Below are positions 1 to 64,000 of a stretch of 64,000 bases of DNA, one piece after another. The number at the start of each line of letters is the position of its first letter. Positions within the stretch are counted from its first letter, which is position 1. Source of the DNA: Octopus sinensis (taxonomy: Eukaryota); NCBI RefSeq assembly GCF_006345805.1, contig NC_042997.1, forward strand, positions 53,940,001 to 54,004,000. The letters are read 5' to 3'. Below the pieces are notes generated by a model that was given only the letters and a program-made list of their open reading frames with translations, made no database searches and was not told the origin of the DNA. The position numbers were made by a program, and so were the translations under genes.

Positions 1-108
1 AAGACTGTGTTCGACTGATCCATTAACGGAAAAATAATGTAATATTTTCTTTTCTTTTTTTTTTTTTACATTGCGATTTTAAAGAAATTTATTCTCTTTC
101 TTACACAG

Positions 109-261
109 GCCGATCAATGTTCTGGATTGCAAGGTTTCCTCGTGTTCCATAGTTTTGGTGGCGGCACCGGTAGTGGTTTCTCCTCACTCCTAATGGAAAG
201 ACTATCTTCAGATTACGGCAAGAAATCCAAATTAGAATTCGCCGTGTATCCAGCACCTCTG
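109..261 (+). CDS. TUBA: Alpha-tubulin internal exon, codons 126-176 ([51 protein letters not shown]); upstream exons lie outside the window
   Basis: Tubulin GGGTGSG signature; acceptor ttacacag|GCC at 108/109, donor CTG|gtaatc at 261/262; 153 nt, phase 0-0. Confidence 0.97.
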
Positions 262-638
262 GTAATCAACTTACGTCATTTCTTAATTTGTCACATTACT
301 TTCCTCGCCTTTCTTTCTCAAGAATTTCAAGTCACCAATTACTTAATGAGTAATGTGAAGGAGAAGTAAGGAAGATGTCCATTATTCATTTGTTATACAT
401 TGAGCTCAAGTCAGACAGATTTAGGAATTGTGATTTTCGTGCCCTTTTTTCTAATATGCATTGACTGCACAACAGGATCGAAACTGCTACGATAATTCGG
501 ATCGTAAATCAATTAGCCGGATCTTATTACTATCACACGGTCCTTTCTTTATTATAATCTATTCAATATTAAAATGCACTATTACTAAGTCATGAGTATA
601 AAAATAAATTATTAATGTTATCAATATTAAAATATTAT

Positions 639-1045
639 AAGGCGGCGAGCTGGCAGAAACGTTAGCACACCGGGTGAGACGCTTAGGGGTATTTCCTCCG
701 CCGCTGCGTTCTGAGTTCAAATTCCACCGACGTCGACTTTGCCTTTCATCCTTTCGGGGTCGATTAAATAAGTACCAGTTACGCACTAGGGGCCATGTAA
801 TCGACTTAATCCGTTTGTCTGTCCTTGTTTGACCCCTCTGTGTTTATTTAGCCCCTTGTGGGTAGTAAAGAAATATGTATTTTGTCTCTCTTTACGTTCT
901 GAGTTCAAATTCCGCCGAAGTCGACTTTACCTTTCATCCTTTGAGAGTCGATAAATTAAGTACCAGTTGCATACTCGGGTCGATCTAATCGACTAGTCCC
1001 CTTCCCCAAAATTTCGGACCTTGTGATTAGAGTAGAAGATATTAG
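639..1045 (+). mobile_element. tRNA-derived SINE family A (GGCGGCGAGCTGGCAGAA...GTTCTGAGTTCAAATTCC), body duplicated internally
   Basis: A-box/B-box-like head; about 10 related copies in the window. Confidence 0.85.
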
Positions 1046-2199
1046 AACATTATATAATCACAACTCAGTCATTCATAGCTTTTAATATAATATATCACTT
1101 TGCACATATGTTCTATTGCTTTATATCATACTAACAAAATTAGACACTCATTCTGTAACCAGTACTGGTTTCAGAGATATTAGGTTGAATTGAACCACTT
1201 GGCATAGGATTTAGAGTTCATATTTGTCGGTAAACATTACACTGTATAATGAATAGGTTTCCAGGGTAGATACTACTTACCAGTTTTTGCATTACTCTGG
1301 ACTAGACATGGAGAAATTTCCCATGTTTATTTTCCTCAAACACTTTTATATGAAAAAATGCAAGCTCAGTCTATATTGAGGTCATCGACATTTGAGACTA
1401 CAGTATCTATATAGTTATAGTATGTATTAATACGGAACATCAAGTATAAATATTAACCAACAAGTAAAAAATGAAGTCACATGAGTCAGTGTTTCGATGT
1501 GTGTTAGTGAATGGCTGTTAAACAGCCGATGTTTTCTTTTTAGTTTTTATTTAGTCGATGTGATTGAATGAGTTAATATGAAGTTGAAGACTTAGGTTGT
1601 ATGAAAAGGGTAAAACGATACACCAAGGAATACTGCACTGAATTAAAATTCTCCGATCAATGTCGTTTGGAGTTGAATTCCATTAATTTAAACTTCCTTA
1701 GACACACAACATGAAAACAACGACTTTCAGCTATACAATGTTTCCTTGCAACACAATGTGTCATGATACTCACTCACTTCCACTACTAAATGTTACAATT
1801 AGCAGACTAGTGGAACCGTATTGCACCCTACCTTAATACTGCACTCTCCTTGATAGAAAAAATTCGTTGTCAGCATCCAGTTCACTTAGTCTTCACGAAC
1901 AAAAAGACAACTGGCATTCCGTCGGTTACGATCAACGGAACAGCCTGCTCGTGAAGTTAACGTGCAAGTGGTTGAGCACTCCACAAACACGTATACCCTT
2001 AACATAGTTCTCGAGAAGATTCAGCGTGACACAGAATGTGACAAGGCTGGTCCTTTGAAATATGTAAGCTGCAATTTACGAACCATATTTTCCTTGTTCT
2101 TTCTCCACCAAATATACCCAATCAAAATCAGGTCGATCTCGAAAAAATATCTGAATACAATCTGATAGGCATTTCACTCTTCATTTTACCAGTGTTGTC

Positions 2200-2950
2200 A
2201 ATCCTGTGGACTTTATATTTCAATATCGACCAAACGCACCACTTTTTAATGCAAACCATACTCTTCCTTCCTATATAAAAAGTCCACACAATGCTGTTTC
2301 TATCTATACAAACTACGAAGCTCTCTTTAATCTTCCTTCATATTTTGTATACAGATTTCATAGCTTTGCAACCCAGTCGCCTTATGCCAGAATTTCTATT
2401 AACAAAACCTTAAACGTGTCATTTAGTAGACACATTATAATCTCTTTCAACATCACTTATACATCATTATTACAACATACCATGGAATCAGTCTTATACC
2501 ATTCAATCTGCCTGCTTTGGTACACATCGCTAAAACCATCAAAGTCACTACAACTACTGATGATCTCCCTTTGTGAGAACATTTACACCTTTGAATTCTT
2601 TATAACATTGTATCTCAAAATACTGTTGAATCAAACTATATCTCAAAAATTGCCCACATACTTGGGACGACTGTATCCCAACCTCCAGAAGATCATCTGA
2701 CTTGGCGGGCAAATATTTACTGACCAACATGCAACCAGGCACCTGCAACTGAGATGGGGTTTCTCGGTCTCATCTAGTACCATTCTCATGGTTCTTGCTC
2801 CTCTGAACTTCAATGTTACATACAAATCCTATCGAATCTACTCGATATTCCTTGTGTTCATTAAAGGGAATTCCAACCACAAAATTACTACACTCTGGTA
2901 TTCCCTCCCTACTCACACTTTTTCTACATATATTAATTTATAGAAGTTAG
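2200..2950 (-). mobile_element. Highly decayed LINE (RTE-like) reverse-transcriptase remnant
   Basis: Broken translation with weak similarity to the FVDxEKAFDRV/VIWWALR region; many stops. Confidence 0.3.
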
Positions 2951-3135
2951 ACATAATCATTATCGTCGCTCCTGCTTTAAGGTCTTCGAGGATTATGGAC
3001 ACTGATCTTCTTCCACGAATTTAATAATTTGAAAAATAAAATAATTTCCTGTTTTATACTTTTCTTTGTTATCAAATTCATTGACTTCTTCAAAACAATT
3101 GAATTAAACATGTCAATCATTCTGTTTATTCTTAG

Positions 3136-3444
<309 letters not shown>

Positions 3445-3569
3445 TGAATATAGTTCGTTGTTTATTTTCGTTGATTTTGGAGCGGATGTTGATAATGAAT
3501 GTGACTTTAAAATTTTCAAAATCGATGTAATATATTCTAATAGAATATTAAACCAATTCAAACTACTAA

Positions 3570-4769
3570 CAGCCACCGACCCTTTCGACGCACGCGTTTG
3601 CCCGCCTTCGCTCGCTCGCTCGCCCGCCGGCAACCGCCGCACAAGCGCTCTTTACGTAGGGTCGTGGCCGAACGGCATAGGTGGAGCTCCTGGAAGGGAT
3701 GTTGTCGGCGCTCCTTTCTGCCAACGGTTAGCTCCCTTATTGCCGGTGCAAGGTCGACTCTACACGGCTGGCGCGTCCTCGAATGTCTGCCGCCGCCGCC
3801 ACACCGCCCGCCTTACAGACGCGCTCCCTCGACGCCCGCGTCTGCCCGCCTCTTCACGCTCGCCGGTTCGTCCTCTCGCAATCGAACCGCTTCTCGTTAC
3901 CGCGTTTTTTTTTTTTTTTTTTTCCCTTCCTTCCGACCCCCGGCCTCGTCTTCGCCGCCGAGGACCCGGTCAGGTTACGCCGCTGACCTCGTGTCGCGTC
4001 GCCGCCGGCGCGGCGGACGGGCTAGCCGTCGCTTCCCGTTCCGCCACAGGCGACGCGGCGTCTCCGAAAGACAGCGGTGCCGTGTCTGTCCCTTCTTCCC
4101 TGGACGGAACCGTGGCTTCAACTCCGGGTTTCGCTGCCTCGTAGCGTTTCTGCAGCTTTTTTTTTTCCCTTCCCGGCATCACCCCGCCTTGGCGCGCGTC
4201 GTTTTCGTGGCGACCACCGTCATGGCACTCGCTCGTTGACCGCAGTCCGGACGCAGTTCGTCGCAGCCGTTTCGAAAGGATCAGGTGGAGGAAGCGACGA
4301 CGACCACCGACGCGTAGGGCGCCGGGCGAGTCTAAAAGCTGCAGCGGGCCCGCGCCAATCTCCGCTGCCCCTCTCGTCTGCCGACCTAGTCGCTGGCCTT
4401 CTTCGCCTTCTCCTCTTCCTCTTCCGCCCGGAACCGGCCCCAACTTCGAATCGACCCGCACCGGAGCCCGTCCGCAGCGGCCCCGGTGTGCGGCAGTCGG
4501 ATCGCAAACCGTTTCTTGTATCGCGAACGCTTCTTCGCGCGTCGACCCGTGTCGTTTTCGCCTCTTCTCCTCCTCCTCCTCCGGGACGAGGAGGAGCTGG
4601 CGCGCGCGTATACGAACGGCGGCCGAACTCGCGAGCGCCCTCGCGCCCCCTGTTTTCGGCCCCTCCGATTCCTTTCGTTCTCGTTTTCCGATCGTCGGCG
4701 GGCGGCTGCTTCCCGAGCTTCCGCCGCCGCCGCCGCGCGCTTCGTTCTCTCGAAACGTAACGTCGGTGA
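3570..4769 (+). other. rDNA 5' external transcribed spacer-like (and possibly promoter-proximal) sequence
   Basis: Abrupt switch to GC/CpG-rich sequence that runs directly into the 18S 5' end at 4770. Confidence 0.8.
3656..3744 (+). repeat. 89-nt direct repeat, copy A (inside the ETS-like leader)
   Basis: 67/90 aligned columns identical to 6948-7036. Confidence 0.9.
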
Positions 4770-6440
4770 TACCTGGTTGATCCTGCCAGTAGTCATATGC
4801 TTGTCTCAAAGCTTAAGCCATGCAAGTGTAAGTTCATGCCGTAAACGAATGGTGAAACCGCGAATGGCTCAGGAACCGGACCTAATCCTCGGGACCGTAT
4901 TCTTCCACCGCGAGGAGAGTGGATAACTGTGGCAATTCTAGAGCTAATACATGCAACCGAAGCCGCGATCGCAGGTCGCACCCGGGCGTCGGGCTCGAAA
5001 ACGGCGTTCGGCAGCCGTCGCGTTTTGCGCGGCGTCGCCGGCGTCCGCTCGGCCGGATCTGGGGCGGCGCATCCGCGCCCGTCCCTCCCGGTCGCGACGA
5101 TACGGTCGGCCTTCCGCATTGGTTGCGGCGCAAATATTAGACTGAGACCGACGCGTACGGGCCGTCGCAGCAGCCGCCGCGCCTTCCGCGCGTGGGTCTT
5201 AGGCGTGCGGCGGCTTCACGCCCTTCGATTTTGGTGACTCTGGATAACTGTCAGTACGATCGCACGGGCTAGTATCGCACTAGCCTTCGCGCGACGGGTC
5301 CCCCGCGAGTCCGCCCTATCAACTGTCGACGGCCCGGTCAGTGCCGACCGTGGTGGCAACGGGTAACGGGGAATCAGGGTTCGATTCCGGAGAGGGAGCA
5401 TGCGAAACGGCTACCACATCCAAGGAAGGCAGCAGGCGCGCAAATTACCCACTCCCGGCACGGGGAGGTAGTGACGAAAAATAACGACGCGGGACTCTGT
5501 CGAGGCCCCGCGATCGGAATGAGTACACTTCAAATCCGTTGACGAGGATCGACCGGAGGGCAAGTCTGGTGCCAGCAGCCGCGGTAATTCCAGCTCCGGT
5601 AGCGTATATTAAAATTGTTGCGTTTGAAAAGCTCGTAGTCGGAATTCGGGTCTCGAAAACGTGCCCCAGCACGTTCGGGGCGACGGCGCCGTCGCAGGCG
5701 CGCTTCTGGCGCGTCCGCTTCGGTCGTCCGTTCGCACTCCCGGCCCTATTCGCCGGTGCGTGCGCGGTCGGGCCGCGGAGCTCTGCTCGCGTCGCCGCCG
5801 CGACTCGGCACCCCGTCCAGCGCTCGTCTTCGCTCGCGTCGCGTCGCGTCCGGTTTCACGCCTGCGCCTTCAACGGCGCGGGTCGGTCAGGCGTGCGCGC
5901 GGGAGCCACGAGGCGGGTGCGCTATTGGGCGTCGTCGCCGTTCGCGTTCTAGCGGTAGTAGCGCGTCCACCTCCCGGTCGTTTCGGCCCGCACGGTTCCT
6001 CCGAGGGTGCTCTTCGCCGAGTGTCCGAGGCGGCCGGTACGTTCACTGTGAAAAAATTAGAGTGCTCAGAGCGATCCCCGCCGGCTTGCATACGAAAAGC
6101 ATGGAATGATGGAAAATGGCCTCGTCCGCGCGTCATCCGTCGGTCTCCGTTCACGACGAGGCAATGATCGAAGGGAGCGATCGGGGCCACTCGTATTGCG
6201 ACGTTAGAGGTGAAATTCTTGGATCGTCGCAAGACGCACTGCAGCGACGGCGTGTGGCAAGCACGTTTTCCTCGATCAAGAGCGAAAGTCGGAGGTTCGA
6301 AGACGATCAGATACCGTCGTAGTTCCGACCGTAAACGATGCCGACTGGCGCTCCGCCGGCGTTCGCTTCGATGACCCGGCGGGGAGCCTGCGCGGGAAAC
6401 CATAGTCGGTTCCGGGGGGAGTATGGTTGCAAAACAGAAG

Positions 6441-6482
<42 letters not shown>

Positions 6483-6923
6483 GCGGCTTAATTTGACTCA
6501 ACACGGGAAAACTCACCCGGTCCGGACACCGGTAGGATTGACAGATCGATAGCTCTTTCTCGATTCGGTGGGTGGTGGTGCATGGCCGTTCTTAGTTGGT
6601 GGAGCGATCCGTCTGGTTGATTCCGATAACGAACGAGACTCCGGCCTGCTAACTAGCGCGTCGATTAGTGCTTTTCCGGTAGGGCGGCGGCGCCGAAGCC
6701 GTCGTCGGTAGCTCCGCGCGCGGCCCGGGCTTGCCGTTGCCGCCGCTCTCCTTCGCGTCCGGCGCTGCGGCCGCGTCCGGCTGCCGTCCCCGTTCGCGGG
6801 GGTTCGGTCGCGGCGTGGTTGCGGCGTCGGTTGCGGAGCGGCGGCGGTGACCCGGTCGGCTCGGCCCGCGCGAGCCCGGCGGCGGCACGCCGTCGCGTCC
6901 GGGCCAGTCGGTTGGCCGTCGCA
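4770..6923 (+). rRNA. 18S rRNA: 18S rRNA, 3'-truncated orphan copy (probable pseudogene), broken within the V7 expansion
   Basis: TACCTGGTTGATCCTGCCAGTAGTCATATGCTTGTCTCAAAG start; conserved blocks GTGCCAGCAGCCGCGGTAATTCCAGCTC, GGAATTGACGGAAGGGCACCACCAGG and GATAACGAACGAGACTC; no 3' domain (no h44/h45). Confidence 0.97.
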
Positions 6924-6947
6924 CCCCAAGGGGGTCCAGACTAATAT

Positions 6948-7036
6948 GTAGGGTTGTGGTTGATCGGCATAGGTTAGCGTCTCGGAGGGATGTCCTCGTA
7001 GCTCCTTTTCTGATGACGGTTAGCTCCCCGTTTGCC
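6948..7036 (+). repeat. 89-nt direct repeat, copy B (right end of the rDNA insert)
   Basis: Shares GTAGGG, CGGCATAGGT, GGGATGT, GCTCCTTT, ACGGTTAGCTCCC and TTGCC with copy A. Confidence 0.9.
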
Positions 7037-8400
7037 CAATTCTACTCCTTATCATGATATATCCATTTAAAGAATTCTCTCTCATTTTTATAAATTGCTT
7101 TGTTTACAACATTTACAGCCGATAATATTTCGAATTTCTAGAATTTAGCTGTATTTTGTCTGTAATATATTAGTGTTTTGGCAAAATAACTTTTGCCCCA
7201 TTTAAATATGCTAACTTTAAATGGAGTATAAACACTCTTTTCTTACTTTTTTTTTATAGTTTCATTTCAAAAAATACCTAAATGTAACTCATCTTCCTTT
7301 TCGACTTGCAACTGCTCGATATTTCTATCTCATTTATTATTCAGCATCGGTGAGCTCACGTTTGGTGCCAAACATCACCGGACAAACAAAATATTGCTTA
7401 AAATTTTATTTATCCCACTTAGTGTGAATATTCATAACGCAAATAAACAATATTGTACAATACTTTTGCAAGGATGTGTCTAGTACATTGCTAGATGTTT
7501 TGTACCTAGGTGTCTCGTTTAATGTGTCTTTTTACACAATCCTAAGCTAACAAGTGATATTTTCCTCATAACTATGGTAGGTTAGTAAAAACTGTCACAT
7601 GTTCTACTAGGCTTGGCCTATGAATATACTATAATGAGACCCCATGGGATCAAAACTTAAGTTCAACGTACGATCGAGATATAAACAAATCAGAATTTTA
7701 AAGTTGACTGGAGATTCGGCGTGTGTTATTCTTGGAGCTACGGTTTATGTGCGCTATGAATCTACTGTATTACCATTTTCAAAACCCGTTCTGAATTCCG
7801 AAACATGCTTAGTCCCAAGAGACTATATATTTGCATTAACATTTTCATCAAACGGCATGTATGTCGTGTTCGTTTATACTATGTTGGGTTTGTTAGCATA
7901 AACTACATGTTCGGTACAACGGATCTTTAGTTTTTAAGATGAAAATAGACCGTTTTTTAAAGTAACATAAGTGTTTAGGTGGTAGTTAATGCATAATACT
8001 CTGAGAAGATATGTGATATTCTTAAATGCAATCACTTATATTGGCGAAATTTATCAACTTTATTTGTTGTAATGTTTCTTTTCTTTAGTAAAAATTACAA
8101 AATTTCATTTTTTTTTTATTGTTTAAGCAAAACCGTAGATTATTTTTAAATTATCGCAATATGTTCCTTCTTAGACTATCTTAAATTATATTTTCGTCAT
8201 TTCTCACGTACTAATAAAACGGAGAGTTTTCAAGCCAAATTTGCTTTTATACTTTAATATTTTATATTTGATTTTTTGTTAACCTATAATTTAAAGTTTC
8301 TTCTCTGGCATTTGGACAAACTTTCTACATAATGACGAGAACGGTATTTTTAATATACATGTTTGAAATATCCGAGATAAACTTTTTCATTGTCATTATA

Positions 8401-8850
<450 letters not shown>

Positions 8851-8882
8851 CTTATTCTCTTATCAAACATTCTTTCTAACAG

Positions 8883-9143
8883 CTGAGAAAGCCTACCACG
8901 AGCAATTGACGGTTCACGAGATTACAAACGCATGCTTTAATACAACTAACCAAATGGTAAAATGTGACTTGCAGCAAGGGAAGTACATGTCATGCTGTAT
9001 GTTGTACAGAGGAGACGTGGCACCAAAAGATGTCAACTCTGCTATCGCAGCCATCAAGACGAGAAATTCAATCCAGTTTGTGGATTGGTGTCCTACCGGC
9101 TTCAAAGTAGGAATAAATAACCAACCCCCAACACTTGTTCCAG
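8883..9143 (+). CDS. TUBA: Alpha-tubulin exon, codons 278-365 ([52 protein letters not shown]...[22 protein letters not shown])
   Basis: ctaacag|CT acceptor, CCAG|gtctgt donor; 261 nt, phase 1-1, in frame with the flanking exons. Confidence 0.97.
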
Positions 9144-9264
9144 GTCTGTATGTTTTAAATTTGATATTAGCCTATCTTAATAATGATAGATGAGGTCAAT
9201 GTAATCGACTTTGCCAGCCTTGTTTCAAAATTTGAATTAATATTTTTTTCTTTTTGTGGTGAAT

Positions 9265-9690
9265 AAGGCGTCGTGCCAGCAGAATAACCAGCGCGCCGGA
9301 CAAAATACTTAACGGCATTTCGTCTGTCTTTACATTTTGAGTACAAATGCTGTCGAGGTCATTCTTCCGGGATCGATAAAATAAGTACCAATTAAGCACT
9401 GGGGTCGATATAATCGGTTAGCCTTCTCCCCCAAAATTTCAGGCCTTATGCCTGTAGTAGAAAGGAGTATTTTTATGGTGAATAAGGCGGCAAGTAGGCA
9501 GAATCGTTTGCGCACCGGGCAAAATGCTTAGCAGCGTTTCGTCCATCTTTACGTTCTGAGTTCAAATTCTACCGAGGTCAACTGGAGTCGGTAAAATAAG
9601 TACCCGTCAAGTACTGGGGTCGATATAAATTACCTGCCCCTTCCCCTCAAAATTGCTGGCCTTGTACCAATATTAAGAACTATCTTTATA
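9265..9690 (+). mobile_element. Two tandem SINE family A copies
   Basis: Two heads, AATAAGGCGTCG (about 9262) and AATAAGGCGGCAAG (about 9481), each followed by the family body. Confidence 0.8.
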
Positions 9691-10754
9691 CAGTCAGAAT
9701 GAAAAGAAATCTGTGAAAGCCTATTAAATTCTTGCTTTACTGTGATAATTAACTTGTTTGTTTCTTGTTTTTCTCTGAGTGAAGAAATTAGATGCATCGT
9801 TATCAATCAGAAACTCTGTTATTCTACAGAGTACTTTTAGAACTTGATGAAAAATTCTACATTTTAAAGGACATTTGTAGGGAATTCTTTTTTAAATATT
9901 TCTGAATTCTATTTTTAAAACTGTACATGCTTTTCGTTATTGTTTTTTGTCATATATAATTAAAATCTATTTGAATTTTTCTATCTTATGTAGCTGGATT
10001 AAATACAGATTTGCCTTTGCTTCATCTTCAACTAAACGTTACTAAATATATTTTATTTCTTTTGCACTTGAATTTCGTGTGTGCGTGTGTGTGTGTTTGT
10101 TTGTGTGTGTGTGTATGTGTGTGTGTGTATGTGTGTGTGTGTATGCGAATGTGCGTGCATTATATTTCAATATGTAAATTTTTCACTCTTACACAATTAC
10201 AATATTGTACATCAATTTAATGATTATCTCATCACAACTTTCCTCATTACGGTGACGTCTATATTCGTCTTGAGGAGGTCTAATAACACCTAAACCTATC
10301 CAATGCTGTCTCCTGTCTTTACCAAATTCGTCACTGAGTTTTCTTTTCTTCGCCGCATAGGTATTTTTAACTCAAAATTCTACACCCAATGCGTTACATA
10401 TGTAAATACTATCTTATATCAATAATACATAATGAATTGGCAGTGAAAAGCAAAGTGGCACATTTGGAATACTATCTGATATTCAATTTCCGTAGAACCT
10501 TATCATACGTATTTCCAAGATCGATAAATTAAGAACCGTACCATATTAGAATTGGTTCAATTTACCGTTAACGCACCCCACTAAATATCTGGCTATCTGC
10601 GGAAGAAACCAATATTTCCTTTTGCTGATTGTATTTCATGACTTTAAACCAAAATCCCATTGCAATTTGCTCCATCAAGAGTGACAATTGTATGTACGCT
10701 ACGGCGTTTACTTTAGCAAGGTACAGTATTACTATCAAGTATAATGAGAAACTG

Positions 10755-11314
10755 TGGAGGCGCATGGCTTAGTGGTTAAGGTGTTGAACTCATGATCGTA
10801 AGGTTGTGGTTTCGATTCCTGGACCGGACGATGCGTTGTGTTCTTGAGCAAAACACTTCATTTCACGTTGCTCCCGTCTACTCAACTGGCAAAAATGAGT
10901 AATCCTGCGACGAACTGGCGTCCCGTCCAGGTGAGGAATCTCTACGCCAATGAAACCGGGAAAACGGCCCTTATGAGCCTGGCATGGCTCGAAAAGGAAC
11001 ATTAGTGGAGGCGCAATGGCCCAGTGGTTTGGGCAGCGGACTCGCTGTCGGAGGATCACGGTTTCGATTCCCAGATCGGGCATTGTGTGTGTTTATTGAG
11101 CGAAGCACCTAAAGCTCCACGAGGCTCCGGCAGGGGGGGGGGGGCGACCCTTGCTTTACTCTTTCGCCCCAACTTTCACTCTTTCTTCCTGTTTCTTGAG
11201 TAACGCTGCGATGGACTGGCGTCCCGTCCAGCTGGGGGGAATACATATGCCACAGAAACCGGGAAACCGGGCCCATGAGCCTGACTAGGCTTGAAAAGGG
11301 CGCATAAAAAAAAA
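10755..11314 (+). mobile_element. Head-to-tail dimer of tRNA-derived SINE family C with poly(A) tail and a single 14-bp TSD
   Basis: Heads TGGAGGCGCATGGCTTAGTGG (10755) and GTGGAGGCGCAATGGCCCAGTGG (about 11005); ATAATGAGAAACTG at 10741-10754 and 11315-11328. Confidence 0.88.
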
Positions 11315-11500
11315 ATAATGAGAAACTGGAGATAAAGTGCTAATGCAAAAGGTGTAAAATTTCGTTATAACAGTCACAAGAAAATATGTGAACGAATGTA
11401 AAGCAGGATTTTTTAAAGTAAATATAATTAAATGTTATACAAGTAAGACAGAAAATTAATCTAAAACAAGATGTAAAAAGATTTAAATCCATGATATAAA

Positions 11501-11837
11501 GACCCCCTTCGGTCATGAATGACCATGGGATTGCACCTAGAAAGTTATCCTCCTAGACACAAGTCCGGGCAAGGTTGTTTATGGAAGGCCAGCAGTCGCC
11601 CATGCATACCAGCCTCCCCTCTCCACGCCACCAGTGTTATCCAAGGGAAAGACAAAGGTCGATACAGCTTGGCACCAGTGACGTCGCAGCTCATTTCTAC
11701 AGCTGAGTGAACTGGAGCAACGTGAAATAAAGTGCCTTGCTCGAGAACACAACACGCAGCCCGGTCCGGGATTCGAGCTCACAACCTCACGATCGTAAGC
11801 TCGACGCTCTAACCACTGAGCCATGCGCCTTCACTTA
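11501..11837 (-). mobile_element. Full-length SINE family C variant with 17-bp TSD
   Basis: Reverse head GGCGCATGGCTCAGTGGTTAGAGC; TAAATCCATGATATAAA at 11484-11500 and 11838-11854. Confidence 0.88.
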
Positions 11838-11995
11838 TAAATCCATGATATAAAATATTTTAAAATAACAGAATGGTAGCAGCTGATAGAATTGTAGCAA
11901 ACATGTAAAGCAACCATTATATATTCCTAATGTTAACCAGACAGATGGTTGTTTGCTAAATGGTAAAACCATAAAATTATCGAAGGTTCATTAAC

Positions 11996-12183
11996 GTAGG
12001 CGTTGGAGTGGCTGTGTGGTAAGTAGCTTTCTTACGAACCGCATGGTTCCGGGTTCAGTCCCACTGCGTGGCACCTTGGGCAAATGTCTTCTGTTATAGT
12101 CTCGGGCCGACCAAAGCCTTGTGAGTGGATTTGGTAGACGGAAACTGAAAGAAGCCCGTCGTATATATATATGTGTGTTTGTT

Positions 12184-12229
<46 letters not shown>

Positions 12230-12445
12230 TGTGTCTGTGTTTGTCCCCCAACATCGCTTGACAACCGATGCTGGTGTGTTTACGTCCCCGTAACTTAGCG
12301 GTTCCGCAAAAGAGACCGATAGAATAAGTACTAGGCTTACAAAGAATAAGTCCTGGGGTCGATTTGCTCGACTAAAGGCGGTGCTCCAGCATGGCCACAG
12401 TCAAATGACTGAAACAAGTAAAAGAGTAAAAGAGTAAAGAGTAAG
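11996..12445 (+). mobile_element. Full-length tRNA-derived SINE family B with internal (TG)n and (AAGAGTA)n tail, flanked by a 137-bp direct duplication
   Basis: Head GTAGGCGTTGGAGTGGCTGTGTGG, B-box GGTTCAGTCCC; flanks 11859-11995 and 12446-12582. Confidence 0.9.
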
Positions 12446-12729
12446 TTTAAAATAACAGAATGGTAGCAGCTGATAGAATTGTAGCAAACATGTAAAGCAA
12501 CCATTATATATTCTTAATGTTAACCAGACAGATGGTTGTTAGCTAAATGGTAAAGCCATAAAATTATCGAAGGTTCATTAACAGTTTAACCTTAAAATGA
12601 ACATAGCCTTCAAAGCTTCATGCTTCATACGGGAAACAGAAAACAGACATAGAACTGAAATACAAGAACTTACATTATAACTCAAGTGTGAGTGTGTAAC
12701 AGAAAGGCATGTGTACGAGTATACGGTGA

Positions 12730-12892
12730 ACATGTATATATATATATATATGCATGTATGTGTGTGTACATGTATGTATGTATATATGTATGAATGTATT
12801 TATGTATGTGTGTGTGTATGTGTGTATGTATGTATGTATGCATGCATGTATGTATGTATGTATGTATGTATGTATGTATGTATGTATGTATA
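12730..12892. repeat. Compound (TA)/(TG)/(TATG) microsatellite
   Basis: Direct reading. Confidence 0.95.
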
Positions 12893-15764
12893 TTTGAGCA
12901 TATGTGCGTATCTATAAGGTGTATTCAACAAAAAATATAACGGTGGGGGTCAATGGTAATAAATAGATGTAATTTTTGTTTTAAATCTGTAAATTAATAG
13001 AACTAAGATGAGAATTAGTAATTTGTAACAGTTCTTGGAATTTTTCCAAATTACCATGTTAATCTAAATCTCCTGTTTCCATCTTACTACAGCCCTATCA
13101 AATTAAATATTACGCAGCCTGATTGCTTTCCTACATAAAACATTAGGCACATATATTAGACATACCCACCTCACAATGGTAGAATAAGATCTGTGGTAAT
13201 TCTGAAAATGACAAAATTTTCACGATGTGTGGTCTTTTTGTGTTTACTAAGAGATGTTAGTTGTCTTTCCAAGAAAATAGTGTTCTTAGCAGTCAGCGAA
13301 ATTATAGTTGTAAATTAGGTCAGATGAAGGATTTATATTATTGCTATTCAAGGTGTTAACATCTAATATCATTGAAGGAGGAGGTAAGACGATCGGGATA
13401 TTAGCGCGATGAAAGTATGTCATTGCAGAATAACCGTAAAATAAAACAGCAAAAACAAAAAAAATGAAAGTAACAATGAAGGCAAGGTCTTGTAAAAGGG
13501 TAAAGGAAGAGCAGAGTAAAAGAAAAAACAAAGGAGAAAGAGTAAATGTGAGATGAGGTTGTGAATAAAGAAATTAGTGCGTTTGTAATCTTGTGTATAC
13601 ACCACCACAATCAGATTTTTGTAATATATAGAATTCACAAAATTAGAGGAAACTTTTAAACCAACTATTTATAAGTAGAAGTCAGCGTCTTTGCTCAACT
13701 GTTAGAAGAAGAAGGATAAAAATGAATATAGCTTAATTAATTTCAAGTCCCGAGTTTTGTCGTGCCGACGAGTCTAAAAGGAGGACGAAATAGTACTTTT
13801 GCGACTACCAGTGACTTTCAGAACTTTATCTCATTGAAATGTAAAAAGAAAAAGAATTATATAGAAATATACTCTTAACTGTTTAATATAACAAAAATAA
13901 AAATTCCTCAACGTGCTTAAAGCCAAAAGTAATTCTTTCCCCCACTTTGATAGCAGTCAACCACGTGTTCGTATACATTTGATACTGCTTAATGGCTTTA
14001 GTTTTACATTAGTTCTAACTTATTTGAGGTAACAACATTAAGTCTATATCGTTACCAAGGGGAAAATCAACTTCTGAAGCAGGATACAAGGAAGATATGA
14101 GTGATCCTGCTCCAAAGTAAATCTTCCATTACAAAATGTTGTTTAAAAAGCTTTATCTTTCATCAGGCGGCGTAAAAAAAGGATCTCGTTCCTCTGCGAC
14201 AAGCTGTCAGTTATGTGGTTAGATGTAAAACTACCCAGAATATACGAATGTATAGAAAAAGAAACCCATTTTATATCGAACAGGTAGAAACAACCTTTCG
14301 AGGAAAAGTTACGACAAATTGCTTAACATAGAATTAACTTACTAGAGTTATACATATTTTTTAACATACGTACTTCACAGAATTAGCCTAATATATGACC
14401 TTTTTCTTTCACATCCATGTGCACGCGCGCACATAACGTGCAGGAGAGAATGAGGATAGTAAGGATGTCGTTCCATCAAAACGGTATAGGATGCTAAGCG
14501 TACCATGTACTATCGTTAAAATAATCTCGAAAAGGATTATTTAGGTTAGTCACTGTAAAATTCAATCAAAGTTTGTAAACTTCTGACCATGTTAAATATC
14601 ATTGCTTATCGAAAATATTGAAAAAAAAAAAAAACTAAAATTTTTTAGTTATTTTTGTTCAAGCCTCGAACTATTTGAATATTGTATAAAAGGAATGTTG
14701 GAGATTAACACCGCTGTAAGATAGTTTGAGCACGAAATATATATATATATACCTAACTCTTCTGAGAGGTAACATTTTGTTAGCTACGTGGCCTTTCACA
14801 GGGTTTTGTTATCATCTTGTATTTCTGTGCTTGCTAACACGATAGATGAGAGGAATCATCTGTTTCGTAGAAACTCTTGGTTTATCTCTTGATATGCGTC
14901 AACCTTTGTCTGCAAATGCAGTTAACTAAGAAAATATTAATTCAAAGAGAAAGATTTGAACACTCTCTGTTCTAATCTACTTCCTCTTTTTCACTCCCTA
15001 TCAGTCATCGTCCGTCCTACATTCTTGTACTACAATTAAACATACTAACGATTCAAAAAGAAAGTATGTTTTCATGACTTAATGATTAAGAGAAAGATAA
15101 CCCCATGCTTCACTAGAAACATTTCAGTAAGCAAAATAAAACTACTTTCGTCCCCTCTCCCGAGATGCTACTCTAAAATTTGAAGGTTCAAATGGAATTC
15201 GAAACTTTCTGTTAAATCTTTTCAATAAAGATATGAATATCGAGTGAAATTTAAAGCTGTACGTTTCCCCTTTTTGTTTTTTTTTTTGTAGAAATATATG
15301 ATTATTATAAAAGTAGACAGATTTTTGCGCATGATTATGAATGTATGGTTGATTGAATATGATAACTGATCTCAATGGCTGAGATGACTACCGGTAATTT
15401 TTTATGCGCACCAAAATGACCAAACATCAATACACTTATACAAATTAACGAGCTGCTTGTGAAACTATCTTTCCTAGTAGTTTTTACAGCGAAATTTCAA
15501 ACACTATCAAAATCAATACTCAGTTTCGCATTTTGAATATTTTCATGAATATACTAAACTAACCTAATCTGAAGAATGATTTGTATTGCAGTACTTTTCG
15601 TTTCGAAAATATCATTCAGAACTTCAGTGGAATCTTAAACGGAACATAATTCGAGCAATTTTAGATGCTCGAATATTTAAAATATTAATCTGACATACAT
15701 AAAAATATAACTCCGAAACTGAACACATCGAACAATCTGTTAAAAGGTATTATTGTTGCACAGG

Positions 15765-15990
15765 TCAAAGTGGTAAGTTAGCAGATTCGTTAGGGCGCCG
15801 GGCAAAATGCTTAGCAGAATTTCGTCCGTTCTTTACGTTCTGAATTGAAATTCCGCCGAGATCGACTTTGCCTTTCATTCTTACGGTGGTCGATAAAATA
15901 AGTACTAGTTGAGCACTGGGATTGATGTAATCAACTTACGCCCTTTCTCAAAATTTCTGGCCTTGTGGCAGACTTTGAAACCAATATTAC
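15765..15990 (+). mobile_element. SINE family A, diverged
   Basis: Family A body GCCGGGCAAAATGCTTAGC...GAAATTCCGCCGAGATCGACTTTGCC. Confidence 0.8.
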
Positions 15991-16084
15991 ACAGGTTGAA
16001 ATGATCCGCTCGTTTCATAGTAGACATATGTCAATATAAACACCCCCGCCCCCCAAAAAATAGACATGGGGAGCTAAATATTTG

Positions 16085-16312
16085 CTTTTTGCCAATCTTT
16101 GTAAATTAATGGTTTCTAATTTTGGCACATTAATTTTGAGGACGGATTACATCAACTCCAGTACTTAAATGGTATTTTATTTTATCGACCTCAAAAGGAT
16201 AAGAGGTAAAATTGACATTGGTGGGATTTAAACCCAAAACGTAAAGGATCCGGGTGAAATAACGTAAAGTCTTTTATCCGACAGCCTAAAGATTCTGCCA
16301 TCTACCGTCCTT
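16085..16312 (-). mobile_element. SINE family A, diverged, inverted relative to 15765-15990
   Basis: Reverse-complement match including GATTCTGCCATCTACCGTCCTT end. Confidence 0.7.
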
Positions 16313-16916
16313 AGCCATTATAAAATAGTACAATAAAAAGAGACTGTGAGATTGTTGTTTTTGTCGGGAGGAGGTATCCGTAATATATTCAAAGGCATCT
16401 CCGATCCGCTTCGGTCCCGGACTGGTGTACTAGTTAAAACCACCGTCTTATTGATCTTGAGTAATATCCATAAGATCTTTGCATAGTCTTTGAAACTGAA
16501 GAAAGGGAGGAAGGGTGAAAGAAACCACAACTCGTTGGTAGAAAATAATGCATCAGGATAACAAGTTATCCTTTGATCCAGAACCTGAACAGAATGTTTG
16601 TAACATGGTGGATTCCGTTAAGGGCATCTAAAGGTCATGTGATGGTGTTAAACTGGGCGACGCATTCAGCCTCCAAGCCGGATGAGTGTATTGTTAATGT
16701 ATATCGAAATTAAATTCAAGAATAATTTCAAATAACGATTCTGACGTGAACGATATACATTGGCCATACATTAACAGCCTTTGTATGTTATTGAATGGCT
16801 GACGTGTCTTCCACGTTACAATCGTTTTAGTTTCGACACACAGTCGCAGATCAAATCACTTGGCTATCAATTACACCTCCGTACCTCTACATACTTCAGA
16901 AAGACGTGAGCAACTA

Positions 16917-17418
16917 CCGTAAATCCTCGAATATAATCCGCATTTTTTCCCCAAAATTTAAAGGTCAAAATCCCTAGTACGTACTATATACGAGGTTAAA
17001 AATGAAAAATATTTTCTAAGCAATGTCCGAGTCTCTATTTGCTGTCCGGCAATGTTTACTCAGACGCATTTTGTGATGTCGGTTGCGAAAATACCTTAAG
17101 CTAAGCCTGAAAGCAATGAAGTCATAAAAGAATCATCCATAACTTGTAGTAAGCAACATTTATTAAAATAAAAGTATTCAGAACACAAAATAACATATGA
17201 CAAAAACAATTTGCAAACATATTTACATTCCCATATAACAGTTAAGAACATCACCATCATTGTAGTACGCATGCGTGGAAGTGTTTGTTCGACTAGGTGC
17301 TGCTGGCTTAATTACGCACGACTCAAGTTAGAGAAGGATTAGGTTTTTCAGAAGTACAACCCCCTAAAAATTTCCTGCGTATTATACTCAAGGGCGGACT
17401 ATACTCGAAGCTTTACGG
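16917..17418. mobile_element. Non-autonomous Tc1/mariner-superfamily (pogo/Tigger-like) element
   Basis: TA|CCGTAAATCCTCGAATATAATCCGC ... GCGGACTATACTCGAAGCTTTACGG|TA; TIRs 21/25; TA TSD. Confidence 0.75.
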
Positions 17419-18196
17419 TACTCTGTTATTGATCAATTGATCAGTTTCGATGCCAATGCATGGTATTTAGCACCACTAAATGAGTCCTTCTTTTAGGAAA
17501 CTAGAAAGATTCGTTAATGGGATATAAGATTCATTAATAAGATACCACATGCTGATTACATATGTTTACATAATTTTTAATCGCAGATGTAGCAAGTGAT
17601 AGTTAACAAAACCAAAAGCCTAATGAGAGTCGTCTCCACGTCTCCATGTTGTTGAAGTCGGTGTATTTACATCTACAGCATTAGCTTTCTAACAGGATAC
17701 ACTTCTCACCTTCAAATTTGTGTAAGCGCACGGGGAGCCCGAGAATGTTTTTAATCCCACGCTGGCATATTTTTCATATTTTACTATGATAAAATATATT
17801 TAATGTTTCAACCTTAATTTAACCCTCACCGACGAGAAATGAAACGCACATTCAAGTGTTGACGATACCGCTTTGGGGTTTTAGCCTTTTTTTTTTTTAA
17901 TAAATGAATGATCGGAAGTCTCTTCTTTTAGGATAAGAGTAGCTTGAGTATTTGTATGCAGTAAGAGATAAAGAGAAGTGGGTAGAGGTGATGTATATAC
18001 GCACGCGCGTATGTGTGTATGCGCGAGTGTGCGCGTTTTGTGAGTGTGTGCGCGTTTTGTATGTGTGAGTGTATGTGTGTGTTTGTGTGTTTTGCAGATG
18101 TACGAAGAAAGATTTTGATACGACAGACTATAAAAAAGAATAAAAGGATGAATAACAATAGTGAATATCGCTAAGTGGCTAATATAATACTCCTCA

Positions 18197-18560
18197 AAGG
18201 CGGCGAGTTGGCAGAATCGATAGCACGCCGGGCGAAATGCGTTGCCGTATTTCGTCTGCCGTTACGTTCTGAGTTCAAATTCCGCCGAGGTCGACTTTGC
18301 CTTTCATCCTTTCGGGGTCAATAAATTAAGTACCAGTCACGCACTGTGGTCGATATAATCGACTTAATCCGTTTGTCTGTCCTTGTTTGTCCCCTCTATG
18401 TTTAGCCCCTTGTGGGTAGTAAAGAAATAGGTATTTCGTCTGTCTTTATGTTCTGAGTTCAAATACCGCCGGGGTTGACTTTGCCTTTCATCCTTTCGTG
18501 GTGGATAAATTAAGTACCAGTTGCGTACTGGGGTCGATCTAATCGACTGGCTCCCTCACA
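18197..18560 (+). mobile_element. SINE family A with duplicated body
   Basis: Same architecture as 639-1045. Confidence 0.85.
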
Positions 18561-19289
18561 CACACACACATCCAAACACACACACATACACATGCACACA
18601 TACATAAACACGTATATCACATGACCACATTTTAGACAAAGCCGTCCGCTGGATACACAAACAATTATTCTCCTGAACATTACACCATTGTGTCCACCCA
18701 TGCACTGCTTCCTGTTCTTCGCCCCTGATACCTTTATCACTACTCCAACGGTCGCTGCTTTTAATTTGTTGATTATCTGCTACCTCTACCCTGACACATT
18801 TGATATTTCAACCCTTCTCGTTATCCCGACAGATTTTAACTCATACTCTTTACTAACCACTTTTGCCAATCTCTTTTTCCCAAGAATTGCTCGCTTCGGG
18901 AGTTTCTTCATATTCATGTTTCCGCTTACCGCTTCCCTATCTAACATCGAAACACTTTTATCATAGCCTTACATCAGATCAGCTATATATTCTTTCGTTT
19001 GAGTATTTGTTTTGCAAGATTCTTGATGTCAATTGTCATCTTTGGCGATGGTCATTTTGCCAGTGAACACACGCAATATTTATTTGATCTCTGCTTTAGC
19101 TTTATTATTATCATTAGTCTATTTGTAAGAGTTTTTTCGCCACACATTCTGTGACCGCTTCAATAATCATCTGTTGTTCTAATCTCTTCTTATCTCCGAT
19201 CTTATCCTGTCTATCCCATCTTGTCTGTGTTCACTTACCCTCTCTCCTAGGATAAGTAGATACCGGCGGGAACTCAAGGAGGAAAAAGC

Positions 19290-20382
19290 TCGTCAGTGCC
19301 ATACCAACAGACTGTATATGAAAAGAAAGAATAGTGGTAGTGGATTAATTAGTATAGACCATTGTATAAGGAGTGAAAGGAGAACGCTTGCCGAGTATTT
19401 GATAAATAGTGATGAAGACCTGCTGCAATATGCCGCGACAGATATGGATGTAAATGCAGATGAAATGATGGGCAAGGCAGAGTTTAACCAAAGAGCTGAG
19501 GAGAAGAGAAAAGAAGACCTTCCTGAAATGAGAATGCATGGACAGTTTGAAAGGAATACACAAGACATTAAGGATAATACAGCATCGTGGGCATGGCTTC
19601 AGCAAGGTGATTTGAACCATGCCACTAAAAGCTTGATCATTGCTGCACAAGACCAGGCTCTCGCTACTAATTCAGGGAAGTATAATATCTATAAAACTTC
19701 TGACACCCAGAAATGCAGACTCTGTGGAAAGAGTATGGAAAATATGACCCACTTAGTAAGTGAATGTGAGAGCCTTGCACAAAAAGAATACAAACGTCGC
19801 CACGATAAATTGTGTGTTTATCTCCATTGGCTCTTATGTCGTAAATACCAGTATGGAGTAACAGAGAACTGGTATGAGCATGTACCAAGTAAAGTTATGG
19901 AGGAGGGTGGAAAAGTAACGATACTCTGGGACTATGATTTTCAGACGGATCGTTTAATCGAACATCGTCAGCCGGATATTGTCATATGGAATAAGAGAGA
20001 CAAAAACTGTCAGATCATTGATGTAGCCTACCAAATGACATGAATGTTGTGACTAAAGTGGTTGAAAAAATCACCAAGTACTTCGAATTGAAAGTGGAAA
20101 TGGCGAGACTGTATGGAATGCAAGAGGGTAATGTAAAAGTAATACCACTGGTGATCGGAGCTTGGGCTCAATCCCATTGAAACTTCAAGATTTCTTAAGG
20201 CAACTGGAAATTCTATGCAAGATTGATGTCTTGCAAAAAGCAGCCTTATTGGGCACAGCCCACATCTTAAGAAAAGTATTATCTGTCTGAGGTCCTTGTT
20301 GTGACTTGACAGATGAGTAAAGACACCGGTGCATTTTTACCTACACGGTATTACGAAATAATAATGATAATAATAATAATAA

Positions 20383-20432
<50 letters not shown>

Positions 20433-20453
20433 TAATAATAATAATAATAATAA
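19290..20453 (+). mobile_element. 5'-truncated R4/Dong-clade non-LTR retrotransposon (C-terminal CCHC plus restriction-like endonuclease), 3'UTR and (TAA)n
   Basis: RLYMKRKNSGSGLISI; AAQDQAL; CRLC...H....C; RHD; QPDIVIW...IIDVA; LQKAALLGTAHILRKVLSV* (stop 20288-20290); frameshifts near 20030 and 20160. Confidence 0.88.
20364..20453. repeat. (TAA)n microsatellite
   Basis: Direct reading. Confidence 0.98.
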
Positions 20454-20459
20454 TATACA

Positions 20460-20895
20460 GCAAATATTCTGCTTAATACAACAGATTTGCTTGTCAGTTG
20501 CTTGACCTTAACCAGTTGAGCATGTCCCTTAGTGGCTGACAATATGTGCATCTCTGATCACGAGCAGAAGTAGTGGGGGAGCATCATAGCCATGTGTTGA
20601 GGGGGATTTTTTGGGGTTTGAATAATTCACTTCTGGAAACATGGGTGTTTTGTTCAACTTTCTTAAACAACCCTTATTCAGGGACCTTTTGAGCGGGATG
20701 GGCTGCTCGACCTGAAGAAAATTCTTACTGGGCCCCACCTGCAAGGTCATGTGCTGTTTATCTTGATATGAGATCACCATGTCACGCACATTATGGTTGT
20801 GTTGCATGTGCCTCGTGTACCCTTATCAGACGGGTAGTCATGATGGATATACTGGACTTCGTATATTTTACCCCAGTGTCACTTTGATAGCATGC
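20460..20895. mobile_element. Unclassified interspersed repeat followed by (CT)n 20897-20996
   Basis: GC-richer block ending in a simple-repeat tail; single copy in this window. Confidence 0.4.
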
Positions 20896-20936
<41 letters not shown>

Positions 20937-21764
20937 CTCTCCTCTCTCTCTCTCCCTCTCTCTCCCTCACTCCCTCTCTCTCTCTCTCTCTCTCTCGATA
21001 ATAATAATAATTTCCTTTTACTCTTTAACACCGTTATTGGATTTCGGTCATGTTCGAGCAATATCTTTGATCCCACTTGTAGAATTGTACTTATTTAATT
21101 GGCCTCGGAGGTACGAATTTCAATGTCAGTTAGTGTAACATTTGAACTAAGGAAAAAAGGTTACTGCTATCTATAATGTCCACATGCAACTGTGCTGCTG
21201 CTCTGATGTTCTACAAACAAATAAACAAATACCACAACATACTGTGTCCGAAATTCTGCCGTTTCTGCCTTCCATTAATTTACATCATACTCTGCACAAT
21301 CTTCGATGAACAGAAAAATAAGGCAAGAGACAGAGTCATCAAAGTTGCTTATTCAAAAAGTATTGATAGAAAAACTAAAATAGATGTCATGGTGATGTCT
21401 CAGCATGACCACCGATGTAAGGTCGAAATTAATACAAAGATTGAATAAACTCTAGGGCAGGGTATAGGAATGCGAACACTGGATAAAATGTCCAATAGAA
21501 TTTTGAGTTATATCTGATTGCACAAATGCATGTAATTTCAAAATTTTCAGTTTATGAAATAATATCAATGAATATTAGTTTTCAAATACGTATATTTTTT
21601 TGCATGAAATGTAATATGACTGCTAATATAAATTAAAGAATTATTAGTTGGAAGAAATTAATATTCGTGTAATTATACATTCATATATAAACATATACAT
21701 ATGCTTATGTACGTGTGTGTGTGTATATGTGTGTATGTATGTGTGTGTGTGTGTGTGTGTGAGT

Positions 21765-21804
<40 letters not shown>

Positions 21805-21954
21805 AGACACTCACATATTCTTTCATAGTTTTCAGCCACTCGGCTGTGTCAATGTTGTGGAACCACCATGTTACCAGCATTAGCTTGGCGCTAATTAAAT
21901 ATGATACATGTGTATGTGTGTGCATGTTTATATGTTTATATATATATATATATA

Positions 21955-22215
21955 TATCACGTTATCACGTGACCGACCAGAGCATCAGATGTTGTTACTC
22001 ATCGCTGGTCACAATGCTGTTACACATCGCTGATCACCCCGCTGGCTAAGCGAGCAGGCCAAACAGAAAGAGTGGTGAAAGAGTACAGCAGGGATCACCA
22101 CCCCCTGCCGGAGCCTCGTGGAGCTTTTAGGTGTTTTCGCTCAATAAACACTCACAACGCCCGGTCTGGGAATCGAAACCGCGATCCTGCCCTAACCACT
22201 AGGCCATTGCGCCTC

Positions 22216-22218
<3 letters not shown>
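21955..22218 (-). mobile_element. SINE family C variant
   Basis: Reverse head GTGGAGGCGCAATGGCCTAGTGGTTAGGG matches about 11005-11130. Confidence 0.8.
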
Positions 22219-22259
<41 letters not shown>

Positions 22260-22436
22260 CACATACAATATAAGAAAATGGAGGAATAGATTTCTTTCAA
22301 TCATCAACTACTAGATAATACCAATTCATATAATTTATTCATATAAATTATTAGCCTTTCTGAGTACTTTACTGGCAGTATATTGGATAAATGATATCCC
22401 ATAGTGGGTTACACTCATAACCCCTATCTCATTTTG

Positions 22437-22475
<39 letters not shown>

Positions 22476-22615
22476 CTGAAACAAATAAAAGAATATATGT
22501 ATGTATGTGTGTGTATGTATGTATATATGTATAATATATAATATACATATAATGTGTAATACATATATAATAACATTTACAATATACATAATAATATATA
22601 ATATATATATAATTT

Positions 22616-22616
<1 letters not shown>

Positions 22617-22696
<80 letters not shown>
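22617..22696. repeat. (GATA)n microsatellite
   Basis: Direct reading. Confidence 0.98.
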
Positions 22697-23759
22697 AGCC
22701 TATAAATATATACACATAACATGCACACCACATTGAGGAAATTATTACACTCTGTGGCTCTCTGGTGTGAAGGAAGCGTGTCGGTAACACAATGTTCTTA
22801 TAATACGAAGATTTGCGTTCACTCGAGTATAGTCTCTGTACAATAATTGATGAGTGTTTGTGGTCTGGAATACTCTTTATTACCTTCAAATCGAAATTTT
22901 ATCCTGTTATCAAAACCTGAATCATGGGATCGTATTACTCTACTACAAACTCTGCCTTTTGAACATTCTAGCATCTTAATACATCGAATTGATTATAATG
23001 CCGTTAATTAGACGTGAATTTTTCTGTGCAGTCGAAAAGTTTCATTCCTCACCTAACTCAGATAGTTTATTGGATAAACGAAACCATATTCCCTGATATT
23101 CCCTTACGCAACTAGCATCGTTATTCAACGGACATAAAAAAACAATATTTGGTGGGAAGAATTCACCTACCACCACACCGCGATGAAAGAGTCTGTTTAT
23201 GGTCACTTAACTAGCTAGAAATAGCCGCTAAATGTTCTCCAGGTCATATCTCATGGTCTTTAATAAGGAAGTACACACTAAATTATGTAAATAATGCTTA
23301 TAAAAAGATATGCGTAAGAAGATCGCGACTGGAACGCTTTTAATCATAAGACTTCTCAATCAACACTGACCGAGGAACTACATGCAACAACAATCTTTGG
23401 AAGATTACCATCGCTCTGCAAGTTTTCTCGTTTGACGGGAGTTGCTCTGGCTCCTAGAAAAGAGGATCCAACGCACACTCCAAGCGAGAAAACTTCTAGA
23501 AACAATTCATTTTGAAAAAGAGACATGTAGTTGTGACGAGTATTATTTTCAAAATCGCACTTGGACTGGTTCTTATTCTTACTATGTCCTCCAATCTTTC
23601 TCTCTTTACGGTACCAACACACATTCATAGAAACAAGCGCACCACCCTTGAGAAGAGAAACTCTTTTCATCTTGCCAGTTATCGACTTTTTGCTCTTCCT
23701 TCCATAATCTCAAAAACACACGAGACAATCTTAAAAGATCGCCTATTATATTGGTTCCA

Positions 23760-23985
23760 AATTTTTACATAAGGCCAGCAATTTCGGAGGAGTAGGGTTA
23801 GTTGATTACATCGACCCTAGTGCTCATCTGGTACTTCTTTTACCGACCCCGAAAAGATGAAAGGCAAAGTTGACATCGGCGGAATTTGAACTCGGAACGC
23901 AAAGACGGACGAAATGTCGCTAGGCATTTTGCCCGGCATGCTAAAGATTCTGCCATTTCGCCGCCTGATAATCTTGGAAATTTCG
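23760..23985 (-). mobile_element. SINE family A
   Basis: GGCGGAATTTGAACTC...GATTCTGCCATTTCGCCGCCT. Confidence 0.85.
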
Positions 23986-24989
23986 ATGAAACTGTTTGCG
24001 GGGAAAGCCTGGTGGAAAAATTGAAATTCATATCTCGCGTATTGGAATTTTCTCGCCAGACTGTTCTAGAACAGCATGATATATTTTACCACGAGTTGTA
24101 AGGTCCCTTACCCACAAAACTTTGCATCAACCATTTCTCCCCAAACTCTATCACAAAAATTACAACTTTGTGAATCTACGTTCTTACGTTTTCTTAGAGA
24201 CATCAATATAAAGAGATTTGCGCAAAACAGTTTTCACCTCATTAGTTTAGAAGAGGTTTGGGCACTTTTCTTCTCCCTAAAATGTAATTAAAATATACAC
24301 ATTCCTATATGATTTTTAAAACAATAGGTCATAAATAGATTTCCACTAGTTAATAACTGATTCCCTACATTGTGATTGTGAGAATGACAAGAATTATCTG
24401 CTCACTTTAGTTTTGAAAGCCTGCATCTCGTCGACCGAGACGGCTCTATTGATCTTCATACTGCGATGGTTGCATTACTCTGCGTTCTGATAGACTGTGA
24501 CAGTTGTGCACTTTGTGAAGTACTTTGACAACAGCAATCTATCTTCCAATGATAATGAGTTATTTTCTTGCAATATTCGCTCCGCCAACTTCAACAACTT
24601 AATGAATTAATTGTGTTTTGTGAGGTATTCATCTGTAAGAGACAGATAACTTTGGACTGCTTCGGATTTGTTCTTTGTAAACTTCGACTCTTCCTCTTTT
24701 TCAGCTTGCCATTTTTAAAACGCCACAAGCCTCTGTGCAGCTCTATAACATGTAGGAGAGATATGTTCATCCTACATCAGCTTTCTGTTTATGGTTACAC
24801 CTAGAATGTAGAGGTTTTTTTTTTCATTGATAGCCTATAATTCACAAAGTGTGTGCAAAATTTTATAAGTTTCTTTCGTTTTATTTTGGTACCCCAAATA
24901 TTACTTTACAATCGTCTCTCCAGATTTTCACTTTACTGACAAGTATATTATGAAGTTAACTGCAGCCGCACTGGTCTCTCTTCAGGGAG

Positions 24990-25560
24990 AATACTAAAAA
25001 TAAAAGTGGCGTAAGAATTGAACTTATGTATTAATGACTCACTTGAAACGGTGATCTTAATGGATCTCCAATTAAGATAGCTTTAAATCCGTGCTAGCAG
25101 TTTATCACTTATTTCCTTGGATTCCAATTTAGAGCAAAATTTGTTGGGCTAAAGGCTCTGTGAAAAGCTCCTTTCACGTCTAGGACCATGACACATGACT
25201 TTTAACCTACGTGAAGCTAGTTAGAAAAGGATAGTCAGAAAATCTGTTGCGTTATGGTTTGGTCGGAAGCCGCATTGACTTTTAGAGGTAAGATGATGCT
25301 TTAGTAAATAGCTTTTGTTACTTTCATGATGATGTTAATAGAAGAGTATTTTGATGGATCGGTTCGAGAATACTTCGTATGTATAGGAATCTAATAAGCA
25401 GTTTTCAAATACACCACATGTGAAGCAAAGGTGAAATCAGAATCACAGGGGTCTGGCTAGTTTTGTGCAACTTTTCTTCAGAATTCTAGCGGGAATCAGA
25501 TTAGACACCTGTGGTATATCAGTTTGAGGTCCTGCATTAGCTTCGTGATAATTTTTGCAT
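24990..25560 (-). mobile_element. Decayed CR1/L2-group LINE reverse-transcriptase fragment
   Basis: Broken translation IPARILKKSCTKLARPL; YLLKHHLTSKSQCGFRPNHNATDFL; KLESKEISDKLLARI*SYL. Confidence 0.65.
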
Positions 25561-26229
25561 TGACAACCACTGTCTTTAGTAATATATGAGAAGAGTGCTT
25601 GTTTAATGGTGGCTGGTTGTCAATATTACGGTCCCGATACTTCTCTGTAAAAGCCTATATACATAGCGACTTGGTACGGACGATATTTATCGACTTCCAT
25701 TTTAATTGTAAAAACCTACTGCATTTCTATAAATGTTTAAGCGCCTTATTGTGCATTTAACTGATACGTATTTAAGTTTTTTCTCCTCAGATTTGTAGTT
25801 TAATATTGTCAACTGTGTTTGGGTAGTCAAGGACTTCACTTCGCAACTGTAAATGTTTGGGACCGGTCCCACTGTATTCACTTTGGTCAAGCGTCTTCTG
25901 TTATAGCCTCGAGTCGATCAAAGACTTATGAAAGACATTTTGTGGACGCAAATTATGTGGAAGCTTGGCAGAGAGACAATTCTTGTTCTTGGGTAGTAGA
26001 TATAATTCGTCATTGAGATTAACGCTACTGAGGTGAAACTAAATCTCAACTGCACCGATCTCCGCAATCTAGAAAAGCCTATGAAGAGCTTACATCCTTC
26101 CCCCTTTCCTGACGATTAAAAATTGAAAAGAAAAATGGTATCAAACAATCATAACAATGAGCTGTTTGAAACGCTTCACACTTTCCCTATTTCATAAATA
26201 TGGCCAAAATCAGCATTGTTCAATTTCTA

Positions 26230-26642
26230 TACTCTTTTACTCTTTTTTTATTTGTTTCAGTCATTTGACTGCGGCCATGCTGGAGCACCGCCTTTAGTCG
26301 AGCAAATCGACCCCGGGAATTATTCTTTGTAAGCCCAGTACTTATTCTATCGGTCTCTTTTGCGGAACCGCTAAGTGACGAGGACGTAAATATACCAGCA
26401 TCGGTTGTCAAGCAATGCTAGGGGGACAAACACAGACACACAAACACACACACATACATATATATATATACATATACGACAGGCTTCTTTCAGTTTCCGT
26501 CAACCAAATCCACTCACAAGGCATTGGTCGGTCCGGGGCTATAGCAGAAGACACTTGCCCAAGATGCCACGCAGTGGGACTGAACCCGGAACCATGTGGT
26601 TGGTTAGCAAGCTACTTACCACACAGCCACTCCTGCGCCTAT
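26230..26642 (-). mobile_element. SINE family B
   Basis: Reverse complement of the 11996-12445 element. Confidence 0.88.
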
Positions 26643-26899
26643 ATCTATATATATATATATATATATATATAATGCGTGCGTGGGTATGGATTTACATTTT
26701 GCCTGAAAGCGATTAACTTTTTCCATATTTGAAATACGTTTTTCAAATGCTAAATATTTTAATGTTACATGCTTATATCTTAAAAGCATTATTTAGAATC
26801 AGATTTATATATTGTCTGTTTATATATGACACAGTGATATCACAAATCATCTGAAATTTAAAAATCATTTCAAACTGTTGAATGAACACAGTGCAATGT

Positions 26900-27150
26900 A
26901 TTAAATTTCGAACCCCCTGATTGAAAATATTCAAATACTTTCACACGACACTCAACTGATTACAAGCTGTCTATGAGTCACGTTTGAACCACATCATCTT
27001 CTGCACTCTGTCCTTTAGTTCTAATTTTATCAAATTCGCAAAAACGAGCTGATTCATGTAATCTTTCAGAATAACCTTCAATAGATTCAGCTAGATTCTA
27101 ATGTTGTGATAAGAATATGGCAATTATCAATTCCTTTTGGGGACTGACTG
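26900..27150 (-). mobile_element. Decayed Ty3/Gypsy-like gag remnant
   Basis: ESIEGYSERLHESARFCEFDK...LIDSL resembles the retrotransposon-gag ESIxxYxxRLxxLAxxCEF motif; stops present. Confidence 0.45.
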
Positions 27151-27574
27151 ATGACATTATCGCAGGTCTTATACTGCTAAAATTCATTATTTCGAATTCT
27201 GGAAGGTTTCACAGTTAGCGAAACTTCTCGAATAACCGCCATATCTCCCTCATATCTGAGTCATCAAGTGGAAATTTGTTGTTGTAATTGCCACCGTGTT
27301 ATACAAATGTAGTTGCACGCGATCTTTTCTCTATACCCAACTGAACTGATAAACTGTTTCATCAAACTAGCAGTTACTTAAAACAGAATATGAGATCACA
27401 CAAAATACACGCAATGATATTAGCATAACATTGATATCACAGGCAATGTTATGTGTGTGTGTTCGTGTGTGTGTGCGTGTGTGTGTGTGCGTGTGTGCGC
27501 GCGCGATGCGTGCGTGCGTGCTTGCGTGCGTGCGTGCGTGTGAGTGTGTGTGTGTGTGTGAATATACATAGGTA

Positions 27575-28122
27575 CGAGGATGAGTCAAAAAGTAATGCCA
27601 TTTTGTTTAGGACAGGTATAAATACCAACACAGGAACATGTATCATACATCAAAATGAAGCTGGTCCTCTGTGGATCACATCTCTACTTCTCAACATAGT
27701 CACCGTTTCTCTCAATAGCAATGTTCCGCCTTTGAATGAGAGTATCTATCCCTGCTCTGTAAAATTCTGTTGACTGTTCTTTGAGCCACTTCTTCACTAC
27801 AGTTTTCACTTCCTCGTCACTGGATTATCATCTCTTAGGCCCCGTGGAAGAGGAGTTGAGAGGCAAACATTATTCCAGTGACGAGGAAATGAAAACTGTT
27901 GTGAAGAAGTGGCTCAAAGAACAGTCAATAGAATTTTACGTGGCAGGGATACATACTCTCATTCGAAGGTGGAACATTGCTATTGAGAGAAATGGTGACT
28001 ATGTTGAGAAGTAGGGATGTGATCCACAGGGGACCAGCTTCATTTTGATGTGTGATACATGATCCTGTGTTGGTAATTATACATGTCCTAAACAAAATAG
28101 CATTACTTTTGACTCATCCTCG
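27575..28122. mobile_element. Fold-back mariner derivative: two inverted 3' ends (about 250-bp arms), TA TSD
   Basis: TA|CGAGGATGAGTC...GACTCATCCTCG|TA; the right arm encodes the transposase C-terminus DYHLLGPVEEELRGKHYSSDEEMKTVVKKWL...RWNIAIERNGDYVEK*. Confidence 0.92.
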
Positions 28123-28469
28123 TATATTCATATTTTATTTTCCGTTTCTCCTCCTCCTTCTTTGCTGTCCCTTGTCTATCTTTTTTCCACCCTTTACTAT
28201 CTTTCGTTCCTTCTCCCTTCTCAATCCCTTTGTTTCTTTCCCTCATCCTCTCTCTTGCCTCCCTTCTCCTCTGCCTGTTTGTTCCCACGTGACTACAGGC
28301 CATTTTTTCTCACCTCTGCTTTTTTCTGGACGCGACGCGTTCTTAACAGGACGTCATTTTCTCTATTTTTTTTTACTCTTCTACTATTTTCTTCTCTTAT
28401 ATTTATTCTATATCCTTTCATAATTTCTCCCTGGCGTTACCCATTACAAACTAAATCAAATGGAATCTC

Positions 28470-28810
28470 AGTGCTGCGAAATACTTGGAAACATAAGGCG
28501 TTCCATGGCAAACGCCCTACAAGGGTCAGCGATCCTAATGTAGATACAAATTTAACCCATCAATGGATGACAGTATCTGGAATTAAGTCAAAACAGAGAG
28601 TTTCATTATAGTAGCTCAGGATCAGTGTCTATCCACAAGAAACTATCAAGCGAAAATGGTGCTGATCCTGCCTGCCGCTTTTGTGGTCAAACTAGGTAAA
28701 TAATTGACCACCTGATCTCTGGGAGTTCTTTGATAGCCTCAGACGAATATATTAATTGCCATGATAGAATTGGCCAGTATTTACACTGGATCATATGTAA
28801 TTCCACCGCT
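28470..28810 (+). mobile_element. Decayed R4/Dong-clade fragment
   Basis: ESFIIVAQDQCLSTRNYQ...ACRFCGQ...IDHLISG...HDRIGQYLHWIIC with frameshifts. Confidence 0.7.
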
Positions 28811-29908
28811 TTAAAAGAGAGATACCTGAAATTTTGAAGGGAGAGGGCTTGTCCATGTCATAGACTAGACCCTAGTATTTGATTGGTATTCTGTTATTGA
28901 CTCCGAAAAGAATGAAATGCAAAATTGACTTCAGCGGGATTTGAACTCAGAATGTAAAGAACTGGAATGCAAGACCATATGGCTTTTAATGATAAATAAT
29001 AGGATATTCTTTAAAGTTTTAAACTTAGAAAGGAAACTTTAAAAGTTTTTCAACAATCCGAAAGGCTACCTCTGGTTTATAGTAATCTTTTATGGCTTCG
29101 TTACAGGTGAAAGGTGAGCACCCATGCCCCAAGGCCTCTAAGACCAGTAGAAGAAAGTTTTGGGGGGCAGGGTATCAACCTGGAGACATGGATCCACTGC
29201 TTACAAAAAAGTGAAATCTTTTAGAAGTCCCCTAGAATCATCTTGCCTACACATAGCTAATAACGATTTCTATGATTGATACATGGCAAAAACAGGGGGA
29301 TAATCGATTTAATATACTCTACCACTTTATCGCCTCTAGTGTTCTGGAGTGAGGAAGCAAAGTCTATATCAACAGAATTTACACTTTAAAGGTATAGAAA
29401 CGGATTTATATACTGCAAAGTTTTTAGTCATACATCCCACAACCCGCTCTTCACTCGGAGAGAAAATTCCTGAACTTGCCCCCCCCCCTTCTCTTCGTAT
29501 TCTAACTACTTTGATTTCACAACGCCCCACTCCATTGCTAATTAGGTTACTAACGGAAGCTATCAACTACATTTTAGGAAACCCTCCGAGCATTTGAAAA
29601 ACGTATCCATGAACTCACCTTACTGTTTCTTTTTTTTCTCTTTTTTTTTTTCACATGTTAATATCTGTAAGAGATTTGTTTTACCTAGAAAACGTCGAAA
29701 GTAAACATGTTTTGACCTTTATGCTTCTTCCCAGGATGTTAGCAGCAAATGTACAGTGAATTTGAAACTGTAATCGAACCGCTAGTCGGATCACTTCCAA
29801 AGTTAATAACGAAATTACACACCTTATTTACTTTTTGATTATTTTTAAAAATTATTAATGTGTATGCTTCTTTATTTATTCAGTATTTACTCGTTATCTT
29901 TCTTTTAA

Positions 29909-30055
<147 letters not shown>

Positions 30056-30489
30056 TAATATTTTTGCTTAAATTTGTTTGGCTTATACGTACTAGTGGGT
30101 CTGCTCATGATACTCGCTTTTGGTTTTGTTGTTCTTGGATGTGTATTTATCTTTTTAAAAACAGTGCTTTTTAAAAAAAACTAAAGTTCCTGAAAGATAT
30201 TCAACCAACCTCCCTCATCTATCCTCTCAATATACAAGGAGGGTATTGCGTTTTCTTGTTTTCCTGCATTGTATGAACGTTTATATTTTCCGCTTTTTAC
30301 TACAAACTCAGTATAGCTTTTATATATATGCATATATGTACATATGCCATTATTCAGTTTATTTCAAGACTTCTTGCCAATAGAGAAAGAACCGCTTTCT
30401 AACCTAGGTCCAAGGTTCCTTCATCGGAATTTCAACATCAACAACAGGTTATTTTTGTTTGTATGTATGTCATGCATATAGTTGCATAT

Positions 30490-31050
30490 TTAGACATGCT
30501 TATATATTTTTAAATGATTAACTTCTGGAAAGTTTCACAGATTTTTACACTTCCAGTGATGGACAGGATCTGTAGTCTTCGTATTAACTTTCTTCTTTCC
30601 GGCTTTGAGAAACCTAATTTCTCAAGATTGGTATTTAGGCAGTGTGTTACATATCCCAGGACCCCAATAAATACCGGTATAAACCTGAACTTGTAATCTG
30701 GATAGAATAACTGCAGATTTCTCAATAGTTTGTATAGGTGTTCTCTTTTTCACTGATCTTCAGCTTTATGTTAACACCCGCTGGGCAGCTAATTTCCACA
30801 ACTGTGCACAGTTTCTCTTCTCTATCCCAAATCATTATATCAGGTCTGTTGTACTTACATTTTATTAAGGTCTTCACTGGTAAATTCCACCAGTATTCCT
30901 TTTTATAATGGGTGGCTATGACTCCTACCATATTGTGGGTTCTTATTTCTTTGTCCTCGGGATTATCCTTCCCACGGATTTCATTATGGAGTGTCCTTGC
31001 TACAACGTCATGTCTCATCGGTAAATAATACTGTAATGACATTTTCGGAC
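30490..31050 (-). mobile_element. RLE-type non-LTR retrotransposon C-terminal fragment (R4-like, different subfamily)
   Basis: RHDVVARTLH...NRPDIMIWDREEKLCTVVEISCP...KENTY / IPVFIGVLG...ITGSVKICETF. Confidence 0.8.
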
Positions 31051-31833
31051 AATCTCTCGGTTGAAGCTGAATTGAAAGAGACTTAATTGCTTTACATATG
31101 GCTTTGTAGAACAGGAATGGAAGTCTTTTTTAGGATCAAGGGCGAATTGCGGCTGCATAAGAGCCAGTGGATGGGTGGAAAATCTGTTCTGGAAGGATTA
31201 ATGACTCGTTAATTTCTATAAAGAGTGAAGAATACAACTTATATTAAATCATCGTTTTGGTCTTAAGGTTTAGAATATGTTATTCATGTGGGCTTTTAAA
31301 GGCTTCATCGAGTGATTTCAAAATAGCAATAGGGAGAGATGTCGCCCATGGGCTATGTAGCGGCTTCCAAGCTGTCTCGAAAATATTTCGCGTTTTTTTT
31401 TTCTTTTTCTTTATGCCAGACGACCACAGTTTTTTGAGAAAACTTTTAATGAATAAATGAATAAATTATTTTCGCACACGACGATATACCCATGAAGAAA
31501 AAGAAAAAATACACAAATGTCATTCAGTCTTAATTCTCTTCCCTAATAAATATTTACCTCAGTAAGAAATCGAATGTTTCATATGTTTAAAGTCATTTTG
31601 TTTAATGCTGTCTGAATAAGATATGAACCATTAAATTCATGTCTATAATGTATGTTGTATATCTTGAAGTCTTGTGGTAGTCTTAAGACATTCATTTTCA
31701 TATCATATTGAGTAGAAGTAGGATCCGATGGTCGAAATTTTGGCGACCCAATTTCAGTTTCCGATTGAAGTCGGTATAATTTTCAATATACAGGAAATAC
31801 ATTTCTCATTATGATTTCAATTTAATGTTTAAG

Positions 31834-31952
31834 GAATGGAAGAAGGCGAATTCAGTGAAGCGAGGGAAGACATGGCGACATTAGAAAAAGACTATGAAGA
31901 GGTTGGACATGAATCAGATTCAGATGAGGATGAAGAGGAGAATGAATTCTAA
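31834..31952 (+). CDS. TUBA: Alpha-tubulin last coding exon ([39 protein letters not shown])
   Basis: tttaag|GA acceptor; stop TAA 31950-31952; acidic tail. Confidence 0.97.
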
Positions 31953-32253
31953 AAGTTGAAAAATAATGAAACGAATATATATATTTATTTAACTATTAAC
32001 TTATATATTTATTTAACTATTAACTTATTTATTTATTAATTTATTACAAAATTCATTTCGCCAGTTTACTCCTGTATGTTTATTCATCTTTTACTGCATT
32101 AATTATGAAATTCGTCTTTCTGTGTTTCTACTTTTCTATTTGTGAGTACATCCGTGTATTTTCTTCATAGTATTTATTAAATTTATTTATTCTTTCGTGA
32201 TTCTATCAAACTGCCCCTTTCAATTTAAACTTGATTATTAATAATTGACCCAT

Positions 32254-32259
32254 AATAAA
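32254..32259 (+). terminator. Candidate polyadenylation signal of the alpha-tubulin gene
   Basis: AATAAA about 300 nt after the stop codon in an AT-rich 3'UTR; no transcript evidence. Confidence 0.35.
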
Positions 32260-32789
32260 TGGTAATATTTAACTATTGCTCTGAAATTCTTTGTTTCCAG
32301 TTTCCTATTCTGAAAAATGTATTGATAGATTTTAGGAAGATGCCACATAAATACATGTATATATTGAAGTAATTTTTATTAAATGTTGTATATGAGTTGT
32401 AAACGCATTGGAATCGACAGATCCAAGACACTTAATACTCTCCCAAAATATACAGCACACGATTTCACATCAGAATTTTGCGAAACAAAAATATTTCATA
32501 CATAAGCGCGCGCGCGTGTCTGTGTGTGATTCCGTGTGTACTTTTGTGTAACAAGCAATGCGGTGACCGATGAGCTAGCAGGAGGAAAGAAAGGAAGCTA
32601 GAACTCTGCTGAATAACTCCTCATCAACAAAGCTGAACTTAACGAGGCAAAACGCCGAAATCTGCTGATTTTAAGACGTTTAACTTCGCTCCTCCTTCGT
32701 AACTAACAGATTCATTACACCGTAAAATGGTTCCAACTGCTATAGTCCAATATTTTAACGTGTATCAGATCGGGTGTGCGCATGCGGAT

Positions 32790-32930
32790 TTCCTTTCAGT
32801 TTCCGTTTACAAAATCCACCCACAAGTAGACCCGTGGCTATAGTAGAAGACACATCCCCAAGGTGTCACGCAGTAGAATTGAACCCGGAACTATATGGTT
32901 GAGGAGCAAACTTTCTACCACAAAGCCTTG
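32790..32930 (-). mobile_element. SINE family B, partial
   Basis: TTTCAGTTTCCG...GAACCCGGAACTATATGG. Confidence 0.7.
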
Positions 32931-33090
32931 CACACACACATACACACACACACACATGGTATGTATACACATATAGATATATATACATACATACATTGAT
33001 GCAACATACACAGAAACATTCATATATATGCGTATAGATATACATACATGCATACATCATACATAGAAATGCATATATATACGTATAAGC

Positions 33091-33121
<31 letters not shown>

Positions 33122-33159
33122 CATACATGCATGCATGCATGCATACATACATACATACA

Positions 33160-33192
<33 letters not shown>

Positions 33193-33544
33193 GCATGCAT
33201 ACACACATATATACATAGCTGTTTATCAATCTGGTTATTAATTATATTTTAATGGTAGGATGTCATTTTATGTAAGAATGAAAACCTTAGCACATGAAGT
33301 AAACTATTTTAAGTGATTGCTATGGAGACGACTGCATTTCTGATTTACTTAAAAGTACATTTTCAAAATGGGGTTTCCTCTTCAGAAGTAAGAAATATGT
33401 ACTTTAGCCTATAGAAACAAAGTGTTGCTTTACTCCCAACCATGGCGGGATTTACGGGACATAAAAGTAAAGAGGCGGAACAAATACCGCCAAGTATTAT
33501 CTCCAACACACTCAATATTCTACCAATCCAACTCCCTACGTATG

Positions 33545-33586
<42 letters not shown>

Positions 33587-33619
33587 GTGTGTGTGTGTGT
33601 GTGTGAGTGTATATATATA

Positions 33620-33661
<42 letters not shown>

Positions 33662-33684
33662 GTATATACACACTTATAAATATT

Positions 33685-34150
<466 letters not shown>

Positions 34151-34196
34151 TGCATACATATATATATATACAGACGTATATATATATATATATATA

Positions 34197-34287
34197 TATA
34201 ATCAAAATAAGCAACAAGTATATACAAGATAGAGTAGTACAATTGTACTACTCTACCCTGATATTCTTGTTGCTTATTTTGATTATA
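34197..34287. mobile_element. Small palindromic MITE-like element
   Basis: 22-bp inverted arms TATAATCAAAATAAGCAACAAG / CTTGTTGCTTATTTTGATTATA around a perfect 24-bp palindrome. Confidence 0.7.
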
Positions 34288-34542
34288 ATCACCCCATTTG
34301 ATTTATATGGATAATACCATACAAAATTCTGGTGTCTTTAGCTTAAGTACCATATTCATCTGAATCTAAATTTTGCTAAACTTATATATATATAATCAGC
34401 TTCATGAATGTACTTATGTCCGTGACACTATTAGTGTCGCATATAATGCATGTAGTATGAAGCAGTTATAGTAATTTTAGACTCTCCTTAGATGGAGCAC
34501 TCTTCTTATTGATTTTTACAAAAATTCATTTCGTATATATAA

Positions 34543-34579
<37 letters not shown>

Positions 34580-34619
34580 TACATACATACATACATACAT
34601 ACATACATACATACATACA

Positions 34620-34651
<32 letters not shown>

Positions 34652-34679
34652 CATACATACATACGTACGTACGTACGTG

Positions 34680-35400
34680 TCACCGGCACGGGTATCACAA
34701 CTACAATTTCCATTTGATTTTCATTTTGATATTGATGTTGATGTACTTGACTCAATAGGTCTCCTCATGCACAGCATGTCACCCTACGATCCAAGGTACT
34801 TTCGAATGGGTTCGGGTTGGTTATGCGAAACCGGCGTCGGATACAACCGTGAACTCACTTTATTTGCCAGGTCTTCGCAGTCACAGCATATCTCCAGCGG
34901 TCTCGGTCATTCGTCATTGCTTCTATGAGGCCCAACGATCAAAGATCATGCTCCACCACCTCTTTCCATGTCTTCCTGGGTCTACCTCTACCCCGGTTTC
35001 CTTTAACTGTTTGGGAGTGGCACTTCTTTACACATTTCTCCTCATCCATCCGTAGTACATGACCATACCAACGCAAACGTCTCTCTTGCATACCACATCC
35101 GATGCTTCTTATGTCCAACATCAGGGCGCTTACACTCTGTCGTGTGTGCACACTCACATAACACATCCAGTAGATCGTGCTAGCTTCCTTTCTTTCGTGC
35201 CTACGCATGTCCTCAGCAGTCATGGTCCATGTTTCACTACCGTGTAGCATGTCAGTTTACACATATGCATCGTACAATCTACATTACATTCTGAATGAGA
35301 GGCCTTTGTCACCAGTAGGGGTAGAAGCTTTCTAAACTTTGTCCAGGCTATTCTTATTCTAGTGGTAGCACTCTCTGAGCATCAACCCCCACTTGGTCAG
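34680..35400 (-). mobile_element. RTE-clade LINE 3' fragment
   Basis: MLHGSETWTMT...RRLRWYGHVLRMDEE...RGRGRPRKTW; 3'UTR runs into a tetranucleotide tail. Confidence 0.85.
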
Positions 35401-35436
35401 TAGTATATATTAACATATAATATATGTATATATATA

Positions 35437-35480
<44 letters not shown>

Positions 35481-35509
35481 TAATATATGTGTGTGTGTGT
35501 GTGTGTGTG

Positions 35510-35554
<45 letters not shown>

Positions 35555-35609
35555 ATATATGAATACGTATATATGCATATATTAATATACATATATATGT
35601 ATATATTAG

Positions 35610-35643
<34 letters not shown>

Positions 35644-35734
35644 ATTATATATATATATATATATAATATGTATATATTACTTATATATATACATTTATAT
35701 ATGCATATATTACTATATATATATATATTTGTAT

Positions 35735-36102
35735 ACTCTTTTCTCTTTACTTGTTTCAGTCATTAGACTGCGGCCATGCTGGAGCACCGCCTTTAGTACT
35801 TATTCTATCGGTCTCTTTGCCGCCGCAACGCTAAGTGACGGGGACGTAAACACACCAGCATCGGTTGTCAAGCAATGCTAGGGGGACAAACACAGGCACA
35901 CAACATACGCACACACACATATATATATATACATATATACGACAGGCTTCTTTCAGTTTCCGTCTACCAAATCCACTCACAAGGCATTCGTCGGCCCGGG
36001 GCTATAGCAGAAGACACTTGCCCAAGATGCCACGCAGTGGGACTGAACCCGGAACCATGTGGTTGGTAGACAAGCTACTTACCACACAGCCACTCCTGCG
36101 CC
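35735..36102 (-). mobile_element. SINE family B
   Basis: Reverse complement of the family B consensus. Confidence 0.88.
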
Positions 36103-36140
36103 ATATATTAAAATATATGTATGTATTAATATATATGTAT

Positions 36141-37740
36141 ACTAGCACTATGACCCGGCAATGCCCGGTCATAGTGCTAGTTTTGTGCTAAATCCCTTTC
36201 TTTGTTTTCGGAAATTATGTCCGCCTTTCCATCGTATATGTTTTTTTAACGCGTTTGACTGAGCCTCTGCAGATTCTGAGCCCATCCAGAGGTACAGCTG
36301 AACTGGGTAATTAATCATCGCAAATTTGGCGGCTTTGTTGAAGATGAAGGGGGAGCATGTTAGAAAATCGATCAAGACCACCATGAAAGCAAACCTTCAC
36401 CAACAAAACGAAATGAATAATCAGGGCTGACAAAGTTTTCAAATTTCCTAGCGAGCGGGAAAATGTGACTGGAAATTAATTAGCATCTCAATTTTCACTC
36501 GTATCTCAAAACACAAAAGCATGAAATTTCGCTTAAGAAAATCTTTGTATCTTAGGTCATTCGTATCTCAAGTTAGGGCTAAAAGAAAAGGTTGCGGTCA
36601 ATTTAAATGCGAAAACCCGCAAGGAATAGTTTTATTGAGTTTCCATTGATTGATTGGCAATTTTGGTAAACTCGAATCAAATTAAGATTTCTTGCACCAA
36701 AAGGATAACTCTATGCACCTGCTGTGTAGGTAGCAAATGATTCGATCTTAAGCTGAATGCAAACAAATAAACGTTTTTTATGAAAATCCCTTGGGGGGTC
36801 AACTTACCCATTTTTCATTTTTAATCCTACTTGACTAAAGCATCCTGGGCTCTCGCTGGATAACTTAAGTCAACCGAAAGCATAAAAGTAAAACTCTTCT
36901 TAAATAGATTCATTGAATAGGCTCCAGCTCTTTTATAGCATAGTTAAGGAATGATAACATATATGTTTCTTTATTACCCACAAGGGGCTAAACATAGAGG
37001 GGACAAACAAGGACAGACAAACGGATTAAGTCGATTACATCGACCCCCAGTACGTAACTGGATATAATTTATCGACCCCGAAAGGATGAAAGGCAAAGTT
37101 GACCTCGGCGGAATTTGAACTCAGAACGTAACGGCAGACGAAATACGGCTACGCATTTCGCCCAGCGTGCTAACGGTTCTGCCAGCCTGCCGCCTTTTAG
37201 TTAAAGAATGAAAGCATATCAAGCATATTTGGTCTTTCATGAAAATAGCGCTCTCTTGTCATTCATTTGGTCTAACTCGTTAATTATTCCCTGCATTTCT
37301 CAAACCAAAAAAGCGTGCACGTTTGAAAACCAAAACACATGATAACGCGTCTTCGCAAAACACAAAAATGCGCTGAGCCATACAGACTGTCTCCAAATGC
37401 GCACGCGCATTCAACTATCAAGGGTAAAATTATCTCCGTCCAATCAAAAAACAGCTGGCAGTCTATTGGCGTATCCAGCTGTACGCACACACCGCGTACA
37501 AATTTCTATGTTTTAGCAATTTTGAATGGATATGCCCATAACTTATGGTCATAAGGGGTCGGTTTATCGATTTTTTTAATGGCTTTCTGTGGTGACTGGG
37601 AAGATGAAAAGATCTTCGCGACCACCTTCACACAGTTTTAAAAGCCCAAAAAAAATGCGAGCCTTTTACGTGAAAAACTGTGGATTTGTATAAAGGAAAC
37701 ATAGTCACACAGACACACAGACATATTTATTTATATATAT
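36141..37740. mobile_element. Possible Helentron/HINE-like non-autonomous element (boundaries tentative), interrupted by a SINE
   Basis: ACTAG...CTAGT terminal palindrome at 36141-36181; microsatellite-like end near 37700. Confidence 0.3.
36965..37197 (-). mobile_element. SINE family A
   Basis: Close reverse-complement match to 18197-18420. Confidence 0.88.
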
Positions 37741-37855
37741 ATTATATATATATATATTATATATATATATAATATATATATATATAATATATATATATAT
37801 AATTATATATATATATATACATATATATATATGTATATGTATGTATAAAATAATA

Positions 37856-38058
37856 AATAAATGCGCCCTTTTAAAGCCTAGCAAGGCTCATGGGCCCGGT
37901 TTCCCAGTTTCTATGGCGTATGCGTTCCCCAGCTGGACGGGACGCCAGTCCATCGCAGCGTTACTCATTTTTGTCAGCTGAGTGGACTGGAGCAACGCGA
38001 AATGAAGTGTTTTGCTCAAGAACATAACGTGACACCCGGTCCAGGAATCGAAACACAA
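37856..38058 (-). mobile_element. SINE family C, 5'-truncated
   Basis: Matches 10800-10920 and 11200-11305 in reverse. Confidence 0.8.
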
Positions 38059-38249
38059 ATAGACGCTCTCTTAGGCATACACAGATATTTACATTTTGGA
38101 AACGAAGCTGCTTTCCCAAAAGTTAAAATGGTATCCAATCATCTAAATACTACATAAAAATAAAAAAGAAAACAGCTTTCCTGCCAGTAAAATCAGAACC
38201 CTTTACTGCTTTAACCCTTTAAATTCAGATTACTCTGACAAATGCAATG

Positions 38250-38642
38250 TCTCTTTTACTTGTTTCAGTTATTTGACTGCGGCCATGCTGGAGCACCGCC
38301 TTTAATCGAGCAAATCGACCCAGGGACTTATTCTTTTGTAAGCCCAGTACTTATTCTATCGGTCTCTTTTGTCGAACCGCTAAGTAACGGGGACATAAAC
38401 ACACCAGCATCGGCTGTCAAGCAATGCTAGGGGGACAAACACAGACATACAAACACACACGCATATATATACATATATACGACGGGCTTCTTTTAGTTTC
38501 CGCCTACCAAATCCACTCACAAGGCTTTGGTCGGCCCGGGGCCATAGTAGAAGACACTTGCCCAAGGTGCCACACAGTGGGACTGAACCCGGAACCATGT
38601 GATTGGTAAACAAGCTACTTACCACACAGCCACTCCTGCGCC
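38250..38642 (-). mobile_element. SINE family B
   Basis: Reverse complement of the family B consensus. Confidence 0.88.
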
Positions 38643-38670
38643 ACATTGTATGACCCGTCCTGCTCACGCG

Positions 38671-38710
<40 letters not shown>

Positions 38711-40478
38711 TTTTCCGCACAGTCCACCGGGCCCAGTCTTCACATACATGGCTAGATAAGCCCTAGCTCATCGAGAGCTTGAGAGCCATTGGGTATCCTC
38801 ACCATGTCCCGGAGTGTGGCCGCTGTTGCATGAAGACTGCTTCGGGGAGTCACAGGAGACAGCCGGATGTCAGCTGAGGCCCCATGCGGACGAACTACTC
38901 CGAAGAGCACCACATATTCCCTCATCAGAGATACTACTCCCAGACACCCCATGTACCCTAAAGCAACTCATGCACCCCAAAGACACTCCATGGGTATGTG
39001 TGTGTGTGTGTGTGTGCGTGCGTGAAAAATTATATATGTACGGTTAAGATTTTATTATGAAGATAAATTATACATTAAAAGTACATATTTGAGTCAATAC
39101 AATTTTTTTTTGTCTGAAGCTGGGGATTTGTTTTACGCTATATTTACGCTAAAATCTAAGCTGAGTTCAAATTCTTGAGTTAATTTTTATCACGACATCG
39201 AATCAAAATGTATCTCGCTATATTCACAAAAAGCAGCTGAAGAGAATTCCAACTGTATCTGGCCAAGAAAGAATGGAAGTAAATTTCAAAGGGCGTCTTC
39301 GAGCCCAAAGTCTGGGTTTTCTTAACATCTAGTAGGCTTACAATGCAGGCAATGGTACAGAGTGTGATAGCAAACGATTATCCAGGACTCTCTGAAGATC
39401 TTCTGCTGTTCAGCTCTCCCTAGAGATTTGATTACTGAATGACTGAAATTCATGTATGAAACAAGTATTGGAGACTGGTGTGCTAATTAAAAACCATTGC
39501 CTTTTATTGGTCATAAATAACAGTACATCATTGAAAGCGCTCAGTTGCATAACCAGCAATGAAGCTAATCTCCTCCAAACATTAAATACAGGATTCGAAA
39601 TACGTCAGTGATCGTGTTGCACATTTTCTTCTCAAATTGCTGCTTCTAATGTTTTAATCGATGTCTTTATATATATATAACATCCGCTTTATTGATAACA
39701 TCCCTGCATTCAATTTTACACTTTTATCCTGGTTGTTTTCAAACTTTCTTGTCATTGATATATGAGACGTTTATTCTGTCGTGGTCAACTTACCTTTCAT
39801 CCTTTCGGGTTGATATAAGTACCAACTGAGCACTGGGGTCGATGTGATCGACTTACCCCCTCCCCGAGATTACTGGCCTCGTGTTAAAATTTTAAACCAA
39901 TTTATGAGAGGTTTGCTATAATTATGTTCCAAAGTTCAGACTTTCACCATACTGTTTTCTGAAGATCTTAATGAACTAACGAAAGACATTGTTGGTTTTT
40001 TTTTTTTTTTTTCATGGAGCATTAAAACGAACGCCTTTTGCGTTACTGTTAGTTATTGATTAACTTTAATTCCTACATAACTGGCGTTAGATTTCTATTC
40101 GCAAGCAACATTGCCAATCTTCAAATCTTTTTCAACAGATTGATACACGAAACCAATGATCAGGCCATATCCTGTTTGTTAATAGAAGCCTGATGCTAAC
40201 AGCTTTAGAAGTCAAAGCAAGAAACAAACACGTGAAAAGTGTTCCCATGTTTCGTCATTTAAACTAAAAACTGTAATACAGTGAGTTAATTTAAATATTT
40301 TCTTTCGGAATATATAACGGAGAAAATCGTGAAGCATCAATGGAACAGTGATCTTTGAAAAAACATTATACCTCGGAAACTCTAATTGAGAAAACAAATG
40401 AGAACTAAAACTGGAACACGGTTGAGTTTTTCAGTAAATAAATTTGTGTGTGTGTGTGTGTGTGATATATATATATGC

Positions 40479-40541
<63 letters not shown>

Positions 40542-42813
40542 GTACTAGTAGTATGACATATATACATACAAATATACGCGCGCACACACTAACAAACAGA
40601 CACACACTCATAAGCATACATACGTACGTACGTACATACATGCGTACGTACATATGATGTGCGTGTGTATAAGTATGTAGCATACACGTGTGTGAACGCC
40701 CGCGCGTCTGAATGTCTGTTGATGTATGGTAAATAAATGAATATGAATATGCCTGTGTAATATGTTTACATACGTATATAACATACGCACATAAGTACAC
40801 ACATGCATACACACAAAACCACGCACGCGCGCGCACACACATAATCAGACGTATACAAACATCTGTAAGGTACTTAGGCACATTTTGATCACCATCTAGC
40901 AATGTTTATGTGGCTTCCCATTTACCCATTTCATTCATTTCCTATGTTAAAACTTTCCTTCACCAATTCTACTCCAAACAGTAAATTTAAATTCAGCGAT
41001 AAACTCAAGATAAAAAATAGAGAAAGGAAAAAAAAAAACCTCTTCCGTCTACGTAAACAACCATGTGGACTCAATAGTAAATAACATTTCTGGATAAATT
41101 AAAAATCAAAATAAGGTTAGGAAATTATTGTTTGGCATTCGTAGGAAATATTTTAAGAATTTTCTGGGACCAAGTTATAACCTTACTGATTAAAGAAATG
41201 TCAAATAAACAAAAAGACTTTGACTAATTTAGCATTTAAATTGCATCTATTGGGGGCAAGCAAATAGAATGATTTAATTTCGATAAGTATGTGTGTTGGT
41301 ATAATTCTTCTTATAGAACCTGATCGGATGTGCAGTTGATCTACCGACACAATTTTTAATGTCTTTATGAATTTTTTTTCTATATACCGTTTCTTATTCA
41401 ATTCTAAAACGTTGTCTACTATTTATCTAATTCTCTTCACAAACAATTTGATGATTTGCTGATGAACATTCGATTTCATAGTTTACCGAACACAAAATCA
41501 TTAAAAGCTTAACAATAGCGATTTCTGTGATCCTGACCTTTCTCCTTTCAAGAGCTTATTCACAAGTTACTGCTGCTCGTATTATATCAGCATTCGTTTT
41601 TGTTTTTTTTCATAACTGTTAGCTTCAAGATACATATAACGTGCCAAAATAAATAAATGTTACAAAAATAATTTATAACATATATGTAATTTGCTCGGTC
41701 TTCAAAATCCTCAATAGTAAACAGTCATAATAAATGATGCCAAGACGTTTGAATTTATCTTCATTCTTCAGACTAAGAATAAATTTTAGGGTTTTTTTAA
41801 TAAAATTTTTAGTATCTTTAGGCGATTCGCTTTAGCCATGCCGGATAAGATTTTCAAAACATGAAAATATATGAATATAAAAGAAAAGATTTTAAATACT
41901 TAAAAATTTTCCAATGAAATTTTAACATTTTCAACATATTGTAGTTTATACACTTAAAGCTTTTGTTTTATATTCTAAGAACACCAAAGTTTAAGTTTAT
42001 CTAGGATGCCTGCCTTGATTAACGCCGTACACAATATTTTGTGTGATGGTTTAAAATAAATAAGCTTTTATCTCATAATTTACAGAAGGTAGTCACCAAT
42101 TTATTTTTAACTCAATTCATATGAATATAATTTCAAATGCAAATATAATTCAATGCCAATACCGGAAACAAGTATTAATTTGCCTTAGATAAAGGTCGGA
42201 TATATAACATCTGCGATTTTGTATCGTCCAGATAATTTCAAGTTGGATTGAAAGGCAAGTCACATTATTTTCTATTCGACTTCATTTCTCATTTCTTCAT
42301 TTAATGGCAAACATTGTTGCTCCAACTGGAATTTAATCTACAAAGTGAAGGAACGAAAACTATTCCCAGGTATTTTTCTGCCACTTTAAGGCGGAGGTAA
42401 GGGTACACTTACTTCACAGAACTTACCTAATTAAATTTATACCTGTGGTTAGATTTTTAGTTGCAGTAATGCTATTACATATTTCATTATGTCAATTGAT
42501 CAGCAAATCATTTTTCCATGTTTCTGATGAGATGTAAATGACGTTGTATTTTATTTATTTTTCAACGAATTTTTATTGGAGCGCAATAATAACTCCAACA
42601 TTATACATTTTCTAACTTTTTCTCTCCTCATTGAAATATTGTATCTAAACACTTTATATGGATTTTATAAACTTTTGCACACAATTGTCAACAGACCAAA
42701 TACTGCTAACATGCCTTTTGTATATTTATGAAGAAAATATGAAAATAAAATGCTTTAAAAAAATTGAATTCTGTTGTTAATTTAATTTCGTTGTAATTTC
42801 TATCTCAGTATGT

Positions 42814-43144
42814 GGATCTTTTCCTTTTGAACGGCAGTTTTCAACACAATTTCTAGTTAACTAAACACTTTTAAACTTCGTATACTGGTAGAATGTGTTT
42901 ATAAAACATCATTTTTTTCTTGGCTTTATTGAGAAAATTCTATATGTTGTAACATATTTCCACTTTAAAATCGAGCATTTCGGCAATTTTAACCAATCAA
43001 ATACGTCCATTTGGGGTGAAAACATACCGTGCTGTATGAATATGTCCCTCGTTTTATAAACACATTCTACCAGTATACGAAGTTTAAAAGTGTTTAGTTA
43101 ACTACAAATTGTGTTGAAAACTGCCGTTCAAAAGGAAAAGATCC
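42814..43144. mobile_element. 331-bp MITE with 94-bp TIRs and 8-bp TSD
   Basis: Arms 42814-42907 and 43051-43144 (one mismatch seen); CAGTATGT at 42806-42813 and 43145-43152. Confidence 0.92.
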
Positions 43145-44459
43145 CAGTATGTAACTAATTACATCGTCCTATGGTCTTATTTTAAACTAGAGTACCCGAG
43201 CCGTCAATAATGACAGAGTTATTGTTGAAAAAGTTACTCGATGGAAGTTGGTAGAGGATGAGGTAGTAAATAAAAATGCCAAAATAATAGGAAAATAATA
43301 AAATTATATTTCTGACTCCAAACACTAAACACGTATGATTCACTTCAGAAATTCGTGGAGAACAACCTTTTTTGTTTAGGCATGAGGGGGTACTGACACA
43401 CCTTCACCTTCAGAATTTTCAATCTGTAATTTCAAGGTGTTTCTCACCATAACCCTAACCCAGATCAGGTCAGATACCACGGTAGACCGCACGCTAAAGT
43501 AGCATCGAAATTTCTTATGACTGTTGCGATGCCGTACAAATCATCTGACTTTATGAACGTTAAAACATTATGAGACAATGAAGACAGCAGAATGAACTTC
43601 CAAATACAAAAAATAAACAGGACAACTCTAGTAAGTAGAGACCTTGTTTGAAAATTAAGTGAGAAATATTTTCATAGATCTTAGTGGGAAAAAATAAATT
43701 CAAACTTAAGAGTCATTGTTCTATAATATGACAACAGCTTACCCCAAAAGAACTGTTCGGGTTACATTGATGACGAAGAATCTCATAAATATTGTGATGC
43801 ATGGCAAATTGTCAAAATTCATGATTATAAAAACATTAGATAAACATTAAGAATGCAGAATAAACTTTCGAATACAAAAAACAAACCGAGCAAGTGAACT
43901 GAGCCGCTGTTGCAGTAAGAAAGTAGAAACGCTGTTGGTTAATTTAGAAAATTTCCAAGCTGTTTCATTAAACATTTTGAGACAAACACAAAAAAATAAA
44001 TAAATAAATAAATAAAAGGAATGACTCCAGTTCACGTTGAATGATTTAGAAAGTAAATCTTAAAAAGTGGAACAAATTCAGCAGCTTCAAACGTTAAACT
44101 GTTATTCATAATACACACACACACAAAGACACGTAGCGTATTATATGTAGTGATTTTTTTTTTGTTTGTTTTTTGCTTTTTAGGTTCCTTGTAAGCACGA
44201 TTTCCACGGTAGCTGCTAATTCAAAATAAAAGATTAATATTTGAGCCAGCATGTCAAGATAATTTGAGTCAGAAAAACGAAAAATTCAAATTCAGTGATG
44301 AAACGTCTTTCTTACCTCAAGATGGTAAAATAGAATTCACCATAGTTAGAAATATGAATCTGCACCTCTATACATATACAAATGGATGCACAAACGATAG
44401 AATGTAGCATTCAACACATTTGGTTTTGTGTTACATGTCTCTAATAACAGTTTAACACA

Positions 44460-44900
44460 GCTGCATAAGACGTTTCTTGGGTGCGAAGTATACATCCCTT
44501 CCATCAGATATTCGGAAGGACGTGTCCTACAGGCCCACGAGACTCCTTCAAAATCTCTTCCAGTAGTCTTAAAATTCTCACGCGGAATAAGAAATTTATT
44601 TATTAGTGCTTCGTATACGTCTTCGCGAGTTCTCCATCTTTAGGAATTTTGAGAATAAATTCCTTAAAATCCTCTCTTTTCGTTTCTATTTTGTCTTCCA
44701 GTGTTGATTTTATACTCCATCAGTGAAGTTGATAGAATTTGTTTTTTGAAGTGCTTGGTCGGTTTGCTGTTTGTGCTGTGGTTATGTTTGTGTATTTTCC
44801 TGTAGTTGTTCTCTGTGTTCACGGAGAAATATTTATTCCAGAGGTCCGTTGGTAAATTTCACCTATTTCATACGTATCGCCAAATACAAAGGTATCAGCA
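44460..44900 (-). mobile_element. Decayed Penelope-like element 3' end (GIY-YIG remnant plus hammerhead-like motif)
   Basis: GDTY(E)IGE / TNGPLE*IFLREHR resembles YIGETxRPLxxRxxEH; downstream CTGATGGA-AGGGATG...CACCC-AA-GAAACGTC. Confidence 0.55.
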
Positions 44901-45087
44901 AACATTCATCTAAAGAGCATGCATTTGCGGATATTTTTTAGCCTCCGCTTCATTGAAGCAGAGGACTACCACCGTCCTATACTCTCTTCCTGTCCTCACA
45001 TACCATATTGTACCCTATACATCTTTTAAACATCTCTTAGCTTGTGTTGCGGTCAGATTATCTATTTTTCTGATCTTAATTCATCTG

Positions 45088-45290
45088 AAGGCGGCGAGCT
45101 GGCAAAATGCTTAGCGGCATTTCGTCCGTCCTTACGTTATGAGATCAAATTCCGCCGAGGTCGACTTTGCCTTTCATCCTTTCGGAAGTTGATAAATTAA
45201 ATATCAGTGAAACGCTGGGGTCGATGTAATCGGTTGGTCCCCTCCCCCAAAATTTCAGGCCTTGTGCCTTGAGTAGAAAGGATTATTAAT
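45088..45290 (+). mobile_element. SINE family A (internally deleted head)
   Basis: GGCGGCGAGCTGGCAAAATGCTTAGC... Confidence 0.85.
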
Positions 45291-45399
45291 ACATCTGTCG
45301 GTCAGGGTTCTGCTAATCCTTTATTATTTTTTCTGGCAGGATTTGGTCTCGTTAGATTGTAAGTGGCAATAAAGCCACCATTCAGTCTTTGGTGGATGC

Positions 45400-47500
45400 G
45401 TGGTGCTCGAGCCGAAACAGATGTGCGCGGCTTTTCAGCGGCAATGGAAACGTCCATCTAAGTGTTCCAATCCCCTACTAATATTAAAGTCCGAGACGTT
45501 CCCAGGAAAACTTCCAAACGCTTGAAGTAATCAGACCTCCCTGCCCGAGTATAGGCAGCTACCAGTCTGAAAGCACCGCCGTCACTGCTGTTCACATCTA
45601 AAACCACCAACTTAACTTCTGGATCCAGGAAGACTGCCTTTATTTTCAAATCCAGACCCTTCCAGGTGACCTTGTTTCCAAGGCGACCAGAAGCCCCTGA
45701 CATTTACACAACCTATTCTGAGCATCACCATTGTAAAATAAATTCAGAAAAGAGCTCTACTTATCAATGTTGTCCCCCTGGTCTTTGTTGTGGGCGTTTC
45801 AACAAGGATTTTGTGTAATCTTTTCGAAAAGGTTTTCTGAAAAGACCCCACAGCATTAGGAAAGTTAATCGTTAATGTGTTGTAGGTGTCTTGCTTTAAT
45901 TTCAAAATTTGTATGAGTAGTCGTGGTGCAATGTGTGGTGTCTGTGTGTTGTCTGATGTATTTAACGAGGTCTGTGTTGTCGGTGTCGGTGTCGATGGCT
46001 GAGGTTGGTGGTGTTTGAGGTGGCAGTACTGCTGTGTGTTGTTGTGTGTGCGTGTTGCTGCTGTTGGGAATTTCCTCCTGTTTGCGCCTCCCTCTCTTTT
46101 CTTCTTTTTTTCCCTCCTTTTTGTAGAGAGAACTGTTTGCCAGTCCTTCTCTACCTCAATACTCGAACGTTCCGAGTTGTTTTGGTCGGGAAGGGGGATA
46201 TTCTCTGGCTGTTCGTTTTGCTGGGGTTCATATGTTGCTGGTACTCCCTCAGGTGTTTTTGGTGCTGGTGGTACTCTGGCGACGGCGTCGCTATCGCTGG
46301 TGGTGATGGGGTTAGTTTCTGCTGCTGCACTGGCGGTACCCCTGCTTCTGCTGTCGCTTGAAGCTTTCGTCACACCTCTTTGTATTTGAGGCAGTCGACC
46401 TTAAGGTGCTGGTCGCTTCCACAAAAGTAGCACCTCGGTCGTCTGCCCTCCACAGTTACGTGTAGTCTCCTGCCGTCTGTTACGTTAATGGCACCAGGGT
46501 TAGAATTTAAGGCCTTTTGTTCAATTTGAAGAAGCTCTAATCCCTGACCCGTCCAGCTTTGTTGGTGCAATTTATGCACCTCTAGTATTCTGACGCTGTC
46601 CTCTATATATCAAAGAGGAGACAGCCGCTACTAGCCAGCATATACTCATTTCGGGGGGGCATCGCCCCAGTTTTAATTTTGGTGACGCGCCGACCTAGGT
46701 ATATCGGCACGAGCAGGAATTCCTCAGTTTTTACTAGCACTGTGGAATGTTGTCTTGCCTCTACCGCTGCGAAGCGTTCTTCCAGTGCCGAATCGTCTTC
46801 CTCGCATCACAGGTTTTCCTGTTCCATATTGGTTTTAATGCTGCTTCTATTTACTGTCGAATTGCTCGTTCAACTCTCTCTTGTTTAATATTCAATGTTC
46901 TATAGATTACTGTTTTTTGTTGGGTTTTTTTTTTGCGTTTCTTCTATTAGTTGTTGTAGGGTGTTAAGAAAAATATTATTTTCTTCCTTCCTCAACAATC
47001 CCCTTTCGTTTTTTAAATCGTCAATAGTTAAATGAATCAACTCTCGTTTGTTTCGCCCCCGACGCAAAACTGTTGCCACTTGGTTTGTCATTGTTCTCGT
47101 TTGACTCTTTCTTTCCGTTTCTGTTTACTGTGTTCGTGTCGGTGGTGACGTTGGCTATGTTTTCTTCGCTTACTTCTTCATTTTCCATGTTGATGCTGGT
47201 GCTGTTACTGATGTTCGTACTTGTGTTGTTCAGGGGTGGGGGGAATCTTGGCTGTACTGGCCGTCAAAACAGCCACTGCCAATTCCCTCGGCAGAGGAAG
47301 CCATCTTGTTTTTTCGTTAGACGAAAAGAAAGAAATATTTCTTTAAAAGGACAAAACGTCCAAAATTCGCTCCTAAAAGGAGGAACCTTCAACAAAAGAA
47401 CCCTTTCTGCACACCAAAAGAGGTTCAGAAAACTAAACTGTCAGTGAACTTGAAAAAAATCACAAAATCCAACCTCTCGGAGCTCTGAAAACACGTTTTA
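45400..47500 (-). mobile_element. Tx1/L1-type LINE, 5' part (5'UTR, ORF1 with CCHC knuckle, start of APE endonuclease)
   Basis: CYFCGSDQHLKVDC near 46390-46432; FRLVAAY...LILVGDWN near 45460-45600; frameshifts and stops. Confidence 0.8.
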
Positions 47501-47519
47501 ACTCACTGACAACAACAAT

Positions 47520-47790
47520 AATAATTTAACATCCGTTTTCCATGCTGGCGTGGATTAGACGACTTGACAAGAACAGGCAAGGCCAGGAGCCGCTCAAGTT
47601 TCCATAGTCTGTTTTGGCTAGGTTGCTACAGCTGGATGCCCTTCATACTGCCGACCACTTTACAAAGTGTACTAGGTGCATTTTACGCGGCACCGACACC
47701 CACACAAGTACTTTTTATGTGGCACCTTGGTTTTACGATCTCATTTCTGTTGCGGTGGGCGGGCGGGCCTTCTTGAGTACAGCAATGCGC
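47520..47790 (-). mobile_element. RTE-tail-related short element (family D)
   Basis: CCGTTTTCCATGCTGG...CAGCTGGATGCCCTT shared with 57903-58260 and 63380-63420. Confidence 0.7.
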
Positions 47791-48069
47791 CACTAATATT
47801 ATATTTATAACAAAAATATTTCCTTACATGTGCTAATCATAAATAACACCCAGTGAAACGTTTAATTTGCTGTTACTTGAGGCCAACAATTAATGTGCAG
47901 TACTTGATTGGTACTTTATATGGAAAGGCATAAATGTCATATTTTCCTGTTTTCCTTCACCCTTAAAAATACTATCTGTATCTTGTTAAAAGAAGACCTT
48001 ATATTAAGTTTTTGACAGACTGGGGAAAAAAGTTAATCTAAGAAAAAACACTGTTTCTCTTTTCCGTGG

Positions 48070-48420
48070 ACAATATCACTAGATGAGAACTGTCAATTAC
48101 ACAGACATGTTCCACCCGCTGATTTACAGGCGTGCTGCCTCTTCTCTTTGTTTTTCTATTGCTGCTACAACGGCCTATGTTCTTCAGAGTTCGTTGGTCT
48201 TTCACCTCCTCTATTTTCGGCACCCAACCCGTTCATCTCTCCATCCCATGTCATCCTCCCACCCACCAAACTAACCATTATGTCCAGTCCTTCCTCCTGA
48301 GAACACTGATCCTCTGGAATATTTTCCTAGCTACCCTTTCTGCATGTGTTGACCTATAGCAGTTTAAATAGCGCATTAACAACCTCAAGTTCACCAGTCT
48401 CAGAGAGCCTGCCATGGTCA
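48070..48420 (+). mobile_element. CR1/L2-group LINE 3' end, decayed
   Basis: Broken translation YNGLCSSE...HP...TNHYVQSFLLRTLILWNI...VDL. Confidence 0.65.
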
Positions 48421-49334
48421 CGGATACGCCCTCTTCCTTCAGACTCAGTAAATAAAAAAAAAATAATTAAAGGAAAACCTGATAGACTAGGGTCACCAAG
48501 CCTTTCCTATTTGTAAAGAACCTCTAGCCTGATCTATGAACCATTTTAACTGAAATGGGATTTATAAAAAATAAAACTGTAAACAAGTAGTGTTTTAAAA
48601 ATGTTCATTTATTACAAACATTGCTTTATTACTTGACTAAGTGATTGGGAAACCAACCAGGTGTCTGAATCAAGAAGAGAGTAGCGCGATGAAGTGGGGG
48701 AGAGAAGTAAGTAGTCAAAGAGAGACTTAACAGACAGAAGACAAAGAGGGCAAAAAAAAATACGAAAGAAACCGATTCCTAAAGAAAAAAAAACGATGAA
48801 ATAGTTGTCAAAAAAGGATTTATTAAGCAAAATGTTCAATGAAAACTGCCACCAGCTCTTGGCTGATGAATAAAGATTGACGTTAGATGAGATCATAGCC
48901 AGGTCATTAGCTATAAATGTTTACAAAGACCATCCAGAGAAAATAATCTTGCCAGCAAGGAGTTTTGCTTCAGCTCCCTGATTTCCACTGCCCTTCACAC
49001 CTGTCCTCTATAAAGTATTATCCAACAGAATATAAAGATAAAGATAGAGGTAGTAAAGAATGTTTAAAATTTTTCGCCGGTTATAAAATAACAAATAGAT
49101 GTAAACAAAAACAGTGATGTTTTTGTTCCTGCAAGTGTAAAAAAAAACAAAAAACAAAAAAAAAAAAACAATCACTCCCTCTATTGGCAGAAGTATTAAA
49201 GGAAAGGTTGAAAGAAGAGAGATATGTGGCCTACATACATACACATACATATATACATACACACACACACACGGGTATGTGTATATGCACACACAGACAT
49301 ATGTATGTGTATACATATATGATATAAATATTAC

Positions 49335-49336
<2 letters not shown>

Positions 49337-49401
<65 letters not shown>
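49337..49401. repeat. (GT)n microsatellite
   Basis: Direct reading. Confidence 0.98.
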
Positions 49402-49410
<9 letters not shown>

Positions 49411-52400
49411 CTGTAATCACACACAAACGATGAATTTGGAAGCATCTCAAAATACAGTTAAAATTGTCTAGTCTACAAAATATCAATCGAATAACAGTGA
49501 CTCCATTCTAGTTGGCATGGCATTTCTGTAAATTCTATTGGTAACTTAATGTCTTAGATTGATAATCACAACTAGAGGCCATGTTCTTTTTTCCTCGCTC
49601 TATCCACAAATCAGAAATATAGCAATTCAACAAGAACGATCATGAAACACAACATATGACTTAGATGCAGTGGTAAGCTTGGTTCTAAAATGAAATAAAA
49701 GTTAAGAAAACTTACCATTTTCTAACTACTAATTTACCAGTTGATTAAATAAGATTATTTTAAGTGATAACTTCCACAGAGATCTTATAAGAATGCAATA
49801 TACATAATAAAACGAAAAAAGAGGAATGTCTAAATATGCTGGAGTACCAATACAGCAGTGATTCACAAAGTTATCTATGGCTAAATACATAGCTGAATAC
49901 ACAACTGAGATAAGCTTCCTATAAAAACCTTATTTATATCAAATTTGTTTCTGCCAATACAACCATCTCCACACACAAACAAGGTTTTAAAATGAACAAC
50001 TGATTAAGAATAGTTTTATAGTGAAACATACAATGACTGTAGAAGTAACCATACTATTTCTTCAGAAGACTTATGACAACAACATGAAAATTTAAACCTT
50101 CTGCAACATTTTGTTATTAAATCTTTAGAGAGATCACAAACTGAAGTAACATCACATTCTCTCAAAGACGAAAATTAACAAAAGAAATATTGCCAGAACC
50201 ACAAAACAATTTTATTAGTAAAACAAACCAATAATATATTTAGGGAGGTTTACTAAAAATGCATGTTGTAATCAGACTTCCAAATTGTTAAACAATCTCT
50301 ATAATGTCCAGAGCTTTCTGATCATTCCATAGAATAAGTTTACAACTTGAATGCCACAAGAAATGGACCAACAAGAAAATATTTCTTCTAAAATGTGTAG
50401 ATTGCTGGAAAGCGATATCCCTTTAAAATAATCCAGTACAGAAAAACTAAAACTATTTCTCAATGATGCAAGTACCATTGTTTGAATGAAGAAAAATATA
50501 TATATAAAAAAAACAACTTTGGAATGTAAATAAAATAGAAGTTGGAAAAGAAACACTATTATACCTGAATGTCTGTTAAATGCAGAATGTGATTTCTTTC
50601 TACAAAAAGGTTTGACACAACTGCAACAAACAGGTAAGTGAATTCCAGAAGGAACCAAAAGCAATAATGGATATTGTCTATAAGGCACCAACTATTTACT
50701 GAAAACTTATACAAACAACCATTTTGTAACAAGAACATACCATCTGCATGAGCACACTCTAGTACTAAGAAAGAAAACTAAACAAGCCTAATCCAAATGA
50801 AAAAAAAATTGTATGATGCAAAGTATAATGAAATGTAAACACAGACAGCAGTAAATTGTTGAACAGCACCAAATAATTGTAGACTCAAAACAAACTGCAT
50901 AGAGGAACTTAAACAACAAGGTATGGAATAAATACCTTTACAAATGGTCCGTTGATTACAAATACAATACAGCAATGAAGAAAACTAAAAATGATTTTTT
51001 ATGTTTAGAAAACAGCAACATTGAAAGAGCAACATGTATTTTCTTTTTAAAATTTATATATTAAATAAAACTTCAGTTTTCCAGTGCAATGGATGATATA
51101 TAATTTAGTGCATGTAGAAAACACTAAAACTTATCTCCAATTGCTTGACCCTTACTGCAACAACTCAAAGACTTTTTTAAAAATATAAATAAGTAATTGA
51201 AGAAGTAAAAGACAAAACTTAATTAAAATGAAATCAATTTTATAGAATGTACAGTTTACAAAGAACCAAATGCATGAAATTACACATTCTTAGACACAAA
51301 TATTTACACTCAGCAAAGAAAGCTTCTAATTTCTAAATTATGAGAACCATCCAACTCATTGATATCAAAATTCAGATGATTTTATATAAAAGTATGGATG
51401 AAGGATACACACACACACACACACACACACACAAATATTAATGATCATTACACATATCTACAGTACATCTATAGAATTAAATGATTGAAGATGTTTATAT
51501 TTTATTTTTTTCATGGTGTTCAATGAACATTGTTTAACACAATGAAAAACTCATTACTTAACCTCATATTCTTAAATGCAAGCTTTAAAAATTTTGATTT
51601 TGGCCCCCAAAATATATATATATAAAAAAAATAGGGGGAGGGTAAATAGAAAAGCGATTTGTGTTATGAAAAGAAAGGAAATAAACTTTCTCTTATTGGA
51701 ATACACATTAGAAAAATTCAATTCAACGTTACTTATCTTTTTGAACAAGTTAATCTGCAAGAATAGGATCAAAACAGTGTCAGTGATAATAGCCATGGTT
51801 TTAGTGAAATAATTGGAAACCTAATCTTTTGGTAAAGAGACAGAAAGTGGAAGAATCCAGTTTACAAATATAAGCTACTTACTAAGTAACACACAAAATA
51901 GTCCATACTTTACACAGATTAAATGATTATGCTCAAAAAAAACATCGATTGGTTGAGCAGACATAATTCTGATGAAATAACATTTTTAATAAAAATGTTA
52001 TAACTTTGTGGAGAATGGACAAAGCTGAATGGATCAGATGCTGGAGAAATAATACAAAATCCTGTTGTAGACATTACATTATGCTCTTGAAATTATAATT
52101 TATGCAAATGTCTGGATTTACAAAATCATTCATGACATACTAAAATGAAAAACTAAAATGTGATTACGTTATGAAAATACCTTAAAGCAATTTTTTTTAC
52201 AGAAATGCTAAGACAAGATTTCTATTGTGCTTATACCTCCAGCAAAAGCACATGCTGGAATACAGCCACAGCTCAGGCCTAGATTACAGAAAGTAATAAA
52301 TGTCTACCTTTTTTTTAAAGAAAACAATGGAGTTTTTAGAGCAAGAAAAGTTAGAGAAAGAATTAAATGAAAAATTCAGAGAACCAGAAGGGTTGGAGAT

Positions 52401-54551
52401 TCAGATAGGACAGCAGTAGAATAATCAGAGAGAAATGGACAGTTAGAAAGGAACAGATTAAGAATTAATGAGAAATAGATAAACAAGAAAGAGTGAAGGT
52501 GAATATCATGTGAAAATGCACGAAAATACCCGTGAAAAGCTTCATGACCAGTTAATGGCTGAGGTAACTGACACCATTATATCTAACCTTGGAGATTAGA
52601 GATCGCTGCTGGGTTTACAGAGGGCATAGGCAGTAGGAAGAAATGATCAAGTCATGTGTATATAGGCAGATTGTGAGGAGATAAAGTAAATAATGACTAA
52701 GACAAACTACAGAAGTAGAAGCACAGAAGAATTATGCCAAAAGAGTGACAAATCTGATGCCAAAAAGGAAGGAATGGGGAGGGGGCCTAGCCCCTGCCTT
52801 CAAATAAAATGAAGTGATTAAATGAGCTGCATCAGAAAATATTTTCGAACTTTGATGAACAGACAGATAGATACTGGCAAAAATCAAATATTTTTTATGA
52901 AACCAAGAGGGAATTTAAAACAAAAAAAAAGATCAAGAATTTTAAAAAATTAATTTATATCATATCAAGAAAATAAAAGATTTTTCAAACTAATTTTATT
53001 CTCTCTTTTGGTTTCTTTTCATTAATATATGACAATAAAAAATAATTTAAAATATGTCCCCAAAAATGCCAATTTATCAGTAAACATTGTATATGAATCT
53101 CTAGGTAAAATGATGGTCAGTTTCCACTATGACAATGCTATGGTTGAGGGGAAAAGCTCAGTCTTCTCTATGGTACCCTTAAGAACAATTGTGATGAACA
53201 TTCAAGCCAGTGATTCACATTTAATTCCACTACTGCAAAGAGTTTCAAATTTTTCAATCCTTTCAAACAGACATCAACCACCCACACAAACAACATCCAC
53301 CCATTGATCAGAAACCTCAACATGCTTCTTTGGTCTGATTAGGAAACATACTAAGTGCTTTGTACAAAAACAAATGCAATGAAATACAAAAGTACTTCCT
53401 ACGTACGTGTTGCGAGAAAATGTTAGCAGCAACCAGAAATAAAATCCAATGTAAAGTCAAATTTAACAATATGATGCCCGATAACAACAAATTCTTAGCA
53501 AGCATCAAAATCCTTTGCTTTCTCCAAACAAAGTCTTAAAATATAATATATTATCCATGATGTTATACAGAACCCAGTTCCCATCCCACTTATAATCACC
53601 AAGAACTTTGTCTTTAGAGAAGGCATTTTAAAACTAAATGCACAATATAAATTTCCTTTACAAAATACACACACTTACACACACCTAAATATACACACAT
53701 GCGTGTATATATTTATGTGTAATAATATATATATTAATATATATTTATATATATATACTCGTATATGTATAGAAATATACAATACACACACATATATATA
53801 TATACATATACCATCATCGTATATACAAACATGCATAGATTCACACATTCATTAATACACACAGATTCACACACAAACATGTATACACACTATGCATACA
53901 CACACACAATTATAACCACAGTATGGCCTTAGACATGATGGCTGAAAGAAACTAAGGAACTCTAGAGTATATATGTATGTGTGTGTATGTTTATAAAGGT
54001 AAAATGTATGTGTATGCAAGTGAAAAACTAAAATAAAAAATAGCAGATAAGATGAGCAGATGTCAAGAAGCAGAAAACGTTTGGGCCATTTATGTAAGAC
54101 CAACAGGATAAACATTTAACCGAGCACTCATTGATGAGATGGCGATGAACAATTGATATAATGGACTACATGGAAAAATATTTACAATATTTCTCAAATA
54201 TTTATAAAACAATATTCACTGCGACTTCTGTTAACTCTCATAACTATTCAGACAGCAGACAGCATCTGTGCTATTTGAAAAGAATAGGTGAGAGAGAGAG
54301 AAAAAAAAAAAAAAAGGAATGAATCTTTAGAAAGAAAAAAAGGAGGAAGGGGAGAAGGAGGGGGAAAGAAATGGTGAGAAGAGAGTGACAACAGAAGGTG
54401 GCTAGTTATAAATTAAGACCTTACATATAGCAGCCATGTGGATGGTCAGTAAAGATAGCTCCCAAAATTGCAATATTAAAATAAACAGCCCTTTGGCCAT
54501 ATAAGCCAGTTTATTATTATAGGGAAGCTATATTATTAGTCCAATATCTTG

Positions 54552-54744
54552 TTAGTCTTCAGTACTGGAATCCCCAGACAACGGATTAGGATCACCAGTC
54601 ACACTACAACGATGAAGAATTGCTTTTTCATATGCTTTTCTAACAGCTTTGCGAACATTTGGCTTCCTATTTTCCGTTAGTTTGGCCTTGTCCAAACCTG
54701 AGTCAACACCAAGAGGTTCAAGCTTATTTCTTGGTAACCATTGC
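54552..54744 (-). CDS. BRPF1: BRPF-family gene last coding exon (WQWLPRNKLEPLGVDSGLDKAKL...VRKAVRKAYEKAILHR...SSTED*)
   Basis: PWWP C-terminal part; acceptor taatag|G; stop TAA at 54554-54552. Confidence 0.95.
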
Positions 54745-55558
54745 CTATTAAAAAGATTAGAAAAGAAATATATAAAATGAAATTAATGCAGCTCAATTCA
54801 AAATGCTATCTGATGAAAATATTCCTAAACTTAAAACAATTATTTTGATTTTTTAATTGCCAAATAAATATGTCAAATTAAAAAAATAATTTACTTTGAA
54901 TATGAAATTAAAACAACAAATAAATGAATAAGCTATTAAACAATTTGCATCAGAGTTAAAACAGTGTGATTAAAAAATTGAGAGCATTTTACAAACATGT
55001 CTACTAAAATCAGAGTTTAGTTATTAATAAAAATTTTAAGCATTTGTGTTTGCACTTTAAAAAGTGCAAACACAATGCTTCAGGACTATTAAAAAAAGAA
55101 TCTCCCAAATTTCAAATCTCCAATGTTGAAATCGCACAATGAAAACCAAAAATAATTTCTGATATTGTCACAAAGCTACAAATTAGTAGGAGATTGGATT
55201 AACCACAGTATATGTCTAACTTGCAGACATAGTCAACCTCACTAGGTTTCAAACTGTGACAGATGAAACTATAAATTATATAAAGCATTGCATGTTCTAT
55301 TATTTCTTCTGAAAAATGCCAATCTTATTCAATTACTTCAGATTTCACAAAACAATAATAGAAGATCAGTATTTCCATTTAAATTTTTTAAAGTTAATTT
55401 TTGTTTATGAAAGACATCAAATTCTTCAAGTGACATCACTTTACACTTTAATAAACTAATCTCCTACACCTAAGTAGTAGCAAAAGCTAGATTAATCAAG
55501 CTTTAATAGAAGCCCCCAAAAAAAAATGTTCAGTATTTGAGGAATAAAATTTACACAC

Positions 55559-55701
55559 CAAGTTCTTTTAGTATCAAAGAACAACACTAAGTAAACTGGT
55601 TCATCATATTTCTTTTGTAAAGCCAAAACTTCATCTGGAGGTACTGGAATTGGAACTCCATTGTGAAAATAACCAGTCTTTGGCATTTTGGGATTAATTA
55701 T
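55559..55701 (-). CDS. BRPF1: BRPF-family exon ([28 protein letters not shown]...[12 protein letters not shown])
   Basis: BRPF PWWP core; cacag|ATA acceptor, TG|gtgtgt donor; phase 0-2. Confidence 0.96.
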
Positions 55702-55880
55702 CTGTGACACAAAAAAAAAAAAAAAAAAAAAAAACATTATAAAAAAATTGATTTTATCACAGTCAATTAGAAATTGATTTTAATTACAAAGTGTCAGGAA
55801 TGAAAAAGTTACAAAGAAAAGAGTCAAAGCAATGAAAAATGAAACTAAAGAGAAAGCACAGAAATTGTCAAATGACTCAC

Positions 55881-55987
55881 CAGTGCTGGATACCAGGGAT
55901 AACCTCGACATTTGGCCCACACTAAATCAAGCGGCTCTAACGGAATGATGTCATCAGAATCACAACTTGTGCTTCGATGAGCACGTG
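55881..55987 (-). CDS. BRPF1: BRPF-family exon ([36 protein letters not shown])
   Basis: [15 protein letters not shown] is the BRPF PWWP start; ttgcag|CA acceptor, CTG|gtgagt donor; phase 1-0. Confidence 0.96.
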
Positions 55988-56310
55988 CTGCAACAATAAT
56001 AAATGGAAATTCATAAAAATTACCAGCTCATGACAAGATCACATGAAGAATAACATGATTCTAATGTAAAGAGAGAAACCAACAAAAATATTTTATTAAA
56101 AGAGACACTGAAGAGAATGGGAAGGTAAGTAAAATATGGTGTTTTAAATATAAAAAAAAAATTAAGCATGGATTCAAAACACTATGTAGCAAAATACCAA
56201 AATGATTAAGGTGTTTTAGACACACTGTAATAATATACAGTTCAAGAAATAGGACTCACAAAACATTAACTTGAGAATCCCATTAAAGGACTGCAGTTGA
56301 GAAAATGTGT

Positions 56311-56320
56311 AAAAAGAAAA
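56311..56320 (-). terminator. Pol III terminator (TTTTCTTTTT) just 3' of the tRNA
   Basis: T-run 4 nt downstream of the discriminator base. Confidence 0.7.
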
Positions 56321-56324
56321 TGAT

Positions 56325-56398
56325 AGGCTCCAAAGGGATTTGAACCCCTGACCTCCAGTTTACAAAACTGGCGCTCTAACCAACTGAGCTATGGAGTC
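56325..56398 (-). tRNA. tRNA-Thr-TGT: tRNA-Thr(UGU), intronic, sense to BRPF; A2-C71 mismatch and U32
   Basis: Cloverleaf GACTCCA / GCTC-GAGC / CCAGT-TTTGTAA-ACTGG / AGGGG-TTCAAAT-CCCTT / TGGAGCC-T. Confidence 0.88.
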
Positions 56399-57902
56399 AT
56401 GTAAGCTATTTTTACAACCCAAAATTCTGATTATGTTGACCAAGAAAGATCAACATCTATAATTTCAAAAAGAAAATTATTCAAAGTTTTTGTTTGTTTT
56501 TTTTTATTTTGTTTCATTTTAAGATATTACATTTGTTGATATAGGTTAAACATGGGTTGAATGGCTTAATAGTTTTGGGATTCTTGGAGAAACTGTTTCT
56601 TTACCATCAGATAGATGTTTATGTTAGTGCACAAATATTCAACTGAGAACTGTACATACATTCTCAGTAAAATAGTCTGAGGCACAATCCAATGTCAATG
56701 ATAAGGTTTAATAGCTATTCAATACATATGTGATATATGCAGAAAACAGTTTTGCTTTCCAAAATTTTAAATTGAAATCCCTAATACTTAAATTGGTTGT
56801 ATTATTTATTTATTCTTATATTCTCCTGAAGGTGAAGTTGTTGGAAATGTTAATTGGTTTGCACAGTGGCAGTATGTATAACACTGAACATTACCAGTAA
56901 GACTAGAGCAAAATTCAGTCCAATAACTTGATACATAATCGACCAAAGAGTCTACGATTCAGTAGATAAAAGATTTGGAAATATGGACCCCTGAATCGAG
57001 TCCAATGAATAAACATAGTTAATATATGACAGATATACTAAAACACATACACGCATACCATCTATTTTGCAGCTTACATTATACACATAAGATTAGTTTA
57101 CTATATATCATTTGGAAAGGTTAAAATAAAACAAAAGTGTTAACAAAGGTAGAGATATTTAAGTGATATTAATTCAGCCCTTCTAAATGTAATTAGGGAC
57201 TATATGAAAATAAAGTTTACTGTTGATGCATTAAGAGTAGCATCAAACTGACATTTCATAAATATCACCTTTGGAAGAAGGGCATCCTTCCCAAAAAGAA
57301 TTCAGGTTTATCTAAATGATTGCAACCACTACAGTACATGTCTTACAGTATATCAATAATTTCTATTATGAATATGAAAAATTTAATATTTTACACATTA
57401 AATGATATCCAAAAGAAAAATTTAAGATAAGTATCACCATCAATTTCACACATACAAACAAACATATGCTATATATCTTCTATCATATCTGCAGCTAAGA
57501 ACATTGTTTAAAATATATAATAGAGTAATTTAAAAACTATAAATATATTTAGATTTAAAATAAAAATCAAAGAAATGAAAATGGAAAGGAAGTAGTCAGA
57601 GGAGTTAAGGAAAATGAAAGGAGATAAATGGAACTCATGCTATTTTAGCCAAATAGTCAACTTATTGTCCACTTCTAGTAATGAATGGAAATAGCTGTAA
57701 GATTTTATTTAATGAAACCAAATGATAGATTACATTTTTTAAGAAAGCAAGTTAAAAAAAATTGAATTGGATAAAATGATGTTGAATTAACATTAACCAG
57801 CTAGTATTACTTATACTATTATTAGTTATTTAACCAGTCACGTGTCAGAGTTAATAACTGGAAGATTCTGCATATGTAAGTTAGCTACTTACAAATCTCA
57901 AT

Positions 57903-58260
57903 TATCATCATCATCATCGTTTAACGTCCGTTTTCCATGCTGGCATGGGTTGGACGGTTTGACTGGGGACTGGCAAGCCAGTAGGCTGTGCCAGGCTCCA
58001 ATCTGATTTGGCAAGGTTTCTGCAGCTGGATGCCCTTCCTAACACCAACCACTCCAAGAGTGTAGTGGGTGCATTTTACATACCACCGGCACAGGAGCCA
58101 GTCGAGGGGGGGGGGGGCTGGCATCAACCACGTTTGGGTGGTGCTTTTTACATGCCACCAGCATAGGTAGCCAGTCAGGAGGCATTGGCATCAACCCACA
58201 CTTGAATGGTTCTTATTATGTGTCACTAACATGAGTGCCAGTCAAGCAGCACTGGCAGAA
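57903..58260 (-). mobile_element. RTE-tail-related short element with (GAT)n tail (family D)
   Basis: (ATC)n-GTTTAACGTCCGTTTTCCATGCTGG on +. Confidence 0.8.
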
Positions 58261-58757
58261 TAGTCAAAATGGTAATTTTAAAAAGTGTCTCTCTTTCAAA
58301 GCCTTTGAACATGAAACAAAAATTAAATAGTAATGGATTTAATAATAAAGAACAATTTTTTTAGAATAGAGTTCATACACAATTTTTACTAAAACTTTTA
58401 TGTTTTATCTTATACACATTAATACCTCCAACACTATATTACACTTATCATACAATACAAGTATAATACGTGTGACATTTCCCAACAATTTTCAGTAACA
58501 CACACGAGGAGGAATTACTACTCCTTTTTAGAGACACTGATTTAGAATCACAAGAGGTTTTAAATGAAGCTGAACACAACTAATGAGGGGTGATTTGTAT
58601 TTTATCAAGAAATTAGTTGAAAGGGAAAAAAATCATAAGTTAGCAAAAAGTCAAAATAACCAATGCAAGTAGATGGAATTTAACATATACAAAATTTTTA
58701 TTTATAATGAAAGAAAGGGCATGCAGTTGAGAGAAACACAGAATTAAACTGAAGTAC

Positions 58758-59522
58758 CTGATCTACTCTGGCTACTTGATTGCCCACTAGAACTGTCAGA
58801 CAAAGACTCATCACTGCTGCTGATGTCCGATGTGCTGTCCGATTCTGAAAAACTGTTTGTTGGATCAATTCGGTACTGAGTAAAGCTGTTTTTTGGCAAA
58901 AGGTTTGAAGTGGAATCACCCGAATTTGACATATTAGAGTGTGCAGGATCAGAGGCCACAGACACAGCTCCTCGTTTGGGTGGTGTTGGCTGGATGTCAC
59001 GAACATTTAGGTTCCCTATGTTAGTAGAACAAGCTGTTCTTTTTCGTCCACTGCTTGCAGAAACCGGGCTGGTGACACCACTACTAGCTTTAGTGGTGTT
59101 GGTGTTATTGTTGGTGTTGTTACTGCTGGTGTTATTTTGGCTGCTAGTGACACTACTTACATTTCCACTACTACTGGAACTACCACCCCTGCTGCCACCA
59201 CTGCCACTGCTACCACTACCACCAGTTCCTTTGCTATTTGGTCCTGGAAATGTTTGGGTGCTACAATTGTCTGGAAGATCTAGCTGGCTTTTAAGGCGAG
59301 GAGGACGGCCCTTACGCTGTGGCGTGCTCACTGCTGAAGGAGTCATTGTTTTATTTAACTTCTTAGTGAAGAGCACTGCAGTCCGTCGGTTGACTCCAGC
59401 AATAGGAGCATGGGCAGTTGGATTTGGTGGAGTAACAGGAGTTGGTGAAGCCTTAGATTCACAACACTGGGCAGAAGTGGCAACAGTTTGAGAAGTGTCA
59501 TTAGAAGTTTTAGCGTCCCCTC
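58758..59522 (-). CDS. BRPF1: BRPF-family 765-nt low-complexity exon containing GVNRRTAVLFTKK
   Basis: xNRRTxVLF motif of BRPF/BRD1 proteins; tttcag|GA acceptor, TCAG|gtactt donor; phase 1-1. Confidence 0.9.
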
Positions 59523-60067
59523 CTGAAAAATAGGAAAGAAAGAAAAACAGCAATGTAATGAAGGAAACACCATTCTTTTCTTGGCTTATAGGCAAATATA
59601 ACAGAAAAATGCTGTTGGAAATGTTGTACAGAAGAGGGGAAGGAGTATGGTAACAATTAACAAGTCAAAAATTGTAGCTTGTAGAATATCATTAATCATT
59701 TGTTAACAAGCACTATAGAAATAAAAATATTAAAAAAAAAAACAGGATAAGAAATAAAAGAATGATAATGTTGAAGGATGGGGAAATGCTTTCACTTAAG
59801 GTACTTAACCAATCACACCTACACTACTTTGGACGTATGATTTTACGGAACAACTTTAAATATTTATTAAAGATAATTATCATTATTGAGGTGGTAGTAA
59901 TTAGCAGCAGCAATTATGAAAAGGAAAAGAAGAAAATCTGAATAGAAAGCCAAGATTGAATGCCTTTGATTTCAAAGAAGAGAAAGAATCTTCATTTAAA
60001 TTTCAATGCTTTATTTGCAAGATTTATTATCCTTTTTTAAGAAACAGGCAAGTTGAATTACCAAGAG

Positions 60068-60099
<32 letters not shown>

Positions 60100-61565
60100 A
60101 ACACACACACACACAATCTATCCCACAAGAATGTGCCCGTAAACCAAGAATCACAAATGGAGTAACCTAAACAAGAAAAATAGTAAATTCCAAAAGAAAC
60201 CAAGCCTATACCAATCTTCAGCTGTTGGGAGTAAGTTTCCAATCATCGGTCATGCTGGACTTAATGAAAGAACAAGTCAATAAATGAATTAACAAAACAA
60301 GGAAAAACAAAAACAATAAAGACTTCAACTGTTCAAATGATTCCCAGCAAAATGAAATAAAATGTAAAATGTATCGGAGAATTAATTAAACAGATAATTA
60401 CACTTTCAGTATTTTTATTATCATTGTTATTATACCATCATTTATTATGGCTATAATAATAACAGCATTCCAGAGAAGTCTCAAAGACTCGAAATTTTCT
60501 GTATTTAAATAAAACAATCATTTGCGTAATTTAAAGAACCTGCTTAAAATGGTTCCCAGTAGCAAGACATTTTTCAGCAGAATATTACCGACAGGAAAGA
60601 AGTTCACTACATCTGTAGTAAACAAATGGTAACTAATTCAATCTGGCAAAGAATGAAGTCACTATAAAAATGGCTTTCTATATTTTACTCCATAAAACAA
60701 CACAAGAAAGTTTAGTGAAAAACTATAATGCTCACAAAAAAAAACTGAAATTCCTACCATAAATTGTAAGTGCAAACAAGTTTGTAAGGAATATTTGGAA
60801 ACTGGTTAAATTTTAACTGAACTACACAGCATAAACAGTTCTAAATTTTCCATTTCATGATCTAGTACTTTGTCAGAAGAGTGAGAGTTCAGCAAAACTT
60901 TGAAAAATGTTTTTAAAATCACAACTTATTGCATTTCTGAAACTATTTCTTTCTTAATTGAGCCAATTTTAAAATTTCTGATTATTTTTAATTACCTTTT
61001 AGTATTTGTTATTGTTATTTTGGGAGAGGGGGTAGAATTTACTAAGTTTTTTAGTTGGATGGAAAGAAAATAGTAAAGGGATGAAGAATGAGTAATGGCT
61101 GTAATTGAAAAGCAAAAAGAGTTTGAGAAAAGATATGAAGAAAAGTATGTCAGTATCAGCAGCAACATTGAATGGAACAAGGCCTTGGCTATCAATGAAA
61201 GGAAGATAGTCTTAGTGAGCAAGTCAGCCAGTACAACGGTTAAAGAACTATGGGTGATATTAAAGAGAAAAAAAAGAATCAACAGTTGACCTTTAAGTTC
61301 TCTGCAAGATATTAAAAAAAAAATTTTCACAATTTCTGAGAAGGAAATGTAAAATGAAAATTGCCATATAATTCATCAATTCAAATATATATGTATATTT
61401 TTAAATAAGAAGGTTAGGAAAATTAATTAAAAGTGATTCCTATTATAAAGGAGTTTCTACTAAGAGGAACTAACAGCAAAAAAGGAGTAAAAGAAGAATA
61501 TTCATATGTTTGGAAAATAGTCATTCTATAACACGAGGGAAAAAATTAGTAGTATGCACAAAATT

Positions 61566-61597
<32 letters not shown>

Positions 61598-62699
61598 TAT
61601 ATATATATATATTATTCCAATATATGACATCTTGTCATGTACTAACCAAGAATTGATCAAATAATGTTATATATATTTAATTTAAGACAACAAAAATTAA
61701 TAGAAATTAGTTTACATATCAATTAACTTCCTTCCAACCAAATCAAAGCGATTGAATTTATTTTGTTTCTTTTTTTAAGAATGTAAATGAAAATTAAATC
61801 ATTTTATTTTCGTAACTGAGGTATTGCTTCTCTGAAAAAGCACTACATAATCATTTCTTGGTCAGTTTTCATTTTGTGTTCTGAGTTAGTCTTTGTGAAG
61901 AAATTAAAAAAAGGAATTGAAATGGTTCCCTAATGAATCTAATTATTCTAATATGTAAACTAAGGCTGCATAATTATTTTTGAAAATAAAATCAATGATG
62001 GTCAGATAATGAATTAAAATTATTTTTCTTGAAAAACAAAGCTATGTTTGCTAAAACATTTCAATATTTTGTACAACCTCATACAGAGGGCAAAATTAGC
62101 ATTATGCTAATAATATAAAAATAAAATAGTGATCACAAAGACTAGCTCTACATGTACACAGAATTTTTATGTGAAGCAACACAGGATTGATTTTGGCTTG
62201 GCATAGACAATATTTGTTCAGAAGCCATGCCTTGATCTACATTATGTGTTACTGTAGACATTCAATAAAATCAAGAGTGCATACCAAGCAGATAGTTATA
62301 TACAAGATAGAAACAGCATTGCAGAATTTTAAAAGCAGAAACACTTGATTAACTTTCAAATGTAAGGAGGGGAAGAAAAAAAAAGAACAATTCTAAACAT
62401 GATCACACAAGCTTTATTTCATGGACTCATACAAGGTTTTGAAATAAAGTCAGGAAAGGGAGAATACAGAAGAGGCGAGAATAGGTGTGCTCTTTCTTCC
62501 TTTAATTGTATTCTTTAGGTTTTTTTTTATTTTTTGGATGATATTTTTTGTATTCTGTAACTGGATTCATCTGTAAGGTCAGGCTTTGCTGGTAAGTTAA
62601 ACCTGTAATGCTTCAGTAGCAGGTAAATATATAGAGTAGGGAACAACCTGTCTTAGTACTTGTCAACACTTAGTCTACGAGGAGAAGCGGTATATTTAC

Positions 62700-63023
62700 C
62701 TAACTCCCGCCGGGAAGAACATACATCACTTTCAGATTCACTACGGCTGCTACGTGCCCGTAATCTGCCTCGGCCCCGACGACCTGCTGTAGGCTTAGTA
62801 GGTTTCAATGGCACTGAGGAAGTCTTTTCTGATGCAGTAGTTGCAGCTGATGTAGGAGATGATGCAGGCGATTTGACCAGAGGAGGTGAGGTGGGCTTGG
62901 ATGAGGGTGGGGCAGATACTGTTGCCATGGAAGATGATGAGTCTGATCGTAAACATGTTTGGGAAGTTTGCTTAACTGATAATACAGGGCCACTTTCAGA
63001 ACTTGCTGAGAGTCCTTCTGATG
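62700..63023 (-). CDS. BRPF1: Probable BRPF-family exon (ASEGLSASSESGPVLS...GRRGRGRLRARSSRSESESDVCSSRREL)
   Basis: Open Ser/Pro-rich frame; tttcag|CA acceptor, TTAG|gtaaat donor; 324 nt, phase 1-1 compatible with the next exon; no conserved domain, so the assignment rests on phase and position. Confidence 0.75.
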
Positions 63024-64000
63024 CTGAAAAAGAATCGAGATGCAATATAAAAGAGCAAGTTATAAAAAAAATATAAAATCTTACTCACAAAGTTGACATA
63101 TTCAATGTTTTAAATCCAAAATTTACCAATTAAATTTATAATTTAATGATTTTTTAAAAAAAATAACAATATGTACATCATTGGAATAAAAGATCGAGTT
63201 AAAAGAATTATTATTTTGAAAGAAATACATGGAAATAATAGTTTTCATCTTGAAGAACAATGCTAACAATACAGTCATTAATATCATCATTAAACATCCA
63301 TCTCCGATGCTGACATAGGTTGGACAGTTCAACAGTGTCAAAGTGTGTTGTGATCCAATGTCTACTTTAGTATGGTTTCCACAGCTGGATGCCCTTCCAA
63401 ATGCCAACCACTTTAAAGGCCTGAGTGATGTTGTTATGTAACTTGCAAGACAAAAGAGCCCCACTTGATTGAGTAGAGAGGGAGGCAACTTTATGCTAGG
63501 TGTTGATAGAAAAGACTAGAACAGGATTTTTGTTATAGAAGAGACACATGGCTAATTTGCATTATATAAGGATAGGTAGGGGCAATCACAGCAGAGCTGG
63601 AAAGAGAGATAAAGATGATGGTGTCAGAGTGTGGTCTCAAGGCACATGTGGGTGAATAGAAGAATGAAAGAGACAGAAGATCCAAAAGGGTAAATGGGTG
63701 GTGATTGCAGTGTGTGTGTGGGTAGAATGATAGATGATTGGCGCTGAGGTAATGGAGTAGAGGTGAATAAAGTGAATGGTAAACAAGAGTGGAAGGGTGG
63801 TTGATGGTAAATGAGCTGAAGGGAAGGTAGGGGAGAAGAGAAAATAACCAGCAGTAGAGAGAGGGTGAAGAGCAGTAGGTTAATAACAATACAGTAGATT
63901 AATTATATGATGACTGCAGGAAACAAAGAAGAATCCATCAAAATTTAACTAAGAATACTATTGCTATTTACTAAGAGACAATTGCAATATATTGTAGATG

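What the first reader, a model, noticed from the sequence alone, without database searches (positions are those of the whole stretch)
3656..7036. The rDNA insert is bracketed by two diverged 89-nt direct repeats (LTR-like layout)
Seen: 3656-3744 and 6948-7036 are both 89 nt and align at 67/90 columns, with conserved blocks (TAYGTAGGG, CGGCATAGGT, GGGATGT, GCTCCTTT, ACGGTTAGCTCCC, TTGCC) separated by variable patches. Copy B is joined to the broken 18S through a 24-nt linker (CCCCAAGGGGGTCCAGACTAATAT) and homology stops at the return to host intron. Copy A can fold with GGCA/TGCC and GGAGCT/AGCTCC stems. A 26% divergence is too high for a duplication made during a recent insertion, so copy B likely came from elsewhere: a spacer-promoter repeat, a second rDNA class, or an independent short mobile family derived from the pre-rRNA leader. 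TAYGTAGGG resembles the TATATAGGG Pol I start motif known from plants, but I cannot confirm this for molluscs. Speculative: a leader-derived structured RNA or non-autonomous element that mobilises rDNA.
Basis: partly seen in the sequence, partly recalled or inferred. Interest (0 to 1): 0.75.

Follow-up and report, generated by a model that had tools for sequence, protein, structure and literature searches.

The report
Permuted rDNA insert, not an LTR
The two short repeats are old copies of a repeat found near the start of the normal octopus ribosomal RNA precursor; they flank the insert only because a recently inserted piece of rDNA carries its front end at the back, so this is not a mobile element or a structured RNA.

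Summary
The repeats are real: 3653-3744 and 6945-7036 are 76% identical (E about 1e-12). They are not LTR-like. The window is Octopus sinensis, intron of an alpha-tubulin gene. O. vulgaris (flanks 99.6-99.8% identical) and O. bimaculoides have an empty site with 38 bp in place of the 3459-bp insert (3579-7037). The insertion is therefore very recent, with a 38-bp target deletion, no target-site duplication and no poly(A).

rDNA contigs of a close Octopus relative carry both copies in one normal unit, same orientation, about 450 nt apart. Copy B, together with the supposed "24-nt linker", lies at the very 5' end. Copy A lies downstream in the external transcribed spacer. Their homology runs about 205-215 nt, not 89. 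A more distant octopod has only the copy-B position.

The insert is a circular permutation of one rDNA stretch: [spacer +~390 to 18S nt 2176] followed by [leader +~3 to +~123].

There is no Rfam hit, no folding signal, no covariation and no dispersed copies.

Favoured mechanism (about 0.5): cDNA of pre-rRNA, with a reverse-transcriptase template jump at the RNA's 5' end, captured at a double-strand break. Main rival (about 0.3): re-integration of a circular rDNA fragment.

The parts
3579..7037 (+). Whole rDNA-derived insert (3459 bp) in an intron of the alpha-tubulin-8-like gene of Octopus sinensis. It is absent from O. vulgaris and O. bimaculoides, which have 38 bp here instead.
3576..3578 (+). 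Left junction: CCG is shared by the host (empty-site sequence ...GCCACCG) and the rDNA (...CGCCCG|ACCC), giving 3-nt microhomology.
3579..6916 (+). Fragment 1: a contiguous copy of rDNA from about 390 nt into the 5' external spacer to 18S nt 2176, in the V7 expansion. It matches L089 408-3801. It comprises the spacer (3579-4769) and the first 2147 nt of 18S (4770-6916).
3653..3744 (+). The full A unit is 3653-3855.
3653..3855 (+). Full A unit of the roughly 205-215-nt spacer subrepeat, orthologous to L089 499-700.
6916..6917 (+). Internal junction: 18S V7 (...GGTTGGC) is joined to the spacer leader (CCGTCGCACCCC...). There is 1 nt of perfect microhomology (C) and imperfect TG[G/A]C.
6917..7036 (+). 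Fragment 2: the native 5' leader of the rDNA spacer, matching L089 20-139. It contains the supposed 'linker' (6917-6944) and copy B (6945-7036). In the source it lies UPSTREAM of fragment 1.
6945..7036 (+). Copy B: the first 92 nt of the leader-proximal subrepeat unit, truncated by the end of the insert.
7037..7037 (+). Right junction: one C that matches neither the rDNA (G) nor the empty site (A). There is no microhomology.
3136..3438 (+). Upstream tubulin exon bordering the intron that received the insert.
8885..9145 (+). Downstream tubulin exon of the same intron.

Best explanation
Shown (about 0.9 confidence). Copies A and B are two paralogous copies of a roughly 205-215-nt subrepeat that lie about 450 nt apart, in the same orientation, near the 5' end of the spacer upstream of 18S in normal Octopus rDNA. 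Copy B is the ancestral, leader-proximal copy. Copy A is a lineage-specific downstream duplicate.

They flank the insert only because the insert is a two-piece, circularly permuted copy of one rDNA stretch. Spacer +~390 to 18S nt 2176 comes first. The leader (+~3 to +~123), which lies upstream in the source, is attached behind it.

The piece entered a tubulin intron of O. sinensis after the split from O. vulgaris, at a broken site that lost 38 bp. The joints look like end-joining (3, 1 and 0 nt microhomology, and one filler base).

Inferred (about 0.5 confidence). The permutation arose on RNA. A reverse transcriptase, probably from a LINE, started on a pre-rRNA about 125-130 nt from its 5' end and ran to within a few nt of that 5' end. 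It then jumped to the V7 region of 18S on the same or another unprocessed pre-rRNA and copied back to about +390. The resulting cDNA was captured during double-strand-break repair, an endonuclease-independent event, hence no poly(A) and no target-site duplication.
For: Identity of the locus and empty sites.

Both copies and the 'linker' lie in one normal rDNA contig in three independent Logan assemblies. L089 16-139 matches window 6913-7036 at 97.6%. L089 405-3801 matches window 3576-6916 at 96%. The 18S core is about 100% identical, and L089 holds a complete 18S.

The A/B homology extends to about 205-215 nt with a spacing of about 450 nt. A more distant octopod DNA scaffold (L101) has only the B-position copy.

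Junction anatomy.

For the RNA route:
- Fragment 2 starts at L089 19/20, at most 19 nt from the 5' end of every Logan contig.
- Three contigs from two run series all begin within 9 nt of each other at (AGTCACGCC)TCTAGGTGACC, whereas the DNA scaffold L101 continues 587 nt further upstream.
- That point carries an initiator-like motif, GCTT[C/A]TAG(G)TGAC, repeated three times in the L101 spacer, as spacer promoters are.
- Everything in the insert lies downstream of that point.
- LINEs are expressed and apparently active in octopus (PMC9115989).
- rRNA fragments are known partners in LINE-mediated chimeric insertions made by template switching (bioRxiv 10.1101/2025.02.02.635956).
- A reverse-transcriptase-associated zinc-finger ORF remnant lies in the window, which is only weak support.
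Against: The library type of the Logan runs (RNA or DNA) could not be checked, so the transcription start is inferred and not mapped.

The jump is 2-10 nt short of the inferred 5' end.

No primer or microhomology explains the start of cDNA synthesis at about +125-130; the right junction has a filler C.

A 3.3-kb, 65% G+C, highly structured nucleolar precursor is a demanding and unusual template.

The two outer ends of the insert are only 265-268 nt apart in the source (L089 139 and 405/408). That is natural for a circle opened once and about a 7% coincidence on the RNA model.

The reference contigs are from a relative, not from O. sinensis itself (spacer about 92-93% identical).
Confidence: 0.5

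Rival explanations
1. Circular DNA intermediate. A roughly 3.8-kb rDNA fragment (leader +~3 to 18S nt 2176) was excised and circularised by end joining, which made the 18S-V7|leader junction. The circle was later opened between leader +~123 and +~390, losing about 265 bp, and was captured at a double-strand break in the tubulin intron.
For: The insert is an exact circular permutation of one contiguous source stretch. It is shorter than that stretch (3459 against about 3783 nt), and its two outer ends are only 265-268 nt apart in the source. All three joints look like end joining of DNA ends, with 0-3 nt microhomology, one filler base and a 38-bp target deletion. From established knowledge: rDNA is a prominent source of extrachromosomal circles, and permuted order is the classical signature of translocation through a circle (the cattle KIT colour-sidedness case).
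Against: It leaves unexplained why one circle breakpoint falls within about 20 nt of the point where all RNA-like contigs begin and where an initiator-like motif sits. That is roughly a 0.1-2% coincidence for a random break. It also leaves unexplained why no non-transcribed spacer is included.
Confidence: 0.28
2. Copy of a pre-existing rearranged rDNA unit, or two independent rDNA fragments. Either a deletion in the array had already joined 18S V7 of one unit to the leader of the next and a single DNA stretch was copied from there, or two unrelated rDNA fragments were ligated at the break.
For: The same junction anatomy fits. Truncated units occur at the edges of rDNA arrays (general knowledge).
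Against: Two random fragments of a multi-kb unit would rarely be neighbours 265 nt apart in the source. A fragment copied from a rearranged array has no reason to be just under one 'period' long. Neither idea explains the boundary at the putative start site.
Confidence: 0.1
3. Assembly artefact. The insert was introduced by a chimeric long read or a polishing error in GCA_006345805.1 and does not exist in the animal.
For: It is seen in a single assembly only, and rDNA is a frequent source of misassembly.
Against: The host sequence continues correctly on both sides, with a precise 38-bp loss and microhomology at the joints. A chimeric read would give one junction, not an insertion with two host junctions 38 bp apart.
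Confidence: 0.05
4. One reading: an LTR-like or non-autonomous mobile element, or a leader-derived structured RNA or ribozyme, that mobilises rDNA.
For: Two direct repeats lie near the ends of the insert. A purine run, AAGGGGG, lies before copy B.
Against: - No target-site duplication; a 38-bp deletion instead.
- Repeats are 76% identical in an insertion younger than a 99.7%-identical species pair.
- Both repeats and the AAGGGGG run are native neighbours in normal rDNA.
- No other copies in about 230 kb.
- 82 metagenome pattern hits were all chance matches.
- No Rfam family.
- Folding z-scores between -1.2 and +0.7.
- No covariation.
Confidence: 0.02

Closest known systems
Subrepeats and duplicated leader or promoter-proximal segments in rDNA spacers (for example the spacer-promoter repeats of Xenopus and Drosophila; from established knowledge)
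   Same: Diverged direct copies of the sequence next to the transcription start lie inside one rDNA unit and evolve with the unit. In the more distant octopod scaffold the initiator-like motif itself is repeated three times upstream.
   Different: Here the duplicated segment lies downstream of the inferred start, so it is transcribed leader rather than upstream promoter. There are only two copies, and the second is lineage-specific.
rDNA orphons and rRNA pseudogenes dispersed outside the arrays
   Same: A solitary, truncated rDNA piece lies in a protein-gene intron, far from a complete unit.
   Different: The piece is permuted (two segments out of order), includes the external spacer, and can be dated to after the O. 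sinensis/O. vulgaris split.
Chimeric retrocopies made by LINE reverse-transcriptase template switching (U6/L1, 5S/L1, 28S/L1), and endonuclease-independent LINE-type insertion at double-strand breaks
   Same: The 3' piece ends at, or within a few nt of, the 5' end of its RNA, followed by a jump to a second template in the same orientation. There is a target-site deletion, no target-site duplication and no poly(A), as in endonuclease-independent events.
   Different: No LINE sequence is present in the insert. Both templates are pre-rRNA. The cDNA start has no visible primer homology. The RNA origin is inferred, not shown.
Translocation through circular DNA intermediates and re-integration of extrachromosomal circular DNA (cattle KIT colour-sidedness; rDNA circles)
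   Same: Circular permutation of a contiguous donor segment, with end-joining junctions.
   Different: The donor is a small (about 3.8 kb) sub-unit fragment of rDNA with one breakpoint at the putative transcription start. No circle has been observed.
LTR retrotransposons and retrozymes
   Same: Only the superficial layout: direct repeats near both ends of an insert.
   Different: Every defining feature tested fails; see the membership test.

Membership tests
LTR-type retroelement (including retrozyme-like non-autonomous elements) | Target-site duplication flanking the element | tested here: not met
   The empty sites in O. vulgaris and O. bimaculoides show a 38-bp deletion of target DNA and no duplication.
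LTR-type retroelement (including retrozyme-like non-autonomous elements) | The two LTRs are identical at insertion and diverge only with age | tested here: not met
   The repeats are 76% identical, although the flanks are 99.6-99.8% identical to the species that lacks the insert.
LTR-type retroelement (including retrozyme-like non-autonomous elements) | The repeats are terminal and are created by the replication cycle, not pre-existing neighbours in the donor | tested here: not met
   The left repeat lies 74 nt inside the insert. Both repeats lie about 450 nt apart in normal rDNA contigs.
LTR-type retroelement (including retrozyme-like non-autonomous elements) | Self-cleaving ribozyme (retrozyme) or primer-binding and polypurine signals | tested here: not met
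   No hammerhead, HDV-like or other Rfam family matches even at E<=10. The AAGGGGG run before copy B is native, conserved leader sequence.
SINE-like or short dispersed mobile family | Many dispersed copies outside rDNA | tested here: not met
   A profile search of the window and L001-L003 (about 230 kb of distinct octopus sequence) finds only the two copies in the insert. Whole genomes could not be searched.
SINE-like or short dispersed mobile family | Descent from a tRNA, 5S or 7SL RNA, with an internal Pol III promoter | tested here: not met
   ARAGORN and Rfam find nothing in the copies.
Conserved structured RNA | Folding energy better than shuffled sequence | tested here: not met
   z = -0.31 and +0.70 for the sense strands, -1.18 and -0.49 for the antisense strands, and +0.67 for the 260-nt leader.
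Conserved structured RNA | Compensatory base changes supporting the helices | tested here: not met
   0 of 20 pairs with 2 sequences, and 1 of 27 pairs with 5 sequences. The covariation term is +0.4, and several pairs are broken. With only 5 sequences the power is low.
rDNA spacer subrepeat | Both copies present in normal rDNA units of independent samples, in fixed order and orientation upstream of 18S | tested here: met
   L086/L089, L087/L102 and L088: B at 48-139 and A at 497-588 of L089, with a complete 18S at 1626-4270.
rDNA spacer subrepeat | The homology is part of a longer repeat unit with regular spacing | tested here: met
   About 205-215 nt of homology at a spacing of 449-456 nt.
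Pol I transcription start at TAYGTAGGG | The transcript begins at the motif | tested here: inconclusive
   Contigs extend 38-47 nt upstream of the motif and all stop at an initiator-like TCTAGGTGACC. This argues against the motif being the start, but the library type is unknown and no 5' end was mapped.
Chimeric retrocopy by reverse-transcriptase template switching | The 5' boundary of the 3' piece coincides with the 5' end of the donor RNA | tested here: inconclusive
   The boundary is at L089 19/20, at most 19 nt from all the contig 5' ends. The true start is inferred only.
Chimeric retrocopy by reverse-transcriptase template switching | Poly(A) tail, target-site duplication and an endonuclease target site (canonical target-primed reverse transcription) | tested here: not met
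   None is present. Only the endonuclease-independent, break-repair variety would fit.
Re-integrated circular DNA | The insert is a circular permutation of a contiguous donor and is no longer than the donor | tested here: met
   [L089 408-3801] + [20-139]: 3459 nt against about 3783 nt.
Re-integrated circular DNA | The circle, or its junction, is detectable in extrachromosomal DNA | not testable with these tools
   This needs Circle-seq data or raw reads.

The most novel reading that the evidence does not exclude
A germline insertion in Octopus sinensis made from cDNA of the unprocessed ribosomal RNA precursor. A reverse transcriptase ran off the 5' end of the pre-rRNA, jumped back into 18S, and the product patched a chromosome break. 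If so, the internal junction marks the Pol I start site to within a few nucleotides. It would also show that nucleolar precursor RNA is accessible to retroelement enzymes in a cephalopod germline.
Probability: 0.45. Interest if true: 0.5.

Novelty: new member of a known kind. Interest (0 to 1): 0.3.

Why it matters
It removes a tempting but wrong reading (an LTR-like element or ribozyme that moves rDNA) and replaces it with a documented anatomy.

It dates a 3.5-kb rDNA-derived insertion to after the O. sinensis/O. vulgaris split, giving a clean presence/absence marker between these two very close species.

It gives a first outline of the 5' spacer of octopus rDNA: a probable start region, a conserved leader, a lineage-specific leader duplication, and a 2645-nt 18S with large expansions.

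The permuted order is a natural experiment that separates two repair routes, RNA-templated and circle-mediated, and it can be settled with existing reads.

For annotation, it warns that the 18S hit in this intron is a dead fragment and not an rRNA gene.

Tried and rejected
- Rfam at permissive thresholds on both copies and on the whole reference spacer gave nothing.
- I looked by eye for hammerhead (copy B has CTGATGA) and HDV-like folds. No GAAA box or matching stems were present, and copy A lacks CTGATGA.
- Single-sequence and alignment folding gave no signal.
- I looked for a target-site duplication (CCAATTC... on both sides). The empty sites show that this is ordinary host sequence.
- A metagenome scan for CTGNNNACGGTTAGCTCCC gave 82 loci, all chance matches; none aligns beyond the seed.
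- A protein search with the wrong reading frame of the spacer (3598-4236) found nothing.
- Exact look-ups of five window ORFs were not on record. The shared 68-aa 18S ORF did work.
- I tried to establish that the Logan runs are RNA-seq, through the tubulin mRNA contigs and through a literature search for the run numbers. Neither helped.
- Literature searches for an octopus rDNA spacer description returned nothing relevant.
- The bacterial-type promoter and terminator scan is irrelevant here.
- The idea that the insert carries a second, divergent rDNA class is rejected. Its 18S core is about 100% identical to an rDNA contig that holds a complete 18S.
Full report
**The observation.** The sequence shows two direct repeats. 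MAFFT aligns 3653-3744 with 6945-7036, starting at TA[C/T]GTAGGG and ending at TTGCC. blastn gives 76.3% identity over 93 columns, with E=1.7e-12 inside the insert, where it is the only strong repeat. A 27-nt degenerate pattern hits only these two places in 64 kb, against 0 expected. The repeats are therefore real and not due to chance. Rfam confirms that a 5' part of a eukaryotic 18S lies between them (4773-6414 and 6527-6738, model positions 4-1474).

**Where the window comes from, and the empty site.** tblastn with a generic alpha-tubulin shows that the insert sits in an intron between exons at 3136-3438 and 8885-9145. A protein search with the joined exons finds tubulin alpha-8-like proteins of Octopus bimaculoides, O. 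sinensis, O. vulgaris and Argonauta hians. I fetched the first three genes.
- The window is 100% identical to the O. sinensis chromosome (GCA_006345805.1).
- O. vulgaris matches 2500-3578 at 99.8% and 7038-8380 at 99.6%.
- O. bimaculoides matches the same flanks at 95% and 85%.
- Both of these species have only 38 bp (TTGACGAAAATCATAGTGTGCCTAATTAATAAAATCAA in O. vulgaris) where O. sinensis has 3459 bp.

The insert is therefore 3579-7037. It is younger than the O. sinensis/O. vulgaris split. It replaced 38 bp of target, and it has no target-site duplication and no poly(A). Because the insertion is so recent, the 24% difference between the two repeats cannot be decay after insertion. Both repeats must be near-exact copies of different source sequences.

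**Finding the source.** An exhaustive phmmer search with a spurious ORF of the spacer (3973-4809, minus strand) found one related ORF, P0124 (E=1e-42). Its contigs are rDNA of a close Octopus relative, assembled from public runs: L086 (the same contig as L089 in rRNA sense, 4347 nt), L087/L102 and, through a second ORF, L088. L089 carries a complete 18S (Rfam model 1-1831, 2645 nt) preceded by 1625 nt and followed by 77 nt of ITS1. Against this reference:
- The 18S core of the insert is about 100% identical.
- The 18S expansions are 92-99% identical.
- The spacer is about 92-93% identical.

The insert therefore derives from ordinary rDNA and not from a divergent class.

**The key result.**
- Window 3576-6916 matches L089 405-3801 (96%).
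- Window 6913-7036, which is the supposed linker plus copy B, matches L089 16-139 (97.6%). That is the very beginning of the contig, upstream of the first segment.

In the normal unit, copy B is at 48-139 and copy A at 497-588. They have the same orientation and lie about 450 nt apart. Their homology continues for about 205-215 nt, down to ...GACGCCCGCGTYTGCCCGCC. The '89-nt unit' is thus the first part of a longer spacer subrepeat. The 'linker' is native leader sequence. Homology 'stops at the host' only because the insert ends there.

A DNA scaffold from a more distant octopod (L101) has a single copy, at the position of copy B, directly after a conserved block (L101 588-651 matches L089 7-70 at 86%). 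Copy B is therefore the ancestral leader copy, and copy A is a later duplicate within the Octopus lineage. Between O. sinensis and the reference, fragment 2 differs at 3 of 124 positions, whereas copy A differs at 7 of 92 and the rest of the spacer at about 7%. This hints at constraint on the leader, but the numbers are small.

**Anatomy of the insert.** It is a circular permutation of one source stretch: [L089 408-3801] followed by [L089 20-139]. L089 140-404/407 is missing, and nothing upstream of L089 19 is present.
- Left joint: host ...GCCACCG and rDNA ...CGCCCG|ACCC share CCG.
- Internal joint: 18S ...GGTTGGC|GAACG and leader ...GGTGAC|CGTCGC share one C, with imperfect TG[G/A]C.
- Right joint: one C that matches neither partner.

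These are end-joining-type joints at a break that lost 38 bp.

- *LTR-like element.* Every defining feature fails: no target-site duplication, non-identical repeats in a very young insertion, and repeats that are native neighbours in the donor.
- *Mobile family.* There are no further copies in the window or in about 170 kb of additional octopus sequence, using pattern, blastn and profile searches. A scan of 241 million metagenome records with a 16-base pattern gave only chance matches. Whole octopus genomes could not be searched.
- *Structured RNA or ribozyme.* There are no Rfam matches even at E<=10. Folding energies are indistinguishable from shuffles (z from -1.2 to +0.7). RNAalifold on five distinct copies gives a positive (unfavourable) covariation term, one compensatory pair of 27 and several broken pairs.
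- *TAYGTAGGG as the Pol I start.* The contigs extend 38-47 nt upstream of it. Three contigs from two run series begin within 9 nt of one another at (AGTCACGCC)TCTAGGTGACC. The DNA scaffold L101 continues 587 nt further and carries the motif GCTT[C/A]TAG(G)TGAC three times (positions 54, 273, 589); only the last is followed by the conserved leader. This looks like a gene promoter preceded by spacer-promoter-like repeats. The start is therefore probably about 40 nt upstream of TATGTAGGG. This is an inference: I could not establish that the runs are RNA-seq.

**Mechanism.** Two routes give a permuted copy.

(a) *RNA route.* A reverse transcriptase begins on pre-rRNA at about +125-130 and reaches the 5' end. 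It jumps into 18S V7 of the same or another unprocessed precursor and copies back to about +390. The cDNA is then captured at a break.

(b) *DNA route.* A roughly 3.8-kb rDNA fragment is circularised, which makes the internal joint. It is opened again with a loss of about 265 bp and is then captured.

Route (a) explains why the upstream boundary of fragment 2 lies within a few to 19 nt of the inferred transcript start, and why nothing upstream of that start is present. For a random DNA break that coincidence is of the order of 0.1-2%. Route (b) explains why the two outer ends are only 265-268 nt apart in the source, which is about a 7% coincidence under (a), and why all the joints look like plain end joining. 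Allowing about 70% confidence in the start-site inference, I put (a) at about 0.5 and (b) at about 0.3.

Supporting context for (a): LINEs are expressed and apparently active in octopus (PMC9115989), and rRNA pieces are known partners in LINE-mediated chimeric insertions ascribed to template switching (bioRxiv 10.1101/2025.02.02.635956). The lack of poly(A) and of a target-site duplication fits only the endonuclease-independent, break-repair variety (established knowledge of such L1 events). Whether +390 is itself an RNA end, such as an early processing site, is speculation.

**Comparison with what is known, and verdict.** The repeats belong to the well-known class of rDNA spacer subrepeats. 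The insert is an rDNA orphon or rRNA pseudogene with an unusual permuted structure, matching either chimeric retrocopy formation or circle-mediated translocation, both of which are known. It is a new member of known kinds. It is mildly interesting as a datable, mechanistically informative event and as a pointer to the octopus Pol I start. It is not a new element or RNA.

Noticed in passing
L089 1626-4270; window 4770-6916: Octopus 18S rRNA is 2645 nt long, with large G+C-rich expansions in V2, V4 and V7. Rfam splits the truncated window copy into two hits, although it is collinear with the complete gene.
   Followed up: partly
L101 1-600: The spacer of a more distant octopod carries the initiator-like motif GCTT[C/A]TAG(G)TGAC three times (54, 273, 589) and a 42-nt element twice (5-46 and 487-528, 86% identical). 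The layout resembles spacer promoters upstream of the gene promoter.
   Followed up: partly
L089 795-925 = L101 1169-1299 = window 3953-4092: A roughly 130-nt block in the middle of the external spacer is 89-91% conserved between distant octopods, while most of the spacer cannot be aligned. It is a candidate processing or U3-binding site.
   Followed up: no
L089 232-480: Between the two subrepeat units lies a run of short CGCC(T)TCGCCCGCC-type repeats and three copies of a roughly 25-nt motif, CGCCCGCCTTTCAGACGCTGCGTTC.
   Followed up: no
window 8325-8870: A long TA/TACA-type microsatellite tract lies in the same tubulin intron, just upstream of the next exon. Similar tracts are scattered through the window.
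   Followed up: no
window 19318-20043 (+): A 241-aa ORF with a weak match to the zinc-binding region of reverse transcriptases (PF13966, E=5.6e-4, below the Pfam cut-off). It is probably the tail of a non-LTR retrotransposon inside the 20-kb tubulin intron.
   Followed up: partly
window 56325-56398 (-): A tRNA-Thr (TGT) gene, or a tRNA-derived repeat, found by both Rfam and ARAGORN.
   Followed up: no
window 10790-11824: ORF translations such as AQWLERRAYDREVVSSNPG suggest tRNA-derived SINE copies on both strands.
   Followed up: no
window 109-31907: The tubulin alpha-8-like gene has very long introns: its last five exons span more than 31 kb, and the whole gene about 70 kb in L001. The gene starts upstream of the window.
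   Followed up: partly
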